DNA of 64,000 nucleotides from a virus, in the IMG/VR virus record IMGVR_UViG_3300029568_000166, positions 6,360 through 70,359 of that record; one strand, written 5' to 3'. The position numbers and the translations under genes are program-made. Positions 1 through 64,000 of the stretch are shown piece after piece (within the stretch, counting starts at the first letter, position 1; each line of letters starts with the position of its first letter). The notes under the pieces were generated by a model. It was not told the origin of the DNA and did not search any database. It was given only the letters and a program-made list of their open reading frames with translations.

Positions 1-107
1 CATTTACAGACGACGAAGGAAATCCTGTTGTACCGGAAACTACAGAAACCCAGGAAAAAACCACAAAAAGAGCCAAGAAGAAATCTACAGAAGACACAGA
101 TAGTTAG
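1..107 (+). CDS. 3' end of upstream gene (truncated by window), possibly tail assembly chaperone
   Basis: Frame from base 3 reads FTDDEGNPVVPETTETQEKTTKRAKKKSTEDTDS, stop TAG 105-107. Function is guessed only from its position before the tape measure gene. Confidence 0.5.
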   Translation, partial: FTDDEGNPVVPETTETQEKTTKRAKKKSTEDTDS

Positions 108-119
108 TGTATATAATAG
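107..119 (+). promoter_or_regulatory. Candidate phage-specific (late) promoter motif GTGTATATAATAG
   Basis: Intergenic, about 50 nt before the tape measure ATG. Related GGTGTAT motifs precede genes at 46329, 57766 and 62750 on the - strand. Confidence 0.4.
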
Positions 120-171
120 CATAGTATAATATTTTGGAACGTTAGAGATCCAGCTCAGGGAATAAGACTTT

Positions 172-3100
172 ATGGCTAAATCCTACAACTTAACTATGCA
201 AGTCAATTTGCAGGGGCCAACCAATCTCAAAAGCGTTAGTTCCAAGATAAAGAAAGAGCTCTCTTCTGCAGGAGGTTCTCTTGATATAAAGATAGACAAG
301 AGATCACTTTCTTCAGTTGATGCTGCTACTAAAAAGGTAAGAGCTCTAACGTCTGTTCTTAAAGAGGCTCAGAGGGTACAACAAGGACTGAACAGGTCCA
401 TGTCTACACTAAGCAAATCTATTGGAGCTGTTTCAGCACAAGCATCTGCGGCAGGTAAAGGTCTTAAGTCTGTAAATGTTGGATTAACACAGACTCATAA
501 AAAATCACAAGCTGCGACTAAATCTGTTTCTTCTCTTGGTAGTGCTCTGGCGGCATCAGCCAAGAAAGCAGCTGGTTACGCTATAGTTAATAGAACCTTA
601 ACTGTTCTAACAAGTTCCATAGAAGATGCCTCAAGGGCGTTCGTGTCTTTTGAAAGAAACCTTAATAAGGTTGAACAGGTAACTAGAGCAGGCGGTTTCG
701 CTCTGTCTCTATTAAATAAAGAAATCAGATCTGCTTCCGTATCCTTCGGCGCGTCTGCTCAAGAACTTTCTGAAGTAGCGGTAACTTTTGCTCAGGCTGG
801 TTTAAGTGCTGACGATGTAAGAAAAAGCTTAAAAGCAGTTGCCCAGGCTAGTTTAGCTCCTACATTTACCAATATGAGAGACGCCGCAGAGGGAGCGATT
901 GCTGTATTTAGACAATTCGGCATACAGTCTGAACAACTAGGCCAAGTATTTGATACCATCAACAACGTAGCCGGTAGTTTTGCCGTTGAATTTGATGACA
1001 TTGTTTCTGCAGTTCAAAGAGGTGGTGGTGCTTTTGCTGTTGCTGCTAAAGGTATAGATACAGGCACAGAATCTTTAAATAAGTTTGTGGCTCTATTTAC
1101 TGCGGTCAGAGCCACAACGAGAGAAAGTTCTGAAACTATTGCTACTGGTATTAGAACCATTACGTCTAGACTGCAGAAACTTTCTACACAACAAAGCATT
1201 AAAGAGATTTTAGGAGAAGATTTATCTCTTACCGTTAATGGTGAGTTTATTGGTGTTTATCAGTCTATAGAAAAAATTAGCCAGAGAATCAAAGAACTAG
1301 GAATAACTACCCAAGATGTTAGATTCGCCAAACTGGTCGAAGAAATTGGTGGTATTAGACAGATTAGTCGCGTCATCCCTTTATTGGAAAACTTTGGTGA
1401 CGCTCAAGATGCTTATAGCATTGCAGCCGCAAAGAGCGCTTCTACCGCTAGAGACGCAGCTCTGGCTCAAAAAACCCTAGCTGTGCAGCTAGCTAATACA
1501 TATAATGCTTGGCTTGATTTTACTGGAGCTTTGGCAGACAGCGGTATTAAACAAGTTATTTCCTTGATGTTAAGCTTAACTAAAACTCTTTTTCAGGTTG
1601 GTAAAGCTTTTGCTCCTGCTATTGCCATATTCGGAATAAGCAAAGCCGCTGGTGCTCTTGGAAGAGGAATTTCTGGTCTTGGAAAATCTAAAGGGGGAAG
1701 CCGAGGTTTATTTGGATCCTTATTAGGAGGAGGAAACAAAGAAGCAACACAAGCAACTCAAAATAATACTACAGCCATCGTTAAGCTGACCCAAGCCGTA
1801 ACGAACGCGTCTAAAAATAATTCTGTTCAGGGTTTTGCTCGCGGTGGAGTGGTTCCAGGAACAGGAAATCGCGACACTGTTCCAGCGATGCTTACTCCTG
1901 GTGAATTTGTTATTCGTAAAGATGCAGTGAAGGCTATAGGCACAGAGAAGCTGCACAAGATGAATAAGTATGCCTCAGGCGGTTTGGTGTCAGATATAGC
2001 ATCAACATCAGGTGTAAGTCAGCGATTTAAAAGATCTGTGGCTACTACCAAAGAAGAACCTTTTAGAACAGGAGCGGCTGTTAATAGCGATGACCGTCTT
2101 GAAGCAGATATTAGATATCACGACTATAACCTAAGTAGCATCAGAGCAGGTCTAAAAGGCTCAAAATCAAAGAAATACGAAGATTATAATTATGATAATA
2201 AGTACCAAGGAACCGAAGGTCTTTTGAAGGCTTTGGAGTCAGACGACAATAACGCCAAAGGACACGCTTTTGAAAAATATCTAGAAAAAAAACTAGGGCA
2301 AACATCAACGAAACAAAAAGCTCCAGTAGATTTTACAAGCGGTCCCGGTCATTATAGGGAAGCTAAAAACGTTCAAGAAAAATTGCCAGAGAACATATTT
2401 TTAGATAAATTGTATAGAGCAAGGGTAGACGATGGATCATATTCAAATCTAAAACAAACGCCGACATCAGAAGGTGGTCAGAACATAAACATGGGAACAA
2501 TACATGTTGATTATCTGAAGAGAGCTCTTGGCGGTCCTATCCTAGCAACCGATACCGTCGGCGCTGCTATCATGGAGGACATAGAATCATACAAGCCGAT
2601 AGTATCAGCTGCGGATATAGCTGCAGCTACATCTAAAGGTAGAACAAATGAAGAAGAAATAAAACAGCAACTTCTTGATATCCTTGGCAACAGAACATAC
2701 AACATTCAAAAAGTAGGACTTGGAGCACAAGTAAACAAATTAATTTCTGGAAAGATAGGTTCCGGCTCAAAAGATATGGTAAATAGTATTTTGAGTGGTC
2801 TAGGGATGCCTACAGTTGAAGGTGACGAGAATCAAGAAAATCTACTATCCACAATGAACGCGGGTATGAGGGGAGCTGTATTTGAGACTGTTATCCAGGC
2901 TATGAAACAGAATGGTATTTATGAAAAAGCTCAAACCACATCAGAAAATAATGACTTTTTTGATTTTACATCAGGAATAGGTAAAGCTGCTAGCTTTTTC
3001 CCTGGTTTAGAAAACATAGACTTTATTGATGCCAAAATCAGTCTTGATGCAGCCAAAAACAATAAAATAGCAAGAAAAATAGGAAATGAAGTTCTTAGAT

Positions 3101-6100
3101 CTTCACAAGGTCTTTCTGAAGAACAGATAGCGGATTTAGCCCCAGAATCAGGAAGCATACTAGAGAAGCTGCTCAGTGATATTAGGGGTAATATTCAGAA
3201 CGCAGCAAGAATTAATAGAGGTTTAAAAATTCCTATTCCTGGCACAGCTATGGCTAACGTAGGGGTGCATAAGGCAGATTCTGATGCTATTCTCAAAGCC
3301 TACTCTGATAATGGTTTGAATGAGGAGCAAGGAAACGAATTGCTTGGTAAAATTTTTAAAATCACAAACAGTAAGAATTTTGGTGGGCCAGCAATCACAG
3401 TAAAAGATACACTATTTGCTAATGGCGGTTTTGTTCAAAAATTTATGGCTGGTGGATACAGTAAACCAGCAAGTGATAAGCAGCTAGCTTTCCTGAAAAG
3501 CCTTGTAGACAAGCATGGTGTTCCAGAAGGATTTGAATACCCACCCAAGACATCTGCCCAAGCAAGTGCTCTTATAGACAGAATCAAGAATCCTCCAAAA
3601 CAGGGTCTTGATCTCAATAGTCTCTTTAACGAATACCAGCAAATCTTTGGTGTTGCTCATCCTCAATCAAAGGAAGAACTTGAACAGGAAGAAATTAACG
3701 ATTGGGCACAAAACATAGATAGAACCATAGATAAGTATAATAAGTTTGCGAATGTAATCAAAGAATACTATGGTAAAATAGTTCAACAAGATAGCTGGAA
3801 TGGGAGTTTTTATGCTTTGGGTGGTCCTGCTCCTTCTATGATGAAAAGAGCAGAATTGGATAAGTTTGTACAAGGAGGTGGTTTTGATAGAAAACTTTTG
3901 GAAGAGTTTGCAACGAGAGGAGATTTGGCTTTTGGTAGTACTTTTAATGCTCCAAGGGGCCGAGGAGCAAATAGTTCAGCACTAAGAACTCGCAAGACCT
4001 ATATGCGTGGGTACGCAGACGGAGGCTCAATAGCAGACACGGTTCCTGCACTATTAACTCCTGGTGAGTTTGTTATCAACAAGAAGGCTGCAGCTAAAAT
4101 CGGATCCGCCAAACTTAACAAAATGAATCGTGCCGATAAGATTCAGGGTTTTAACAAGGGCGGGCCAGTAGGTTTTGTTCAGAGATTTGCTGAAGGTGGC
4201 GAGGCGGGTTCCTTAAACAGCCAGATCGCTGTTAGCACAGCAGAAGTTAAGAGTCTTGCCGCCGCACAGGAAGCAGCAGAAAAAGAGTATCTAGGATTAG
4301 CTGCTAGACTCAAGAAGATGGATGATAGTCTTGTAGCAGGAATAGAAGGAAACAAGGCCTATAAAAAAGCTATAGACATAAAAGTCCAACTTGAAAAGAA
4401 ACTTCTTGCCGCAGAAGAGTCAGCACTAACGGTCATGGAAGAGTACCAGAAAGCAGAACAAAAACGAACTCAACTTATTAAGAAAGCCCAAATAGCCAAA
4501 GAAGAGAAAAATAAACAAAGACAATCATCGGGAACACAAGGTACGGTTACAGAAGGACTTGCTAGGCTAGACAAGATTGTTTCTAGTCGAATGGACGCTG
4601 TGACAGCTTCTTTTGCTGTGGCTGCCGAAAATGCCGGATTATCTCTCGAAGAGTTTGCTAGTGATCTTAAAGAAGCAAGCAAAGAACAATTTGTGGCATC
4701 AAAGAAAAAAATAGCCGAGTCAAGACAGTCCCTAAAGACAAATATAATTCAGTCTAGGGCAACAGGCATCGAGGATCCTGCAGCATTTCAAAAGCAAATA
4801 TCCGGTCAACTTAAAGGACTTATTGGCGACGACATAGGAGATAAAGAACTATCAGAGGCAGTAGACGCTATTACCGCCAAAATACAAGAAGGTACAAGTT
4901 CTTTTGATGAAATTGTTAAACAGGTTCCTGCTCTTGCCGAGGCTATGGATTCGACCGGAGATGCTGCTAAAGCTAACGCTAGCGTTCAACAAAAAATTGT
5001 GCAAGAATACGGGGGATTGATCAAACAGGTTCAGCTTAGTGCTCAAGAGCTTGCAGAGGTAGAATGGAGAAGTGGGGGAGGAGAGGAAAGCCTTGGACTT
5101 GTTGGTAAGCTTCTTGATGGCTTAAAGAGCACAGGATTTAGCAAAACAGGAGCTTTTGAATTTAGCCAGGGCAAGTTAGGTCAGACCATTAAGTCTGTAC
5201 AAGATAAGGGTCTTGGGAAAGCTATATTTGACAAGCTTGGAGGAGCCGCTTCTAAGTTATCTCCAAAACTTGGTAGAGTTATTGGTAGTCTTGGTAAATT
5301 TGGCAAAGTTCTAGGTGGATTACCAGGAATTGCTGCTGGGGCAGCATCATTCTTTGCTGATCAATTTTTGCCAGGCTTACTTCAACAAATAGGTATGGCT
5401 AATACAGCAACAGGAGCAGGAATACAAGGTGCTGTTAGCAGTGGCGCTCAAATGGCAAGCATGGGTGCTGCTCTTGGGACTGTTTTATTACCAGGTATAG
5501 GTACAGCCATAGGGGCTTTAGCTGGAGGTATCTACGGAGCAATAACAGGAGGATTTAAAGCTTTCAGAACTAAATCTCTTGAGTTATCCTTAAACAAGCT
5601 GACTGAATCTACAAATAGACTTGATAGCGCTATGGAAGATTTTAGTGAAATACAAAGCACAGAGAATTTGGCTAGAGTACAACAAGAAGCACAAGGCAAT
5701 AAAGAATCTTTAACTTCTTTAGAAGACCAGGCCAGAATAGGCGATTCGCAGGCTGGGTTGCTTAATTGGTTTGGCACAGACGAAATAAACGATTCCGCCT
5801 TGCAAGCATACATTAGTGGTATAGATAGTCTTAACGAAAAATTTGCTAAAATAACTCAGATCAAAAGTTCAGGGCAAAGTCTTGATGAAATAAACAACAA
5901 TATTAAACAGCTTGAGCAAGGTAACTTAAGTGCAAGTTCTGTTCTTAAAACTTCTGGTCAGAGCGTACAAGAATACGCAAGAAGTTTAGCCGAAATAGAG
6001 CTTAGCAACAAATTTGGCGGTGATACCCAAGCGTTTCGAACAGAACTCAACAAACAGTTAGCTTCAGGACAATTAGACGAAAGAGGCATGGAGCTTGCAA

Positions 6101-9100
6101 AGATCGAGCTTCTACAGCTGGAAAGACAAAACCAGCAGCTTAAACTTATGCAGCAAGTAAATCTAGAAGTAGAGTCATTGGTTAGTCAACTACAAAAAGC
6201 AAGAGCTAGTGTTACAAGGTTTGCTGTTGAATTAGAAGCTCAGGAGCAAGCTACACAAAATCAGGTTTCAAATGTTTCTGGAGCAGGAGGAGTTAACCAA
6301 TTCAGAAACGAAGCACTTGAGGTTTTGGAAAATCCTAGAGGTTATACTGATCGAGAGTTCGATGTTGCTGCTAGAAGAACATCTCAAGTTATAGGAGGGG
6401 ACGCAGGAAAACAAGTTGAAGAAGGCTTGAAGGGACAAAGAGTATTAGAACAAGAACTCCCGAAAATACTTCGTAATGTCACAGACATGGACAAAGCTAG
6501 TGAAGCAATAGAGAATCTTGATCTTGGTATCTCTGATAGCCTTGGTAACGAAATCAAGAAAAAGCTTATAGATCAATTAGAACTAAAAGTTGGAGAAGAC
6601 GGAGTAGGAGGAGCGGCTTTTGCAGATCTAGCGGATGATGTGCCAGGACTTACTGCATCAATGGAGATATTTAAAGAAAACAATGAACTTGCCAAAGAGG
6701 CGGTTAAAGCATTCGGTGATGCCGTAAACGCTTCCGCAGAGAGAGCAACCAAATGGGCTGACGCTGTAGATGCAGCTAGAGAAAGAGAGCTAGCGGGAGT
6801 CAAGAAAAGAATAGAAGGAGAAAACGCTATAGCAGATGCCCTTGGACAAAGAATTTCTCTTGAAGAGAAAGCAGGAACTTTCTTTGCAGAATTTAACAGT
6901 CTTAGTGGTCAAAATGCCACAAACATGGGCCAAGTCGATATTCAGTCCATTGTTGATCAACGAAACATAAACGCAGGCAGAATAGACGCTGCTGAAAGAG
7001 CCAGAAATGCAGCGGCTACTTCCGGAGACATAGAAGGCGTAACAGCATTAAATAAACAACTTGCAAGTCTAAAGAAAGAAGACCAAAATCTTGTTAAGTC
7101 TCTTGAGCTAGTAGCAAATAGCAACGACCTTCTGCAAGCTGCACTAAACAAATATCAGGAAAGGATACAACAAGAAGACAAGAAGATAGATTTTGCTGAA
7201 AGGCTCGCAACTGCTGATACTGGAGAACTAGCCAGAATCAATTCGGAAATGACAGCCTTGAATGTTGCTCTGGGTTCTGACGACAAGACACAGAAAAGAT
7301 TTTTCAGTAATGTTGATAATAGAAGAGATGCTCTAGCCGGTCTGAAGAATTTGGACTTCTTGGGATTAGACGGAGCTGAAACAGGACAGATAAGGGCTCA
7401 GACACAGCTTAGTGTCCTAGAAAACACTCCTGGAATGAAAAAATTCTTGGATATGCAGACTAAGGACATCTATGGTAAAGACACTACGCTAAGAGAAATT
7501 CTGGAAAGAAGAGCTAAGACTGGTGAGACACCAGAGACTGAAGCAGCTAGAGCAGCAATAGAACTACAACAAAAGGCTAATGAAAGTTTAGCAGATATAG
7601 ATAACCAAGTAGCTGATATTCTAGCCAGTGATATAAGCGACCCAATTGTAAAAGCAATTCAGGACATGAGAGATAGAATAGCAGGAGCTATTGTAACTAG
7701 CGATAGATCAGGGACAGGTGCTCCACCTGGTTCATCTACTGCCAGTACGACCTCTCCTACCTCTCCTACCTCTCCTACATCTCCTCGTTCTGATGGTTCT
7801 ACTGGTGGTGGTCCTGGGCTTAGAACCCTAGCTTTTGGTGCTTATGCAGCAGATCAGTTTGCTGGTGGTAGAGGTTCAGCCGCATTAAGACAAGCTGCTG
7901 GTGCTGCTTCGAGAGGTTATGGTAGAGCCAGAGCGGGTGGTGCTGGTATACGAGCAAGTCTGGGAAGAGGATTACGGGGTGGAGCGCAAAGCCTAACCAG
8001 AGGAGGAGCAGGCAGAGCGGCAAACGCAGTAGGTAGAAGGTTGCGTAATCTTAGAAGTAGAATACCTACGGCAAATCAAGCGGGACTTAGAGTCGGACAA
8101 TTTGCTGATGACGCTATTGCTAGAATTCCAGGGGCAGGAAGGCGAGCAGGAGAGATGGTTGGCAGAGCGAGAAGAGGCCTAACAAATCTAAGAGGAAGAA
8201 TTCCTACGGCAAGACAGGCAGGCGCAGGAGTCAGGCAAGGAGCGAAACTAGCTAGAGACACAGCAGTTAATACGGTTAGAGCCATCAGAAATAGTAGAAC
8301 AGGAGTGAACGCAGCATCAACACTGGCTAGAGGAGCAGGCGCAGCAAGAAATATTGCTAATGCTGGTAGACTTGCTGGAGGCGCATTAAATGTAGCAAGA
8401 GCTACTCCAGGTATGTTGGCGGCTAATACTGCATTAAGCGGTGTTACAAATGCTATAGAGTTCGCATACGATCCAGCCGCCTATAATGAAAAGATGTTAG
8501 ATAGAGTTCAGGCTGGAATGGATGAGATGTATGCCAAGGGAGAATATCAGTTTACTAGCTTAGGAGGAGCTCTGGATGGGTTAAGCGATCCGATAGGTAA
8601 GATAGTAGAAGGAGGCTACGCTCTTAAGGCCTTAGCGGATGATTATGCTAATCTTGCTCAGGCTGAAGCTCGATCAGAAGCTATGTCTCAAGATCTTTCT
8701 ATAGCTAGGGGGCAAGATGTTGCTTCTGAACTTGGTTTTAGCGGAGACGCAGCAATAAGTGGCTTAGATACAGGTATTCAAGAAAAGATTCAAGAAATAG
8801 CTAGACAAGAATCTAAGCTAAAAGAAATAGAAGCTCTCATAGCTTCTGGAGCAGGAAACGAAAAGGCAGCCGGTTCTATTTTAACAAATTCTCAAATGGC
8901 CGAGAATATTAAGAGAACCATTTCGCAATCAGAATCTGGCCTAAATGCCCTCATAGACGAAGCGGCCACAACACAAGGATGGTTGTGGGATAGTCTTGAT
9001 GAAAGAATGAGACAAGCAATCAAGGCTCAGGTTGGAAGCGCTATGCAACAGCAAAGACAACTGATGCAGCAGAGAGATCAAGACGGAACTAACGCAGCAA

Positions 9101-9705
9101 CAGGTAAAGAGATTATGGCTACTATTGATCCGGCAAACAATAACGCTAGAAGCGAAGCGGAAATAGCAGCAGCGATGGAACAAGACAGACAACAGAGAGA
9201 AGAAAGAAGACAAAGAAGACAAAGAGAAACTGAGGAATCTGGCACAGAAGAAACTAGAGTTGGTCGTAGAGGCCGTAGGGGTAGAATGCAAGCAGAAACA
9301 GAGATAGGAATGCCAGATATTCTAGGTTTAGGTTCTTCTGAACTACTAACAGGAATTAAACAACTTAATGGCTCTTTAGAGGTAGTGTCTAAATTATTGA
9401 GCAATAAGTTTGGTCAAGAACTCATAGAGTCTATTAATGCTGCGTCTTTTGTTCTTTCTCTCGGAGAAGAGGTAAAATCAACCTTAACAGGCTTCAATGC
9501 TCAGTTTGGAAGATACGTGCAACAATTGTCTGAGCTCAGTATTCCAGATAAGATAACTATTACTGCTAATCATACAGTGGATGTGAATCTAAACGGAGCT
9601 GAGGTTTTACAGACGATGACCCCAATCTTTACCGACATGATAATTGAACAAGTTAAACTTCAGCTAAGTAAGGAAACCGAGGGAGGCCTTGGAACAGGAA
9701 GATGA
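172..9705 (+). CDS. Phage tail tape measure protein (3177 aa) with internal cargo-like domains
   Basis: N-terminal Ala/Ser/Lys-rich helical region with a TP901-type core (AVFRQFG..., TINNVAGSFAVEFDDI, TGIRTI). The TMP-associated motif GGVVPGTGNRDTVPAMLTPGEFVI occurs twice. Long coiled-coil stretches; first gene of the tail operon. Confidence 0.9.
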   Translation: MAKSYNLTMQVNLQGPTNLKSVSSKIKKELSSAGGSLDIKIDKRSLSSVDAATKKVRALTSVLKEAQRVQQGLNRSMSTLSKSIGAVSAQASAAGKGLKSVNVGLTQTHKKSQAATKSVSSLGSALAASAKKAAGYAIVNRTLTVLTSSIEDASRAFVSFERNLNKVEQVTRAGGFALSLLNKEIRSASVSFGASAQELSEVAVTFAQAGLSADDVRKSLKAVAQASLAPTFTNMRDAAEGAIAVFRQFGIQSEQLGQVFDTINNVAGSFAVEFDDIVSAVQRGGGAFAVAAKGIDTGTESLNKFVALFTAVRATTRESSETIATGIRTITSRLQKLSTQQSIKEILGEDLSLTVNGEFIGVYQSIEKISQRIKELGITTQDVRFAKLVEEIGGIRQISRVIPLLENFGDAQDAYSIAAAKSASTARDAALAQKTLAVQLANTYNAWLDFTGALADSGIKQVISLMLSLTKTLFQVGKAFAPAIAIFGISKAAGALGRGISGLGKSKGGSRGLFGSLLGGGNKEATQATQNNTTAIVKLTQAVTNASKNNSVQGFARGGVVPGTGNRDTVPAMLTPGEFVIRKDAVKAIGTEKLHKMNKYASGGLVSDIASTSGVSQRFKRSVATTKEEPFRTGAAVNSDDRLEADIRYHDYNLSSIRAGLKGSKSKKYEDYNYDNKYQGTEGLLKALESDDNNAKGHAFEKYLEKKLGQTSTKQKAPVDFTSGPGHYREAKNVQEKLPENIFLDKLYRARVDDGSYSNLKQTPTSEGGQNINMGTIHVDYLKRALGGPILATDTVGAAIMEDIESYKPIVSAADIAAATSKGRTNEEEIKQQLLDILGNRTYNIQKVGLGAQVNKLISGKIGSGSKDMVNSILSGLGMPTVEGDENQENLLSTMNAGMRGAVFETVIQAMKQNGIYEKAQTTSENNDFFDFTSGIGKAASFFPGLENIDFIDAKISLDAAKNNKIARKIGNEVLRSSQGLSEEQIADLAPESGSILEKLLSDIRGNIQNAARINRGLKIPIPGTAMANVGVHKADSDAILKAYSDNGLNEEQGNELLGKIFKITNSKNFGGPAITVKDTLFANGGFVQKFMAGGYSKPASDKQLAFLKSLVDKHGVPEGFEYPPKTSAQASALIDRIKNPPKQGLDLNSLFNEYQQIFGVAHPQSKEELEQEEINDWAQNIDRTIDKYNKFANVIKEYYGKIVQQDSWNGSFYALGGPAPSMMKRAELDKFVQGGGFDRKLLEEFATRGDLAFGSTFNAPRGRGANSSALRTRKTYMRGYADGGSIADTVPALLTPGEFVINKKAAAKIGSAKLNKMNRADKIQGFNKGGPVGFVQRFAEGGEAGSLNSQIAVSTAEVKSLAAAQEAAEKEYLGLAARLKKMDDSLVAGIEGNKAYKKAIDIKVQLEKKLLAAEESALTVMEEYQKAEQKRTQLIKKAQIAKEEKNKQRQSSGTQGTVTEGLARLDKIVSSRMDAVTASFAVAAENAGLSLEEFASDLKEASKEQFVASKKKIAESRQSLKTNIIQSRATGIEDPAAFQKQISGQLKGLIGDDIGDKELSEAVDAITAKIQEGTSSFDEIVKQVPALAEAMDSTGDAAKANASVQQKIVQEYGGLIKQVQLSAQELAEVEWRSGGGEESLGLVGKLLDGLKSTGFSKTGAFEFSQGKLGQTIKSVQDKGLGKAIFDKLGGAASKLSPKLGRVIGSLGKFGKVLGGLPGIAAGAASFFADQFLPGLLQQIGMANTATGAGIQGAVSSGAQMASMGAALGTVLLPGIGTAIGALAGGIYGAITGGFKAFRTKSLELSLNKLTESTNRLDSAMEDFSEIQSTENLARVQQEAQGNKESLTSLEDQARIGDSQAGLLNWFGTDEINDSALQAYISGIDSLNEKFAKITQIKSSGQSLDEINNNIKQLEQGNLSASSVLKTSGQSVQEYARSLAEIELSNKFGGDTQAFRTELNKQLASGQLDERGMELAKIELLQLERQNQQLKLMQQVNLEVESLVSQLQKARASVTRFAVELEAQEQATQNQVSNVSGAGGVNQFRNEALEVLENPRGYTDREFDVAARRTSQVIGGDAGKQVEEGLKGQRVLEQELPKILRNVTDMDKASEAIENLDLGISDSLGNEIKKKLIDQLELKVGEDGVGGAAFADLADDVPGLTASMEIFKENNELAKEAVKAFGDAVNASAERATKWADAVDAARERELAGVKKRIEGENAIADALGQRISLEEKAGTFFAEFNSLSGQNATNMGQVDIQSIVDQRNINAGRIDAAERARNAAATSGDIEGVTALNKQLASLKKEDQNLVKSLELVANSNDLLQAALNKYQERIQQEDKKIDFAERLATADTGELARINSEMTALNVALGSDDKTQKRFFSNVDNRRDALAGLKNLDFLGLDGAETGQIRAQTQLSVLENTPGMKKFLDMQTKDIYGKDTTLREILERRAKTGETPETEAARAAIELQQKANESLADIDNQVADILASDISDPIVKAIQDMRDRIAGAIVTSDRSGTGAPPGSSTASTTSPTSPTSPTSPRSDGSTGGGPGLRTLAFGAYAADQFAGGRGSAALRQAAGAASRGYGRARAGGAGIRASLGRGLRGGAQSLTRGGAGRAANAVGRRLRNLRSRIPTANQAGLRVGQFADDAIARIPGAGRRAGEMVGRARRGLTNLRGRIPTARQAGAGVRQGAKLARDTAVNTVRAIRNSRTGVNAASTLARGAGAARNIANAGRLAGGALNVARATPGMLAANTALSGVTNAIEFAYDPAAYNEKMLDRVQAGMDEMYAKGEYQFTSLGGALDGLSDPIGKIVEGGYALKALADDYANLAQAEARSEAMSQDLSIARGQDVASELGFSGDAAISGLDTGIQEKIQEIARQESKLKEIEALIASGAGNEKAAGSILTNSQMAENIKRTISQSESGLNALIDEAATTQGWLWDSLDERMRQAIKAQVGSAMQQQRQLMQQRDQDGTNAATGKEIMATIDPANNNARSEAEIAAAMEQDRQQREERRQRRQRETEESGTEETRVGRRGRRGRMQAETEIGMPDILGLGSSELLTGIKQLNGSLEVVSKLLSNKFGQELIESINAASFVLSLGEEVKSTLTGFNAQFGRYVQQLSELSIPDKITITANHTVDVNLNGAEVLQTMTPIFTDMIIEQVKLQLSKETEGGLGTGR
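7750..7785 (+). repeat. 9-nt tandem repeat (ACCTCTCCT x4, last copy imperfect) encoding TSP repeats
   Basis: acctctcct acctctcct acctctcct acatctcct read directly; encodes TSPTSPTSPTSP. Confidence 0.9.
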
Positions 9706-9712
9706 GGAATAG

Positions 9713-11635
9713 GTGATGTATAACCCAACAATATCTTTTATGTACGACGGACTGGTCATAGAACCTGCTCCACAGATTAACATAACAAAAACCCCTATTT
9801 ATGTGGGTGCCGATGAGAATATGATTGGGTATACATATCAGGTTAATCTTAATGGACATGCTAGTTCAAATCTTCTGAGTGATCCACAAGTGCCAAGGAT
9901 GTCAAATTCTGTTTACAGAATGGATCAGATCAAGAATATATTGCATAGAAATGGTAAACAACTTAGTTTGTGGGATAATTGTAACAACAAACAATTTATT
10001 TTAGGGTTAGGTGGTAAACTTACCTCTTTTGATACACAGTCAGGAGATTGGTATAATTATATTCAGTATACTGCCACTCTGGAGTTTAACGAGCTTTTTA
10101 TCTATGGTGAATCAGTAAGCACATCAATTGGATTAGACACTGTTTCTGTACAAGATCCAGTTTTATACAATAGGATGCTTAAAATCAAAACATATGACGA
10201 CAATTGGAATTTTACGATACCAGAAGAAGAGGCATATAGATACTATAGCAGGCTCGCGAATGTTGATTCTGTTGGCAATGGATCTATAGCCTATTCAGCT
10301 GAAGACTATACTCAAATTAATGTTTCTTATACCATTAATGCGACAGGTAAACATTATTATGGAATAGACAATACTACCAAAGCAGCATGGGAAGCGGCTA
10401 AAGATTTTGTTCAGTATAAACTCTACCATCAAATAGCTATGTTCAGAAATGGTTATCCTTTATCGGAAACAAATTTTGCTAATACTTCTTATAATAGCAA
10501 TGAGTATGGCAACCAAATGAATCAGGCTATTACCTCTAACGTTCAGTTTCAACAAGTACCAGTAGTTCCTCCTATATTAGACCAAAGTATTGTTGATAGA
10601 TATGCTATCTATAATGAAACCATTGATTGCTCAACATCAGAGACGGCAGGCACCTTCACTGCAACATATAATTGCGTTCTCAAAAGACACGATCCGTATA
10701 TCGGTGCCCCGCAAAATTCTATTCATACCTTTCAGATGAGCTATAATCAAGAAAGATCTTTCAGACACATCAACAGGACGCTCAGCTTAACCGGTTCCGT
10801 TCAAGGATTGCTGCTTACAAATATTTTGGATACGTTTAATGACGGTCAAAGTTTTTATCTTCCTATGCAGGGTGTTTTCTATGGAGTAAGTTCTGATACT
10901 GTAAGTAAATATGGCAATGCTTATGAGGATTTTGTAACTTATATCATCAATGAACAACAAGACGATGTGCAAGATGGTTTTAAGTATGTTTTGGGTATCA
11001 ATTACTCTAATTTATTTCCAGGTAGCGACCCTGATCTTCCTTGCGTGCGAGATCAAGGCTATCAGTTTCTCTATCAAATTTTAGCAAAACCTAAAAACCT
11101 TAATGTTAATCATAACTACGGTAATGGGAGCATAGAATATAGTGCGACGTATGACACAGAGAGGGCGTGCGCTCAAGAAAGAGGCTTTCAAACTATGACT
11201 ATAACAGAGGACGATAGTTTACCTCTTTATAGTGAACACACTGTGATAGGACGCCAGAGAGGTGCGTTGATACAAGACTTAAATACGAACAAAAACAAAG
11301 AAATCACAATAGCATTTCAGGGCGTTACGAACAAAACTTGTGCCTCTGGTAATCCTTTTAGCATTAGACCCAGCGATTTGTCTGACCCTAATTTCACAGG
11401 ACTACATCCAGACGTATGTGATACAGACACATACTTGTCATTTCCGACTACTGTTGAAATGATTTATTTTCAAACAGAACGAGAAGCCGATCTTAGAGGT
11501 CGTCCTCTAATTACTAAAAGCTACACAAGAACCTACAATCCAGCAGACGGTTCTTTTAACGTGTCGAAAACCTACTTGGTAACACCAGACCCACCGACGA
11601 ACGACGTTTGCGTGGAAGCACAGGAAGAACAGTAA
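9713..11635 (+). CDS. Putative virion tail/baseplate protein (640 aa), paralog of next gene
   Basis: Directly after the TMP; beta-rich, aromatic/Thr-rich. Shares collinear blocks with 11667..13688 (YTINATGK/YSITATGK; AWEAAKDFV/AWEHAKRFV; SETAGTFTATYN/SESAGTFSATYN; GSIEYSATYDT/GTVTYSATYDT). Confidence 0.65.
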   Translation: MMYNPTISFMYDGLVIEPAPQINITKTPIYVGADENMIGYTYQVNLNGHASSNLLSDPQVPRMSNSVYRMDQIKNILHRNGKQLSLWDNCNNKQFILGLGGKLTSFDTQSGDWYNYIQYTATLEFNELFIYGESVSTSIGLDTVSVQDPVLYNRMLKIKTYDDNWNFTIPEEEAYRYYSRLANVDSVGNGSIAYSAEDYTQINVSYTINATGKHYYGIDNTTKAAWEAAKDFVQYKLYHQIAMFRNGYPLSETNFANTSYNSNEYGNQMNQAITSNVQFQQVPVVPPILDQSIVDRYAIYNETIDCSTSETAGTFTATYNCVLKRHDPYIGAPQNSIHTFQMSYNQERSFRHINRTLSLTGSVQGLLLTNILDTFNDGQSFYLPMQGVFYGVSSDTVSKYGNAYEDFVTYIINEQQDDVQDGFKYVLGINYSNLFPGSDPDLPCVRDQGYQFLYQILAKPKNLNVNHNYGNGSIEYSATYDTERACAQERGFQTMTITEDDSLPLYSEHTVIGRQRGALIQDLNTNKNKEITIAFQGVTNKTCASGNPFSIRPSDLSDPNFTGLHPDVCDTDTYLSFPTTVEMIYFQTEREADLRGRPLITKSYTRTYNPADGSFNVSKTYLVTPDPPTNDVCVEAQEEQ

Positions 11636-11666
11636 TAGTAATGATTAAAAAGAAAGGATTAAAGTC

Positions 11667-13688
11667 GTGGAACCAATACTAAGGATGTACTATAATGGTA
11701 ATCTCATAAGACCAATGCCAAGGATGTCATATAGCACAGAAGCTCTATATCAGAACGATATAGTTGCGGGTTTTTTGCACAAAATAACACTTGAAGGCCA
11801 GATGTTGACCAGCGACTTTAATGGTGGTGGGTCTTTAGGTGCTTCTTCTGCAATGCAATATTTGAATGATGTTTTTTCTTCTAATGGACATCTTTTGGAA
11901 ATTGATGAGATCGGATTTAAAGGAATGCAACCTATACTATTAGCTAACGATATAATAGTTAGAAGTATTTCATTTAATGAGTCTCCAAACAATTGGACTC
12001 AATATATAAACTATACTGTTGAATTAGAAAGCATGAACTTGTTAACAGGTCAAGACCTAACTGAAACACTTGAGATGATTAGACAAGGATCTACAGACGC
12101 AAGAATTATAGCTAATATGGATAGTCCATTTATGGTTAACATGGATAGTTACCATATAAAAGACTGGAACGAACAATTTGATATACAAACAGGAGAGAAT
12201 CAAATTACAAGGACCACTATAGCTGAAAGAAAATTTAATTATGGAGAAGACATAGAATCTACTCCGATTGATATTGTTACTACTATGGGAGGAGAATATT
12301 TTACTATTACATACAGCATAACAGCTACAGGTAAACAGAAAATCTTTAAGACTCCTGCCAACAATTTTAACAGCAATGAGGCCAAGGTTCTACCTGCTTG
12401 GGAACATGCTAAAAGGTTTGTTCATACAACACTGATAAATAAAATGAGTGGTTTGTTTGTAAATTTCCTCAGTATGAACGGTAATGTAACCAGAGAAAAC
12501 CTTGGCGCTCAGAATGGCAACGGAGCATTTGGCTCATTCATGGATAATCATAGTGATAATAATTTCAGCTATCCTAGCTATGGACTATACAATGAGCATG
12601 TTTCATTTGATGTATCAGAATCAGCTGGCACTTTTTCTGCAACATACAATGCTATTATTAAGAGGCATTGCCCGACCGAATTGACTAATGGCCAATATGA
12701 AGAGAATCCTGCTGGTGATCCTAGTGAGTCTAGAGATGATATGTCAGCAATTTACACATATGATACTGATTATGTTTATCCTTGCTACGATCATGTTTTG
12801 CATACAGTTACCAAAACAGTGGACAAAACCTACGAAGCTAACGAATATCCTACAATAGCTAATGTTACAAATTCTATTACTATAAATGGAACTATTACAG
12901 GTTTAGTTCCTGGGGGAATTATGAACCCTCAATCCAGGATCAAAATCAACAGCTTACCAACAGGATCATTCTTGTGCTATAATACAGATATAACTCATCC
13001 TAACACTGGAGATATTGGTGGAGTAGATAAAAGTTATCATGCTAATATTGCTTTTGATAGAATTTTTGACTATAATAGATATGACTTGAGAAATAAGTTT
13101 AAATATTTACTTGGTGTAACTCCTTATGCTCTTGGTGTTAGTCCTACAGCAACTATGCGGCCTAGCTCCATGAACATAACAAGAGATTTGATGTCAGGAA
13201 CAGTAACCTATTCTGCTACATATGACACAAAATACAATTGTGACCCAAATAATTTTGAGATAAATGTTAGCACAAACGAATCTGTTCCAGTAATGGGCGA
13301 GTTTGTTATTCCCAATAATAACACTAGAGATATAAATGGGGATGTTTGTGAAACAGGACTAGGATTCAGCGCAATACAGCTATTAGGTACTTTTACTCCA
13401 AAAACTATTGATGTTAGCATTAACGCTAGTGTTTCTGCTGATTTCAATAAATGTTGCTTGGGTACTAGTGAAAATTGGAACTTATTTGATTACGACTTTT
13501 TACGCATGGAAGGATTTATATTGCCTAGTGGAATGAATATACCGTATGTATCCGATAAATATGTTCTTACTAAACAGACTAAATCTGTTTCATATCCTGC
13601 TGGAGATATGAGCTTCAGTCTTTCTTATGTGTGCGCTGATATTTGTGAAATAAGAGGCTACTTCACTGACACACCTAACGGGAATTGA
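11667..13688 (+). CDS. Putative virion tail/baseplate protein (673 aa), paralog of previous gene
   Basis: Long ORF, AAGGA RBS before a GTG start, same shared blocks as above. Confidence 0.65.
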   Translation: MEPILRMYYNGNLIRPMPRMSYSTEALYQNDIVAGFLHKITLEGQMLTSDFNGGGSLGASSAMQYLNDVFSSNGHLLEIDEIGFKGMQPILLANDIIVRSISFNESPNNWTQYINYTVELESMNLLTGQDLTETLEMIRQGSTDARIIANMDSPFMVNMDSYHIKDWNEQFDIQTGENQITRTTIAERKFNYGEDIESTPIDIVTTMGGEYFTITYSITATGKQKIFKTPANNFNSNEAKVLPAWEHAKRFVHTTLINKMSGLFVNFLSMNGNVTRENLGAQNGNGAFGSFMDNHSDNNFSYPSYGLYNEHVSFDVSESAGTFSATYNAIIKRHCPTELTNGQYEENPAGDPSESRDDMSAIYTYDTDYVYPCYDHVLHTVTKTVDKTYEANEYPTIANVTNSITINGTITGLVPGGIMNPQSRIKINSLPTGSFLCYNTDITHPNTGDIGGVDKSYHANIAFDRIFDYNRYDLRNKFKYLLGVTPYALGVSPTATMRPSSMNITRDLMSGTVTYSATYDTKYNCDPNNFEINVSTNESVPVMGEFVIPNNNTRDINGDVCETGLGFSAIQLLGTFTPKTIDVSINASVSADFNKCCLGTSENWNLFDYDFLRMEGFILPSGMNIPYVSDKYVLTKQTKSVSYPAGDMSFSLSYVCADICEIRGYFTDTPNGN

Positions 13689-13700
13689 TAGGGAAAAGAC

Positions 13701-16700
13701 ATGGCTATTAATCATAACGTTATTTCTGGAAGAATCTACGGTCCTGGACCTCAAGGTGAAATTATAGGTGGCTTTGATCCTAATGGAATAAAGACAGTTA
13801 AACCTTTGACTTTTCTTGGTGGTACAGTATTGAGTTTTAATGCTACTCTTGGTATCGGTCCTTTGGAGGAAAGCTCTTTGAGTTTAGAGCTATTGAACGA
13901 TTGCAAGGTTGAGTCTACACCCGGAGAACCTCTAGGCGATTATTTCCTCGGTCCTGGTAATATTGGCTCTCCAGTATTTTTTGATCTTGGTGAAGCTACT
14001 ACATTTCATCCTACTAAACCACAATACGAACAAGGCCTTAGAGATGGCGAGGAGTATTTTAAGTTTGGCGGAATTTTGCAGTCGTATACCGCTAATCAAA
14101 GCTCTTCAGGTTTGACTTTTAGTGCTAGAGTAATAGATCCAAGATCTCTACTTGCTGGGGTAAATATTGTTTTAAGTAGCACACTGACCGGTCCTGTAAA
14201 ACACAGGAACTATTACAACGTTTACGCTTATTATGAACGAGGTGTTCTTCGTCCGGAACTGAGGGAATTACAACCAGAAGACGGTTATCTTCTGGCTCAT
14301 TCTCGCGGAACTGATGGGCCTGTTCCTTTTTACAGCGGGGAAATAGACCAAGCTACGGACCCATCAGTAGACTGTTCTGTTTTTGGCGCTGCTCATAGTA
14401 ATGATCAGGGTATGCTTTATTTTAAGATTAAGCAGGCTCTTGAAAATATGAACCTAATGTGTTTTTCCCCTAATTATGGAGAAGAACACGATCCTGAGTT
14501 GGCAGGCAGAGACCTTACTGTTGCCACCTTAGAAGCAAACATGAGACATGAAAAAAATGTTTTTAAGGTAGACATCAGCGAACTACCGGATCCTCCGGAC
14601 GCTCCATTATATTTCAGAATACCTGGTCCGAATATCACACTGCTTGATTTTATTAGTACAGTATGTGAATCTACTGGTCACATTTTTCATGTTGAATTGA
14701 TAGAGTCTCCTCCTCAAGATCTGCACGTAATTAAAATTAGAGTGGCAGATATTAAAGACATCAACAATCAAGACTTTAAAAAAGAAATTATTACATACAA
14801 TGGAAAAGCAACTGATTTAACGTATGGTAAAGAGTTAAGCACAGACAATACTAGGACTTTGATGGTTGGTGAGCAGAAACACCAGATGATCGAAACTGTT
14901 AAACTATCTCCTTTTTTTGGAGAAGACAAAAATGGAGATCCAATTATACCGATCAGTGGATCGGAAGAGGTTGATGCTTCTGGGTCCACTTGTGGTTGGT
15001 CTATAGAAATAGATCTTGATGACCTTAACTACGATTTGAGATGTCCTTTGTATGATTATAGTACAACCGAAGAACCTGATAGAGATACCCAAATTGTTCG
15101 CAGGAAAGTTAGGTTAACAGAATATCATCTAAGAGTAGCTGGTTCCTCATTGGAAACATGGAAAAAATACGTTTTCAATCCTTGGAATCCAGAAGATTTT
15201 TCCAAGGTTATCAGAAGAAATTTTCCGGATCTTACCACCGACTTTCTGCATGACATATACTCAAACCTAAAAAAAAGCCAAGAGCTTACAGAAGAGCTGC
15301 TTGCAGAGCCTTCTGATTCTAGCGATAGCAATAGTAGCACCACCGGGCAAGGAGCCCCTCCAGAACACACTGCCGAAGCAGCAGCTATGAGCATGGCTGA
15401 TCAGATAGCAAATTGGAACGGCAGGATGATGGAGGCTCTTGACGCTAGAAGATCAAGAAGCATAGAAGATGTTTATAACTACATATCAGGAATTAGTAGA
15501 ACATACTACGGAAAACAGTATGTAGCTATCATCTCTCAACATCTATGTGTTAATAATCCTGCTTATGTTGATTTAGCTTATGTTGATTCTAGTGGGATTA
15601 ATGTAGAATCTTCTATTACAATATATAATGACCCTTGCTCTTCTGGTACAGATGGTACCACTGTTCTTAACAATAAAATATGGGCACCAAAACAATATAG
15701 TCACACACCAACAAACGATGGCGCTTGGATAGAAAGATGCGGCTCTGTACTGGGTCTGGGCAGTCAGTCTGGTGAGCAGATTTATCTTGATTTCTTTAGA
15801 ACTGACGATGGAAGAGTACAACCTTTAGCTAGGTTTGATTCTCAAGTGGTAGCCACACTTAGAGGAACAGAGACCATAATTGATGATGGACCAAGAGAAG
15901 GCAACGGTAACCTTAGTGTTGCATCAATAGTTGGAGGATTGTTTGAAAGTGGATCCTTTAAAGAAAACGCATCAGAAGATGAATTAGGTTTACTATTTGC
16001 TTCCGGTGTTTGTGGAGACTTGGATACTCATAATTGGTCACGAGACTCTTTTATTAAACTAAATGAAAGCGGTACTTGTCCTCCTCCCACTAGTGGAATA
16101 GACCCAATAGCAGGCCTAGACCTGCCCGCAACAGTATACAGTAAATGTTCTGTTGGAGAAAAAATTTATTTGGGTAGCGGATGTGCTGAATACACTGAAA
16201 TTGTTAGAAATAGAGTTGCCAAAGAAGGGATTAACGAGTGCTGTGGAAAATGGCAAAATTGGAACGACACAGCGCCCTGCTACACAGAGATGGATATTCT
16301 TTTAGAGGAACAAGAAGAAGATTGTTATGAGTTTGAAGAGATAGAAGTAACTAAAGAGTCTTGTGCTGTTGCTTATGTTCCAATCATTTTTAGTGATGGC
16401 TGTTTTACTAAGTATTGCGAAGACATGGAACTTATGGAGTCTGCGGCGGCAGAAATGGAACATCTGCTTGCCCATGCTACTAACTCTGGTATAGAAACGT
16501 CAGGAGGATTATCTTATGATCCGTATAGTGGGCAATTAGTAACTAAAGGAGGAGTCTATATTCCTACGACTCCTAGATTTTGTTATGCTCCGAATCCAAC
16601 AGGTATCGCTATAATTGCTAGTGCTCTTGATTTTAATAGCCACAACAACCAAAAAATTCTTCCTACAGCCTTTGTGCCAACCGCTGTTGCTATTCCTGTT

Positions 16701-18587
16701 AGAAGCAATATAGAAACTTATGGTCCTTGGAAAAGCAAAAATTTTCAATCCAGTGCTGGAGGAGTAGAGGTTGTACAGGACACCGAGTTTAACCCTTGGG
16801 TTTTTGATTCTGTTTCGGCCATGAATACATTTGCTAGAGAATACATGAATGACCGAGCTTTCAATAAGAGCGAAATCGAGACAGGCAGCGTTACTATCCC
16901 AATATTTCCTGAAAAACCTCTTGGTTTTATCGAAAATGGTCCAAATTTAACCAATATTAATGTTAGCGTGGGTTCTAATGGTGTTACTACTACATACTCA
17001 TACAGGACCTATACGCCAAAATTCGGTGGACTCAAATCATTAGAGAAGAGAGCCTTAAAAGACAATATATCTTTGATCCAAAAAGTTAGAAGACTAGCCC
17101 GAGAAAAACAGAGAAAAATAGACACAATCAATAGAAGGACCGGTCAAGGCTCAAATGTAGATGTTTCGCCAAAGCTAAACCCAGGATTAAAAGAACAGGG
17201 AACACTGCAAAGAATTCTTGTCGGAGAATCATATCCTTTTAGTATTATTGTCGCTCCTACCGGCGAGGGATTACCGATTTCTTCTGGATGGGAAATAGTA
17301 AGTACAGGAGACAGGACAGTAGTAGGTACCGAAACTCTACAAAAGAGTGTGGTAGAATTAACATACAACTACAGGAAAAAGGCTTTCATGAGTTGGGACG
17401 GACTTATAAGTCCGGTTGCTAATTCAAGACCATCAGGAGCAGATCACCATCTTCCAATTTATGCACATTATTCTGGTGGTTCAGGACAATCAGAGGCTAG
17501 TTACAACGCCCCCAATCCTCCTGTTCGTGTTACATCTACAGACAATCAAGCAGAATCCTACAAGCTTAATGACTTAGCAATTAACAGAGAATATCTCGAT
17601 CCTCTGCATAATCATTTTACAAGTGGTGAGCACCACCATCCTGCTGATGGAGCAGGACATAACATAGATGTTGTTGGTAGGGGTAGCGGCGCTCCTGATA
17701 GCGGCGTTATTATGAATTTTTATGGGCAAAGCAAATGGGACGAAAGATATTCTGATGAATATAGATTCTTAGGACTTAGAGGCCCACTAGTATTACATCA
17801 ATGGGGTTATGACACTCAAGGTAAACCAATACCTAACGCAATAGATGATGAAAATTTAATCCGACAAAGTGGAATATTTAGAACATCTAGACCATCTGCA
17901 GACCCTAGTGGTTATCCGTATATAGAAGGCACTGGATTATCTGATTACTTTATGAGAGATTGGCTACAGAAGCCTTCATCTTGGCCTGTTGCGCCTGTTG
18001 ACCTTAGATTTGATAGGAAAAGAGGTGTTTGGGTTAGTCCTCCAGATTATAAGATAGTGGTTGTTGAAGGTGTAGACGCTGTAGAGCCTTATTCTAGCGG
18101 TGAAGCTTTTTTGGTTAATTCAAAAGACGGGAGAGAATATAGCGAAAAAATCTATGACAAACAAGGAAACGTTGTTGAAACAGATAAAGCGAGAGTTACA
18201 GTTGAAGATAGAATAGGATCAAGCTTCGGAGGTGGAGAAAAATCCTATGCTTATTTTGACAGTTTCACTTCTACTTATCTTTTAATGGGAGGAAATCCAG
18301 GCATACAAATAGGTAAGTTTTGCAATCAGTGGCCATCTTTGTCTAATGTTAAAGATCCTCAGAATGCTGTTAAAGATGTTGTTATGTATAAAACAGAAGC
18401 TTGTGAAAACACGGACTGTCCTTGGAATTTGGTGCCTCAAACAAGTCTGGTTTCAGGTGTAGAAGTCCCCAGAACCGTAAAAGTTATCAATTTGTTCTCT
18501 AATGTTGCTGCTCATGAGTATCAAACAAAGTGGTGTGCATTTGTTAAGAACGGAACGTCGTATTTTCTATTAGCTGCGGAGTGTTAA
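13701..18587 (+). CDS. Large putative tail/baseplate hub protein (1628 aa)
   Basis: Long ORF in the tail operon after the TMP; no enzyme motif recognised. Function inferred from position. Confidence 0.55.
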   Translation: MAINHNVISGRIYGPGPQGEIIGGFDPNGIKTVKPLTFLGGTVLSFNATLGIGPLEESSLSLELLNDCKVESTPGEPLGDYFLGPGNIGSPVFFDLGEATTFHPTKPQYEQGLRDGEEYFKFGGILQSYTANQSSSGLTFSARVIDPRSLLAGVNIVLSSTLTGPVKHRNYYNVYAYYERGVLRPELRELQPEDGYLLAHSRGTDGPVPFYSGEIDQATDPSVDCSVFGAAHSNDQGMLYFKIKQALENMNLMCFSPNYGEEHDPELAGRDLTVATLEANMRHEKNVFKVDISELPDPPDAPLYFRIPGPNITLLDFISTVCESTGHIFHVELIESPPQDLHVIKIRVADIKDINNQDFKKEIITYNGKATDLTYGKELSTDNTRTLMVGEQKHQMIETVKLSPFFGEDKNGDPIIPISGSEEVDASGSTCGWSIEIDLDDLNYDLRCPLYDYSTTEEPDRDTQIVRRKVRLTEYHLRVAGSSLETWKKYVFNPWNPEDFSKVIRRNFPDLTTDFLHDIYSNLKKSQELTEELLAEPSDSSDSNSSTTGQGAPPEHTAEAAAMSMADQIANWNGRMMEALDARRSRSIEDVYNYISGISRTYYGKQYVAIISQHLCVNNPAYVDLAYVDSSGINVESSITIYNDPCSSGTDGTTVLNNKIWAPKQYSHTPTNDGAWIERCGSVLGLGSQSGEQIYLDFFRTDDGRVQPLARFDSQVVATLRGTETIIDDGPREGNGNLSVASIVGGLFESGSFKENASEDELGLLFASGVCGDLDTHNWSRDSFIKLNESGTCPPPTSGIDPIAGLDLPATVYSKCSVGEKIYLGSGCAEYTEIVRNRVAKEGINECCGKWQNWNDTAPCYTEMDILLEEQEEDCYEFEEIEVTKESCAVAYVPIIFSDGCFTKYCEDMELMESAAAEMEHLLAHATNSGIETSGGLSYDPYSGQLVTKGGVYIPTTPRFCYAPNPTGIAIIASALDFNSHNNQKILPTAFVPTAVAIPVRSNIETYGPWKSKNFQSSAGGVEVVQDTEFNPWVFDSVSAMNTFAREYMNDRAFNKSEIETGSVTIPIFPEKPLGFIENGPNLTNINVSVGSNGVTTTYSYRTYTPKFGGLKSLEKRALKDNISLIQKVRRLAREKQRKIDTINRRTGQGSNVDVSPKLNPGLKEQGTLQRILVGESYPFSIIVAPTGEGLPISSGWEIVSTGDRTVVGTETLQKSVVELTYNYRKKAFMSWDGLISPVANSRPSGADHHLPIYAHYSGGSGQSEASYNAPNPPVRVTSTDNQAESYKLNDLAINREYLDPLHNHFTSGEHHHPADGAGHNIDVVGRGSGAPDSGVIMNFYGQSKWDERYSDEYRFLGLRGPLVLHQWGYDTQGKPIPNAIDDENLIRQSGIFRTSRPSADPSGYPYIEGTGLSDYFMRDWLQKPSSWPVAPVDLRFDRKRGVWVSPPDYKIVVVEGVDAVEPYSSGEAFLVNSKDGREYSEKIYDKQGNVVETDKARVTVEDRIGSSFGGGEKSYAYFDSFTSTYLLMGGNPGIQIGKFCNQWPSLSNVKDPQNAVKDVVMYKTEACENTDCPWNLVPQTSLVSGVEVPRTVKVINLFSNVAAHEYQTKWCAFVKNGTSYFLLAAEC

Positions 18588-18588
18588 A

Positions 18589-21500
18589 ATGCTGGGCGGA
18601 AATCAGTTCAAGAATAATCTAGGAAATCAAATTATTATCAAATGCCATGAGTGTGGAGATACCAACTTGCGTTATGTTGGTGTAGCCAGAACAGATGGAC
18701 ATCCTTCTGGTTATGTTTGCGGAAATGGACACGAAACATGGGGTGGTGTGGACGAATTTATTGATAATGACAGATGGGGGCAAACAGATGTTGAACAGAC
18801 CAGAGTAAACGACTGTTGTTGCGAAAGCTTGGGGTGCGATTTACCCAAGAGCATCAAGGTTAATTTCAATGGACTCATAGGCGTACAAGCAAGAGAAAGC
18901 TGCGGACTTCAGATACCAGAAGATATCTCAACTAGGGTATACATGCCCTACTCTCATTGTGGTCCTTGTTGTGATGTTACCTATGATTCCAGTACGAATT
19001 CTGCCTGGTCTGTAGATTGTGGTTGCGATATTGTAACCGGCCCTTGTCATACTAGCGACAATACTGCTAATGCTAATCCGGTTTGTGTGTCTGATTCTAG
19101 GGTTGTTTACAGCGGTTGCCTATTAACTTCTGGTATTTATACCATAGAAACAGACAATGTTTCATTTTATTCAGATGTGCCTGCTGATCGTATATCAACA
19201 ACCGAAACTTGGGGAGACTCGCCTTTTACTGGGACTTGGATTGGACGGGGTGCTGCTTGTACAGATCATGGGGACTGCGGTACTTGTCCAGAACCAACAA
19301 TAACCCCAGGATTTTTTGCTGGCGGCTATCCATATAATTATGCCGCTCCTTTTTTTATTAGGGAAATACCAGGTGTTCTGGGTAATACTTGGCAGAACGA
19401 TGGTCACTCAATACGTTTTGTGGTACGAGAACAAACATATTTAAAATACAACGACCCATGCGATCACACAAAAGGTTGCTGCAGAGCATGGAAAAGAAGT
19501 TATTATATTGCTAGAAGAGACCATCCTACTACTGACCCAACAGGTAATAGTGGTTTTACCTGGACTATTAGTGACGAAGGTATAGGAACCAAAGTTGTTG
19601 AATGGAGCTGCGACGACCAGGATCAATCAGGGGGCTGTGCTGCTACATGGGAATCTCCTAATATTGATCTGAATGCTCTGGCTCAGACACTGTGCGACCT
19701 TAGCAACACCAATTTTGCTTGCACTAACTGCAATAACAGCGTTGGAGAAATCACCTATAATATCTGCGAAAATGAAGGAGCTAGAAGATTCTGGCCTTTT
19801 AGGGTTCCGTATTTTCATTCCACAAGCTTAAATGGCTATCAGCTTGTTAGGGAAAACGCAGGAGATTATCCTACTTACGGAGAGTGTAATTGTGCTGGTG
19901 CTGACTATGCAATCAGTCCATGTCCTGAAAATTTACAGCCAGGAGACCCTTTTGTTCCAGATTTTTGTACTCGTAGCATAACATACCCAACATGTCTTCA
20001 GCAAGGAACAGATTTTTGTAGAGATGTAGATGCCAGGTATAGAGTCGCTTGTGCTAATCCTACAGCCAGTTTTACAGGCAGTCTTATAGGAGAAGGCAAT
20101 AAAGATCTATTAAATTATAGATACAGTATTTCTCTTCAAGGTCTTAATGGTGCAGCACAGGGGGGAGATATAGATAGTGTTCGAGTTAATTTTAGTCCAA
20201 TATCAGAAGGCTATAGGTCTAGCACTTATGATTCTGGTGGAGAAACATGGTCATATCCTCTAAGCCCTAATGCTTTGTGTGTTAATGCTCACAGAATTGG
20301 CTATGTTTTACAGTTTGGTGATCCATCTCCGATAACTCCTGCTAATAATGCTTTCTGGAATAATCCTGGACATCCTTTGTATCCCGATGGAGGCGCAGTA
20401 GGCATTAGTAGAGCTACGATTGGTCAAATTTTTGAAAACAGTAAAACAATTGTTGAACAACCACATTGTTTAAGGAGAGTCAGAAATCCTAATCTTGCCT
20501 CTACATGGCCTTTTTATCAGGTTAACACTGCTGACGTAAGTGAGCAGACGATGATTCTGGATAGGTTCTATAAGACGAGTAATGATTTTGATTGGTTATG
20601 GAAAGACTATTTACTAGCAGAACCAGATGTTGCAGAACAAGCTTTTATCAACAGACAAGGAGACAGAGGAGTAGTAGATTTTCTGAATTCCCAACTGTTC
20701 CCCTATTCAATGATTTCTAGAAGTGGGTCGGTAGAAGAGCCAGAAATCGTAGCCATTATTCATAGCGAGAGTGGAGTTGGAGGACAGGTAGCATTTCAAA
20801 CCATACCAGTATCTTATGACACAGACGAATTGATTGATCCAACTGACGGCCTTGTTCCAGAAAAAGGATTCTGCCCATATAAAACCAGAGTAACGGCATA
20901 CGGATATGGTGTGATGTATCCTTTGATAGATGACCCTATTTGGTCAGAAGAAATAGATACCACAGATTGGTGGGATATTCCGTATGATCCTAACAACCCT
21001 ATTTTTGACACCACTACTATCAGAAGGTCTGCTTTTGAATATCCCGTATTTATTCCTGGTACAGGATATGCTATCGGAGATAAGATAGAGTTTAGATGTT
21101 GGAAATGCCTTGATGATGCTGCGGAAAGAGGAGCAAACCCAGGCGAACATGAGTCTATATGGGAAGAAGAATGCGTAGAATCTATCATTGCAACTGCAAC
21201 AATAACCGAGCTTAACGATGAGCGCAAACCTCCCAAGAAGGTTGAACAATCTATTTCTCAGGGCAAAATAACTGTAGCTATAGATGTTTCTGGAACAGAT
21301 AGATACTATGAAACCTACAAGCTTGGTGGAGCTGTAGCTACTGGCGGATTAGGATATGCGAGTGGTGACACCATAGATATCAGATTTGAAGACACAGACG
21401 GCTATGACGGAATAGTACATTATGAAGCATTCCCATCTTTAGAGGTGACCGAGGTTGATGATGACGGCGCTATAATTAACACAGAAATACTAGAGTCCGG

Positions 21501-24500
21501 ATCTTTTTATAAGATCATTAGAACCGGAGGCATTAGATGGTATGAGTTTGATGAACAGGATGAAAACGGAGATTTACTAATTAGCGTTGGAAATTGCCCT
21601 TGCAGTTTTGATATTTGTGGACCATTGTGCAATGGTTGTGTATCAAAAAGTATGTATCCTACAGGTGTATATGATCACCAAATCCTAGAGGCTGCACCTA
21701 ATGGTTTTCCTGGTGTTCCTTATCCTCAGTGTGTAACCGTTCCAGGGGTCGAGGACAATTCGGATCCTCCAGAACCTATAATTTTGTGGTGTCCTTCTAG
21801 TGAAAGTTCTGTTGACTGTGGGACAAATTGTACCTATACTTCAAGATGGGCTAGTAGTCTTTCTCTTGGCTGGATGCGATTAAATGATGGAGATTGTCCA
21901 GGTAATTGTTCTTGTGATGGTGCTCCCTCAGAATTTCCAGCAACTTGGGGTCAAACCTCTAGTGCGGATTGTAGATGCACAAAAAGTTCTAGTGGCCCTA
22001 TGTACATTTCTGGATGGACAACTAATAGTGCTTATCCTGATTTATGTTGGCCTTTAAATAGTAGTTATGAATTTTATACTGAAAACTATGCTGTGTCGGC
22101 GTGTTCTGGAACTCCTGTAACTCCTGGTTTTAGGGCATACATGGATGGTTATACCGTCATACCTCATAAAAAGCCACAGCACAAATATGTATGGCTACCA
22201 AACACTAGCGGATTTATAGGTTCGCTTAGTCAGTATGTTGACAGCGATACAGCAGATGACCAGCAGGCTCTAAACACAATTATAGATTCTTTTCTTGGCA
22301 TAGACGCCTGTAATCCTGGTAAATATGACAGGTTTAATAAATCATATAGATGGCTTACAAGAGAGAATACCGGTAAGGCTCCTTGTCGCAAAAAACTTAA
22401 CAATAGCGATACTATTCCTAGCGGCGTTACCAGGACAATAGACGACTATTGTAGATCATATGGCTTCTATCAACAAAGACAACCTACTTGCCAAGTTTTT
22501 TATCGTGGCCAATATATCATGAGGGCCGCTGTTAAACTTGCAAGCCTGGATGGCGACACATATGGAGACGGTGATTGTGAAGTAGACCCAGGAGCATTAC
22601 TGCCAAACGGTAGTCATGTTGGTACAGACTGCGACCCTATAATTGAAGACATTGCCATATACTTGAATAAATTTGAGGCACAATTTGATATCAGTGTTGG
22701 TGCTCCGTATAATCAGGACTATCTTATTCCAGAACAACTCCCCATACCTGCGACCGGAGCAGACGGATTTTTGGAATCAAGAGCTGACAGCTGGAACTAT
22801 CCATCCCTTACTGGATTAGATAATACAAGATTCTTTGATCATGGTTTTTACGAGCCAAACAGATACAGCGAATTTATTGAGATGGAAATGCCTGAAAACC
22901 AGGAAGGTCTAGCTGTAGGTGATGAACCGGTGCTTACTCCTGTGTTTACTGTAAATCCTCTTTTCCATATTTATGATGTTGACGGTGGAGGCCATCTACA
23001 GGATTTTAGGGGAGGAGTAGATTTTGCAAATATTAATATTTGGGATTGGCCTGACCCTAGAGATAATTGTAGTGGAGTAAATGGCGGCACATGCCATGAG
23101 TACGATGTTCCTTTAGGTGTTCTTTACCCTTCTGGAAATGTTCCGTTGCCATCAAGTTTACTGCAAAACAAATTTATACTAGAACATCTATATCCCTGGG
23201 AAAACTATAGGGCTACAGATGATGTTGATCATTATGCTATGTTTAAGAATAATTCAGCAGAGTTGGCTCTGGGAGAAATAGAAGAGTGTCTTAATTGTCG
23301 TGGTTCTATATTGATTTATGATAAATCTGGAAATGAGGACGCATTAACAGGTGTCACATCAGTTCCAGACAGATATTGGGGAGGATCGTTTAACTATACA
23401 GACAGAAGAGTATTTTCTCAAGTATTTGATCCAGATACAGGGAGTCTTGAATCTGAAGAAGCAATAATTTTTAGAGCTTTTGGCATGGAGAACAACTCAT
23501 TTACTGTTCAAGCGTTCAAGGATGTAATAGATGATTATATTCAAGTTTGGACAGATGTTTTTGATCCTTATGCTATAAATATTCTCGGGGCTCTGCAGCA
23601 AGATATATTTAGAAGTATACTATGGAATATGCTTTTTGAAGGAGCAGCTAACCAAGCTTTAGCTGGGCTTACTAAAGTAGAGGTTATTTATCACGCTAAA
23701 ACAATTACTGAACCTACAAATAGTTATGATCCAGCAGGCACTGCTCATACTGTCTACAGATTATACACAGAGGATAGATGTGAGTATTACGAGAAAACGG
23801 GCTCTGTTAAAAGTGTCGAAGTAATCAATGGTGGTGCTGGTTACGCCTTTGAGATAGAAGAAAGAGTTGCACCAAGCGGAATTGTACAAAGCATACCAAA
23901 AGTAGAAATATCTGGCTCTACGACAGTTCAAGAAAGATATCGTAGAAGAGAAACATACACTCTTGATCAGATCGAACTGATTGGCTCAGGAATAGGCCAT
24001 ACGCTCAATGAAGTTATTAACATTAGATTCAATGATGCCGACGCAAGAAGAGATGGTGTTGTATACACACAACAGCCTTCTATCAGAATTACAGGAGTAG
24101 ATGAAGATGGTCATATAACCGGATATGAAATAGCAAATTCTGGAGAGTTTTATAAATACATTGGCACAGGACAACATAGAGCGTTCCCTACTGCAATAGT
24201 TCTAAATAACTATTGGGATTATCCTAATGGATCTCAAAATTTTGGCAGACATGCCAAGTTGGTGCCTGTGATAGGAGTAGATCCACAAGATCCTGGTAGT
24301 TATGGCAAAATAAAGAGGGTTGATGTTACGTTCGGAGGTATAGAGTATAAACAACCAGGGCAATACTGGGGAATTACCACTACTATGGGAGACTATGACG
24401 ATTATGGTAATTTAATAACAGGGCTAGACATACAGCATCTTGTTGATCCATGCAAGTTTAGAATTCACGGAGATGGTTTTACTTCAGAACAATTACAAGA

Positions 24501-25428
24501 ATCTGATGCCTGGTTAGGTGGAGCGAACAACGGACCTGATAGCGAGGTCTATTTTCCAGAAAGACAAGCTTTATATATTCCAAGTGCAAACGAGACGCAA
24601 CAAGCAACAGTTGGAAATCCTTTTACTCACAGTGTTAAGCATTATCTGAATACAAATTCTAGCATGACACCCACTAAGTGGGCAAATAAGGTTAAAGGAT
24701 GGGACACGGTTCTTGTTAGCGGTTCTTGTCCTGTTGATGCAAGTGGAGGCTTACTCAATAGAACATACAGCATGGCCCTTGTAGAAGAAGCTAGTATGTA
24801 TTACAACAGAACTCATCAGGGTTTTTGTAGTGACGCTTTGTGTGATCAACTTATAGATTACAACGATCCAAGTTGTACCGACCCTAATGCCGTTATACCA
24901 GGAGAATATAGGGTTAAGACTTGTGGAGATCCATGTCCTGTTTTTACTGTTTACGATGCGCACAGGTACAATATAGCTGGAACAAATAACTTGATGCACG
25001 ATATTAACGCCCAGCCAACTCCGTATCTCGTAGGGTGCAGTGAAAGAATACCTATCACAGACCCAGCGGTGGCATCATTGTTTTGCTATGATTTTTATCA
25101 GCAACCAGAAAACGGAGGTTCTGCTCAAACACAAGGATTTACTACTTGGAACATGATTGGCAGCAGCAAAGACTGGTGTAAGAGTGCTGAGTACAGTTTG
25201 TATGCAGAATTTGGAAAATGGCACGATGGAGGAACCCAAAACGATGTTAGACAAATGAGAATTAAATCCATTACATATGCCATGAAAGACCCAATAACAA
25301 TGACAGTTGCTTATAATGATGATACAGTTCCGGTGGAATATTCTGGCTGTAGTGACTTGCATCTTAGCGGTATTTGTGAGCCTTGTCCAAGTCCTACACC
25401 AACACCAACAGCAAGTTCGTTGCCATAA
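18589..25428 (+). CDS. Very large Cys-rich putative tail fibre/receptor-binding protein (2279 aa)
   Basis: Long ORF with many Cys/Pro/Asp/Gly. Repeated G-x-G-Y/H modules (GGLGYASGDTIDIRF.../GSGIGHTLNEVINIRF...). C-terminal PSPTPTPTASSLP. Confidence 0.55.
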   Translation: MLGGNQFKNNLGNQIIIKCHECGDTNLRYVGVARTDGHPSGYVCGNGHETWGGVDEFIDNDRWGQTDVEQTRVNDCCCESLGCDLPKSIKVNFNGLIGVQARESCGLQIPEDISTRVYMPYSHCGPCCDVTYDSSTNSAWSVDCGCDIVTGPCHTSDNTANANPVCVSDSRVVYSGCLLTSGIYTIETDNVSFYSDVPADRISTTETWGDSPFTGTWIGRGAACTDHGDCGTCPEPTITPGFFAGGYPYNYAAPFFIREIPGVLGNTWQNDGHSIRFVVREQTYLKYNDPCDHTKGCCRAWKRSYYIARRDHPTTDPTGNSGFTWTISDEGIGTKVVEWSCDDQDQSGGCAATWESPNIDLNALAQTLCDLSNTNFACTNCNNSVGEITYNICENEGARRFWPFRVPYFHSTSLNGYQLVRENAGDYPTYGECNCAGADYAISPCPENLQPGDPFVPDFCTRSITYPTCLQQGTDFCRDVDARYRVACANPTASFTGSLIGEGNKDLLNYRYSISLQGLNGAAQGGDIDSVRVNFSPISEGYRSSTYDSGGETWSYPLSPNALCVNAHRIGYVLQFGDPSPITPANNAFWNNPGHPLYPDGGAVGISRATIGQIFENSKTIVEQPHCLRRVRNPNLASTWPFYQVNTADVSEQTMILDRFYKTSNDFDWLWKDYLLAEPDVAEQAFINRQGDRGVVDFLNSQLFPYSMISRSGSVEEPEIVAIIHSESGVGGQVAFQTIPVSYDTDELIDPTDGLVPEKGFCPYKTRVTAYGYGVMYPLIDDPIWSEEIDTTDWWDIPYDPNNPIFDTTTIRRSAFEYPVFIPGTGYAIGDKIEFRCWKCLDDAAERGANPGEHESIWEEECVESIIATATITELNDERKPPKKVEQSISQGKITVAIDVSGTDRYYETYKLGGAVATGGLGYASGDTIDIRFEDTDGYDGIVHYEAFPSLEVTEVDDDGAIINTEILESGSFYKIIRTGGIRWYEFDEQDENGDLLISVGNCPCSFDICGPLCNGCVSKSMYPTGVYDHQILEAAPNGFPGVPYPQCVTVPGVEDNSDPPEPIILWCPSSESSVDCGTNCTYTSRWASSLSLGWMRLNDGDCPGNCSCDGAPSEFPATWGQTSSADCRCTKSSSGPMYISGWTTNSAYPDLCWPLNSSYEFYTENYAVSACSGTPVTPGFRAYMDGYTVIPHKKPQHKYVWLPNTSGFIGSLSQYVDSDTADDQQALNTIIDSFLGIDACNPGKYDRFNKSYRWLTRENTGKAPCRKKLNNSDTIPSGVTRTIDDYCRSYGFYQQRQPTCQVFYRGQYIMRAAVKLASLDGDTYGDGDCEVDPGALLPNGSHVGTDCDPIIEDIAIYLNKFEAQFDISVGAPYNQDYLIPEQLPIPATGADGFLESRADSWNYPSLTGLDNTRFFDHGFYEPNRYSEFIEMEMPENQEGLAVGDEPVLTPVFTVNPLFHIYDVDGGGHLQDFRGGVDFANINIWDWPDPRDNCSGVNGGTCHEYDVPLGVLYPSGNVPLPSSLLQNKFILEHLYPWENYRATDDVDHYAMFKNNSAELALGEIEECLNCRGSILIYDKSGNEDALTGVTSVPDRYWGGSFNYTDRRVFSQVFDPDTGSLESEEAIIFRAFGMENNSFTVQAFKDVIDDYIQVWTDVFDPYAINILGALQQDIFRSILWNMLFEGAANQALAGLTKVEVIYHAKTITEPTNSYDPAGTAHTVYRLYTEDRCEYYEKTGSVKSVEVINGGAGYAFEIEERVAPSGIVQSIPKVEISGSTTVQERYRRRETYTLDQIELIGSGIGHTLNEVINIRFNDADARRDGVVYTQQPSIRITGVDEDGHITGYEIANSGEFYKYIGTGQHRAFPTAIVLNNYWDYPNGSQNFGRHAKLVPVIGVDPQDPGSYGKIKRVDVTFGGIEYKQPGQYWGITTTMGDYDDYGNLITGLDIQHLVDPCKFRIHGDGFTSEQLQESDAWLGGANNGPDSEVYFPERQALYIPSANETQQATVGNPFTHSVKHYLNTNSSMTPTKWANKVKGWDTVLVSGSCPVDASGGLLNRTYSMALVEEASMYYNRTHQGFCSDALCDQLIDYNDPSCTDPNAVIPGEYRVKTCGDPCPVFTVYDAHRYNIAGTNNLMHDINAQPTPYLVGCSERIPITDPAVASLFCYDFYQQPENGGSAQTQGFTTWNMIGSSKDWCKSAEYSLYAEFGKWHDGGTQNDVRQMRIKSITYAMKDPITMTVAYNDDTVPVEYSGCSDLHLSGICEPCPSPTPTPTASSLP

Positions 25429-25447
25429 AATTAATAAGGAAAGAAAA

Positions 25448-25846
25448 ATGGTATGTGATTTTACAAAAGTTGGAAAATATTTGATTTGTAAAAAATGCGG
25501 AAGAAAACTTGATGAGGCTTCTGTGACTCGTCCGGTTGCTGTTTGCAGGATTCCGCCATCCTATAGAGTAAATTCTAAATATATTTACAACGATAAAATG
25601 AAAGGCCTTGGTGATTACCTGTCCCAAATATTTAAAACAATGGGATATGATTATCCAACATTAGGAAAAGTCAGAGCAAGGCTCACATTTCTTAACAAAA
25701 GAAGTTTGACATGGTGCAGAAACAACCAGGACATTATTGCGTCTTGGATCAAGGACGAATGCAAGAATAGAGAGATAGATATACTTCCGTCTGTAGCTAG
25801 ATCCATTGTCAGACTTGGTATACTAAAGACCTATTCTCAATCATAA
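25448..25846 (+). CDS. Small hypothetical protein (132 aa) with CKKC motif, last gene of tail operon
   Basis: Start reassigned from 25307 to ATG 25448, which follows AAGGA and avoids overlap with the previous gene. Confidence 0.65.
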   Translation: MVCDFTKVGKYLICKKCGRKLDEASVTRPVAVCRIPPSYRVNSKYIYNDKMKGLGDYLSQIFKTMGYDYPTLGKVRARLTFLNKRSLTWCRNNQDIIASWIKDECKNREIDILPSVARSIVRLGILKTYSQS

Positions 25847-27100
25847 GCTTCCAGTAATTTGTTCACACCATCCTTTTGATTCACTATGGGGCCAGACAAC
25901 CCAACTCTTGGGAGGAGTTAATGTTTCAAAGCTTCTCCATACTTTACAATATCCGTCTGGATCATTCATCATTCTTTGTACTTCATTCTTGTCTGCGTCT
26001 TGGCGATGCAGGTCTTCTCCTTTAGCATCTTTAAATGCTACCACCCAGAAATCATAGTCCTTCTCTGGGACCTGATGAAAGCCGATGTCAATACAATGCT
26101 TGAATAGGCTCGTAAGGCTTGCTGAGAAATCCTCGTCTGACAAACTCATATTCTCAAACTTTGGTAGACGATGCTTTACCACATCTTCCGTTATGGCTCG
26201 CTTAGAAAAATCAAGACCGGCAAACTTTTCATAATCCTCAAGAGTTCTCTCCGTGCCAAAACCATACTCACCAAAATCAACGTCTTGCTTTTCACCATCC
26301 ATGCCAAACAACTTACGATTTCTCAAATGAGAATCATTATTTCTCAAACCCCAACCAGGATCGTCGTCCCATTGCTTTGTTCTTCCCTTACGAGTATATT
26401 CATGCCAAGCCACAATCTTGTGAGGATAGAAAATGTCATAACCATGAGTGAAAGCCCGAACTGCAATACTAATTTCTTCTCCATGAAAATAATAGTTTGG
26501 ATCGTGAGGAACTTCTGTACAGAACTCACCCACACTAAAAGCAAAATGCGCGCTATAGAATCTACCAAGCATAGGTTTTGAAAGGTCATCTCCTTCGCTT
26601 TTGTTAAATGCTGCTGGCAGAAAGAATACGGCTCCTTCTGGGATATACCTGTCAAATGTCAGCTTCCAGGGAACATTAACTCGTCCAGCAGGATCGTTGT
26701 CTGGATCAAAGCTTGGGATGTATGCTGTAATCAAAGGTTTAGCGTGGCCCTCTTTTTGCAGATCAGTGAGCATTTGAATCAATGTTTCGTCCCAGTTTTC
26801 AGCAAAACGGTGATGGCTATCAAGTTGAAGCGTATACTTTTCTCCATTATATAGTCCTTGAACCTTGTGTCTAGCCCAACACACACCTTTAGATTCTTTA
26901 TAGTCGATGTCTATGATTCTAAAGTTTGGATTATCCTTATACTCATCTATAGTATCCCAGTCGTCCTGATCAGAATGCTGCCAAGCAATTCCGAACCTTA
27001 GGTTCTCTGGATATTTTGCCTTATCTAGACAATCTTTTAGAGTAGGTAGCAGTTGAGGGTCTCTATAAGACGCAATTTGAATAAAAATTGTATTTTCCAT
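25841..27100 (-). CDS. GlcNAc-transferase family glycosyltransferase (PF11397/GT60, Gnt1-like)
   Basis: IFIQIASYRD start, GVCWARH, LQLDSHHRF (DxH), YSAHFAFS, YFHGEEI, AVRAFTHGYD: the motif series of Gnt1-like GT-A enzymes. Confidence 0.8.
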   Translation of the reverse strand: MENTIFIQIASYRDPQLLPTLKDCLDKAKYPENLRFGIAWQHSDQDDWDTIDEYKDNPNFRIIDIDYKESKGVCWARHKVQGLYNGEKYTLQLDSHHRFAENWDETLIQMLTDLQKEGHAKPLITAYIPSFDPDNDPAGRVNVPWKLTFDRYIPEGAVFFLPAAFNKSEGDDLSKPMLGRFYSAHFAFSVGEFCTEVPHDPNYYFHGEEISIAVRAFTHGYDIFYPHKIVAWHEYTRKGRTKQWDDDPGWGLRNNDSHLRNRKLFGMDGEKQDVDFGEYGFGTERTLEDYEKFAGLDFSKRAITEDVVKHRLPKFENMSLSDEDFSASLTSLFKHCIDIGFHQVPEKDYDFWVVAFKDAKGEDLHRQDADKNEVQRMMNDPDGYCKVWRSFETLTPPKSWVVWPHSESKGWCEQITGSL

Positions 27101-27103
27101 TAA

Positions 27104-27934
27104 TTATCCTTTATTTTGTAGGTTTTCAAAAAAGTCAAAAACAAGGCCATGACCGGGAATCATTTGAATATTGCATTTATCCTCATAAAGATAAGACAAA
27201 ATTGTGTAAATAGATTCTTCTGTACCCATATATCCTGCATCTAGAGATTTGTGTGTAATTTTTCTAAACTCATCAGAAAAGAAAGCGCAGTCATTTCTTT
27301 TACCGCCAAAGAATGTTGCCCTGGCTACTCTATTTACATCACTAGTTTCAGCAAACTTGTGCATACCATCTTTTGCAAATCCATGAATTTCACCATAGTT
27401 TGTATAGGGGAAACAGAGGAATAGAAATTTTTCAAGATGTGGACACAACCTTTCTTCAAACCAGGGCTTAGAGAAATAACCTGGATGACATTGAGCATTT
27501 GCTATTCCAGCATCTATCCACACAAAATACTCAGAACCAAACATATTCTTTTCTGCTGCATCAGCAACCCAATGAATTTTGTTAAAGATTAAAGGGTTAT
27601 ACAATTCCAGATTTGCTTGTGTTGACTCTGATAGCCAACCAACTTGATTTCTCCATTCTGTATATGTTCTTATCTGTTGAATTTTGCTGTAGTATTCTGA
27701 ATCAGCGATATCTTCTTTGGTAATATTTTTTATGATAATGTTTTCTGACTTGATAGATCTTACCAATTCTTCATTTTCTTTTTCTATGTAAATAATGAGA
27801 TTTTTGTCTTTGAGGTTTTGCAGCAAAACGGATAAAGTGTCTAAGTATCTCTGGAAGCTCCTTGTGAACATTTTTGAGTCTAGATCCGATCTTTTTATGT
27901 CCACTAATGCCGTGACAAATGTGATTTTGCTCAT
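27104..27934 (-). CDS. HtrL/YibB (WlaTC-like) family putative glycosyltransferase
   Basis: ITFVTAL start, YNPLIFNKIHWV, FGSEYFVWIDAGI, ATFFGG, TEESI. Confidence 0.75.
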   Translation of the reverse strand: MSKITFVTALVDIKRSDLDSKMFTRSFQRYLDTLSVLLQNLKDKNLIIYIEKENEELVRSIKSENIIIKNITKEDIADSEYYSKIQQIRTYTEWRNQVGWLSESTQANLELYNPLIFNKIHWVADAAEKNMFGSEYFVWIDAGIANAQCHPGYFSKPWFEERLCPHLEKFLFLCFPYTNYGEIHGFAKDGMHKFAETSDVNRVARATFFGGKRNDCAFFSDEFRKITHKSLDAGYMGTEESIYTILSYLYEDKCNIQMIPGHGLVFDFFENLQNKG

Positions 27935-28683
27935 TTGAATTCCTCATATAGTTTCATATCATAATAGTTGATCTCTGCAAGAAAGTCTTTAATAGGGTTG
28001 GTTTTTTCTCCGTTTTCTTTTGCTTGATATCTTCCTTGATTAATATTGAACATTCCCACAAATGTTTCTAACACATCTTTATAGTGTTCGAAGACCCCTA
28101 TATATTTCATTTTCTCTAGACTAGTTTTTGCTTTTTGATAAAGTTCTTCATCTACTATAATATCTTCTGATAGGTCAGACCCTGAAAATACTTTTGTCAT
28201 GTAATTACTAAATCCATTTCGTTCATGATTGCATAAACCAGTTGTCATATTATCAGTGTAGTATCGAATAAAGTTTTCCCAGAATTTATCGTCTCTAGGT
28301 CCATATTTATCCTCGGATGTCATATACTTCTTAAAATTTCTTGCGCTAGTTACCTTTAGTATGAATGAAATCGCTCTGTCTACAGGATTTCTTAGAACAG
28401 TTACAAATTCATACCGATAGTCGCTGGGAAGAAATTCCTTGATATTAAGCGAAAAATGGCCAGAGAAAAGCTCACAGGTGCTCCAGTTTGGTATGGATAA
28501 TAACTTGTTCTGCAAGTCTTTTGATTTTGCAATGTTCTCGATTATTGCAACTTTATTTTGAACCTGATTGTTGGGTGTTCCAAAAAAATTAATAAATCTT
28601 TCTGGTCCCATATTTGCTAGGACCGACTCTAGATACGTTCCACCAGTTCTAGGCAAATGCACAAAACCTATTTTAGTATTCAT
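27931..28683 (-). CDS. Sulfotransferase family protein (Sulfotransfer_2-like, 250 aa)
   Basis: 5'-PSB motif FVHLPRTGGT and 3'-PB motif FVTVLRNPVDRAIS; C-terminal NYYDMKLY. Start reassigned to ATG 28683, coupled to the upstream stop. Confidence 0.8.
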   Translation of the reverse strand: MNTKIGFVHLPRTGGTYLESVLANMGPERFINFFGTPNNQVQNKVAIIENIAKSKDLQNKLLSIPNWSTCELFSGHFSLNIKEFLPSDYRYEFVTVLRNPVDRAISFILKVTSARNFKKYMTSEDKYGPRDDKFWENFIRYYTDNMTTGLCNHERNGFSNYMTKVFSGSDLSEDIIVDEELYQKAKTSLEKMKYIGVFEHYKDVLETFVGMFNINQGRYQAKENGEKTNPIKDFLAEINYYDMKLYEEFK

Positions 28684-30110
28684 CAGTTTTCTCTGCGTTC
28701 CTCTTTTGTGTAGTGTTCTACTCTGTTGTGGGTAAAAGGGCTGGCCAATAAAATACCAGGCTTGACTTTTCCTGCTATGGTCATTTGATAGATGTGACTC
28801 ATCCAAGTCTGTTCGTATGGGTGCTCCCATTTAGTATCAAGAAAACATTTCTGGTTTCCTTCTTTATTTATTATATGTGGCCAATTACAGTAGTACACTT
28901 CGCCTTCTGCATAAGGAATGCCATCATAAGTTTTGATATTTTTGTATTTTGTGTATGGTCTTTTTTTAGTGTTGGGGAAAATAGCGTCTCTTTTATCTGA
29001 CGCTAGATTATGCCAACTCCATTGTTCCGTGTTGTCCCCGTAGAATTCTGTAAAACACATCTTAAAGAAATCATAATTTTCTTTTGTAGTTATATTCATA
29101 CAGTTTTCAAAGGTGTTCGGAATATTTTTTGTGAAACCAGTACGGCATTTACCTTGGTGGTCTAACAACATATCGTCTTCAAAGAACATCATGTAATCAG
29201 CATCAGACTCACTAAAATGTTCTGCTGCCCATTGTCTTCCCCCACATATTCCTATATTGTCAAACTTATGCTCAACAATATCGTATTTTTTGCAGATATC
29301 TTGGTACTCTGAGAATTCTTTAATCGAATTGTTGATTAGTATCAAGTTTGTTTCTGTAAGAAAGTCTGTATCGTATTTTTCAAAAGAATCCAAAACCATT
29401 TGTAATTGCATAGGAGAGTTGTATGTTATGATATACAAATCTACATCTTTAGTGCTTTTAGGTTTTATTTTCTTTAGCTCACTAGTCCACACAGCAAGAC
29501 TTTCGGCTTTTTCTGATTTATACATTGACGGATCTTTTTCAATCATTAATGCAAATATTTCACTTGGTTCTGTAGCATTATTTTGATTGATTTGTGACTC
29601 TAGAGTATGATAGTATTCTGCGTTGCCTTTACGGATAGCGCTATTGTGACCACCAAAAAAACACTCTAGCACTTCCTGTTCGTTTTCTAGAAAGAGCATT
29701 CTGCTGGATTTTCTTTTGATGTTTCTAAGCAAGTTTTCTGTAAACAGTGATTCGGAATTATCCTCATATTCTACCCAAAAAGAATAACTGTTTTGGAAAG
29801 GAGAGTTATTAATCGAATCGTGAAGCATAAACATCTTGCTTAGTCTTAAGCATTTGTTTTCGTCTTTCTTTCCTAATATAGAGGCTACCTTTTCGTCAAA
29901 AGGGAAAAACGGATATGAAAAATCTCTTTTCTCTTTTTTGATAATAGTGGTATTGGCTAGGTCTCTATTATTACGAACAAATTCTGCTCCAGTTTCATCT
30001 GTGTAAACAATCAGGTCGTGGTCTTTTAGATTTTCAAGCAAAGACAGAAATTGTTTTTCATTAGAGTCTTGCCAGAAACCCGTAACAAAACTTAGGTTGT
30101 ATATTGACAT
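28683..30110 (-). CDS. Two-domain glycosyltransferase: HtrL-like N-terminus plus GT-A (GT2-like) C-terminus
   Basis: N-terminal FVTGFW, SYSFWVE and CFFGG blocks mirror the adjacent HtrL-like gene. C-terminal LYIITYNS, GICGGRQ, YMMFFEDD (DxD-like). Confidence 0.65.
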   Translation of the reverse strand: MSIYNLSFVTGFWQDSNEKQFLSLLENLKDHDLIVYTDETGAEFVRNNRDLANTTIIKKEKRDFSYPFFPFDEKVASILGKKDENKCLRLSKMFMLHDSINNSPFQNSYSFWVEYEDNSESLFTENLLRNIKRKSSRMLFLENEQEVLECFFGGHNSAIRKGNAEYYHTLESQINQNNATEPSEIFALMIEKDPSMYKSEKAESLAVWTSELKKIKPKSTKDVDLYIITYNSPMQLQMVLDSFEKYDTDFLTETNLILINNSIKEFSEYQDICKKYDIVEHKFDNIGICGGRQWAAEHFSESDADYMMFFEDDMLLDHQGKCRTGFTKNIPNTFENCMNITTKENYDFFKMCFTEFYGDNTEQWSWHNLASDKRDAIFPNTKKRPYTKYKNIKTYDGIPYAEGEVYYCNWPHIINKEGNQKCFLDTKWEHPYEQTWMSHIYQMTIAGKVKPGILLASPFTHNRVEHYTKEERREN

Positions 30111-30112
30111 TT

Positions 30113-30436
30113 TTACTTCTTAGGGGGTGTCCACTTGTACCATCCGAAATCGGGAAGCCATTCGTTATTTTCGTCTCGACGCTTTGGAAATAGGGTTCCG
30201 CCCTTCTTGTGCTGACCAAACGACAGCAAACCACCACAACTGTTGCACTTCATTTCGTAATAATCGTTACCTTCTACTGTGCGGCAAACAAATTTTAAGT
30301 CTTCCTTCTTGCAGATACCGCAGCACCTTTCCCCAAAGATTTCCTGGATCATAGCCAGTTCCTTGAATACTTCTTTTTGTCCGTTGCCTTCAACTTCAAA
30401 TGTCAGTTTGTCGTTTGCTCTATAGTGTAGTTTCAT
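30113..30436 (-). CDS. Hypothetical protein (107 aa) with CxxC...CxxC zinc-ribbon
   Basis: CGIC and CNSC motifs; AAGGAG RBS before ATG 30436. Confidence 0.7.
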   Translation of the reverse strand: MKLHYRANDKLTFEVEGNGQKEVFKELAMIQEIFGERCCGICKKEDLKFVCRTVEGNDYYEMKCNSCGGLLSFGQHKKGGTLFPKRRDENNEWLPDFGWYKWTPPKK

Positions 30437-30468
30437 TTTTTCTCCTTGTAGAATGACCAATAATAGTT

Positions 30469-30497
30469 ATTATAGTTGTTTTAGCTATTGTTGTCAA
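30469..30497 (-). promoter_or_regulatory. Sigma70-type promoter TTGACA-N17-TATAAT
   Basis: Perfect consensus on the - strand upstream of the 107-aa gene and the four glyco/sulfotransferase genes. Confidence 0.85.
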
Positions 30498-31548
30498 GTA
30501 GAGAATCTTCATAGTCCTTGAGTCTCTGGTTATTGTTCTTTTCGCTGTACCATGTTTGTTTTCTGCTAGCATTCGAGATGTACATATAGTCTTTTTTAGC
30601 CCACCAAAAACAATTTACCATTTCCATTATGTATGCTTCTATTCTGTGTTTATTGTATTCTCCCAAGAAATCTTTGACAACTTCTCTTTGCACAAAGTCT
30701 TCAATCTTAGCCATGATTTGCTCGCTATCCAAGTAGTTTAGGTATTCCTCAACTATGGATCTATGAGCAATAAAAGTATTACAATAAGGTACTTTGACAT
30801 GATATATCTCAAGGTTTAGTAATTCTTGTAGCTTATTGAATATATTATCGTGACCTTTAATAATTCCTTTGATGATATTTTTCCAAGCACAACAACAGTT
30901 AACATTTGCACAAAATACTAGTTTGTCAGAATTAACCAGGTACTTAGAGTACGGCCAGTTATGAAAGTTATCTATTCTGTTTGGCTCAAATTTATCATTC
31001 CATGATGCGCTCACAAAACCCAGGTATTCTGCATCATTTGAAAAAATACTTCTGTCAATAAAAGCTCTTGACTCGGCCCATTTATTATTCTGATATTTCC
31101 CGCACTTAAGATTGTTTAGGTTTATTTTTTTGAGATAAGGAACACTATCCGTAAAACTAAATTGTTTATCATAATGACCCAAACAAGCTATTTCAACTTT
31201 ATCAAAACCATTATCTGCTTGCTTGTCTTGGTGCTCAAGATGATATATAATTTTTTTGTCTTTTTTGTTCTGATGAACTATCGCCTTTATGCAGTCGTTC
31301 TTATCATTATGTGTGTTGTCCCAATATTCAAACCATTTATAGTCATAACCATGCTTCATAAACTCGTTATATCTCTGAACATCGGACTGAGAATTATGAC
31401 AAATTTCTTTTCTCTGTTTTGTAGTCATGTGTCTACAGTTAAAAATATCGTCAACACTAACGACCTTGTTTAGCACCATGCAGTATCCAACTTGACTACA
31501 ACAACACGCATTGTAAACGTATTCTGGTATTTTCAGAGGAGGTTTCAT
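30481..31548 (-). CDS. Hypothetical protein (355 aa), C-terminal part weakly DUF4422/glycosyltransferase-like
   Basis: YLGFVSASW, CNTFIAHRSIVEEYL and RIEAYIME resemble DUF4422-type blocks; the similarity is weak. Confidence 0.45.
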   Translation of the reverse strand: MKPPLKIPEYVYNACCCSQVGYCMVLNKVVSVDDIFNCRHMTTKQRKEICHNSQSDVQRYNEFMKHGYDYKWFEYWDNTHNDKNDCIKAIVHQNKKDKKIIYHLEHQDKQADNGFDKVEIACLGHYDKQFSFTDSVPYLKKINLNNLKCGKYQNNKWAESRAFIDRSIFSNDAEYLGFVSASWNDKFEPNRIDNFHNWPYSKYLVNSDKLVFCANVNCCCAWKNIIKGIIKGHDNIFNKLQELLNLEIYHVKVPYCNTFIAHRSIVEEYLNYLDSEQIMAKIEDFVQREVVKDFLGEYNKHRIEAYIMEMVNCFWWAKKDYMYISNASRKQTWYSEKNNNQRLKDYEDSLLDNNS

Positions 31549-32270
31549 TTCCAGTTGGACTCGTATCCTAATAGGTCATCTGGGACTACGTCTTTTTGTT
31601 GATACTCTGCAAGTTTACTAGCAGCCTTGACAGCATCATCATACCCCAGATTATACACATTCTTATCCTTATACCCAAACTCCTGTTCCAACATCTTCAT
31701 CACATTCACATCCAGACGCTTACTCATTACATCAATAAAATTCACCTGATTATTGGTAATCTTATCAATGGTATTACCGTCAATCAGATCCTCTATCTCA
31801 CTAGCCACCTCTTCTGCTGCAACAACTTTGCGAAGACGCAATGCTCTGCGCAGGGCACGGCCTTCAGCCCTGGTTTCTGCTACAGCAACCGGGTGGTTTC
31901 GGAAAACCTTGTCACAATTGCCCCAATAAACGTCCGCAGAGCCCGATACAGACCTGGTATCAGTACAAACGTCTGGAACATAGTTAGGTTTAAATACGAG
32001 CGTAAATTCAACGGTCGCTCGCATTTCGTTTTCACGGCTCGGAGATTGAACCACTTTGCTATCCGATTCTATAATCTCACAATTCATAACTCGCTCAAAA
32101 ACTCTACGCAAACCATCAGTAGTAGGATTTCCCATTATCTTTTCATCTTCGGTGAGAAAACTCAAAACATGTTCTGTCCATTCCACATCGTGAATGGTGG
32201 GAACCGCCTTTTCCTCAACAACCGCAACCTCAGTGTTTTCTTCAACCTTCTTCTTTGGGCGAGCCATCAT
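31545..32270 (-). CDS. Putative Rad52/Sak-like single-strand annealing protein
   Basis: ATVEFTL...SVSGSAD...AVAETRAEGRALRRAL pattern, plus a short C-terminal helical domain (ITNNQVNFIDVM...A...L). Confidence 0.45.
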   Translation of the reverse strand: MMARPKKKVEENTEVAVVEEKAVPTIHDVEWTEHVLSFLTEDEKIMGNPTTDGLRRVFERVMNCEIIESDSKVVQSPSRENEMRATVEFTLVFKPNYVPDVCTDTRSVSGSADVYWGNCDKVFRNHPVAVAETRAEGRALRRALRLRKVVAAEEVASEIEDLIDGNTIDKITNNQVNFIDVMSKRLDVNVMKMLEQEFGYKDKNVYNLGYDDAVKAASKLAEYQQKDVVPDDLLGYESNWK

Positions 32271-32271
32271 A

Positions 32272-33057
32272 TTATTCATCTCCTATTTCTAGATAGTTTT
32301 CTTTTCCGGTCTTGATTTCCTCTATTGCTACCAAAAGTCTTTGCAGTACGATGTTTGCTCTGCTCTTGTAAAAATCCTTGGTTTGTTTTATCCTGATCAG
32401 CTTTAGCCCTCTTCCTAAGAGCAATCCAGTTTTCTTGTTATCATAGGCTTGCGCTCGCTTCAAAGCAAGTTCTCCCCAAACAGGACTAAAATGGGACGGA
32501 CCATCAACTTCAATAGCGATATTGTCTTCTGGAAGAAATAAATCAATATGCAATTTTGTGTTACTTAATATTTGTTCTTTATGAGGTTCTACTCTATAAC
32601 CTTGTTCTAGTAGTTCAGAATGCAGGAACTTCTCAAGTTTACTTCCTGTTTTGCTCGTATTTCTTACTGCTTGATTCGCTTTATTAAATCTGTCCTGTTT
32701 TTCGTCTTCAGACAACTTTTCCCAATTCTCTCTGGCTATGATGCTTCGGCGCTCTAGTTCGTTGTTGCTCATAGTTTCCCAGGAATTCATAACACTCATG
32801 CCTATTTTTTCTTTAGTTTCTTCTGATCTTTTTGTGCCCTTGGTTGGATGTTTATGCTTTCCTGTTTGGAGAGCAAGCTTTTGTGCTTCGCTTTTGGTGC
32901 GAATTTTTATTCCGGCTTTTTTAGCATCTCTGCGCACCTTATTTGGGTAGGTATCATACATTTCTGCTATTTCCTGAAAACTTCTATTCTCTTCAACATA
33001 GTGTTTGTGCAAAAGACTAGCTTTTTCACTGTCTGAATATTGATTGTAGTTCTGCAT
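32272..33057 (-). CDS. Free-standing DUF559/Vsr-like endonuclease with HTH and NUMOD3-like motifs
   Basis: HIDLFLPEDNIAIEVDGPSH catalytic motif; KRSEETKEKIG NUMOD3-like motif; N-terminal SFQEIAEMY HTH-like segment. Confidence 0.75.
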   Translation of the reverse strand: MQNYNQYSDSEKASLLHKHYVEENRSFQEIAEMYDTYPNKVRRDAKKAGIKIRTKSEAQKLALQTGKHKHPTKGTKRSEETKEKIGMSVMNSWETMSNNELERRSIIARENWEKLSEDEKQDRFNKANQAVRNTSKTGSKLEKFLHSELLEQGYRVEPHKEQILSNTKLHIDLFLPEDNIAIEVDGPSHFSPVWGELALKRAQAYDNKKTGLLLGRGLKLIRIKQTKDFYKSRANIVLQRLLVAIEEIKTGKENYLEIGDE

Positions 33058-33397
33058 TTTTGGCTTTCCTAATTTTGCTGGTTTTGTCTAAGATGAAAAC
33101 TTCTGTGTTTTCTATCAGGGTAATCTTTGGTAGATTTTCTTTTTCTATGAAAAGTTTTTTTCTTATTTGCTTTACATTTTCTGCTCTTAAATTATAGTCT
33201 TCTTTGCCAATAAAAATTAGCTCATTATCAAATTCTTTCATGATATTATAGAAGTTTACTATGGCATATTTTGAAAAATCTATTTGAGGTAAATATGCGT
33301 CGTCTATGGTAAAAAATATGTTCCTGTCTTTTAAGTGGTCAATTACTTGTTGAACATTCTTCTCGGAATTTTTACTGATGTATATACAGCTAAGCAT
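33026..33397 (-). CDS. Hypothetical protein (123 aa)
   Basis: ORF fills the gap in the - strand gene string; no motif recognised. Confidence 0.55.
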   Translation of the reverse strand: MLSCIYISKNSEKNVQQVIDHLKDRNIFFTIDDAYLPQIDFSKYAIVNFYNIMKEFDNELIFIGKEDYNLRAENVKQIRKKLFIEKENLPKITLIENTEVFILDKTSKIRKAKNAELQSIFRQ

Positions 33398-33415
33398 AAT
33401 TATGTTTTGTCCCTT

Positions 33416-34048
33416 CTAGTGCCTCTTAGTTTTCTTACATTTTTCTGTATTAATTAGAGAAAATTTTGTTCCTTGTTCTTCTATCATCTTGTTTATAATT
33501 TCAAACAGAAAATAGTTTCTATATTCGTGTTGATAGACTATTTTTCTAAATACTTCAATGTGTTTGCGGTCAAGATAATACATATTCATGATATAGTTGG
33601 GCAATTCATAAAATATATGTTCCACATCTCCAAAACCGTTAATGTTACATCCAAGATCATCTACATTGCTGTTAGACGAATATAAATGATTCTTATCAAT
33701 AAAGTTTTTGAAGTTTGATGGCTTTAGTAGAATGTCGCCTCCAACTATAATCGAGCCAGTATCCAGGTAATCTGCAGCACATGCAACCGCACTAGTTTCT
33801 CCTTCTTCTGCAAATTTTTTATTGTAGATTGGCACAAAGTTTTTGAAATTTTTTTCGTATAGATAATTTTCTACTTTTCTATGATCAAAACCATAAACAT
33901 AGTAAATTTTACATTTTGGGAATACTCTTCTTGCCGTAAAAACTTGATTTTCGATTAAACTTCGTTTTTTATTAACGGGTATGCAACCAGGCCAACCTTT
34001 GGTTTTATTCCCTTTTTGAAATTTGTCTGCCAGTATGATTAAATTCAT
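33416..34048 (-). CDS. Degenerate sugar-nucleotidyltransferase-like protein (LicC/NTP_transferase fold)
   Basis: MNLIILA start, SLIENQ, VYGFDHRK, IIVGGDILL. The canonical AAGxGxR loop is replaced by ADKFQKG. Confidence 0.55.
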   Translation of the reverse strand: MNLIILADKFQKGNKTKGWPGCIPVNKKRSLIENQVFTARRVFPKCKIYYVYGFDHRKVENYLYEKNFKNFVPIYNKKFAEEGETSAVACAADYLDTGSIIVGGDILLKPSNFKNFIDKNHLYSSNSNVDDLGCNINGFGDVEHIFYELPNYIMNMYYLDRKHIEVFRKIVYQHEYRNYFLFEIINKMIEEQGTKFSLINTEKCKKTKRH

Positions 34049-34812
34049 ATGATTATATAGTCTTGGTAGTTTGTTATGATATCCGATTTATGGTTTAATG
34101 CAGCCTTATAGACAAACTGATTAAACAAAATAGTTTCTTTAGATTCATTGCTTATTACTGAAAACCGCTTAAACTCAGCATAAACTATTCTATTAGCAGT
34201 ATCTATAATTTTTGCAACATTTGTATAGTCGTTGCCTACAGCCAAGACAAAATTGCAATTTTCTGCGCCGATGTTTATGGATTGATGTACTGTAGTAATC
34301 AAGTTCTGTTCTTTAAGTGCTAATCCTTTAATCTTCCACTTACAACCTATTTTTGACTTGTTCAATACTTTGTAAAAATCTTCAAAAGTATGCTCTTTGT
34401 TTTTAGAATATGTTACAAGCATAATCATTTCGGGCTTGATTTTTGCAGAGCTGATTTCACTGAGCACTGTTTTCAAATCTTCTGGTGTTCGTGACATGCA
34501 ATCTATTACAGCAAGATACTTGAGCTTGATTTTATCATTAACATGTAGTATTTTTTCTTCAATGCTTGCGTTTGACATTTCACGAGCATCAAAATATTTT
34601 TGCTCACGATAGCCAGAGCATTTCTTACCGCTTATTACATAGAAATTTTTGTTTTCGTCATAAGCTTCCAGAACGTCTACCACATCGCTCTTTTGGTACT
34701 TATCAATAAATTCAAGATGGCATCCAGTTTGCGTTTTATCGTCGTATATTGCGAATACGCATTCTTTACACGGAGTATGAATGGGGTGTATAAGTTTTTG
34801 ATCATCCGACAT
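34045..34812 (-). CDS. Hypothetical protein (255 aa)
   Basis: ORF coupled to both neighbours; Cys-containing N-terminus (CKECVFA, GCHL). Confidence 0.55.
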   Translation of the reverse strand: MSDDQKLIHPIHTPCKECVFAIYDDKTQTGCHLEFIDKYQKSDVVDVLEAYDENKNFYVISGKKCSGYREQKYFDAREMSNASIEEKILHVNDKIKLKYLAVIDCMSRTPEDLKTVLSEISSAKIKPEMIMLVTYSKNKEHTFEDFYKVLNKSKIGCKWKIKGLALKEQNLITTVHQSINIGAENCNFVLAVGNDYTNVAKIIDTANRIVYAEFKRFSVISNESKETILFNQFVYKAALNHKSDIITNYQDYIII

Positions 34813-36466
34813 TTAGGAACCTCGTTGAAAATGTTGGGTCTTTAAAATTTGATGATCTTAGGTGTTCAAGACCAGCCTTCCGACGCATATAGCCCTCCAG
34901 AGTTTTTATCACACTGGCAGTGTTAACAGGGACAGGTCTCTTTGAATCAGCAGAGTAGCCAACACTAAGATCTTTTATCAGCTTGTTTATTGGTGCTGTT
35001 TCTAGTAGTTTAGGTTCTTGAATCACTTCATTGAGAATAAACCTAATCAATTCCACACCATTTAATCCTCCAGGCACTTCTTTTTGTGGGTTGAATTCTA
35101 GAGGAAGATTCCAGTCTCTATTCGTGGAGATATCAACACTATCTAGAGCTTCGTCCCAAACTTGCGCCACTTGATCCCAAGAATAATATTTTTCGCAAAG
35201 TTCTCTGGTTCTCCTGCCCATTTTTATTTTTTCTGCATCATCTTTAAACTGATGCCGATACATAATATCTGCCAAAGCATCAGTATCTGGATGTGCTCTG
35301 TTTGCTCCTGTTTCCATTTCTCTAAAGAGTGTTTTGACTGGTACAGGATAGCCCTCTAGATTCCTTACGATTTCTGTCATAGCGCTATAATCTACACTAG
35401 CTATAGGAACTCCACATGCGGCGGCTTCGGCTTGAGGCATACCAAAACCTTCGCATATAGCGATTTGTAAAAATAAATCAAAAGTTTGATAAACCTTTAC
35501 CAAGTCTTGTGTAGTAATGGTGTTGTTGGCGTTAGGAATAAAGCAAGATTCTTTGCCGCATTTAGTGCATTTTGTAGCTCTGTCGTGGAACTTGCTGGCA
35601 TTTACATGCTTACAGGCTAAACAAATATTTGTAAAATATACCTTATCAATAATTCCATGCTCAAGTAGTAGACCAGGAAAATCCCATCCGACCTGTTCTG
35701 GATATGATGTATGCAAGAACAAGCAAGTTCTATCGTAAATGTCTGAATGTCCTTCTGCATCTAGTCTGTCTAGGTATTTTCTGAAAGCAAGAAATATATC
35801 CGGGAAAAGTTTTCTTTTCTGATTACGCATTACTGCGCCAATCACTATCATGTCTTCACGACCAAGAAAATAAGATTTATTATGAGATTTGTCTTGTGCA
35901 GGACGGAATTCGTTGAGGTCAACTCCGGCGTTAGCTATTTTAGGGAAAAGATTTATTGTATTTCCACATTGATTCTGTAGGGTTGTTTTAGCCCATTTAG
36001 TATATGGAATCACTAAGTCCATGTTAGAAAAAGTATATAGCCATTCTGTTTTTTGTGGAGCAGAATCTACCGTGGGCATAACCACCCACTTATAGTAACT
36101 CCGTAGCATACATGTTTCTTGAAAAGAATACATCCAGTAATCTCTCATATCAAAGACGATATCTGGTTTGAAATGACAACAAACAGCATCAAATCTCCAG
36201 GCCCCGAAATTATATGATGGATTTTGCGAATAAGTGTCTACTTCTTTCTTTTCGTCTTCACTGTTACGGTCAGGAGCATTAGGGTAAACCTTCCAAGGAA
36301 AAGCAGACCACCTGGCTTTATCTGCGGTAGTAGCATAACAAGCAAGTTCTGCTATCTCGTATTTGTCAGTTTTATAAAGCCTAGACAAAAGTTCTCTTCC
36401 GTAAACCCCATAGCCAGTCCCAAGATAACTTGCGTCATTAGCGATTAGTATTCTCTTTTTTTGCAT
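34802..36466 (-). CDS. GT-B fold (GT4-like) glycosyltransferase (554 aa)
   Basis: N-terminal TGYGVYG, NQKRKLF, and FDLFLQIAICEGFGMPQAEAAACG (ExFG...E motif). Start reassigned to ATG 36466 after AAGGA. Confidence 0.85.
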   Translation of the reverse strand: MQKKRILIANDASYLGTGYGVYGRELLSRLYKTDKYEIAELACYATTADKARWSAFPWKVYPNAPDRNSEDEKKEVDTYSQNPSYNFGAWRFDAVCCHFKPDIVFDMRDYWMYSFQETCMLRSYYKWVVMPTVDSAPQKTEWLYTFSNMDLVIPYTKWAKTTLQNQCGNTINLFPKIANAGVDLNEFRPAQDKSHNKSYFLGREDMIVIGAVMRNQKRKLFPDIFLAFRKYLDRLDAEGHSDIYDRTCLFLHTSYPEQVGWDFPGLLLEHGIIDKVYFTNICLACKHVNASKFHDRATKCTKCGKESCFIPNANNTITTQDLVKVYQTFDLFLQIAICEGFGMPQAEAAACGVPIASVDYSAMTEIVRNLEGYPVPVKTLFREMETGANRAHPDTDALADIMYRHQFKDDAEKIKMGRRTRELCEKYYSWDQVAQVWDEALDSVDISTNRDWNLPLEFNPQKEVPGGLNGVELIRFILNEVIQEPKLLETAPINKLIKDLSVGYSADSKRPVPVNTASVIKTLEGYMRRKAGLEHLRSSNFKDPTFSTRFLNVG

Positions 36467-36484
36467 CTGTTTCCTTAAAAAATA

Positions 36485-36523
36485 AAAAAAAGGGGGTACG
36501 GCAGACATATCCGCCGCACCCCC
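36485..36523 (-). terminator. Intrinsic terminator after ssb
   Basis: - strand GGGGGTGCGGCGGA-TATG-TCTGCCGTACCCCC (14-bp stem with two G-U pairs) followed by T7. Confidence 0.9.
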
Positions 36524-36528
36524 GTTTA

Positions 36529-36933
36529 TTAAAACGCGACGGTCTCTTCAATAGATTCCGATTCTGGAGTAGAAGTATCTTCTGATGCCTTCTTTGCTCC
36601 GGGAGTTCCTTGTCCTTTAACAATAGGGGCAAAGTTGTTTACTCTAACCTTCATCGTAGAGTGCTTTACTCCGTCCTTCTCCCATGAATCATTTCGCAGA
36701 GAACCCTCTACCATAACAAGATCACCCTTCTTAAGAGTGTTAGAAACTGCTACAGCACCGGTGTCCCACGCTTCACAAACAATAAAAGAGGTAGTCTTAT
36801 CTCGTGTTCCATCGGCACGAGTAAACTCACGAGAAGTAGCAACCGTGAAATTTACTACCGCCGTCTTATTCTGACCCACAACACGAAGTTCAGGATCACG
36901 AGCCAAGTTACCACGCAAAACAACTAGATTCAT
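36529..36933 (-). CDS. ssb: Single-stranded DNA-binding protein
   Basis: MNLVVLRGNLARDPELR, VNFTVAT, KKGDLVMVEGSL, acidic tail ending in F. Confidence 0.95.
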   Translation of the reverse strand: MNLVVLRGNLARDPELRVVGQNKTAVVNFTVATSREFTRADGTRDKTTSFIVCEAWDTGAVAVSNTLKKGDLVMVEGSLRNDSWEKDGVKHSTMKVRVNNFAPIVKGQGTPGAKKASEDTSTPESESIEETVAF

Positions 36934-36990
36934 AAAAATCTCCTTTACTAAAATCCAAAACCAAACCCAGGAACACCCTGGACGTAATCT

Positions 36991-37019
36991 ATTATAGCCG
37001 GTTGGATCGGGTGTGTCAA
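36991..37019 (-). promoter_or_regulatory. Sigma70-type promoter TTGACA-N17-TATAAT for ssb
   Basis: Perfect consensus; the -35 box overlaps the dnaE-C stop codon. Confidence 0.85.
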
Positions 37020-38131
37020 GTCCGAGCGATGTAACTTTTTTCCACGATCAGACTATCCTTGCCTCGGGACCGATTTCCGGCCACGATGATAATATTGCCA
37101 TCAAATAAAATGTTCTTATATTCTCTGTATTGATCTGGAAAGAAAATCACAGACTCAACAGTTCCAGTGGTATCTCTAATAGTGACGAAAGCCATTTCTG
37201 CACCAGGATTTTTACCCTGCTTAGTTTTCACAATACCGATACGATCAATCTCTCCACCCAGAATAATCTTCTCTTTCTTGTCTTCTGTATTGAACTCTTT
37301 GCAAGTGGTATTACACATACTAATGTCGTACATATCAACTTTACCACAAGTAATAGCACAACCCAAAAGAGCATCTTCAGAATCTGCAATCCACTCTGGA
37401 CTATCCTCTAACGAATAGGGAGGCCTCTCAAGACTAGAGATAAGATCAGAAATAATAGCTTTTCTATTCTTATTAGCTTTCCCATTTTCTATCAGATACT
37501 CCAGGCTATCCTTCAGAGTTTCCTGTTTATTTTCTATAACAAACTTTAGTTCTTTCTTGGTGAGACTTGATACAACGCCGAACTCAAACATCATTAGATT
37601 TCTTGTTTTTCTCAGATAGGCCAACGCACCTGACTGCATCAAAGCCTTGGCACCAGTAGAGTTGATGTTAGGCAAAATCTTGAGCAGAACATCCGTCCAC
37701 TCGGCATTGTCTAAATCAAAATCTTCCACAAGTTTTATCAACTTATCAAATACTGATCCTCCAACTCCTTTAATGTCGGTAAGACCGAAATAGACCTTGT
37801 TATTTTTGAGTATAAAGTGACGGTTTAAGTTTCTTATGTCTGGAGGCCGAATGTCTATATTCATCTCTAAAGCGTTCTGAACCAACTCCTTGATCTCCAT
37901 CTGAGGATCAATCTTGTCCTTGGCAAATCTGAGATAACTAGCAAAAAATACTTTTGGGAAATGGGCTTTGGCGAATGCTGAAAGGTAGCCGTTGATAGCA
38001 TACGACACAGAGTGTGAGTTCGATGTTGCTATGCCATTTGCGTAAAAAAGATGTTCTGAACTGTTTACTTCAATGTCTTTTGTGGGTCTTATACCAACTT
38101 TACTAACTCTTCTAACTTTTGCTCCACGCAT
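37016..38131 (-). CDS. dnaE: DNA polymerase III alpha, C-terminal piece (fingers/HhH/OB) preceded by split-intein C fragment
   Basis: IntC ...HLFYANGIATSN is followed by SHSVSY, then YFGLTDIKGVG (HhH) and OB-fold MAFVTIRDTTGTVESVIF. AGGAG RBS present. Confidence 0.9.
   Translation of the reverse strand: MRGAKVRRVSKVGIRPTKDIEVNSSEHLFYANGIATSNSHSVSYAINGYLSAFAKAHFPKVFFASYLRFAKDKIDPQMEIKELVQNALEMNIDIRPPDIRNLNRHFILKNNKVYFGLTDIKGVGGSVFDKLIKLVEDFDLDNAEWTDVLLKILPNINSTGAKALMQSGALAYLRKTRNLMMFEFGVVSSLTKKELKFVIENKQETLKDSLEYLIENGKANKNRKAIISDLISSLERPPYSLEDSPEWIADSEDALLGCAITCGKVDMYDISMCNTTCKEFNTEDKKEKIILGGEIDRIGIVKTKQGKNPGAEMAFVTIRDTTGTVESVIFFPDQYREYKNILFDGNIIIVAGNRSRGKDSLIVEKSYIART
38018..38131 (-). mobile_element. 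Split intein C-fragment (IntC, 38 aa)
   Basis: MRGAKVRRVSKVGIRPTKDIEVNSSEHLFYANGIATSN: block F (DIEV...HLFYANG), terminal Asn, +1 Ser. Confidence 0.92.
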
Positions 38132-38979
38132 TCTGTGTCTCCTAAAATGTCGCTTTCCCAGAACCTTATTAGTTTGTATTTATTTTCTTCGCAAAACTTG
38201 TTCTTTTTGATGTCTCTGTAATAGTTTATTTTTTGCGACTTTGTTTTTGGCCCGTTTGGATAGATTTTTGGGTTACTGTGCCAGTAGTCGCCATCTACTT
38301 CTATTAGTATGTTAGCGTCTGTACAACAAAAGTCAAACGCCCAAGAACCGAGAACATACTCTTTTTTGTATCGTATTTTTTTCTTTTTGAGTATTCTTTC
38401 CATTGTTCTTGATGGTAGAGTATCTATCTGCGGAAAGTCGCCGTTTTTTATTCTTTCTAAAGTTTTTTGTCTCATGAGTTCTTTCGACTCTTCAGAATGC
38501 TTGTGTCCTGTATGCCCATGAACTTTTCTTTTTTTAGCAGAGTTGCTCTGTTTGAGTTTTGTTTCGTCGCTGATGTCTCTGCCAGTTTGTATCTCTGACA
38601 TTTTTTTGCCGTAGTCAGAGTTGGTTTTATTCACACCAAGGTTCCACGGCTTCTTTTTATACATTGGGTTTCCTGGTCCTTTTCTTTCTGTTTTTGCTTT
38701 TTTAGACCATTCAACTATTCCGGTGTTTCTCCCACAAGCAAACTTACTCCATCTAAAAACAGTTCCTTTTTTTACTACTCTCAACGCTTTTTGGCATTGC
38801 CCACAAGGGCAAACCGGACCCTGGCCAAAGTATTCTTCTTTAGTCATGTTATGTTGTTTTTTTAGATGGGATAAAAAATAGTCAGTTTTATAACAGCCAA
38901 GTTTCTTCTCTTCTTGACTTATTTCTTCTATTGTTTTTCCGCAGTGTCGGCAAACCGAAAAGTCCAGTGTTGTATCCAT
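38089..38979 (-). CDS. Free-standing Vsr-like/DUF559 (EDxHD-type) homing endonuclease with NUMOD3-like repeats
   Basis: FDFCCTDANILIEVDGDYWH catalytic motif; GHKHSEESKELM and DISDETKLKQS NUMOD3-like segments; N-terminal Cys/His clusters. Start taken at ATG 38979 (AGGAG RBS); 39009 is the alternative. Confidence 0.85.
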   Translation of the reverse strand: MDTTLDFSVCRHCGKTIEEISQEEKKLGCYKTDYFLSHLKKQHNMTKEEYFGQGPVCPCGQCQKALRVVKKGTVFRWSKFACGRNTGIVEWSKKAKTERKGPGNPMYKKKPWNLGVNKTNSDYGKKMSEIQTGRDISDETKLKQSNSAKKRKVHGHTGHKHSEESKELMRQKTLERIKNGDFPQIDTLPSRTMERILKKKKIRYKKEYVLGSWAFDFCCTDANILIEVDGDYWHSNPKIYPNGPKTKSQKINYYRDIKKNKFCEENKYKLIRFWESDILGDTECVEQKLEELVKLV

Positions 38980-39011
38980 TTGTATGTCTCCTATTGGAAT
39001 AGATGTCATAC

Positions 39012-39899
39012 TTATTCATACACCACTATCTCCATTTCTTTTGCTATTATTTCCCACAAAGGATACTTCTTCCCGTCTGTTGTCAAAAACTTATGGTCTA
39101 ATGTACATGTAATAGTAGCACCACCATCCAGTTCTATTTCAACAACCTCCTTTTCTCCTGTATCAATCACATCCAACACTTCAATAAACTCATCTCCATT
39201 GGCCGTGGGTCCAAGAACCTTGTCTCCAACCTTTATTTCTTCCATTGTTTTTAACCCGTCTGGAGTTTCTACAACAGTCGATACATCTAAACATTTATTG
39301 AAAGAATACCTTTGACTCTTCTCAATCCAGCCGAAGATTTCTTCTGCTTCTTCTTTGGTTACGATCTTGAGTTTAGTAGCGCCTTTGATAAACTTCTTCT
39401 TGAGTTTAGCCATCTCTTCTGGTTTCTTTTTACCAATAGCTTTTCTTAAGTTGTCTGCTTCTTGCAGATCAAAGCCGCCGATAACTTTAGCAATCTCCAT
39501 CGCCTGTTCCTGATATACCAACTCACCGAATGTAGAGTTGAGAATAGGTTCTAGTGCAGGATGGAAATAGCTGACGGACTCTTCTCCGTTCTTGCGGTCA
39601 ATGTAATGGTTTGTCACGCTCTTACCGTCTCGCACAGCCTCAAGACAACCTGGGCGAACGATAGCGATGAGAGCGGATAACTGTTCTATGTTCTCTGGCT
39701 TGAGACGCTTGGCGGTCTGTTTACCAAGCCTACTCTCTAACTGAAACACACCTTTTGTATTTCCGTCACTAATAAGATCCCAAGTTCTTTGACATTCAAG
39801 ACTGATGTTTTCTATTCTTGGTTGAAAATCAATCTTTGTAACGCCATTTTCTTCAGTAATAGGAAACTTACAACCGCAGGCATATGTAAAGTATTTCAT
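39012..39899 (-). CDS. dnaE: DNA polymerase III alpha, middle piece, ending in split-intein N fragment
   Basis: GVFQLES, ALIAIVRPG, LVYQEQ, ADNLRKAIGKKK, YSFNK, then CLDVST... intein. Confidence 0.92.
   Translation of the reverse strand: MKYFTYACGCKFPITEENGVTKIDFQPRIENISLECQRTWDLISDGNTKGVFQLESRLGKQTAKRLKPENIEQLSALIAIVRPGCLEAVRDGKSVTNHYIDRKNGEESVSYFHPALEPILNSTFGELVYQEQAMEIAKVIGGFDLQEADNLRKAIGKKKPEEMAKLKKKFIKGATKLKIVTKEEAEEIFGWIEKSQRYSFNKCLDVSTVVETPDGLKTMEEIKVGDKVLGPTANGDEFIEVLDVIDTGEKEVVEIELDGGATITCTLDHKFLTTDGKKYPLWEIIAKEMEIVVYE
39015..39293 (-). mobile_element. Split intein N-fragment (IntN, 93 aa)
   Basis: Starts CLDVSTVVETPDGLKTMEEIKVGDKV (block A) and contains ITCTLDHKF (block B TxxH); ends at the stop without blocks F/G. 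Confidence 0.93.
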
Positions 39900-40081
39900 T
39901 CCTTGTTTTCCAGTTTTGGCATATGCTGATCTCCTCCATCAACAATCTCAACAACATTTATAGAAATAGCATGTTTTCCAACAACAGTTTGCTCAACTTC
40001 GCGATTATATTTATCTAAGATTTTTTGCATTGTCTGGCAAAGTTTGTTGCAGTCCATATTTGCTGTTATAGGTATTATCAT
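39896..40081 (-). CDS. Hypothetical protein (61 aa)
   Basis: ATGA overlaps at both ends (with the thyX stop and with the dnaE-middle start). Confidence 0.6.
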   Translation of the reverse strand: MIIPITANMDCNKLCQTMQKILDKYNREVEQTVVGKHAISINVVEIVDGGDQHMPKLENKE

Positions 40082-40716
40082 TTGATTAGCCCAGATCTTT
40101 TCCATGTGTAAATAGTATGACGGAATGGCTGTCCTTCTATGCCATCTACTAAGTCTAGCATAGTTTGGGCAATATCTCTAATTTCTCTTTGTGCGTGTTC
40201 GCTATTTCTAAGTTTTTGAAAATTTGCAAAACTTCGCATATTGAAACTTACGTCTGCTTGTATCTGACTATTATATGACTTAAAGAACCTGGCTGATTCT
40301 TTTGCTCTTTTTCGTCCAACAGTACCTTCTATATCCGCTAGACATTCATGATAAAGGGAATTGCTTAATGCAGTAAACTCTTCTAATTTGATCTGCCATT
40401 TTATTGGCCAGTCGTTAGGAATATATGCTTTGTCTTCCTTAAGCTCTTTATAGCGAGCAGACTCGGCATTAAGACTACTAATACGATGCTTAAGTAAATG
40501 AATATGGCTGGCGATATCAGTATCAACAAGAAAATGCACCATAGCCTTCTCAAACGGTGTTTCATGTCCATTCTCCCATAGCATCTTAATGAGTTTAGGA
40601 ATCCTTTCTTTCTTTTCGTCCGTCAAATCTCGTGATGTGCTTGTCCATGCTGAACAGGCTATGGTTTCGTCCGAGCCATAATAACCCAATAGTTCTACTT
40701 TGTTTTTCATCCTCAT
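40078..40716 (-). CDS. thyX: FAD-dependent thymidylate synthase
   Basis: GHETPFE, KHRISSLNAESAR (ThyX motif, R->K at the first position), NMRSFANFQKLR...HAQREIR. Confidence 0.93.
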   Translation of the reverse strand: MRMKNKVELLGYYGSDETIACSAWTSTSRDLTDEKKERIPKLIKMLWENGHETPFEKAMVHFLVDTDIASHIHLLKHRISSLNAESARYKELKEDKAYIPNDWPIKWQIKLEEFTALSNSLYHECLADIEGTVGRKRAKESARFFKSYNSQIQADVSFNMRSFANFQKLRNSEHAQREIRDIAQTMLDLVDGIEGQPFRHTIYTWKRSGLIK

Positions 40717-40726
40717 CCTCTGTTCC

Positions 40727-40770
40727 TAAAAGAAAAGGCCAGCGCCCTACCCTATAGTAGAGCGCCAGCC
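40727..40770 (-). terminator. Intrinsic terminator after DUF1559 gene
   Basis: - strand GGCTGGCGCTCTAC-TATAGG-GTAGGGCGCTGGCC followed by TTTTCTTTT. Confidence 0.75.
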
Positions 40771-40782
40771 CTGTATTGTCAA
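40754..40782 (-). promoter_or_regulatory. Sigma70-type promoter TTGACA-N17-TACTAT for thyX operon
   Basis: Perfect -35 box, 17-nt spacer; the -10 box lies inside the terminator hairpin. Confidence 0.7.
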
Positions 40783-40785
40783 GTC

Positions 40786-41769
40786 CTATTCCTGAACGAT
40801 TTCGCCACCACTTCTGGTAATCATACCCGCAAATACTCTAAGATCAACATCTTCGTTGATATATGATGTTGAACCATCTGTTCTAACAACATTCATTCCA
40901 CCAGGATGCCAACTTAGCGCCTCTCCATTATTTGTAGCATTAAATGGTAGCCCCATGTTCCTTGCAGCACCCTTATCGCCGTTTTGATCAATCGGATGCA
41001 ACTTAAATGGTCCAAGACTATCTGCCCATCCAAGACACTGATTGATAGCATCTGGTACAGCAATCTTCTGTGTGGTCTTAATCCACGTTGGGCGACTAGC
41101 ACATTCTACAATAAGAAGTGTCTTGCTTGTTCCATCACGAAACTGACCCATTCTTGTAATCTGATCCTTAATTAATGCGCCATCTGCTTCTGGCCCCTTG
41201 TTGGCGTATGGATCTGGATCAAGAACCTTATTCTTTACGCCCGTAAATACCTCATAGTCTGTGCGACCAAATGGTGAGGGTGGACTAAGTGCTGGAGCAG
41301 TTGAGTCTGAGTCTCTGCTTGGTCCATCAGGATAACTCGTCCATTCTGATCCATCGTACACATTAGATGGGCACTGAAAAACCTTAACCTGCTGTTGTGC
41401 AATAAAAAGATTTGGGCCTTCCCACCAATGAAGATTCTTATCATAGGCGTCTGCAAGCGCTGATTCTTCCATGTATGGTAGAAGGTCTACTCTCCACGAT
41501 CTTTCTGTTCTTGCCTTATTATCTGATGGGGCTATTGGCGTAACACTTGGATCAATAGTATCAATTGTCCAACAGGCTGCCGGAAACTTTTGAGTGCCAT
41601 TTTCAATGTTGTGTGCGGCCAATCCAAACTGTCTCATGTTGCTCATGCAATTTGCTCGTCTTGCTGCTTCCCGTGCAGATTGTACTGCTGGAAGGAGAAG
41701 ACCAACTAGAACACCAATAATAGCAATAACAACAAGAAGTTCTACCAGAGTAAATCCTTTTCTTTTCAT
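40786..41769 (-). CDS. DUF1559 family prepilin-type N-terminal cleavage/methylation protein (planctomycete type, 327 aa)
   Basis: MKRKG-FTLVELLVVIAIIGVLVGLLLPAVQSAREAARRANCMSNMRQFGLA and C-terminal HPGGMNVVRTDGS (H-X9-DG motif). Confidence 0.95.
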   Translation of the reverse strand: MKRKGFTLVELLVVIAIIGVLVGLLLPAVQSAREAARRANCMSNMRQFGLAAHNIENGTQKFPAACWTIDTIDPSVTPIAPSDNKARTERSWRVDLLPYMEESALADAYDKNLHWWEGPNLFIAQQQVKVFQCPSNVYDGSEWTSYPDGPSRDSDSTAPALSPPSPFGRTDYEVFTGVKNKVLDPDPYANKGPEADGALIKDQITRMGQFRDGTSKTLLIVECASRPTWIKTTQKIAVPDAINQCLGWADSLGPFKLHPIDQNGDKGAARNMGLPFNATNNGEALSWHPGGMNVVRTDGSTSYINEDVDLRVFAGMITRSGGEIVQE

Positions 41770-41815
41770 CTTTTTTTCCTTTTTGGTAGGGTAAAATTCG
41801 TAGCCTGTAGACCTT

Positions 41816-41844
41816 ATTATACCCAACCGGCAGGAAGAGAGCAA
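41816..41844 (-). promoter_or_regulatory. Sigma70-type promoter TTGCTC-N17-TATAAT for DUF1559 gene
   Basis: Perfect -10 box, partial -35 box, 17-nt spacer, intergenic. Confidence 0.6.
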
Positions 41845-41866
41845 AGGGTTTTATGTTAGAATTGCG

Positions 41867-43141
41867 TTAAGACATGATTTCGTTGATTGGTTTTCCACCA
41901 TCCACGATTTTCACAGGGCGATCGCCAGGAGCCATAAGAGCCTTATTATAATCAATACCTAAAAGGTCATAGATAGTAGCAGCCCAATGATGAACCTCTA
42001 CTGGATTATCTGCTGGTTCTGAACCTGTTGCATCGCTCTTGCCATAGAATAGACCTCTTTTAATGCCACCCCCAGCCATAACAGTGCTATACACTTTAGG
42101 CCAATGATCTCTACCGCTAGTAGGATTGATCTTTGGAGTTCTTCCAAATTCTGTTCCCACAATAACGAGAGTAGAGTCAAGCATTCCTCTGTCGTCAAGG
42201 TCATTGATTAGTGCTCCAAAGGCTCGGTCAAATTGGGGTAAGTTTCTTTCCATTTGTCGGGCAATACCATCGTGATGATCCCACCCTCCGTAAGTCATCG
42301 TCACAAAGCGGGTTCCTGCTTCAACCAATCTGCGAGAAAGCAGCATTCTCATTCCTGCGGCGTTCTTGCCATACCGCTCCTTGGTTTGTTCATCCTCTTT
42401 GTTTAGGTCAAACGCTTCAATAGCCTCGGTTGAACTCATGAGATCAAAAGCGTTTTCATAAAAAGTATCAAGTGACGTAAGCTTATCTGAAGACTGTTCG
42501 CTTCCGAATTTGTCATTGACAATCTCAAGCATCTTCTTTCTTTGATCAAATCTTTGAAGGCTGATGTTGTCTGGTAGTCGCAAGTCTCTAACTCTGAAAT
42601 TTGGGCTTTCAGGATTACTACCGAGGCTAAAAGAGCTATAAGAGGAAGAAAGATAGCCAGTACCAGCAAATTCATTAGCAACTTGCGGAACTGAGATGTA
42701 AGGTGGTAAATTATTTCGCACCCCCAATTCATGCGACATTACAGCACCGAAACTGGGATACTGTAAGGCTGGGCTCGGTTTGTAGCCTGTCATCATGTTG
42801 TTGACGCCACGCTCATGGGCAGTTTCAGAGTGGGTCATGGACCGAATCACTGTAATTTTATCAGAAACACTTGCTGAATGGGGAAGGTATTGGCTAAATA
42901 CTTCACCGGGAATTTTGGTTTTCACGGTTCCTAATGGTCCGCGATATTCTACAGGAGCGAGAGGTTTTGGTCCAAAACTTTCCTGATGGCTCATTCCTCC
43001 CGGTAGGAAGATATAGATAACACTTTGTGCCTTGGCATTAGGATTGAGAGCATCTTCAGCCTTCAACTTTAGATAGTTAGGCAGAGTAAGACCACCCAAT
43101 CCTGCAACGCTTCCGACAAGTAGTTTTCTTCTATTTATCAT
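41867..43141 (-). CDS. DUF1501 family protein with Tat-like signal (planctomycete type)
   Basis: MINRRKLL twin-Arg leader, IYIFLPGGMSHQESF, GWDHH, LDSTLVIVGTEFGRTPKIN...GRDHWP, MAGGGIKRG. Confidence 0.93.
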   Translation of the reverse strand: MINRRKLLVGSVAGLGGLTLPNYLKLKAEDALNPNAKAQSVIYIFLPGGMSHQESFGPKPLAPVEYRGPLGTVKTKIPGEVFSQYLPHSASVSDKITVIRSMTHSETAHERGVNNMMTGYKPSPALQYPSFGAVMSHELGVRNNLPPYISVPQVANEFAGTGYLSSSYSSFSLGSNPESPNFRVRDLRLPDNISLQRFDQRKKMLEIVNDKFGSEQSSDKLTSLDTFYENAFDLMSSTEAIEAFDLNKEDEQTKERYGKNAAGMRMLLSRRLVEAGTRFVTMTYGGWDHHDGIARQMERNLPQFDRAFGALINDLDDRGMLDSTLVIVGTEFGRTPKINPTSGRDHWPKVYSTVMAGGGIKRGLFYGKSDATGSEPADNPVEVHHWAATIYDLLGIDYNKALMAPGDRPVKIVDGGKPINEIMS

Positions 43142-43824
43142 TTTTTGAACGAGCCTTTAAACTTGACTTTTGATGCCATGTTTCTGTGCAGTTTCAGAAA
43201 TCGGATCATGATTTCTGCGGTATCCTCCACATCCTTAATAGCATCGTGAGCACCATCTTTACTAATACCAAAATACTCTCTCAAGTTATCTAGTGAATAA
43301 CTCTTGAGTTCGTTGTTGTGGCTAAACCAGTAGAACACCAGATTGATCACATCAACTACATCTCTAGGATAGAATACACTACTTGTGCCTTCTTTATTCA
43401 CATTCTTGTTCTTCACACTGAGTCTATTCACAATGGGAAGATCAAACCTATAGATATTATACCCCGCAGCGATAGGAGCAGAAAATTGGCTCTTTCTGCT
43501 GGTCCTGCTGTGGTATTTATCCAGATAATCAACAAACATCTTCCAACCAACACTCTGCTTGGGGTATTTTGTCCATTCTGCATAAACATCTTCTTTAGCG
43601 CAACCCTTAACCCTAGCATGAAAATCCAGAATATCGGTCTTGTACTCATACTCTGGGTCTTTTTCCATTACCTCTGGCTTAAAGTTGCACTGAAACTGTG
43701 AATTAGGGATGATCTCCAAATTGATAGGATCAACCATTACAGCAGCAAGTTGTACTGGACTACATTCTGCTGGATTGCTGCCATCTGTCTCAAAATCAAA
43801 TACGCAAATTTTGTTATAGTTCAT
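43138..43824 (-). CDS. DEDDh 3'-5' exonuclease (Pol III epsilon-like)
   Basis: ExoI VFDFETDG, ExoII AGYNIYRFDL, ExoIII HDAIKDV. Confidence 0.9.
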   Translation of the reverse strand: MNYNKICVFDFETDGSNPAECSPVQLAAVMVDPINLEIIPNSQFQCNFKPEVMEKDPEYEYKTDILDFHARVKGCAKEDVYAEWTKYPKQSVGWKMFVDYLDKYHSRTSRKSQFSAPIAAGYNIYRFDLPIVNRLSVKNKNVNKEGTSSVFYPRDVVDVINLVFYWFSHNNELKSYSLDNLREYFGISKDGAHDAIKDVEDTAEIMIRFLKLHRNMASKVKFKGSFKK

Positions 43825-43829
43825 TATTT

Positions 43830-44012
43830 TTATTCCTCAACTTGTACTTGTTCACCTTCTCTAAGGCCTATCTTGTTTTTTGGATTATTGGTTTCTGTTG
43901 CGTTAACAAACTTGCAGCAACTAATTTTAACTTTACTGGTTTTAGTAAAAGTTTTGTCCTTATAAACAAAAGAATCTCCAACACTAAGACTCCCATAAGT
44001 AACATTTTTCAT
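43830..44012 (-). CDS. Hypothetical protein (60 aa)
   Basis: ATGA-coupled to the dnaE-N stop. Confidence 0.6.
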   Translation of the reverse strand: MKNVTYGSLSVGDSFVYKDKTFTKTSKVKISCCKFVNATETNNPKNKIGLREGEQVQVEE

Positions 44013-45868
44013 TTTTCTACTCCTTGTCTAAGTATTTCTGAAATATTCATAACCTTATCTAACATAGCGATGCCAAGGATATCAAATTTGATAACTCCAA
44101 TAGTTTCCAAATCCTGCATTTCCATACCCGCAATCATTTGTTTGTTTCTTGTGTCGTAGACCATAGGGCAGGTTTCGGCCAAGGCCTCGCTACTGATCGC
44201 AATTCCAGCCGCATGTTTGCTCTGGTTTGACTTGGTTCCTTCTAATCTAATAGCCTGCTCAAAGCGTTTGGCAAGTGGACCCTGAATTTTTCCATCATCG
44301 TCCAGATGGCACCACTCCTTGAGTTTATCTCCAACATTCTCAAGAGCCCAACGAATAATACTCGCTTCTCCGGTGTCTTCTCGCATTTGTTGTAGTTCAT
44401 CAGCGATTTTCGCTTCGTCTGGAATATTCTTGGTAATCTTATTCATCTCTTCAAAACTAATGTTTCCATAAGCTCTGAACACATCTTTTAGTGCTCCGCG
44501 ACCTTTGATCGTGTTGAAAGTGATCATTTGAGAGACTTTATCTGCTCCGTACCTGTTTTTGATATATTCGATGATCTCTTCTCTTTTATCAATAGGAACA
44601 TCCACATCAATATCTGGCATAGAAATATGCTCAGCAGTATTACGACCAGCATTGTAAAATCTATCAAATAGAAGGCTATATTTAATAGGATCAATACTAG
44701 TAATACCAATAAGATAGGAGACCAAGCATCCTGCAGCAGATCCTCTTCCTGGTCCTGGCAGCCATTTTTCTTCTCTGACATGGTTTACAATGTCCTGAAC
44801 TATAAGGAAATAACTAGACAGATCCGCACCCTGTAATACATCTAATTCGTATTTAACACGATCAGTATAAGTGTTGTATAGATTTTTGTCCACTTTATCG
44901 TGTATTTTTTCTCTCCACCCATTACGGCAGAGTTGACGAAGATATTCATCTGGATTTTCGCCGCCAGGACATTGGAAAGGAGGAAGTTTTGGCTTGCTCG
45001 CAATATCAAAATCCTCAATCAAACTGTTGACCAGATTAGTATTCTCAATGTGTTCTTCTTTGTGGATTTCCCTTATCTCTTCTTGAGAAAGAATATGAAA
45101 GTTGTTGGAACTAAAGAAGCATTCAACCGGAACCTTGTCTCCAACGCTGAGTTTGCGGGTGATTTCCGGCATAGTAGTTTTGAGGTTGTTGCAGAGCAGG
45201 ATTCTCTGATCGTCTGCGTCTTCACGACGAGCATAATGAGCGTCTGGGGTACAGATAACCTTTACACCCATTTTGTGAGCGAGAGATTCTATAGCGTCTG
45301 TAAGAGGTTTTTGTATGGGATTATTCTCTAGATCCATCAACTGCGCCTCAAGAAACACATGATCTTTGCCGAACATTTCAACGAGTTGGGCAACCAGATC
45401 TTCTCCGCTGCCAGCTACACGATCCTCCTCAACCATTTTGTTAGCCAGATTACTACCAAGATGCCCTGTAATACAGATAAGGTCTTCACAGAACGGCGCA
45501 ATCCTGTCCAGATCAAGTCGTGGTTTATGATAAAAATATTCTGGTTTATTTGACTCTGATACGAGCTTGATCAGATGCTGCCAACCATTATAGTTTTTGG
45601 CCAGAACCAGCATGTGAGAATTGGTGTTATCTTTCTCTTTTATTGATGCGTCTTTTTCACAAATATATAGCTCGCAACCCAGAATAGGTTTGATATTATT
45701 TTTCCTCATAGTCTGATGAAACTGCACATGACCAGCGATATTTCCGTGGTCTGTCAGGGCACAAGCGGAAGTCTCAATTTCTAGGCATCTTTTAGCAATT
45801 TGTTTAGGTTGAGATAGTCCGTCTAACAGACTATAATGACTATGACAATGTAATGGTATATATTGCAT
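44009..45868 (-). CDS. dnaE: DNA polymerase III alpha, N-terminal piece (PHP domain plus palm)
   Basis: HCHSHYSLLDG, ALTDHG, GCE, TPDAHY (PHP); GPGRGSAAGCLVSY, LLFDRF, MPDIDVD, HAAG, KFDILG. Ends soon after the third catalytic Asp. Confidence 0.95.
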   Translation of the reverse strand: MQYIPLHCHSHYSLLDGLSQPKQIAKRCLEIETSACALTDHGNIAGHVQFHQTMRKNNIKPILGCELYICEKDASIKEKDNTNSHMLVLAKNYNGWQHLIKLVSESNKPEYFYHKPRLDLDRIAPFCEDLICITGHLGSNLANKMVEEDRVAGSGEDLVAQLVEMFGKDHVFLEAQLMDLENNPIQKPLTDAIESLAHKMGVKVICTPDAHYARREDADDQRILLCNNLKTTMPEITRKLSVGDKVPVECFFSSNNFHILSQEEIREIHKEEHIENTNLVNSLIEDFDIASKPKLPPFQCPGGENPDEYLRQLCRNGWREKIHDKVDKNLYNTYTDRVKYELDVLQGADLSSYFLIVQDIVNHVREEKWLPGPGRGSAAGCLVSYLIGITSIDPIKYSLLFDRFYNAGRNTAEHISMPDIDVDVPIDKREEIIEYIKNRYGADKVSQMITFNTIKGRGALKDVFRAYGNISFEEMNKITKNIPDEAKIADELQQMREDTGEASIIRWALENVGDKLKEWCHLDDDGKIQGPLAKRFEQAIRLEGTKSNQSKHAAGIAISSEALAETCPMVYDTRNKQMIAGMEMQDLETIGVIKFDILGIAMLDKVMNISEILRQGVEK

Positions 45869-45919
45869 TTAATCCTTCCAAAAGACGACACAGAGGGATT
45901 TGTGTCCTGGCCGTACACT

Positions 45920-45948
45920 ATAATAGCCCAATCGAAGGTGCGTGTCAA
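45920..45948 (-). promoter_or_regulatory. Sigma70-type promoter TTGACA-N17-TATTAT for dnaE-N operon
   Basis: Perfect -35 box, 17-nt spacer, near-consensus -10 box. Confidence 0.8.
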
Positions 45949-45986
45949 AAAAAAAGAGGCGTTCCTCAAAAAAGAAGAACACCTCT
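45947..45986 (-). terminator. Intrinsic terminator after 104-aa gene
   Basis: - strand AGAGGTGTTCTTC-TTTTTT-GAGGAACGCCTCT followed by a T-run that continues into the TTGACA box. Confidence 0.8.
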
Positions 45987-46014
45987 AATTTTAGAGCAGT
46001 TTTAAAAACTGGAA

Positions 46015-46329
46015 TTATTCAACGTTAAGATCATTTACGTTGTAAGCTAGATTAAATCTAAACGTATAATCTCTTCTGATTGTGTCTGCGTCTAGAATTC
46101 TTGATGTTGATGTTGTTGCCCATGAAGCATCACCAGTAGCGGCAATACCAGATGAAACTGATTCAACTAGAGAAAAACCGATTTCTACACCGCTAGCAGT
46201 TGTTGAGTTGCCAAAGCTTCTTAGTGTTTCTACTGGGATAACAAGAGCGTCTGTAGCGCAGGAAATGGTGGCACCATTTGCTTGAATAGCTGCTCCTGTA
46301 AAGATGTCTGTTAATGATGGACGTGCCAT
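46015..46329 (-). CDS. Hypothetical protein (104 aa), small Ala/Thr/Ser-rich, possibly structural
   Basis: AAGGAG RBS; own terminator; composition unlike the flanking replication genes. Confidence 0.7.
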   Translation of the reverse strand: MARPSLTDIFTGAAIQANGATISCATDALVIPVETLRSFGNSTTASGVEIGFSLVESVSSGIAATGDASWATTSTSRILDADTIRRDYTFRFNLAYNVNDLNVE

Positions 46330-46405
46330 AAAAATTCTCCTTTATTTTTCTTGTAAAAACTAGTTTTATTTAGGGTTATAACCTTGCTTATTAATATACA
46401 CCAAA

Positions 46406-47428
46406 TTACTCTACAGAACCAGGAGCTTTGTATTTTCCAACACTAAACCCAGGAATCTTGTATTTCTCAACTGTTTGATCCATACCAATAAATTCTACCG
46501 AATGTTTTATCTCCTCACACATGGTCATCGGGCAACCGTGAGGTGTTCTTTGATTATCTCTGTATTCTATTGCTGCGTCTGGGAAGTAATTCTTGCCAAA
46601 ATGGCAGAGTTTGCTACATTTCCAGGTTTTACTGAGAAGTGGACGCCTACAATTTTTAATTCTTTCAAATTTTTTCCTAAGCATATCCTCTGTTTCTTGC
46701 AACTGACTCTTATCATAACACATACTGAAAATTCCACCATCATTGATGAAATAGATACTTACAATAATGTGGTCAATTTCAGGATAGAGCCTACTTGCTG
46801 CATAATGATACATTCTGAGTTGAGGGTCTTTTTCCAGTTTACCGAATGTCTTCTCAGTCCCGGTAGCCCAGTCTAATCTTTTTCCTGTCTTGTAGTCAAT
46901 AATTTCTAGGGTATTTTCATTGGGCTGAGTAATCAGATCAATAGTGCCTTTTATGCTCAAATAGCCTTCCATATCGTCGCTGTATTTATAGTAGGCCCAA
47001 GGCTTCTCTATGGCAAGGTCAAATTTTTGTTCTGGCTGAACTATATTCTGGTTGCGAGGATCAAAGTTTCCACCCTGAATAGAGAGTGTTTTATCTACCC
47101 ATTTGTGACAGTGTTTGAGGTCCAACGATCTCCAATCAAGATTTGGACTATGAGAACTATAGTATTCATAAACTTTTTCTGTTATTTTTTCTACATCGTG
47201 GTTTATGGTATTGATCTCGCCAACAATATCGTCGGTGATACTAATTTCGCCTTTAGAGCAAGCTACAGACACATCAGCCAGTATTTCCATTACTTTATGA
47301 ACAACGGTGCCTTTTGCTGCTGCTTTACCAGCTTCACCACGAATACCCAGGCCGTATTCAATAAAATATTGTTGTTCACAAAGACTATGAGTATTATAGC
47401 TACTGCTTCTTAGGTAGGTAATTATCAT
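46406..47428 (-). CDS. PD-(D/E)xK nuclease (PDDEXK_1, RecB/Cas4-like exonuclease)
   Basis: KGTVVHKVME, IKGTIDLI, IIDYKTG, QLRMY; N- and C-terminal Cys residues (LCEQQY; CSKLC). Confidence 0.85.
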   Translation of the reverse strand: MIITYLRSSSYNTHSLCEQQYFIEYGLGIRGEAGKAAAKGTVVHKVMEILADVSVACSKGEISITDDIVGEINTINHDVEKITEKVYEYYSSHSPNLDWRSLDLKHCHKWVDKTLSIQGGNFDPRNQNIVQPEQKFDLAIEKPWAYYKYSDDMEGYLSIKGTIDLITQPNENTLEIIDYKTGKRLDWATGTEKTFGKLEKDPQLRMYHYAASRLYPEIDHIIVSIYFINDGGIFSMCYDKSQLQETEDMLRKKFERIKNCRRPLLSKTWKCSKLCHFGKNYFPDAAIEYRDNQRTPHGCPMTMCEEIKHSVEFIGMDQTVEKYKIPGFSVGKYKAPGSVE

Positions 47429-47997
47429 AGAATACCTTTTTCTGTAAGAATTCTCAGAAGAGTTTCATTTTTAGCCTCCAGATCCATAAAACCATTCTGA
47501 ATAGTCTTATCAAAGTTTAGTTCATCATAGTTCTTTCTGTCCAAGGCAGTCTCGCTCGCATGGTCAGATTTATACAGATCGCGGTTTAGTTTGATAACAA
47601 TGCCACCAGCATTTTTTACTGCCTCTACTTCATTGGGAAATCGGCAATCATCAATAACCGCTAAATCTTTGCCTTCTTTGATAATTCTTCGGATAGTAGC
47701 GTCGGCCCATACATTTGGTTGCATTGTGCGAAACCAATCAGTCCCTATAATCTGCATCACCTCTCGGCCAGAAAGTTGTTTTCCTTCCCATTGGCAATTT
47801 ACAAGTTCGTTTTTCTGTTCATCCGTGCCATAGCACTGCTCATAGGTCAAACCAAGAACATCAACACAAACCTTCTTTAGAGTATCAGCAAAAGCATATC
47901 GGCCAGAAGAACCGCTTCTGTAGTTTTCAAGCAAAAAATCTGCCGAACTACTCTTACCACTCTGTTTTCTTCCAGCAAACGCTACAATCTTTGTCAT
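47425..47997 (-). CDS. Deoxynucleoside monophosphate kinase (T4 gp1-like)
   Basis: AGRKQSGKS P-loop, FADTLK, REVMQIIGT, DDCRFPNE, HASE. Confidence 0.88.
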   Translation of the reverse strand: MTKIVAFAGRKQSGKSSSADFLLENYRSGSSGRYAFADTLKKVCVDVLGLTYEQCYGTDEQKNELVNCQWEGKQLSGREVMQIIGTDWFRTMQPNVWADATIRRIIKEGKDLAVIDDCRFPNEVEAVKNAGGIVIKLNRDLYKSDHASETALDRKNYDELNFDKTIQNGFMDLEAKNETLLRILTEKGIL

Positions 47998-49148
47998 ACA
48001 AGTTTCTCCAGTAATGGTTTGATTTCCTGATTTATTTCTTCTATGCTCATTTCCCCAATGTCTGCTTTAGAAAAAGTTGGGATATGTACATTATAGGTGT
48101 TTTTGCACTTCTCGGCAATCTTAGCAGCAGCCTTTTTGCCTGCGTCGTCGTTGTCTGTCAAAACTACTAGACTCATGGCTCCTGTACCATCCAACAAAAC
48201 CTTTTGTCTGTCGCTCATACTGGAACCATAAATAGCCACACTATTATGAATACCTGCTTCTTCAAGCCTCCACACATTACCTGGGCTTTCCACAATAATG
48301 GCGGTCATGCTTTCTAGTATATGTTTCTTGGCAAACCAATAGTTATACAAAGAATACTGGCTCTTAAAATCCTTACTATGCTTCCATTTTGCGTTCAACC
48401 ACAGATAGTTCTCGTCTGGACATCTGTTTTCTGGATCATGAAAAGATCCACAGGTGTCACATTTTTCAAAAACGCTTCTGCCACTAGAACCGATAATATA
48501 TTCGCCTTCGTTGTCGTAAATAGGCACAACAACCCTATTATACATGGGTTTTTTATCGTTTGTGCATAACCCGACATCATACTTCTCAAGTATTTCTGCT
48601 GAATAGCCTCTGTCTAGATAATATTGTGCAGGGATCTGAAGAGCTTGTGTCACATACTCTTTCTTAACTTTAGTTTGTGTTTCTTCCTGCTTGTTATTTA
48701 CATAGCTCATAACGCTAGTAAATGATTGTTTGTTACGATCTGCTCTATTGATACGAAGGTTGCTAAGGTCTTGCTTGGCAAACTTTTGAGCAAATTCTAG
48801 TGCCTCAGCGAATGTAACAGTTTGATCTCCGTCCTTTTCCCAGTTGTATTTTTTGTTGCTTAATACCCCTCGGATAAAACCAATAAGAGAAGGCTTGAAT
48901 ACCTCCTCACAAGAATGTGTGCGACACTTCCAGTTTCCTCTGTATGTATCGCCATCTGGATATAGGCTGATAGCACTAGGATTATCGCCTCCATGAATAG
49001 GGCAACAACCAGTTATCATTTTACCGTTTTCTTTGTATTCCAAATCCAGATAGTCAAACAAGCTCTCTATGTCATCACACAGAATATCACAGAGCATCTT
49101 GATCTTTGACTGATCAATTGAACGGGATTTCTTCGTCCTCGTGTTCAT
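47994..49148 (-). CDS. dnaG: DNA primase (Zn-finger plus TOPRIM)
   Basis: CPIHGGDNPS...WKCRTHSC zinc-binding domain; IIVES; TDNDDAG (DxD). Confidence 0.88.
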   Translation of the reverse strand: MNTRTKKSRSIDQSKIKMLCDILCDDIESLFDYLDLEYKENGKMITGCCPIHGGDNPSAISLYPDGDTYRGNWKCRTHSCEEVFKPSLIGFIRGVLSNKKYNWEKDGDQTVTFAEALEFAQKFAKQDLSNLRINRADRNKQSFTSVMSYVNNKQEETQTKVKKEYVTQALQIPAQYYLDRGYSAEILEKYDVGLCTNDKKPMYNRVVVPIYDNEGEYIIGSSGRSVFEKCDTCGSFHDPENRCPDENYLWLNAKWKHSKDFKSQYSLYNYWFAKKHILESMTAIIVESPGNVWRLEEAGIHNSVAIYGSSMSDRQKVLLDGTGAMSLVVLTDNDDAGKKAAAKIAEKCKNTYNVHIPTFSKADIGEMSIEEINQEIKPLLEKLV

Positions 49149-50559
49149 CTACAACAAATCCTTCATCGTCGTCCTTAGAGTTATTCATCAATTCCAAACG
49201 TGTTTTGCCTTCCGTGATCTTGGCACACCAACCTTTCATGTGGCAGTTGATGTAGTCGTTGTCATCCAATCCTCCTCCGTGTCTTGCGATAAGAGGAACA
49301 AGTTTCCTGTTTCCGTTCTTTGCTCCGTCTTCTGCTATTTCTTCGTCGCTCTTTCTTTTGAAGATCGTGAAGTTGGAACATAGCCAGATGATACGGTCTG
49401 AACCGCTCGCTGAATCCGTCGATTCTTTCGTTATACCGTCTCGGTTTAACTGGATGAAGGCTACGATAGGAACTTTAAACTTGACCGCGAAATTGTGGAG
49501 TTGGGTCATCATAAAGCCCAAGACCTGATACTCTTTCAAGTCCTGCGTCATTCCAGCAGTATCCATCAACTTCAAATAGTCATAAAAGATAACGCAGTCC
49601 TTTGCCGTACCATCATCGTTTAACCCAACTTCTTTGACTAACCATCTCTTCATAATGCTGATCTGGTCTTCAAACGCTTTACCAGCAATAGTTTTATGAA
49701 AAAGTTTACCGTCTTTGAGTTGTTTGGCGGCTTCATAGATCTTTCTGGCTTCATCTGGAGTATCAGCATACTTTCCTGTTTCAATCTTGCTGATCTCTGT
49801 CTCGGTCATCATAGCAAGAACCCGATGGATGTGATCCTGCTTGGTCATTTCTGTATCCATGTTTAATACAGGAATGCCTTGAGAAGCGATGTATTGACCC
49901 ATGTTATCAGAAAGAAGAGTTTTACCTGTCTTTGGGCGAGCACCGATAACATTTACTGTGCCTTTTCTCAAGCCTCCGCCGATAGCCTTATCATAAACCG
50001 GAAAACCAGTAGGAATACCAACTTGATCTATGGGATTTTCTTCAAGTTCTTTTAGGTATTCTTCCAAACCATTAGCGATATGCTCTGGTGCTTCGTCACT
50101 ATCGTTGAGCAGGTTAGTGAAGTTGAATACGGTGTCTTCTGCAATACTGAGAATAGAGCCTATATTCTCTGATCCGTTAACTTCTAATAGTTTGTCTTGT
50201 GCTAGTTCTAGTTGTTTTCTGAGAAGTCTAGCAATCTCTAGTTTTCTGATCTTTGCGGCAAACTTGCGAACATTACTGAAGTTCACAGGAAAATCAACAA
50301 TAGCACGAAGATGTTGTGCTTCCTGCTTTTTATGCAGAATAGAGGCTACCTCAAGTTCTTCCGCTACAGAGTAAACACTGGCAACATCAACCTCAGAGCC
50401 TTTATCGCAGAGATGCTTTAGACACTTGTAGATAATAACATTACTATCAATAGTAAATGATGACTCACTAACAATGTCTGATACTTCTAGATAAGCGTTC
50501 TCTCCATAAGAGAAAATACCTGCTAGAACTGCTCTTTCTGCTGATGGATCACTTAGCAT
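49114..50559 (-). CDS. dnaB: Replicative DNA helicase (DnaB-like)
   Basis: SDPSAERAVLA start, GARPKTGKT, FYDYL, IQLNR. Confidence 0.92.
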   Translation of the reverse strand: MLSDPSAERAVLAGIFSYGENAYLEVSDIVSESSFTIDSNVIIYKCLKHLCDKGSEVDVASVYSVAEELEVASILHKKQEAQHLRAIVDFPVNFSNVRKFAAKIRKLEIARLLRKQLELAQDKLLEVNGSENIGSILSIAEDTVFNFTNLLNDSDEAPEHIANGLEEYLKELEENPIDQVGIPTGFPVYDKAIGGGLRKGTVNVIGARPKTGKTLLSDNMGQYIASQGIPVLNMDTEMTKQDHIHRVLAMMTETEISKIETGKYADTPDEARKIYEAAKQLKDGKLFHKTIAGKAFEDQISIMKRWLVKEVGLNDDGTAKDCVIFYDYLKLMDTAGMTQDLKEYQVLGFMMTQLHNFAVKFKVPIVAFIQLNRDGITKESTDSASGSDRIIWLCSNFTIFKRKSDEEIAEDGAKNGNRKLVPLIARHGGGLDDNDYINCHMKGWCAKITEGKTRLELMNNSKDDDEGFVVDEHEDEEIPFN

Positions 50560-50562
50560 AAG

Positions 50563-50934
50563 TTAACCTGATGATGAAGCGCATTTGTTACACTTGTATC
50601 TTTCAACACTTTCAACCAACGCGCTGCTAACCTCTTGATTTGTACCACACACTCTGCATCTAACACTCATCATAGATGATGGGCGTGCTCTGTCCGATGG
50701 TCTATTATTTCCCCAAAGTTTTTTGTCTATTTCTGTGTCGCTCTTGTGCATGTTTCGTTCAGACATAGTATCAAACTTGTTGGGTTTGCCTTTGGTCTTA
50801 CGAACAGCCTTCTTTTTCTTCTGAGTAGTCTGGACCGGAGACTCCTCTTCATATTGTAGTTCTTCTTCGTCGTCTGTCAAGCCCTTTTGCAAAATTGCGA
50901 TGAGGGCCATGATGTCTTCCTTCTCAAGAGCCAT
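50563..50934 (-). CDS. Hypothetical protein (123 aa) with C-terminal Zn ribbon
   Basis: CRVC...CNKC motifs. Confidence 0.65.
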   Translation of the reverse strand: MALEKEDIMALIAILQKGLTDDEEELQYEEESPVQTTQKKKKAVRKTKGKPNKFDTMSERNMHKSDTEIDKKLWGNNRPSDRARPSSMMSVRCRVCGTNQEVSSALVESVERYKCNKCASSSG

Positions 50935-51406
50935 GTTTCACCTTTGTTCTTTGGATTGAAAGTAAAATGTCTGATAAATTTTTTAGATTATTCGCTAAAA
51001 ATCCTAGCCTATCCATTCTTTGCTTAGCATACTTCTTGATGCTATTTAGAGTAGATGCTTTTGTATTTCCGGTTATAGCCTGATAACTTTTTTCAACATA
51101 ACCATATCCCTTATAGTTGTTGATCTCGTTTGCAATCACTTCCTTGATAGTTTCTTCTGCCCAATTGTGTCTCGCCTGCTCTCTATTCAATGTTCGTTGA
51201 ATGTGAAAAGCAAATTGACCAAGACGCATACTGATCTGGGCACAATCTTCAGGTGCCAGTTTTTCAATCGCATCTCGGTTCATTGTGAGATAATCTTGCA
51301 GTTCGTCTTCAGAAAAGCTGTCGGCAGCATAAACTGGCATACCGATACCTTGTTCGTATTCATCCAGAACCTTATCCCAATGGGCGACCTGTTCTTTACT
51401 GTTCAT
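50924..51406 (-). CDS. Hypothetical helical protein (160 aa), possibly UvsY-like mediator
   Basis: GGAGG RBS before ATG 51406; all-helical, near recA. Function is speculative. Confidence 0.55.
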   Translation of the reverse strand: MNSKEQVAHWDKVLDEYEQGIGMPVYAADSFSEDELQDYLTMNRDAIEKLAPEDCAQISMRLGQFAFHIQRTLNREQARHNWAEETIKEVIANEINNYKGYGYVEKSYQAITGNTKASTLNSIKKYAKQRMDRLGFLANNLKNLSDILLSIQRTKVKHGS

Positions 51407-51800
51407 GCAGAATACTCCTCCATTCCTCATCCGATCCATCAAAAGGAAAAACTATATGCGTTATACCGTTCTGTTCGCACCATTCCTTCTTCTCTACGTC
51501 TCTCTTCTTTGCTTTAACAAAACTTACCATGTTTGTGTGGTAGAAAGGAATAAATTTGTAGTGCTGTTCTCCGTGAACTTCAACGCAAATCTTCTTGAGA
51601 GGTAAGTAAAAATCCATGTATAAGGTCACACCTTTTTTGAGAGGCATGGACACCTCTTCGAGTATTTGTAGAGTCGGATACTCCTCTTTTAGAAGTGCTC
51701 GTGCTCTCAAATGCAGGTCAGACTTGTTGGCTGTGCCATAAGCTACGTTGCCAGTAAGTAACCAGTTAAGATTATTACCATCTAGATCTTTTATTAACAT
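51396..51800 (-). CDS. Small DUF559/Vsr-like nuclease (134 aa)
   Basis: MDFYLPLKKICVEVHGEQH, RDVEKKEWCEQNGI. Confidence 0.75.
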   Translation of the reverse strand: MLIKDLDGNNLNWLLTGNVAYGTANKSDLHLRARALLKEEYPTLQILEEVSMPLKKGVTLYMDFYLPLKKICVEVHGEQHYKFIPFYHTNMVSFVKAKKRDVEKKEWCEQNGITHIVFPFDGSDEEWRSILHEQ

Positions 51801-52816
51801 TTTACCCCCATCATTTCCTTGACTTGTTTTAATAAATCTTCGTAAACTTCTGGGTTTTTAGCAACATACTGCTTTACTTTCTCAACACCCTGAAACTTTG
51901 GTTTGTCTTCCAAATGCTCAAGCGTAAACCATGCTCCAGCCTTCTTGATGATACCAAAGTCAGTAGCAAGATTCACAACTTCTGTTTCCTTGTCAATCCC
52001 AATGCCATAACGAATGTAACTTGTCATACTCGCTCCAGGCGCACCAAGAGCAGAGCATACAACCTGCCACTCAACTTCTTGACCAACAGGAGTAGTATCA
52101 CTACCAATCGTCCAAGGACTAAACTTCTTTGCTCTCATCTTGATATCAGTCTGATAAGCAATAGCCTGTCCACTCTTTTCCTTAAACTCAGCACCATAGC
52201 CAGTAGGATTACCCATCAAATGAGTAATACCAATAACAATATTTTTATTAACAGGAATAACATTAGCCACCTTTCTGCAAAACTTAGCAAGCAGTTTGGC
52301 TCCGTCCGCTCTCTGCATCTTGTTCATATCACTTGTAATCTCTGCTTCCGTACAGAGAGCCGAATAACTATCAATAATCACCACACTACCAGGAACTTCA
52401 TTAATCAGTTTCTCAGCAATCTGCAGATACTCTTCAGCATGAAGAATCTTGCCTTGTTGACTTCCGATCACATGAAACTTGTCAGGGTTTAGATGAGGTA
52501 TTCCCTCAAGGTCACGCTTTTTCAGCCTACCCTCGATGTTCAGGTAATACACCTCACGCCCGTCCTTGAAACTGTCATAGCCATACTTTGGGTCTTGTGC
52601 TGTTGCAGCAAGATAGAGTGACGTGGTAGTTTTGCCACACTTTGGCTGTCCTGTGAGAACAACAAAACTTCCTTCTGGAACTCCTCCGTTCAATAGAATA
52701 TCTATTACCGGACTTACTGGAACGATCACACTCTTGGTATCAATAATGTTATTACCGCTAAGGATAATTTTGTCACCAAAAGTTTTTGTGATGTCTTTCT
52801 CTATTGCGCTACTCAT
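51794..52816 (-). CDS. recA: RecA/UvsX-like recombinase
   Basis: GQPKCGKTT, VIIDSYSAL, SGQAIAYQ, IIKKAGAWF. Confidence 0.9.
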   Translation of the reverse strand: MSSAIEKDITKTFGDKIILSGNNIIDTKSVIVPVSPVIDILLNGGVPEGSFVVLTGQPKCGKTTTSLYLAATAQDPKYGYDSFKDGREVYYLNIEGRLKKRDLEGIPHLNPDKFHVIGSQQGKILHAEEYLQIAEKLINEVPGSVVIIDSYSALCTEAEITSDMNKMQRADGAKLLAKFCRKVANVIPVNKNIVIGITHLMGNPTGYGAEFKEKSGQAIAYQTDIKMRAKKFSPWTIGSDTTPVGQEVEWQVVCSALGAPGASMTSYIRYGIGIDKETEVVNLATDFGIIKKAGAWFTLEHLEDKPKFQGVEKVKQYVAKNPEVYEDLLKQVKEMMGVKC

Positions 52817-53222
52817 CTAAGTCCCTCAGTTTTGAAATAATGTTCTTCTTAACTTTCTTTTGAGCAAACTTGACTTCTTGTTTTCTCTCATAAGTTTGCG
52901 TCAACTCCTCGCTTTGGCTTGCCAGAATCTTCTCATACTCCTCTATAATAGGGTACAAAAAGGTGGCCCGCAACGAAAAAATCTTCCGACCCCTCGGGTC
53001 GTTTAAGGCTTTGATAATGGCTTTAGGGTTGTATTTTTTGACAAGTTTATTCGCTGCCGGAATTTGTCCTTTATAATGCTTTTGCCATTTATCACTTGTC
53101 CAGAATCTATAATGAAGATCCATTTGGTTCTGCCGAGCCCAATTCTCACAAATTATTTCTGTGATATACTGGGCGGCAGTAACCTCTTTACCATTAGAAT
53201 ACTTTGAAATGTATTTCTCCAT
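52809..53222 (-). CDS. Hypothetical protein (137 aa)
   Basis: Start reassigned to ATG 53222, giving a TGATG overlap with the upstream gene. Confidence 0.65.
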   Translation of the reverse strand: MEKYISKYSNGKEVTAAQYITEIICENWARQNQMDLHYRFWTSDKWQKHYKGQIPAANKLVKKYNPKAIIKALNDPRGRKIFSLRATFLYPIIEEYEKILASQSEELTQTYERKQEVKFAQKKVKKNIISKLRDLDE

Positions 53223-53509
53223 CACCCATTTGGCCTGAAGATTACATCTGCTCTCTTGGGTGGACATGCTTTGATCTCGTCTCCTATAGACGACCCTTCT
53301 TTGGTAAGAATAGCTGTGCCCTCGTGTTGAGCATCAAAAGACAAATCTTTCTTGGAGGGAACTTGAACTGGCTCTGGGTTGTCTTCCAAAACCTTAGATA
53401 CTGTTTCTACGGTAAGACCAAGTTCCTCAGAAATATCTTCTGTTGACTTTCCTTCATTTCTCAAGTATAGAACTGAGTATTCCTTAGCCTTACTAATCTT
53501 TAAACCCAT
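53222..53509 (-). CDS. Small HTH-containing protein (95 aa)
   Basis: GKSTEDISEELGLTVETVSKVL helix-turn-helix pattern. Confidence 0.6.
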   Translation of the reverse strand: MGLKISKAKEYSVLYLRNEGKSTEDISEELGLTVETVSKVLEDNPEPVQVPSKKDLSFDAQHEGTAILTKEGSSIGDEIKACPPKRADVIFRPNG

Positions 53510-53925
53510 TATGATAACTCCCTTTCTGCGTTATTTAACCACGCTACATTCTTGGTCTTCAAAAAACTAATGTATAACTCAAAAACTCTGAGGCTCACTT
53601 TTTTGAACTGAAACTCATTTGCTCCAATCATTTTGTTGAACCTTTTGTGTTGTCCTTCTGTATACATTCCTGTTGGATTATACAGTTTGCCGTATCTATT
53701 GGATTTTACAAAATAGTTTGTGCCACCATGTTCTGAATCTTTTGCTTGTGCATAAATCTTATCAGACTTTGAGCTTACTCTTGAATAGCCGTCATCATCA
53801 ATCCATTCCTGGTTACCAAAGCAAGTATAGTATTTGTTTGTGTCTTGTTCAGGAGCATGTTCTTCTGTTGTTTTGTCAGACCTGTAAATAAAATCGCTGA
53901 TGTTTACCTGTTCTCTCATGTCCAC
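53509..53925 (-). CDS. Hypothetical protein (138 aa)
   Basis: ORF coupled to neighbours; no motif recognised. Confidence 0.6.
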   Translation of the reverse strand: MDMREQVNISDFIYRSDKTTEEHAPEQDTNKYYTCFGNQEWIDDDGYSRVSSKSDKIYAQAKDSEHGGTNYFVKSNRYGKLYNPTGMYTEGQHKRFNKMIGANEFQFKKVSLRVFELYISFLKTKNVAWLNNAERELS

Positions 53926-54257
53926 TTTACTCCTTTGGTTTTCTTCATTCTTGTCATGCCCTTTGGTAATGTGTTCGTTGATGGGGTTTCTTTATAAGCG
54001 TTGTGTTTTTCGTGTAAATGTGCTTTGTAGTCATCGCTAAATTTTTCACTGTTTCTTCTCGCCAAGTCTCCAATAGTTTTTAGCTCTGAATCTGCTTTTC
54101 TAACAGAGCCATTCAGAGTCAAGAGGTCGTCTACATACATTCTGTGGGCTTGACGCTTGCATTCAGAGCATTTTACAGTGTCCTTATAGTCTGCGATACT
54201 AGAAAAAATCTCAAAAACATTTTCGCATTTTGAGCACTGATAGGTATAGGTTGGCAT
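53916..54257 (-). CDS. FmdB-family zinc-ribbon protein
   Basis: MPTYTYQCSKC...FE...CSEC. Confidence 0.85.
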   Translation of the reverse strand: MPTYTYQCSKCENVFEIFSSIADYKDTVKCSECKRQAHRMYVDDLLTLNGSVRKADSELKTIGDLARRNSEKFSDDYKAHLHEKHNAYKETPSTNTLPKGMTRMKKTKGVKWT

Positions 54258-54258
54258 C

Positions 54259-54816
54259 TTAAAATTCCGGTAAGTAGAGTTTCCATTCCTCGGGGACTTC
54301 CTTTATAGTAGCCAGATAGTCATAGATCGGCAAGTAGCGGAGCCGTTTTTCTGGTTTTACTGGTATTTTTAGCAGGGGCATACCTGCCTGTTTGGGGGTT
54401 CGGTTTCCTTTGTGGGAATTACAGCGTACACAAGCGGTCACAATGTTTGTCCAGTTTGTAGGACCATTCTGTGACTTGGGTATTACATGGTCATATGTCA
54501 AATTTCCATGATCAAAACCTTTGCCACAATATTGACAAGTGTATTCATCTCTAATAAAAATGTTTTTACGAGCAAAAGTAATCTGGCTCAGATTGGTCTT
54601 GAAAAAACGATTAGTTTTCGCAACAGCAGGAATTGGATAGTTCTTTCCTCCTGCTGTGCGGATGTGGTCGTTCTTATAAAAATCTATTATCTCTATGCCA
54701 TAACTATTATTATTCTGGTATTTGATACTCCATACAATAGCCCTCTTCCAACTCATAAGTGTGAGAGGAGTATAGTCTACATTCAATAGCAGGCATTTAG
54801 TATGGTTTGTTCTCAT
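54259..54816 (-). CDS. HNH endonuclease
   Basis: RKNIFIRDEYTCQYCG, TYDHVIPKS, NIVTACVRCNSHKG; N-terminal LLLNVDYTPL. Confidence 0.92.
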   Translation of the reverse strand: MRTNHTKCLLLNVDYTPLTLMSWKRAIVWSIKYQNNNSYGIEIIDFYKNDHIRTAGGKNYPIPAVAKTNRFFKTNLSQITFARKNIFIRDEYTCQYCGKGFDHGNLTYDHVIPKSQNGPTNWTNIVTACVRCNSHKGNRTPKQAGMPLLKIPVKPEKRLRYLPIYDYLATIKEVPEEWKLYLPEF

Positions 54817-55552
54817 ATTCTTCAAGTTTGTCAAGAATTCTACCGATGATCGGGTTTCTTATTATATCGCAGGCTTCTAGGAAAGCAAGCCCTACACCTT
54901 CAACATCTGGCAGTCTTTCCATTAGTTTTATAAAGCCGCCCTTTTGGTGCCTATTCAGGTCGGTCTGAGCAGCATCTCCGGTCAAGACCATTGTGCTGTC
55001 GTTACCAATTCTGGTGATAAGCATCTTTAACTGCTCGTATGTAGCGTTCTGACATTCATCAGCCACAATAAAACATTTATGAAAATTCCTTCCTCTCATC
55101 AAACCAAGAGGCACTATTTCTATTTTATTCTCATTTCTAAGACGAGCATAATCAGCCATGCTAATAAAATGATTGATCTCATCTAGAATAGGAATAAGAT
55201 AAGGATGTAGTTTTTCCTCTGCTGATCCAGGCAAAAAGCCGAGCCTTTCGCCAGCCTCAACAACAGGTCTGGTGATAACTATTTTTTCAACTTTGTCTTT
55301 TAGAAGCCACTCCATAGCCAAACCTATTGCTATGTGAGTTTTTCCTGTTCCTGCTATTCCCTGACAAAACGTAATATCGTTTTCGCAGATGGTTCTGATG
55401 AGTTCTTTTTGATTGTCTGTTTTAGCAATAAGCCTATTGACGAACTGTATCTCAGGAACTTCTGGAATAATAACTTTAGTTACGTCTACAAACTTTGCTC
55501 GCTTACTCGTCTTGCTGCTCGCAGGACGAGTTTTGTTTGGTTTTCTGCTCAA
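54797..55552 (-). CDS. phoH: PhoH-like ATPase
   Basis: GIAGTGKT, RPVVEAGERLGFLPG, MRGR, DECQN, GDAAQTDL. Confidence 0.95.
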   Translation of the reverse strand: MSRKPNKTRPASSKTSKRAKFVDVTKVIIPEVPEIQFVNRLIAKTDNQKELIRTICENDITFCQGIAGTGKTHIAIGLAMEWLLKDKVEKIVITRPVVEAGERLGFLPGSAEEKLHPYLIPILDEINHFISMADYARLRNENKIEIVPLGLMRGRNFHKCFIVADECQNATYEQLKMLITRIGNDSTMVLTGDAAQTDLNRHQKGGFIKLMERLPDVEGVGLAFLEACDIIRNPIIGRILDKLEEYENKPY

Positions 55553-55570
55553 GATGTGTACCTCTAATGA

Positions 55571-57766
55571 CTAGATAAGACAAGCGCCACCAGCACAACT
55601 GACCTCTTCAATGCCAGTTGTGTTATCCTCCGTTTCTGAGAGTTGTGTATAATCTACCTTTTGAAAACTATCTTTGAGATCACGGTAGGTTTTCCAGTTA
55701 TAGACATCTTTCATACAATAAGTCAATCTCTTTACATCTCCATCAAAATACTTACCAGCAAAATTCTTCATTCTGGTGGTAAAGTCCCTCTTCCCTGCTT
55801 CATCAGTATCCTTGGCCTGATTAAGAGTTACATAATCGCAAGCAGCCCATAGGTTCTTGTTGAAGTTTTGCAGAGCGAGTTCGATAAGTCCTGAGCACCA
55901 TAGACTAGCATCTCCATATTCTTTGACTATTTCTCTGCTTGTATAAACAGTTGTAAAAGGAGCCTGTGGATAATCCTTGTCTCCACTCTGAGGGATCAAA
56001 CTGATACCTGCATAATACTTTCTGTTCTTGTAAATAAATTTTGTTACATCATCCCATTCGTCTGGTTTTACAGTAACCGTATTTGAAACGTTATGCGATA
56101 AGTAACTTTGTGTACATAGTTTATCGTTCTTTCCGTTATTTACCCAGTTCATTTGAGTCTGTTTTACAACATCAAGCATTTCTACCGCCGGAAGTTGATT
56201 CTTTAGTTTAGACCCATCTGGTACTTCAATCGGAAACTTGATAACTTCGTCAGTGTCGTTTGCCGACCAAGAAGATTTCTCGCAAGCCTGTGGATTATAA
56301 CTTCTAAAGTATTGGTATGGCGCTTCAAGAACATTAGCCTGAACATGACGAATGTATCTCTTGGCATGGTGCGGATGAATGCCGCTACTTGTGCCAAGCA
56401 TACTGCTGCTTGTTCCTTCTGGCTTTAGGCAAGTCACTCTTGCTGCTTGATTAATGCCAATCTTTTGTGCAATTTCTTCGTTTGTTTTTACGGCAATTTT
56501 TGCTCCGTTTCTTAGCGTTTTTTCTGAAAGCACAAGATCAGGCTTTTCCATAATTCCTGTAAGACTAACACCCAATAGGGCTTCTCGTTGGAAGATTTTT
56601 TCACTTGTTTCTCCTAGATATTTCAAGGTAGTGAAACCAGCTTGTAGTGTGCCGATAATAGCAGCAGCACGACATCTTTCATAAAAATCTGCTTCGTCTA
56701 CGATAGATGAGCAGTTGATCGTACTTAAATTACATCCTTGCCAACCACTTTCTCCTGTTAGTTCATCTACAGGCCACATGCCGATCTCAACACAAGGATT
56801 AAAAATCATATCCTTATCATCGCTCCAAATAAACCCAGGCTCACCGAACTCCTTAACGCTCTGCATCAGAGTTTCAAACTGTTCAAAAGTTGTCTCGTTC
56901 TTTAGCAATAGAGCAGAGTTGTTGCTTCGCGCTCTTTGTGGATTATCAATAAACCAGTTGCCTGTTTTGGCCTTAGCCATTTCTTCGTCTTCTGGGCTAA
57001 ATAGTGCTAGAGAGGCAGAGCGCCTGACACCACCAGACAATACAGCGTCACTACTGTGCATAACGATATCATAAGCATCCACCGGCCTGAGCTTTCTCTT
57101 GCCATCACTGATACACCTTTCTAATAGAGAGCGAATTTTTTCTAGACCATTCTTGAGAGGCTCAAAACCAGGGGCTTTGCCAACACCAGAACCAAGAGGT
57201 TCACCTTTCTTTCTGATCTGACTATAATCAAAATCAACATTAGCCCCAACATACTTTTCAAATTTTGGGTCTGATGCTACGCTAAAATAAGAACTAACTA
57301 ATACGCCAAGGCTATCTGCCCAACCTTCAATGCTATCTTCAATAACATAGGTTACAGGACGACCTTTCTTTGCTACTTGTCGCAATTCTGGCAATTTTGC
57401 AACATGATGCTCTTGTACGCTAAACCCTGTTCCGCTACCGCAAAGCAATAGCCAGAAACATTCTTGGAAAAAGCGTAGACGATCACAGTATGAACTTGTG
57501 CAGTTGTAGATCTTGGCGTGTGTTTTGAGAATTGGATCACCGCCGAATTGAAGTGCTCTTTGGCTTCCTAAGACTTTCTTACGATACATTATGTCGTAAG
57601 CCCAATCAATTTCCTCAGAGATGTTGTTGTCCTTATACTTCGTGTGCATCATGTTCCTAACCCGATCAACCGCTTCCTTCCAAGTCTCTCGCCGCTCCTT
57701 ATCCTGAATCCACCGAGCGTATTTACTGACAAAAGTATAGTTCTGAAGTTCGTTGAGGGCCGACAT
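55571..57766 (-). CDS. nrdJ: Class II (B12-dependent, monomeric RTPR-type) ribonucleotide reductase
   Basis: SGGVRRSA, NPCVEI, GCNLS, CLKPEGTSS, C-terminal CAGGAC. Confidence 0.92.
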   Translation of the reverse strand: MSALNELQNYTFVSKYARWIQDKERRETWKEAVDRVRNMMHTKYKDNNISEEIDWAYDIMYRKKVLGSQRALQFGGDPILKTHAKIYNCTSSYCDRLRFFQECFWLLLCGSGTGFSVQEHHVAKLPELRQVAKKGRPVTYVIEDSIEGWADSLGVLVSSYFSVASDPKFEKYVGANVDFDYSQIRKKGEPLGSGVGKAPGFEPLKNGLEKIRSLLERCISDGKRKLRPVDAYDIVMHSSDAVLSGGVRRSASLALFSPEDEEMAKAKTGNWFIDNPQRARSNNSALLLKNETTFEQFETLMQSVKEFGEPGFIWSDDKDMIFNPCVEIGMWPVDELTGESGWQGCNLSTINCSSIVDEADFYERCRAAAIIGTLQAGFTTLKYLGETSEKIFQREALLGVSLTGIMEKPDLVLSEKTLRNGAKIAVKTNEEIAQKIGINQAARVTCLKPEGTSSSMLGTSSGIHPHHAKRYIRHVQANVLEAPYQYFRSYNPQACEKSSWSANDTDEVIKFPIEVPDGSKLKNQLPAVEMLDVVKQTQMNWVNNGKNDKLCTQSYLSHNVSNTVTVKPDEWDDVTKFIYKNRKYYAGISLIPQSGDKDYPQAPFTTVYTSREIVKEYGDASLWCSGLIELALQNFNKNLWAACDYVTLNQAKDTDEAGKRDFTTRMKNFAGKYFDGDVKRLTYCMKDVYNWKTYRDLKDSFQKVDYTQLSETEDNTTGIEEVSCAGGACLI

Positions 57767-57842
57767 AAAATCTCCTATTTTAACTTATCTTTGTGGACAA
57801 CTAATAATACACCTTGAGCGACTCTCTATAGTAGGTTACTCC

Positions 57843-57879
57843 AAAAAAAAAGCAAGCCCCTCCGAGCGGAAAGGCTTGC
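57843..57879 (-). terminator. Intrinsic terminator
   Basis: - strand GCAAGCCTTTCCG-CT-CGGAGGGGCTTGC followed by T9. Confidence 0.85.
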
Positions 57880-57900
57880 CTATTTTGAAAAGAAAAAAGT

Positions 57901-58149
57901 TTATGAATCACTCAGCTTATTGTATATAACCAAAGTTAAACAAGCGCCTGCGACACCCATAAACAAACCTGAAGGTGAAACAGCGTCGTATTCACCCAAC
58001 AGATAGAGAATAGCACCACCCATATAGGAGCCCACTACTCCTAATACTACCGTTTTAACAAAGCCGAAATTCTCTTCGCCAGGAATAATGCTCTTGGCGA
58101 TACTTCCGACAAAAATACCATAAACCATCCAAATTAAAATACTAAACAT
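57901..58149 (-). CDS. GlsB/YeaQ/YmgE (transglycosylase-associated) membrane protein
   Basis: WMVYGIFVGSIAKSIIPG...TVVLGVVGSYMGG; three hydrophobic segments. Confidence 0.85.
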   Translation of the reverse strand: MFSILIWMVYGIFVGSIAKSIIPGEENFGFVKTVVLGVVGSYMGGAILYLLGEYDAVSPSGLFMGVAGACLTLVIYNKLSDS

Positions 58150-58540
58150 TTTTATACTCCAGAAGTGCTAAAACCTGTTCTTCCTTGATGTTTTGTCCTA
58201 ATTCCGTTAGAGTTTTAAATAGGGGTTCTCCATAAATTTTATTCTGATCACGGGTTAAGTTTTGTCTAATCAATCTTTTAACTCTGTGTTTTTGGATCAG
58301 TTTCAAATTATTCGAATTAGTTTTTATCTCGTTGTGTATAAATCTAACTTTTTCTTCATGACTAAGACTACTTAGCTTATTTTTTCTGCATTCCTGTATA
58401 ATTCTGATGACTCCTATCATAATAGAAATCAGCATTAGAATTGTAATAGGGTCTATTCCGAAACGTTCTTCTTCTTTAATCCTACCCATAGTTCTGTCAC
58501 GAACTATTTCTGCTGTATTTACTATAATTTGACTGGACAT
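58142..58540 (-). CDS. Hypothetical membrane-anchored protein (132 aa)
   Basis: AAGGA RBS before ATG 58540; IDPITILMLISIMIGVI hydrophobic segment. Confidence 0.65.
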   Translation of the reverse strand: MSSQIIVNTAEIVRDRTMGRIKEEERFGIDPITILMLISIMIGVIRIIQECRKNKLSSLSHEEKVRFIHNEIKTNSNNLKLIQKHRVKRLIRQNLTRDQNKIYGEPLFKTLTELGQNIKEEQVLALLEYKNV

Positions 58541-58542
58541 AA

Positions 58543-58869
58543 CTATTTCCTTAAATAAAAGTTCTTGATTGGGACGAGAGGCTGGTCGTCTTGAAATGTG
58601 TCTTCTGGTTCTGGTGCTGGTTCGCTCTTGTCTGGAACACAATAACCACAATCCACCCTCTCAATATTATCACCACTTATATACCATCCTTTACCTTCAC
58701 ATACTGGACAATCCTTCCTTGGGTATTTTTCGTCTGGAGGCACATCGTGCCTTGCTCTAATTACTCCACCAATTAAACTTACAGCAGCAGTAGAAACAGG
58801 CTGAAAATCACCCATAATAATTGCTCCCATGAAAGAGGCTAGAATAAACGCACTAGTTATTGTCTTCAT
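58543..58869 (-). CDS. Hypothetical protein (108 aa), N-terminal signal/TM plus DnaJ-like CxxCxGxG motif
   Basis: Hydrophobic N-terminus; CPVCEGKG...CGYC. Confidence 0.65.
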   Translation of the reverse strand: MKTITSAFILASFMGAIIMGDFQPVSTAAVSLIGGVIRARHDVPPDEKYPRKDCPVCEGKGWYISGDNIERVDCGYCVPDKSEPAPEPEDTFQDDQPLVPIKNFYLRK

Positions 58870-59029
58870 TGTTTTTCTTCTTTCTTCTCCAAGGGAAAAT
58901 CGGTGTTCTGTCTGGTTTTACTTCTACTGTCACATCTTTATCTGGTTGTATAATCTCTATGAGTTTTAGTATAAAGTCAGAGATAATTTTAATCAATCTA
59001 TTTAGTGCGATCTTATCTAAAAACTTCAT
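58853..59029 (-). CDS. Small protein (58 aa) missing from ORF track
   Basis: MKFLDKIALNRLIKIISDFILKLIEIIQPD...PWRRKKKNNEDNN*; GAGG RBS; fills the gap between the peptidase and the 108-aa gene. Confidence 0.65.
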   Translation of the reverse strand: MKFLDKIALNRLIKIISDFILKLIEIIQPDKDVTVEVKPDRTPIFPWRRKKKNNEDNN

Positions 59030-59038
59030 GCTTCACCT

Positions 59039-59968
59039 CTATAGATAATCCACAAAACCAATGTCTGGAAGTTTCTGTGGTTTAAACCCATTGAAATTGC
59101 TAAAGGCATACGCTCCGTTGCCGCTAATCATTCCTGCTGCATCACTTTCTCTGATCCAGAAACTACCCTCAGGTTGATCGTGAACTTTAGGTCCACTATT
59201 CCATAATCCCCAACTATTTTGAACCAAGAACAAAGTTTCATTATGACGATCATGAGTATCATCAACAGCAATCCAAGCCATTGCATGAGCCCATGATCCA
59301 CTCCTTCTTGCTATGCCCTTGCTGTCTCTTTTACTGCTAAATCCATAGCCAGAACATACACTCAAACCATAACCATTAGCAATAGCATCACGAGCTTCTT
59401 CTACTGAACGAATTAACGACACTGTTCGGACCTGATGATCATTAGCAAGATCAATAACTTTATCTGGAAGACCTCTTGCTCCCCAACTTGCACCAAGACT
59501 GCCGTTATACTTGCTAAAGTTGGCAACTCCAGGATAATCCTTTCTCAGAATAACCCCACCTGTTTTACTAACAAATGTTGCTGCTCGGCTACAACTCATA
59601 CCTTGCATGCCATGACCACGAGCACCATAGATTGCTTCAGTAGCACTTCTCGCGTGCCATCCTTCACGTTCACCTTTTACATCAATTTCTACGGCTCTCG
59701 TTAAATCTACAGCATTCCGAGTTGAGTGAGCAACACAATCCCCTGTAGTTTGTCGTTCGGTATATGCTTTAGGGTCAAACTTCAGCACGCTCTTAAATGG
59801 CAAGCATAATTTACCCTTACCACTATCTTTGATCCTACCAGCACCATCGCTAAAGTAGCCGTATCTTGAAGAGGACATTAGTTCCTCAAAAATATGCTCT
59901 TCCCAGATAGCGCCCTGAAGACCTTTCTTATACTCATTTAGTAGATCAGCTGGTTTGTATGCTGGCAT
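59039..59968 (-). CDS. Papain-like (C1 family) cysteine peptidase (309 aa)
   Basis: QTTGDCVAH (oxyanion Q, catalytic C), WAHAM (His), VQNSWG (Asn). Start at 59968 by TAATG coupling. Confidence 0.85.
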   Translation of the reverse strand: MPAYKPADLLNEYKKGLQGAIWEEHIFEELMSSSRYGYFSDGAGRIKDSGKGKLCLPFKSVLKFDPKAYTERQTTGDCVAHSTRNAVDLTRAVEIDVKGEREGWHARSATEAIYGARGHGMQGMSCSRAATFVSKTGGVILRKDYPGVANFSKYNGSLGASWGARGLPDKVIDLANDHQVRTVSLIRSVEEARDAIANGYGLSVCSGYGFSSKRDSKGIARRSGSWAHAMAWIAVDDTHDRHNETLFLVQNSWGLWNSGPKVHDQPEGSFWIRESDAAGMISGNGAYAFSNFNGFKPQKLPDIGFVDYL

Positions 59969-60468
59969 TATTTTGCTCCTTCTTGACATCCCCAAGCGAG
60001 TGCCTCAAACGCTGCTACGGCAGATTCTCTCGTTTCCCCATTTAAAACTGCTACATCGTCGCCCACAGCTTTAACCACAAGCTCTCTAGCAGCCACAGCA
60101 AGCCCAGGATAGTCTCCTTTGAGCTTTAGATTCATCATTTGTCCAGCAACACTATTTACTTCTCTGATTTCGCTGGTGGTTCTAACTACCTCGTCTGCTC
60201 CTTCTAGGCTAATAAGCTTAGCGATATCAGCATAAAGAGCAGCAAGTTGTGGAGCGTCAACTTTAGCGTCTTCTCCAGATTGTAGTGCTTTTGCGACTTC
60301 TAGTGCAGAAGCGAGGAGTTCTGGATCTGTTGGTTCAGCAATAGGATCTACCGATGGAACTGTCACTGGTGTGCCTCCTCCGAGTTTGAATAGGCTTGTT
60401 AGGTCGGGCTTTAAAATACCAATAGCAATAAGTGCTGCTCCGACCATTAGGAATGCTTTATTGTTCAT
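59968..60468 (-). CDS. Signal-anchored hypothetical protein (166 aa)
   Basis: MNNKAFLMVGAALIAIGIL hydrophobic N-terminus, Pro-rich linker, helical domain. Confidence 0.7.
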   Translation of the reverse strand: MNNKAFLMVGAALIAIGILKPDLTSLFKLGGGTPVTVPSVDPIAEPTDPELLASALEVAKALQSGEDAKVDAPQLAALYADIAKLISLEGADEVVRTTSEIREVNSVAGQMMNLKLKGDYPGLAVAARELVVKAVGDDVAVLNGETRESAVAAFEALAWGCQEGAK

Positions 60469-60857
60469 TTTTTATCTCCGCATACTGTTGGGGCTAGATA
60501 TTGGAAAGTATCATCTAGAGACTTTACTGCTTCTTCGCATTTATACTGTTCTGCTAGATCTCTTGTTCTTTTCCATGCTGCTACCATCTCAAAAAACACA
60601 TCATTATCAGACTTGTCTTCTGGCTTAACAACATTAGGAACAAATACTTCTGGACGAACTAATGGAGCAGGAGCAGGAGCAGGTTTACTCTTAAGCATTT
60701 CCTTTACTTGATCAAATAGATCCAACAACATTTTCTGAACAGGAGATAGCTTGTCCTTAAATAGAACAAAAAGAACAACTCCGATTCCTGCATAAAGAGC
60801 CAGATCCGTTGGCCCAAGAGATGAACTAAATTCTTCAAAACTTTGTGTGTAATTCAT
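60465..60857 (-). CDS. Hypothetical membrane protein (130 aa)
   Basis: LALYAGIGVVLFVLF TM segment; Pro-rich linker. Confidence 0.7.
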   Translation of the reverse strand: MNYTQSFEEFSSSLGPTDLALYAGIGVVLFVLFKDKLSPVQKMLLDLFDQVKEMLKSKPAPAPAPLVRPEVFVPNVVKPEDKSDNDVFFEMVAAWKRTRDLAEQYKCEEAVKSLDDTFQYLAPTVCGDKK

Positions 60858-61240
60858 TATACTGCCTCTTTAGGTTGGAAAATTCCTGTATTTCTAAATA
60901 CTGCTACCATACTATCTATAGTTGAACTTACCAGAATCATCAAAAAAGCCTTGACATACTTGTGGATCATAGGTTCAACAAGATTTGGGATTACTGGAAT
61001 GTCAACTACTAGAAAAACTTTGTCATAAAAATCGCTCAAAAGCTTCATAGCCAGAGCCTTTTTGTCTGGACTACTCAAATCATTCCCAACAGCCTCAATA
61101 ATTTGAATCACAGTTGCTGTAGCAAGCTGTAAAACTTTCCAAGCTTCTGCTATTGCGACTCTTTTGAGTCCAGATAAACTCTCCTTAACTGTCTGTGTCA
61201 GCTTCTCCACTTCAGCTGAGATCAATTCTGTGCTCGTCAT
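60857..61240 (-). CDS. Hypothetical protein (127 aa)
   Basis: Helical ORF coupled within the cluster. Confidence 0.65.
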   Translation of the reverse strand: MTSTELISAEVEKLTQTVKESLSGLKRVAIAEAWKVLQLATATVIQIIEAVGNDLSSPDKKALAMKLLSDFYDKVFLVVDIPVIPNLVEPMIHKYVKAFLMILVSSTIDSMVAVFRNTGIFQPKEAV

Positions 61241-61532
61241 CTTGTTCTTCTTTCTCTCGTTTTGCGAGTTCTAGTTCTACTTGTTTTGAAATTTCTTTTG
61301 CTATCGCCAAGTCTGTTAAAGCTTTCTTTTGTTCGTTTCTACTCTTTAGATATTTATATAGTACGACAGCTTGACCAGAAAGCAAGAAAACACTCTCAAC
61401 TCCGTGAGAAATATCACTAATGAGTTCTTCTTTTTGATCAAAATCTTTTATAAACCCTAAAATAAAAAGTCCACTAAATACGAAACTAACTACTGTGAAC
61501 CAAAATTCGCTAGTTTGATAATTTTTTTTCAT
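61212..61532 (-). CDS. Holin-like small membrane protein (106 aa)
   Basis: YQTSEFWFTVVSFVFSGLFILG plus a second hydrophobic segment and a charged C-terminus. Confidence 0.5.
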   Translation of the reverse strand: MKKNYQTSEFWFTVVSFVFSGLFILGFIKDFDQKEELISDISHGVESVFLLSGQAVVLYKYLKSRNEQKKALTDLAIAKEISKQVELELAKREKEEQDDEHRIDLS

Positions 61533-61756
61533 GCTCCACCACCATCCAAGAAGGATTGATTGTAAAATCTGTTATCATATTTCGTGGCGAAGTCGGCAAT
61601 AATGGTAGCTGTATCTACCGTTGGATCTGGTAGTTGATAACCAAATTCCTGTGTGTTTTTATCTACAGATGTTCTTGTTTGAGTTTTAGGAAGCTGGACT
61701 ACTGATAGATTGTTATTTATAGGTTGTCCTGCTTTTGCTAGTTCTATTACTGCCAT
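61529..61756 (-). CDS. Hypothetical protein (75 aa)
   Basis: ORF coupled to neighbours. Confidence 0.6.
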   Translation of the reverse strand: MAVIELAKAGQPINNNLSVVQLPKTQTRTSVDKNTQEFGYQLPDPTVDTATIIADFATKYDNRFYNQSFLDGGGA

Positions 61757-61758
61757 GA

Positions 61759-62097
61759 TTAATCCTTTCTGTCCATTCTGGATTCTAATGCTTCTAGTGT
61801 TGTTCCCAACATAGCAATTTGTATTTTTAGATCTGTCATAACTTCACTGTTATGCTTTAGTGCTAATGAAAGTTCTTTTTGTATTTCTTTGTTTGCGGCA
61901 AGGCGCTCCATGATGTATTGTCTATCTTGAGCATAAGGACTGCGAGTTTCAATCATTTCACAAACTTCTGCTTTGGTTACTAGTCTTCTAATGACACCAA
62001 ACCAAAAAGCGATCATAGTTACAACTAAAGTGAAAGCTGTATTAGCTATGTGCTGCCAGAAATTTTCATACATCTCCATTTGATGCGCCTTTCTCAA
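61759..62097 (-). CDS. Single-TM plus coiled-coil membrane protein (about 105-112 aa)
   Basis: IANTAFTLVVTMIAFWFGVI TM then heptad-like tail; the true start may be a downstream Met. Confidence 0.65.
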   Translation of the reverse strand: MRKAHQMEMYENFWQHIANTAFTLVVTMIAFWFGVIRRLVTKAEVCEMIETRSPYAQDRQYIMERLAANKEIQKELSLALKHNSEVMTDLKIQIAMLGTTLEALESRMDRKD

Positions 62098-62137
62098 AAT
62101 AAAAGGCCATTGTCCTCAAAACAGCCAATGACCCTTT
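62094..62137 (-). terminator. Possible intrinsic terminator
   Basis: - strand AAAGGGTCATTG...CAATGGCCTTTT followed by ATTTT; the loop is long (13 nt). Confidence 0.45.
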
Positions 62138-62180
62138 AAAGTGTGTGTTATGTTTTGTTCATATTCTAACAGTTATTTTT

Positions 62181-62750
62181 TTACCATTGAGTGCTAGCTT
62201 TGTATTGATCGAGTGTTGGCTGACCACCAACAACGTATCTGAGACTTGCTGGTGAAGCAGGTGTGTCGTCAACAGTTTTATCTGCATCAGCAATGTCTGT
62301 TACTGTTCCAGCGGCAGCGATACTATACCAAGGATCGTCCACAACTGCTGGTGCAGGCGTGATTGCTCCAGTAAAGAGATTTAGCTGTCCGTTTCTGATT
62401 GCTGTAGTAAGTTGTCTGGTACGAACCTTGTTGCGAGGATGCTTGGCATTAATCCATGCCGAAGGATCTTGTGTTGTTTTGAGAGCAGGGCTCAGTATGC
62501 CTCCCAACTCTTCTGTTACCTTAAAACCAATAGGTCTTTGATGGTTATGAGAAAATGTACCACCACCAATAGCCTTTTGTGTTTTGCTAAGACCTTCAAC
62601 AACAGTAGAACCAAAAACACCAACAGGAGGCTCTGATACAGGATTACTGTTGAGCTGTGTGTTAGAAGAGCCGTTAGCCTTCATGCTGCCATGATTATTA
62701 TTGGTAGATGTAGCGGTTGTGGGAGAACCGTTTACTTGTGCTGTTGCCAT
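62181..62750 (-). CDS. Hypothetical protein (189 aa), Thr/Ser/Gly/Asn-rich, possibly structural
   Basis: AAGGA RBS before ATG 62750; upstream GGTGTAT motif. Confidence 0.65.
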   Translation of the reverse strand: MATAQVNGSPTTATSTNNNHGSMKANGSSNTQLNSNPVSEPPVGVFGSTVVEGLSKTQKAIGGGTFSHNHQRPIGFKVTEELGGILSPALKTTQDPSAWINAKHPRNKVRTRQLTTAIRNGQLNLFTGAITPAPAVVDDPWYSIAAAGTVTDIADADKTVDDTPASPASLRYVVGGQPTLDQYKASTQW

Positions 62751-62802
62751 TGTATTATTCCTTGTTTTGTGTGGTTTGGGTCTAAAAAAAAGATACACCG
62801 CA

Positions 62803-63456
62803 TCAAGAGTTTTTACTAAGAAAATTGATGTATTTCTTTAAGCATTCGGTGTTAAAGGCCCTAAAACCGAAAACGCCCGACTTGTTCAGTATAGAAAAAT
62901 GATGTTCCGTCCAAGCATTCCCAGTGGCTATAACGTTTATTTCTTTAGAGTTTTCATGCAGAAAAGAGGAGGCGATCAGGTTATCTGCTAAATTATCAAT
63001 AAAAAACCCAGTAGAAGGAGTAGCGAAAGGAATTAGGTTATCATCAAAAATTTCACAAATTTTCTTTAGGCATCTGTGATCAAAGGTTCTATATTCTAAA
63101 ACATATTTTATTGATATATCTTTTCCTGCTGCATTTTTTATGGCCTGTATATCGTCTCTAATTTTATCATATTTTCTATTTGCTGCTAGATTTTGGGGCA
63201 TAGCGATGTCAATGGAGTTTGCTCCAGCCGCTACGGCTTGCTCAACAGCAAATGTCCTGGTTTGTAGATCAGAGATACCCATAGGAAAATCAATCAAACA
63301 ACTCTTATGTATGTTTTTCTTTATGGGTTTTAGGTATTTGAGAAGATGGAAAGGCACTGTTATACCATCAACCTTATAGTTCATGGCTTCTGCGATCTTT
63401 TGTTTAGCTTCTTTGTCAGTGATGTCAGTGTCAATGATGGCAAAATCAACATACAT
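62803..63456 (-). CDS. DeoC-like TIM-barrel protein, catalytic lysines apparently missing
   Basis: IDFPMG, GANSIDIAM, KYVLE, ATPSTGF align with DeoC blocks (VGFPLG, GADEIDMV, KVIIE, FVKTSTGF). Confidence 0.7.
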   Translation of the reverse strand: MYVDFAIIDTDITDKEAKQKIAEAMNYKVDGITVPFHLLKYLKPIKKNIHKSCLIDFPMGISDLQTRTFAVEQAVAAGANSIDIAMPQNLAANRKYDKIRDDIQAIKNAAGKDISIKYVLEYRTFDHRCLKKICEIFDDNLIPFATPSTGFFIDNLADNLIASSFLHENSKEINVIATGNAWTEHHFSILNKSGVFGFRAFNTECLKKYINFLSKNS

Positions 63457-63468
63457 ATGGTACTCTTA

Positions 63469-64000
63469 TTAATTTACTAAGGTGTCTAAATCAGGATACT
63501 TTCTACTTCCTAATACACCGTCAGCAAACCCATAAGCCACTGTTTCATCGGGAGTTAGATACCAATCTCCTTCTCTAAGCTTTTTTTGTAAGAACTTTTT
63601 CGTTTGATCTAGAGTATAATCTTTTTCTTTGAAATAAGATCCCTTGACACACCTCTGAGCATAAATATCTATCATAATAGGTGTAATATGTTTCTTCTCA
63701 AACTCTTTCCAGTTATTGACATTCTGATATTCTCCACCATAATAACCACTACCATAATGAACCATAAAATAAGAACGAGGCATCATTAGCCTTGTTTCAG
63801 CGGCCTGAAGGATAATACTACTACAACTTTCAGCCTGAGCATAAGCAACCATTATCACTTTGGACTTACACGTTTTGACTGCATCAAACATTGCCATACA
63901 GTCATTCCATTCTCCACCAATACTATAAAGGTGAACAAGAATATCTTTATTAGAGGATAGTTCAAAAGCACGAAGATTTTTTATGAAGTTGTTTGCTGTT
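63469..64000 (-). CDS. clpP: ClpP-like protease (5' end beyond window)
   Basis: Frame is open to the window edge (…DILVHLYSIGGEWNDCMAMFDAV). AESCSS (Ser), FMVH (His) and GDWYLTPDE (Asp) give an intact triad. Confidence 0.85.
   Translation of the reverse strand, partial: TANNFIKNLRAFELSSNKDILVHLYSIGGEWNDCMAMFDAVKTCKSKVIMVAYAQAESCSSIILQAAETRLMMPRSYFMVHYGSGYYGGEYQNVNNWKEFEKKHITPIMIDIYAQRCVKGSYFKEKDYTLDQTKKFLQKKLREGDWYLTPDETVAYGFADGVLGSRKYPDLDTLVN

Follow-up and report, generated by a model that had tools for sequence, protein, structure and literature searches.

The window, a 64,000-nucleotide stretch of an IMG/VR virus record from an uncultured phage, carries a genuine and very probably working fractured dnaE gene, in which the coding region is broken by a split intein whose halves are separated by a gene for a free-standing Vsr-like homing endonuclease. 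A cassette, apparently mobile, composed of the half-intein IntN, an EDxHD homing endonuclease gene and the half-intein IntC interrupts the YSFNK/SH motif of the fingers domain (a slash within a motif marks the insertion point).

Organization of the fractured dnaE locus

Translation of the open reading frames (ORFs) confirmed exactly the layout described in the first-pass annotation, with a 93-aa IntN, a Vsr-like endonuclease ORF and a 38-aa IntC (Table 1). Three separate ORFs encode the N-piece, the endonuclease and the C-piece, all on the minus strand and each in a different frame, and the half-intein pieces have a stop, a start and a ribosome-binding site of their own. The IntC ORF begins at its own ATG, with AGGAGA 6 nt upstream, and is overlapped by the 3' end of the endonuclease gene over 43 nt (38089-38131). 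For the endonuclease, the ATG at 38979 is the likely true start, favored by comparison with relatives and by a ribosome-binding site (AGGAGA) that lies 7 nt upstream of it. The break between the PHP-palm gene and the fingers piece contains no intein, and this two-gene division of dnaE into PHP-palm and remainder is present in essentially all relatives retrieved.

Table 1. Features of the dnaE locus, in window positions
Feature	Position	Strand	Basis or content
dnaE piece 1 (PHP + palm), 619 aa, separately encoded	44009..45868	minus	PF02811, PF07733
dnaE N-piece ORF, 295 aa	39012-39899	minus	fingers domain + IntN
dnaE N-extein, fingers domain, 202 aa, C-terminus ...EKSQRYSFNK	39294..39899	minus	PF17657, E 4.4e-48
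IntN, 93 aa, first residues CLDVST, Cys1, block B T64-x-x-H67	39015-39293 (with TAA stop 39012..39293)	minus	translation
Conserved inverted repeat GTGTAT ... CATAC, predicted hairpin around the endonuclease ribosome-binding site	38982..39023	minus	conservation + folding
Endonuclease ribosome-binding site AGGAGA	38987-38992	minus	
Endonuclease ORF, long form from ATG 39009, 306 aa	38089-39009	minus	ORF list
Free-standing EDxHD (Vsr-like) putative homing endonuclease gene, 296 aa	38089..38979	minus	PF04480 DUF559 match
dnaE C-piece ORF, 371 aa	37016-38131	minus	IntC + HhH + OB
IntC, 38 aa, ends ...NGIATSN; DIEV, His27, Ser37-Asn38	38018-38131	minus	translation
dnaE C-extein, 333 aa, Ser+1 first (SHSVSYAING...), then HhH + OB	37016..38017	minus	PF14579, PF01336
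Terminator-like hairpin just past the C-piece	36965..36983	minus	consensus scan only

We propose that a single transcript, starting at about 40780 and reaching the terminator-like site just past the C-piece, covers thyX and a small ORF in addition to the N-piece, the endonuclease gene and the C-piece; a consensus scan of the minus strand between 40735 and 36983 found no terminator-like sites. The N-piece (fingers plus IntN) and the C-piece (IntC plus HhH-OB) would be translated separately.

The window derives from a single metagenomic contig, and the layout might be an artifact, either a contiguous large intein split by assembly or sequencing errors or an endonuclease-bearing intron through which the pieces are joined at the RNA level. 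This is extremely improbable, given that at least five independent contigs repeat the three-ORF layout, with its stops, its ribosome-binding sites and an overlap of 37-43 nt, that each of the three ORFs occupies a frame of its own, and that conserved HINT blocks are encoded on either side of the endonuclease gene. Additionally, a search of the cassette region for Rfam introns found none, which argues against RNA-level joining. The same cassette is present on at least five other metagenomic phage contigs (L088, L089, L090, L091/L092 and L093), and the contigs with the same layout come from independent JGI, ENA, Logan and NCBI data. The three ORFs are arranged in this way in L088, L090 and L093, and the endonuclease/IntC overlap measures 43 nt in L088 and 37 nt in L090. 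The NCBI-sourced homologues turned out to be recent metagenome assemblies and not GOS scaffolds. A search of sequencing runs for the locus returned weak DNA matches only, from lagoon metagenomes (share 0.10-0.13), and no RNA matches.

Splice junction and intein residues

The position of the splice junction is fixed by comparison with a related phage, whose 95%-identical intein-less allele (P0005/L095) reads ...RYSFNKSHSVSY... and runs across FNK/SH without a gap. When IntN, the endonuclease gene and IntC are excised, the remaining protein matches the 535-aa intein-less homologue P0005 gap-free at 95% identity, and at the DNA level the 606 nt plus 1002 nt of extein align gap-free to the 1608-nt intein-less L095 gene, with identical residues at the junction. 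It had been suggested in the first-pass annotation that the YSFNKSH motif would be restored, and at the level of sequence this excision does yield the uninterrupted homologue. The N-extein shares 96% amino acid identity with residues 1-202 of P0005 (dN/dS 0.03), and the C-extein 95% with residues 203-535 (dN/dS 0.05).

All class-1 splicing residues are present (Cys1, T64, H67, His27, Asn38 and Ser+1) and are conserved in more than 10 relatives. The N-terminal nucleophile directly follows the N-extein (...YSFNK/C-L-D-V), relatives having Cys1 or Ser1 in the same column; block B TxxH reads T64-L-D-H67, with T64 and H67 invariant in 11 sequences; and IntC runs ...DIEV...EHLFYANGIATSN/S, and across 10 C-pieces S37, N38 and Ser+1 are either invariant or conserved. 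The penultimate intein residue, usually His, is Ser, as it is in every relative at the FNK/SH site. The efficient Npu DnaE intein also has a penultimate Ser.

Among solved inteins, a phmmer search of the PDB matched IntN to the 7qil DnaE intein (E = 5e-11) and to gp41-1 (E = 1.8e-9), and IntC to the gp41-1 IntC (E = 0.007), while Pfam HINT matches on the half-intein fell below gathering cut-offs. For the cassette, dN/dS is 0.11 for IntN, 0.17 for the endonuclease (against L088) and 0.13 for IntC, with 0.03-0.05 for the exteins, and these values (0.11-0.17 across the cassette) indicate that the intein and the endonuclease are under purifying selection.

The two half-inteins are predicted to associate as separate polypeptides. 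Prediction of the IntN-IntC complex gave an ipSAE of 0.74, compared with 0.00 for the best control. Of 78 solved complexes, 51 attained that mark, as did 2 of 108 mismatched pairs, and this score is to be read as likeness rather than as binding because split-intein complexes have already been solved. The docking runs shared at least 86% of contacts, with a partner pLDDT of at least 66.

Docking of the half-inteins would create a HINT fold, in which class-1 protein trans-splicing would proceed through an N-S acyl shift at Cys1, transesterification to the Ser+1 hydroxyl, cyclization of Asn38 and an O-N shift. The spliced product would be a 535-aa fingers-HhH-OB chain with a native ...FNK-SH... 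bond, which would assemble non-covalently with the separate PHP-palm chain and the neighboring epsilon-like exonuclease. No other polymerase was found in the 74-kb phage record, which is about 54% complete, so that another may lie outside it; replication of the phage may depend on trans-splicing.

It is also conceivable that the half-inteins no longer splice and serve solely as a non-covalent clamp that joins the DnaE pieces, to which the penultimate Ser in place of His lends some weight. Phage Aeh1, with its intein-less split NrdA, would offer a parallel. We consider this very unlikely, given that every catalytic position (Cys1/Ser1, TxxH, the block F His, the terminal Asn and Ser+1) is kept across more than 10 relatives, that dN/dS is 0.11-0.13 on both intein halves, and that the intein blocks are full-length rather than relics.

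The endonuclease and mobility of the cassette

The endonuclease matches PF04480 (DUF559) at 34.0 bits, against a cut-off of 20.6, and matches I-Bth0305I (3r3p) with an E value of 0.0096 as a single sequence and 4.3e-6 as a family profile. The FDF, IEVDGDYxH and RxWE residues are invariant in 20 homologues and are all present in the window's endonuclease. In the 296-aa numbering, the invariant residues include D216, E227, D229, D231, H234, R272, W274 and E275, the catalytic residues having been mapped onto the published EDxHD motif by alignment to 3r3p and not by structure. The N-terminal region contains conserved Cys/His clusters with HGHTG-KHSEESK-like repeats; Pfam NUMOD domains gave no match on this endonuclease, and PF07460 is recorded on several homologues.

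A predicted hairpin with conserved arms over the ribosome-binding site would probably limit translation of the endonuclease. Its GTGTAT and CATAC arms are invariant in 6 loci, with the 5' arm read in different codon phases, and all five of the loci that were folded have a hairpin that includes a GUAUG/CAUAC stem. Because the arms are invariant, the hairpin is without covariation support, and RNAalifold found no consensus structure in the 5' region of the endonuclease gene. The energy z-score was -3.0 for an 86-nt segment of the window and -0.1 for a 57-nt segment, and ranged from -0.6 to -2.7 in relatives.

Once made, the endonuclease would cleave dnaE alleles that lack the intein, carried by co-infecting relatives, close to the FNK/SH codons, and recombinational repair would copy the entire cassette into the cut allele. 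Cleavage and homing, like splicing, are steps that we infer. Amino acid identity between the window and L088 is 81% for IntN, 72% for the endonuclease and 89% for IntC (pS 0.37-0.62), compared with 72% for the N-extein and 55% for the C-extein (pS 0.77-0.85). Among the 80 nearest IMG/VR loci, 77 lack any insertion at the site. The cassette looks mobile because it is less diverged than its host gene and because the sites of most relatives are empty. Some 30 IMG/VR loci that matched an IntC query from residue 4 were set aside as over-extension of the alignment into the N-extein; their sites are empty.

Comparison with the 95%-identical empty allele also revealed a local excess of synonymous change, with 31 synonymous mismatches in an 82-nt patch at the junction versus 176/1526 elsewhere (Fisher p = 3e-9) and no amino acid change within the patch. 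Instead of co-conversion, the excess might stem from escape of the target site in the empty allele. Switches between TCN and AGY Ser codons at the junction were considered as proof of co-conversion and rejected, since both codon families occur in empty and occupied alleles throughout the clade; for this reason, only the local synonymous excess was kept as evidence of mobility.

Within the clade, the alleles at FNK/SH comprise empty sites, a contiguous 130-aa mini-intein, and split inteins accompanied by an EDxHD gene, a LAGLIDADG gene or a decayed LAGLIDADG gene. With this range, endonuclease genes of different families might swap at a fixed split point, and fracture of the gene might be reversible, although we hold this reading to be doubtful. 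In L036, the LAGLIDADG ORF between the intein halves is truncated to 152 aa, and so endonuclease decay does happen in the FNK/SH system. Such a truncated ORF raises the possibility that in the window, too, the intein splices while the endonuclease is inactive for homing, through decay or adoption of another role, and that the cassette is now inherited only vertically. This is improbable, given that the window's endonuclease is full length and retains all residues invariant in the 20 homologues, that its dN/dS is 0.17, that in the comparison with L088 the cassette has diverged less than dnaE itself, and that the site is empty in the 95%-identical relative.

Comparison with known systems

I-Bth0305I, the prototype EDxHD homing endonuclease (PDB 3r3p; Taylor et al. 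2011, PMC3239194), is encoded in a recA group I intron. The window's endonuclease has in common with it a C-terminal Vsr-like nuclease domain, a conserved acidic and His core and a separate N-terminal region that is putatively DNA-binding, but its gene is free-standing between intein halves and its N-terminal region carries the conserved Cys/His clusters. It would add to this family an enzyme with a well-defined putative natural target.

The intein itself resembles gp41-1 (PDB 6qaz) in having Cys1 and Ser+1, an IntN of about 88-93 aa, an IntC of about 37-38 aa, a fractured-gene origin, and similar block A and block F/G sequences. In gp41-1, however, the host gene is the gp41 helicase and the penultimate residue is His instead of Ser, and the second half of the window's IntN shows greater similarity to cyanobacterial DnaE inteins than it does to gp41-1.

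With the cyanobacterial Ssp and Npu DnaE inteins, the window's intein shares the host protein, the conserved motif, the split point and a homologous splicing domain, with identity at about half of the final 50 residues of IntN. Cyanobacterial split DnaE inteins, like the window's, end in Ser-Asn; classically, their two halves are encoded at chromosomal loci that are not linked, and no endonuclease accompanies them. They insert at AEY/CFNK with Cys+1, as in the wild-type Npu junction (PMC3759424), whereas the window's intein lies four residues downstream, at RYSFNK/SH with Ser+1, and the first-pass annotation had placed this offset correctly. Its further claim that the intein is independently derived holds for the splitting event and the site, but not for the splicing domain, which by intein family profile is homologous to those of cyanobacterial DnaE (5.5e-14) and gp41-1 (1.1e-11). 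Because the closest similarity to a solved structure, the split point, the DnaE motif, four codons apart, and the terminal Ser-Asn all coincide, the phage FNK/SH inteins and the cyanobacterial split DnaE intein might be close relatives, with fractured phage dnaE as the source population and one clade displaying the whole cycle at one site, although we hold this broader reading to be doubtful.

Among cultured phages, no close relative of the locus was found, and the same search exposed contiguous inteins at FNK/SH. Rhodococcus phage Grayson gp103 (MH153812) and the gut phage MT835601 have the same insertion (YSFNK/C...N/SH, with Cys1 and Ser+1), but as one-piece mini-inteins of 151 and 142 aa, respectively, without an endonuclease gene and with distant sequence similarity to the window's intein. 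The intein is unannotated in the Grayson GenBank record, and the MT835601 record is without any annotation. Since empty, one-piece and split alleles and two endonuclease families coexist at one site, the clade offers a good natural series on how homing endonucleases break genes. Searching the literature for the FNKSH motif, and for split inteins in phage Pol III accompanied by free-standing endonucleases, gave no additional reports; one paper considered (PMC12707363) concerns PolB split inteins and was not relevant.

The fractured-gene arrangement, DnaE included, was already published in 2009, and current understanding is unchanged by the present locus. In the available text of Dassa, London, Stoddard, Schueler-Furman and Pietrokovski (2009, NAR 37:2560, PMC2677866), three fractured DnaE loci are described (DnaE-1, -2 and -3), with integration points that differ from the cyanobacterial site; this is the work that the first-pass annotation had cited for the layout. 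According to the same text, the endonuclease at DnaE-2 is Vsr-like and about 315 aa long, with a catalytic domain that begins near residue 196. In 15 loci, the 3' end of the endonuclease gene and the IntC ORF share 6-69 bp, and an RNA hairpin with two conserved complementary motifs lies at the endonuclease 5' end. As far as these descriptions go, the window shares the break of dnaE by a split intein and, with one of the loci, the free-standing endonuclease between the halves; its catalytic domain begins at a matching position, its 43-nt overlap lies within the published range, and its predicted 5' hairpin would be placed alike. DnaE-1, -2 and -3 are compared here by description only, and one of them may share the FNK/SH site. 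What the window would add is a candidate Cys1/Ser+1 split intein (93 + 38 aa) for protein ligation, kin of gp41-1 and Npu DnaE, and, in comparison with the 2009 loci as described, a locus seen in its full context, on a phage record of 74 kb, together with a separate PHP-palm gene, a clean natural case of what appears to be a replicative polymerase that needs post-translational stitching.

Anatomy of the fractured dnaE and its junction

Three tightly packed ORFs, with all features on the minus strand, occupy 37016-39899: an N-piece, in which the DnaE fingers part (N-extein) runs into an N-terminal half-intein (IntN), a Vsr-like endonuclease gene, and a C-piece, in which a C-terminal half-intein (IntC) precedes the C-extein. 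Our ORFs and translations agreed with the first-pass annotation in coordinates, lengths and junction residues. Its reading of a fractured dnaE with a split intein and a free-standing Vsr-like endonuclease is supported by motifs, junction and relatives, with its novelty reduced.

Features of the window dnaE region and of compared loci
Feature	Position	Strand	Description
N-piece	39012-39899	-	295 aa; Pol III alpha fingers domain PF17657, E 4e-48; fingers part ends ...EKSQRYSFNK
IntN	within ORF 39012-39899	-	93 residues after FNK; begins CLDVST, contains TLDH, then TAA stop
Endonuclease ORF	38089-39009	-	306 aa; DUF559 above Pfam cut-off, also REase_MTES_1575
C-piece	37016-38131	-	371 aa; first 38 residues are IntC, ending ...DIEVNSSEHLFYANGIATSN, then SHSVSYAING..., HhH and OB domains
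Junction patch	38018-38077 and 39294-39315	-	compared with L095:4730-4811; exactly at homing site
Promoter-like site	40782-40754	-	
Terminator-like site	36983-36965	-	
PHP-palm gene	44009-45868		
PHP-palm to fingers break	39012-45868	-	no intein
Endonuclease-like ORF	32272-33057	-	261 aa; NUMOD3 motif and REase_MTES_1575, both weak
Small ORF	51450-51620	-	no Pfam match
recA-like gene	51794-52816		
Ser1/LAGLIDADG loci	L004-L007, L064, L074 (about 4100-5100 or 5109-6011); L036:4511-4969		
Further intein sites	L089:3972-7344; L014, L044, L055, L061, L062, L068 (about 1590-1900); P0022; L023, L026, L043, L055		
Grayson dnaE (L001, MH153812)	62069-65801		gp102, 303 aa; gp103, 942 aa

Among solved inteins, IntN matched the cyanobacterial DnaE intein 7qil (5e-11) and gp41-1 (6qaz, 1.8e-9), and IntC matched gp41-1 at 0.007. 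The class-1 residues (Cys1, Thr64/His67 of block B, IntC His27, terminal Asn38 and Ser+1) are all present and conserved in relatives. In a collection of 5.8 billion proteins, the nearest homologue of the C-piece is the intein-less protein P0005 (535 aa, 95% identical), which reads ...EKSQRYSFNKSHSVSYAINGY... across the junction. Its 1608-nt gene (L095) aligns without gaps to both exteins (N-extein, 606 nt; C-extein, 1002 nt), and therefore taking out the two half-inteins and the endonuclease gene between them gives back a gene known in uninterrupted form. As for the alternative that the halves are joined at the RNA level, an Rfam search of the region found no intron.

When IntN, carrying 13 extein residues, and IntC, carrying 22, were predicted as a complex, the score was 0.74, compared to 0.00 for the highest of three controls. 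Among solved complexes 51 of 78 reach the 0.74 mark, and among mismatched pairs 2 of 108; because split-intein complexes have already been solved, this score indicates likeness to them and not binding. Contact agreement between runs was at least 86%, and partner pLDDT at least 66.

The endonuclease gene, probable expression and assembly

The Vsr-like assignment, which had been made from the sequence alone and which the DUF559 match supports, was strengthened by a core (FDF ... IEVDGDYxH ... RxWE) invariant in 20/20 homologues compared, and by a profile of 20 homologues that matched I-Bth0305I (3r3p) at 4.3e-6, the prototype EDxHD homing endonuclease (family defined in PMC3239194). More than 190 homologues of ~300 aa were found. 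Since the endonucleases of relatives begin at a Met that corresponds to the second one in the window ORF, and ATG 38979 is preceded by AGGAGA at a distance of 7 nt, the enzyme probably starts there and has 296 aa. At its 3' end the gene shares 43 nt with the IntC ORF. Around the ribosome-binding site of the endonuclease gene, six loci carry two short complementary motifs, GTGTAT and CATAC, without variation, with GTGTAT in differing codon phase. A hairpin with a GUAUG/CAUAC stem was predicted in 5/5 loci folded; RNAalifold gave no consensus structure for this 5' region, and the arms, which never vary, show no covariation.

Two other ORFs in the window show weak matches to endonucleases. One is free-standing, sits inside a glycosyltransferase gene block and adjoins no intein; the other is a small ORF adjoining the recA-like gene, whose core motif region is matched weakly by the Vsr-like profile (E 2e-4).

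Because no terminator-like site lies between the promoter-like site and the end of the C-piece, thyX, a 69-aa ORF and the three ORFs of 37016-39899 are probably co-transcribed. From the gene order and motifs, we infer a route of expression, docking, splicing and assembly in which N-piece and C-piece would be translated separately, the half-inteins would dock, and standard class-1 splicing would yield a 535-aa fingers-HhH-OB chain, which must then join the separately encoded PHP-palm chain. The PHP-palm to fingers break is clade-wide; in relatives the order is PHP-palm gene (~615 aa), 60-aa ORF, RNase T-like exonuclease gene and fingers gene, and in the window three more genes (DUF1501, DUF1559 with a prepilin N_methyl motif, and ThyX) and the 69-aa ORF stand between exonuclease and fingers piece. 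In the source record, an IMG/VR virus of 74,283 bp with an estimated completeness of 54%, searches for another replicative polymerase found neither a family A or B enzyme nor a further dnaE palm domain. Phage replication probably depends on splicing, although this record is incomplete.

Relatives and probable mobility of the cassette

Split inteins at FNK|SH, for which the first-pass annotation had proposed a search, are present in relatives with either a Vsr-like or a LAGLIDADG gene. The Vsr-like three-gene layout recurs in L088 (an 80-kb Logan contig), L090 (JGI), L093 (NCBI metagenome) and L091/L092, as well as in L089 (ENA), where the contig end cuts the endonuclease. Among the nearest 80 IMG/VR loci, the site is empty in 77 and split in three; these three and ENA contigs L004-L007 have a Ser1 version. 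In these Ser1 split alleles, a free-standing LAGLIDADG gene of ~300 aa (PF14528, 1.9e-9; truncated to 152 aa in L036) stands between the halves in place of the Vsr-like gene. In L093 a Ser1 intein occurs together with a Vsr-like gene, and in L096 (245-634) the halves are fused into a contiguous 130-aa Ser1 mini-intein. Relatives' dnaE genes contain two further intein sites, GPGRG|C (palm, after residue 376 of the PHP-palm piece) and RPG|CLEA (fingers). The GPGRG|C intein is itself fractured in L089, where dnaE is thus spread over at least five ORFs, and the RPG|CLEA intein of protein P0022 carries an HNH-type domain.

The cassette of the window is closer to that of L088 than the two host genes are to each other: amino-acid identity and pS were 81% and 0.62 for IntN (dN/dS 0.11), 72% and 0.59 for the endonuclease (dN/dS 0.17) and 89% and 0.37 for IntC (dN/dS 0.13), compared to 72% and 0.85 for the N-extein and 55% and 0.77 for the C-extein (dN/dS not computable for either). 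Against the empty allele L095, the junction patch holds 31 synonymous differences in 82 nt versus 176 in 1526 elsewhere (p 3e-9), without amino-acid change; the proteins are 95% identical and the DNA otherwise 87%. Such a patch could be a co-conversion tract, or it could reflect escape of the empty allele from the endonuclease at its target site. Taken together, relatives' alleles, the lower cassette divergence and the junction patch point to homing of the cassette between diverged dnaE genes.

Comparison with known systems

The locus is a well-preserved and probably active fractured gene of a type already known. As the first-pass annotation had stated, this layout was described by Dassa et al. 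2009 (PMC2677866), a study that defined fractured genes, already includes DnaE among eight host enzymes and describes a Vsr-like endonuclease in DnaE-2 (modelled catalytic domain, residues 196-315), endonuclease/IntC overlaps of 6-69 bp, compared to 43 nt here, and 5' hairpins, to which the predicted hairpin of the window may correspond. FNK|SH may be among the sites of its three DnaE loci. Contiguous mini-inteins occupy the same site in gut phage MT835601 (142 aa) and in gp103 of the cultured Rhodococcus phage Grayson (151 aa, YSFNK|C...HN|SH, unannotated in the record), where DnaE is encoded as two genes. The cyanobacterial split DnaE intein lies four residues upstream, at AEY|CFNK with Cys+1 (PMC3759424), whereas the window has Ser+1, an offset that had been noted correctly. 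The best solved matches of the IntN family profile were cyanobacterial inteins (5.5e-14), narrowly before gp41-1 (1.1e-11). The proposal of an independently derived split intein thus holds for the split event and site, since the site differs from the cyanobacterial one, but not for the splicing domain, which matches cyanobacterial inteins and is no independent invention.

Follow-up and report, generated by a model that had tools for sequence, protein, structure and literature searches.

The DnaE polymerase of an uncultured phage is encoded by three genes, all on the minus strand, and the first of its two breaks, at the palm/fingers boundary, has no intein. Judged from sequence, this break appears to be a long-standing fission of phage DnaE, and the polymerase must be built from separate polypeptides. 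We consider it quite probable that this is a DnaE-type replicase with an old intein-free fission, whose halves dock non-covalently to form one active site. To our knowledge, C-family replicases without a split intein are regarded as having a single-chain catalytic subunit. Here, a natural intein-free break has persisted across a very large environmental phage radiation, accompanied by a conserved Cys-rich leader and a proofreading exonuclease gene nested between the halves. Such a two-piece DnaE could serve studies of active-site assembly and provide a split site for engineering.

DnaE is divided among three genes

The window is the whole 64,000-nucleotide stretch analyzed (positions 6,360 to 70,359 of IMG/VR record IMGVR_UViG_3300029568_000166), and all coordinates refer to it. 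Piece 1 is the N-half of DnaE, and pieces 2 and 3 together correspond to the C-half:

44009..45868, minus strand: dnaE-N (piece 1), 619 aa; PHP, palm, thumb, and the first ~20 fingers residues
39012-39899, minus strand: piece 2, 295 aa; fingers (PF17657, positions 21-164 of 166), with a Hint/intein N-part at its end
37016-38131, minus strand: piece 3; intein C-part, HHH_6, and OB

Piece 1 has the PHP domain (PF02811, 2.6e-38) at residues 6-176 and matches the full PF07733 profile (1-260/260; 4.3e-72) at residues 308-599. It carries PDIDVD and KFDILG, and the three catalytic Asp residues of the palm (D419, D421, and D596) are invariant. As in other DnaE-type polymerases, fingers, HhH, and OB domains lie C-terminal to the palm (PF17657 in piece 2; PF14579 and PF01336 in piece 3), but the catalytic core is not on one polypeptide, being spread over three open reading frames (ORFs), each with a stop codon. 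Aligned to E. coli and Taq alpha, the pieces are colinear, and they tile PHROG 405 in order and without loss (profile positions 42-614, 621-793, and 792-1071). The palm and fingers domains are each present once in the record, which has no second dnaE. ORFs, Pfam domains, and profile tiling thus confirm what an earlier note on this DNA had claimed, namely, that DnaE is in three genes.

The note had also placed the end of piece 1 soon after KFDILG, and it lies ~20 residues beyond that motif. Piece 1 ends with ...LDKVMNISEILRQGVEK before its stop codon; residue 608 aligns with Taq alpha residue 630, and a tail of ~11 residues lacks an equivalent in the DnaE of Taq or E. coli. Piece 2 starts with MKYFTYACGCKF, and its residue 30 aligns with Taq 646 or E. 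coli 586. The PF17657 match and this alignment bear out the claim that piece 2 resumes the fingers after a unique leader, whose ~28 residues are without counterpart in the solved DnaE structures (Taq and E. coli). Two putative signals lie upstream of dnaE-N, the first of them a consensus match only:

45920..45948, minus strand: promoter-like site (TTGACA-17-TATTAT, 11/12 matches)
45955-45986: terminator-like hairpin preceding the promoter-like site

The palm/fingers break is conserved among related phages

We surveyed 80 fetched IMG/VR viral contigs and the 150 best 50%-identity cluster representatives (38-82% identity), and the breakpoint was found at the same position in both sets. In the 80 IMG/VR loci, the match to the N-half ends at query residue 613-619 and the ORF stops there, except in L077, where the match ends at residue 555 and the contig runs out. 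Likewise, 143 of the 150 best representatives end -8 to +28 residues from the piece 1 C-terminus (median, 0). At least 120 clusters, among 3355 matches, have the C-half as a free-standing protein of ~535-545 aa.

Wherever a locus is long enough, it holds both halves, always in the same order. Typically, they belong to a tight operon of N-half, a mini-protein with a Cys-Cys pair, a DnaQ-like exonuclease, and C-half. Sixty-eight loci extend to the C-half; in 64 of them, 826-895 nt separate the halves, and in 65, the stop codon of the exonuclease gene abuts or overlaps the start of the C-half. Even representatives with 44% and 38% identity retain the order N-half, exonuclease, C-half. A contiguous DnaE is found in two small clades of close relatives; hence, the split is not obligatory for function. 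With these contiguous forms as apparent later re-fusions, the family is a clear example of a long-lived gene fission in an essential enzyme.

Genes between the halves

Six ORFs separate piece 1 from piece 2, together with one intergenic hairpin:

43830..44012, minus strand: mini-protein, 60 aa; C32 and C33 form an invariant Cys-Cys pair, and the start codon overlaps the stop of dnaE-N (ATGA)
43138..43824, minus strand: DnaQ-like DEDDh 3'-5' exonuclease, 228 aa (PF00929, 1.8e-10; PHROG 192, "DNA polymerase exonuclease subunit," 3e-20)
41867..43141, minus strand: DUF1501 protein, 424 aa (PF07394, 2e-114); start overlaps the exonuclease stop
40786..41844, minus strand: DUF1559/prepilin-type N-methyl protein, 352 aa (PF07596 and PF07963)
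40735..40782, minus strand: intergenic region with a 17-bp-stem terminator-like hairpin and T-run at 40772-40735
40078..40716, minus strand: ThyX flavin-dependent thymidylate synthase, 212 aa (PF02511, 1.6e-32)
39896..40105, minus strand: ORF of 69 aa, assigned to no known family; overlaps the end of thyX, and its stop codon overlaps the start of piece 2

The exonuclease gene sits between the halves in every related locus and most likely encodes the proofreading subunit. In nearly all related loci where the stretch from the N-half to the exonuclease gene has the standard length, it holds an ORF (56-72 aa) equivalent to the mini-protein gene. AF2 predicts a five-stranded beta fold for the mini-protein (pLDDT, 95.9), for which Foldseek returns only a weak likeness to the SH3-like domain I of eIF5A/EF-P.

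The bridge of six genes and 4 kb described in the earlier note is present here, but it is a lineage-specific expansion of a family norm of ~0.86 kb with mini-gene and exonuclease; this lineage has added four genes. The DUF1501 protein has no match among the 80 related loci, and within the same set the DUF1559 protein is confined to the nearest relatives (L002, L003, L005, L007, and L008); both genes are lineage-specific, host-like insertions. In L007, thyX also lies between the DnaE halves, and the 69-aa ORF has a weak homolog.

The note had further suggested that piece 2 has a promoter of its own at 40754-40782. This claim does not hold up well, since the candidate (TTGACA-17-TACTAT at 40782-40754, 10/12 matches) overlaps the terminator-like hairpin, and such consensus matches occur at chance level in the region (21 found versus 22.3 expected from shuffled sequence). 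The hairpin itself stands between the gene blocks of the two halves, so their expression may be uncoupled here, unlike in relatives, and in this phage the halves may be in different transcription units.

A Cys-rich leader marks the split C-halves

The start of the C-half is strongly conserved: C8, G9, C10, F12, and C36 are invariant across 32 sequences. A CGC motif lies within the first 30 residues in 118 of 120 C-half clusters and also in the distant loci L087 and L088, and it is absent from the contiguous relatives in which the junction was read (P0025, P0032, and P0103). For the leader, a three-stranded sheet is predicted (pLDDT, 70-81), within an AF2 model of piece 2 residues 1-192 alone that is poor overall (mean pLDDT, 62.8).

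The earlier note had suggested that this leader could be an assembly or metal site. Its invariance in split forms and absence from contiguous ones fit a docking or metal role. A search of the N-halves for Cys or His residues conserved only in split forms yielded none that would supply the remaining ligand of a four-ligand site. The CxC...C leader and the C-terminal helix of the N-half likely form a docking element. A bolder proposal, which we regard as a long shot, is that the leader and the Cys-Cys loop of the SH3-like mini-protein make a composite Cys4-type zinc clasp. If so, the active enzyme would comprise four chains (N-half, mini-protein, exonuclease, and C-half), and its assembly would be metal or redox dependent, a new way to build a C-family polymerase.

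The second break is a fractured gene with a split intein

The break between pieces 2 and 3 has a different architecture:

39294..39899, minus strand: piece 2 N-extein, residues 1-202; 28-residue leader, then the first fingers part, ending YSFNK
39012..39293, minus strand: split-intein N-part, 93 aa (CLDVST..., TLDH block), and stop codon; Hint/Intein_splicing matches
38089..39009, minus strand: Vsr-like (DUF559) free-standing homing endonuclease gene, 306 aa (PF04480, 2.8e-8; PHROG 9084, "homing endonuclease")
38018..38131, minus strand: split-intein C-part, 38 aa, ...GIATSN; 5' end overlaps the endonuclease gene 3' end
37016..38017, minus strand: piece 3 C-extein, 333 aa; remaining fingers (SHSVSYA...), HhH, and OB (PHROG 405, 792-1071)

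The intein has Cys1, the TLDH block, and the terminal Asn, followed by a +1 Ser, and the PDB matches of the N-part are the DnaE and gp41-1 inteins. The C-extein is colinear with the contiguous C-halves of relatives, and the predicted splicing product, YSFNKSHSVSYA (YSFNK/SHSVSYA), is identical to the contiguous sequence of the intein-free relative L007. In keeping with the earlier note, we infer from the intein halves and this junction that pieces 2 and 3 are joined by protein trans-splicing. The intein is inserted after FNK, at about E. coli K758; the cyanobacterial DnaE intein site presumably lies a few residues upstream of it, before CFNK. Metagenomic DnaE intein sites that differ from the cyanobacterial one have been described (Dassa et al., PMC2677866).

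The halves as one enzyme

Strong purifying selection acts on the two halves, which are thus functional genes (omega, 0.036-0.093 for the N-half and 0.045-0.112 for the C-half); between the window and its nearest relatives, synonymous sites are saturated. In a complex prediction of piece 1 with piece 2 residues 1-192 and zinc, ipSAE was 0.49, against 0.01 for the best of three controls. The tool grades this as "weak support"; of 80 solved complexes, 58 reach the mark, as do 2 of 110 mismatched pairs, and values of 0.60 or under account for only 7 of those 80 and for both passing mismatches. At least 89% of contacts are shared among the three runs, with partner pLDDT of 82 or more. Since solved structures of contiguous DnaE exist, the pass may stem from resemblance to these and not from binding. 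For the heterodimer proposed in the earlier note, this one prediction therefore gives weak support.

Could the halves be something other than one enzyme? The N-half might work alone, as a minimal polymerase or PHP-type exonuclease, with the C-half as a separate DNA- or clamp-binding factor. All three catalytic Asp residues and an apparently intact PHP domain lie in the N-half, the halves may occupy different transcription units in the window, and in one relative the N-half is fused to a cpYpsA/SLOG domain in place of a free C-terminus, which hints that it can work in other contexts. We nevertheless find separate functions improbable, as the halves co-occur in order in every locus long enough, evolve with similarly low omega, and tile one polymerase profile without loss; moreover, the fingers of C-family polymerases supply dNTP-binding residues, including the FNKSH motif, the target of the intein.

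One point in favor of a covalent link made by an unrecognized route (a cryptic mini-intein, RNA splicing, or translational bypass) is the presence at the cut ends of residues without counterpart in Taq or E. coli, ~11 in piece 1 and ~28 in piece 2. Yet a Hint/intein search of the piece 1 C-terminus and piece 2 N-terminus gave no match, while the same search detects the intein at the second break, which upholds the earlier description of the first break as intein free. The piece 1 tail is also much too short for an intein N-part, positions 36800-46500 have no match to Rfam introns or ribozymes, and from two to at least 10 independent conserved protein-coding genes lie between the halves, depending on the lineage; such a link is very improbable. 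For reading the split as an artefact of assembly or sequencing, or as a pseudogene in decay, we found nothing beyond the general point that frameshifts can fragment DnaE calls, as noted for bacterial genomes (PMC3919608). Here, more than 100 contigs, assembled independently from many samples, share the stop position with one another and with an isolate genome, the intervening genes are intact, and purifying selection is strong. Conservation of the break and this selection refute such a reading, to which we give practically no weight.

We strongly infer that the N-half and C-half assemble non-covalently: the first break is real, intein free, and evolutionarily stable, so the polymerase must assemble from separate polypeptides. 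In the proposed scheme, the N-half (PHP, palm, thumb, and first fingers helix) and the C-half (fingers, HhH, and OB) would be translated separately and, once docked, would rebuild one active site, with the catalytic Asp residues from the former and the fingers from the latter. In most relatives, N-half, CC mini-protein, exonuclease, and C-half make up a translationally coupled operon. In this phage, DUF1501, DUF1559, thyX, and the small ORF have been inserted between the exonuclease gene and the C-half, which has been broken again by the split intein and the free-standing Vsr-like endonuclease; its parts would be trans-spliced.

Comparison with known systems

Bacterial alpha is a single chain, and the PolC exonuclease is a domain inserted in PHP. 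The E. coli Pol III core (alpha, epsilon, and theta) resembles the phage system in combining a DnaE-type polymerase with a separate DEDDh exonuclease and perhaps a small third subunit, although neither fold nor sequence supports equating the mini-protein with theta. In the phage, unlike in bacterial alpha and PolC, the exonuclease is a separate gene between two alpha genes; a PolC-type arrangement is rejected, as the 228-aa exonuclease has an ORF of its own, located downstream of the palm gene.

In cyanobacteria, Pol III alpha also comes from two genes and is reassembled after translation, through the Ssp/Npu DnaE split intein (Wu et al. 1998 and Caspi et al. 2003, as cited in PMC2677866). There, the link is covalent, the split intein lies in the fingers near the FNKSH motif, and the genes are far apart, whereas the first break of the phage lies ~180 residues upstream, at the palm/fingers boundary, with the halves in one locus around an exonuclease. 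The second break has exactly the layout of the fractured genes of Dassa et al. 2009 (PMC2677866), which combine a split intein with a free-standing homing endonuclease of the Vsr-like or GIY-YIG kind and of which three are metagenomic DnaE loci; it has intein halves, a free-standing endonuclease, and a junction that restores the motif. At the first break, in contrast, neither intein halves nor a homing endonuclease lies between the pieces; the one intein-less case in that paper, an SbcD-like gene, is still split by a Vsr-like ORF. The second break is therefore of a published type, and for the first we found no paper describing an intein-free split DnaE. The window would be a compact case of a broken gene handled both ways, by non-covalent assembly and by protein trans-splicing.

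The closest mechanistic analog for the piece 1 tail and CGC leader is NrdA of Aeromonas phage Aeh1, split by the mobE endonuclease (Crona et al. 2010, PMC3045599), an essential phage enzyme from two genes that reassembles non-covalently and requires tails at the break. Tails exist at the cut ends of the first DnaE break as well, and the leader is invariant. The Aeh1 case involves another enzyme and is confined to one phage, whereas the DnaE split is ancient and very widespread; its intervening gene is a mobile endonuclease, whereas the DnaE break carries an exonuclease and a mini-protein. No homing endonuclease gene occupies the first break: Pfam and PHROG searches of its six genes gave no HNH, GIY-YIG, LAGLIDADG, or Vsr match. 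Phage replicative polymerases that are naturally two subunits assembled without splicing are known in family B, namely, PhiKZ DNAP-N/DNAP-C, a stable 1:1 complex (PMC13648687), and the T4-like gp43 of Aeromonas phage 25, with N and C subunits (as cited in PMC2677866). These differ from the phage DnaE in family, in break point, and in having no nested exonuclease gene.

A cultured phage, Rossellomorea phage phiT1 (GenBank PV767480.1), has its DnaE in gp20 and gp18, broken at the same position: gp20 ends with ...KFDLLGLKTLKVIQNSVDQINQGVAV, gp18 starts just before GVFQLES, and a 50-aa ORF (gp19) lies between. Identity is only 33%, however, and phiT1 lacks an exonuclease gene between its halves, the CGC leader, and any Cys in gp19. 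Annotators are warned against taking paired "DNA polymerase III alpha" fragments of phage contigs for pseudogenes; in phiT1, gp20 and gp18 are both annotated merely as "DNA polymerase III subunit alpha."

Organization of the dnaE region

The DnaE genes lie in a 74-kb virus record of estimated completeness 54%, in which no beta-clamp gene was found; from about 26 kb onward, the genes of the window are on the minus strand. In order, the replication module comprises RecA, DnaB, Toprim primase, dNMP kinase, PD-(D/E)XK nuclease, a 104-aa ORF, the dnaE region, and SSB. Piece 1 (the N-half) and pieces 2 and 3 (together the C-half) are arranged with their neighbors as follows.

44009-45868, minus strand: piece 1, 619 aa; PHP and a complete PF07733 palm/thumb profile
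43830-44012, minus strand: mini-protein, 60-aa ORF
43138-43824, minus strand: RNase_T/DnaQ-like exonuclease
41867-43141, minus strand: DUF1501 protein
40786-41844, minus strand: DUF1559 protein with prepilin N-methyl motif
40078-40716, minus strand: ThyX
39896-40105, minus strand: 69-aa ORF
39012-39899, minus strand: piece 2, 295 aa; fingers profile positions 21-164 of 166, then Hint N-part
38089-39009, minus strand: DUF559/Vsr-like endonuclease
37016-38131, minus strand: piece 3, 371 aa; intein C-part, HHH_6, OB

The three pieces tile the PHROG 405 profile in order (positions 42-614, 621-793, and 792-1071), and a domain search of the whole record found no second palm or fingers domain. Together with the ORFs and domains, this bears out the earlier description of a DnaE encoded in three genes, with other genes at the first break (between pieces 1 and 2). 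Megablast of the dnaE region against GenBank phages gave no match, and at the protein level no GenBank phage record exceeds 33% identity.

We located the first break by alignment with cellular enzymes. Residue 608 of piece 1 aligned to Taq alpha residue 630, and residue 30 of piece 2 aligned to Taq 646 and E. coli 586; in P0008, a contiguous relative, the fingers profile starts two residues after the palm profile ends. Given these alignments and this spacing, the last ~20 residues of piece 1, which ends in ...LDKVMNISEILRQGVEK, correspond to where the fingers domain begins. No counterpart in solved enzymes exists for about 11 residues on piece 1 and about 28 on piece 2. The first break is free of an intein, as had been claimed: no intein domain was detected there by the same scan that picks up the one at the second break (between pieces 2 and 3). 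Joining by an intron or ribozyme was rejected because Rfam families, searched at permissive E-values across 36800-46500 (9.7 kb), gave no match.

Conservation of the first break

To survey related phages for the same breakpoint, we scanned IMG/VR, where 116 contigs encode a piece 1 relative. We fetched 80 of these loci (63-79% identity). In all but L077, the alignment ends and the ORF stops at query residue 613-619; in L077, which runs off its contig, the match ends at 555. Of the 68 loci long enough to include the next polymerase gene, 64 have its start 826-895 nt downstream; the gap holds as standard a 56-72 aa ORF and an exonuclease gene, whose stop overlaps or abuts the C-half start in 65 of the 68. 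The C-half of these relatives is a single protein of ~535-545 aa, with pieces 2 and 3 fused. An exhaustive HMMER search over 1.84 billion cluster representatives extended the survey: among the best 150 matches (38-82% identity), 143 end -8 to +28 residues (median 0) from the position of the piece 1 C-terminus, six continue into the fingers, and one carries a fused cpYpsA/SLOG domain. A free-standing C-half occurs in at least 120 clusters, and cluster representatives at 44% and 38% identity preserve the order N-half, exonuclease, C-half, with five to ten other genes scattered among them. Conservation of the first break is thus very extensive, and the split is evidently a common, recurrent trait among environmental phages. 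Omega between pairs ranges over 0.036-0.093 in N-halves and 0.045-0.112 in C-halves, and synonymous sites are saturated when the window is compared with its nearest relatives. Since the break is kept across relatives and omega is low, an artefact or pseudogene is excluded.

The six-gene, 4.1-kb bridge between the halves of the window, by comparison with these loci, is a lineage-specific expansion. Among the 80 loci, DUF1559 is present in only the five nearest relatives and DUF1501 in none, while thyX and the 69-aa ORF are also found in L007, a near relative without the intein. Both DUF1501 and DUF1559 are typical of Planctomycetota, so their presence between the halves (40786-43141, minus strand) suggests the host phylum.

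The earlier note had piece 2 apparently driven by a different promoter at 40782-40754, a proposal that gains no support from comparison with shuffled sequence. The site scores 10/12 against the consensus, which is a chance-level match (21 promoter-like sites in the region vs 22.3 expected from shuffles), and it is overlapped by a terminator-like, T-tailed hairpin with a 17-bp stem at 40772-40735. Upstream of piece 1 there is a better pair, a terminator-like hairpin (45986-45955) followed by a promoter-like site (45948-45920). If the hairpin terminates, the halves would form separate transcription units in the window, unlike in its relatives. Elsewhere, a perfect 12/12 sigma-70-like match (36991-37019, minus strand) overlaps the piece 3 stop and is followed by a short terminator-like hairpin (36965-36983, minus strand) just upstream of the SSB gene (36529-36933).

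Split intein at the second break

The window's IntN is 93 aa long (CLDVST..., with a TLDH block), and its 38-aa IntC (...GIATSN) is followed by Ser +1. The predicted splice product, YSFNKSHSVSYA, is identical to the contiguous L007 sequence. Judged from these features, the second break has the "fractured gene" layout described by Dassa et al. 2009 (PMC2677866), whose report included three metagenomic DnaE loci that combine split inteins and Vsr-like endonucleases. The intein is rare among relatives: a C-half fractured at the same site was found besides the window only in L072 (12411-15343), where a Ser1 intein interrupts FNK|SH and the endonuclease is a different one of 305 aa, and L027 (12738-14105) has an apparent intein at another site in the fingers. 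Intein invasion of the dnaE C-half is a repeated event. The window's polymerase combines both types of break in one enzyme.

Leader and mini-protein

Piece 2 begins with a leader containing a CGC motif, which had been proposed as a site for assembly or metal binding. Across 32 aligned C-half N-termini, C8, G9, C10, F12, C36, T39, and W40 are invariant, and CGC occurs within the first 30 residues in 118 of 120 C-half clusters, as well as in the distant split loci L087 and L088. Three contiguous relatives with the junction read (P0025, P0032, and P0103) lack all three cysteines there. This conservation and restriction to split forms support the leader as a candidate assembly or metal site; against the metal part of the proposal, a search of the split N-halves for a conserved Cys or His peculiar to them, as a fourth ligand, found none. 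The AlphaFold2 model of piece 2 residues 1-192 alone is poor (mean pLDDT 62.8), with low confidence outside the leader, a small three-stranded sheet at pLDDT 70-81, and the last helices.

Nearly all close loci encode the mini-protein between the N-half and the exonuclease, and its Cys-Cys pair is invariant. Its predicted fold is a five-stranded beta barrel of very high confidence (pLDDT 95.9) that in Foldseek had no PDB match at E <= 0.001 and only weakly resembled the SH3-like domain I of eIF5A/EF-P (E >= 0.06). Because its HMM gave no significant match in distant split loci, contiguous loci, or phage phiT1, the mini-protein is documented for the closer clade only. It may serve as a small subunit of the polymerase; a composite metal site of leader and mini-protein is speculation.

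Proposed assembly of the halves

That the halves would form a non-covalent enzyme, as the earlier note held, we infer mainly by comparison: they strictly co-occur in conserved order, are under equal selective constraint, carry complementary domains, and are translationally coupled in most relatives. In one complex prediction, piece 1 with piece 2 residues 1-192, Zn riding along and family alignments supplied, ipSAE was 0.49 vs 0.01 for the best control, contacts agreed between runs at 89% or more, and partner pLDDT was at least 82; the tool's verdict was "weak support." Among 80 solved complexes, 58 reached the mark for such predictions, as did 2 of 110 mismatched pairs; at 0.60 or under, only 7 of the 80 and both passing mismatches reached it. 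Structures of contiguous DnaE are already solved; therefore, the predicted contact may reflect likeness rather than binding. There are precedents for such an assembly: the split B-family polymerase of PhiKZ is a stable 1:1 complex (PMC13648687), and the split NrdA of phage Aeh1 needs novel tails at the break (PMC3045599). The split DnaE of the window belongs, as a variant, with phage polymerases known to be split in nature and with fragmented genes whose products reassemble. No account of an intein-free split DnaE turned up in full-text literature outside subscription journals or in surveys of DnaE and viral replication proteins.

Evolution of the split

According to a FastTree phylogeny of 140 N-halves, the six contiguous forms make up two small, well-supported clades nested in the split radiation, and at least three changes between the split and contiguous states are needed, on a poorly supported backbone with provisional rooting. 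Replication-module synteny is the same around the contiguous forms, and L090 has its exonuclease gene outside dnaE. The simplest reading is an old fission, followed by occasional re-fusion. The same site may have been broken more than once, since the distant Rossellomorea phage phiT1 is split there and the gene of its relative, Bacillus phage PS1 (L084), is contiguous at 1029 aa. In phiT1, a cultured Bacillota phage (L083, PV767480.1, 4986-8268), the halves are gp20 and gp18, with a 50-aa ORF between them; its DnaE differs in being only 33% identical, in having no exonuclease between the halves, and in having no CGC leader.

Two candidates for further split cases were rejected. A contig checked among the top matches from human-gut "Bacteriophage sp." records has a contiguous 1157-aa DnaE. 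Bacillus phage vB_BceM_WH1 (L082, LC597490.1, 3923-8121) has three DnaE CDS separated by 400-700 nt gaps at other positions, a fragmentation that is probably of the intron type.

P0128 (762 aa) is an N-half with a cpYpsA/SLOG domain fused at its C-terminus, and two cpYpsA genes lie directly upstream of the N-half in L087 (5019-6001), which suggests a recurrent link of the split polymerase with SLOG-family proteins. In distant members, other genes, including UDG and many small ORFs, have accumulated between the N-half and the exonuclease/C-half, as in L088 (8386-8955) and L087 (7844-10839), and the region between the halves is apparently a hot spot of gene insertion.
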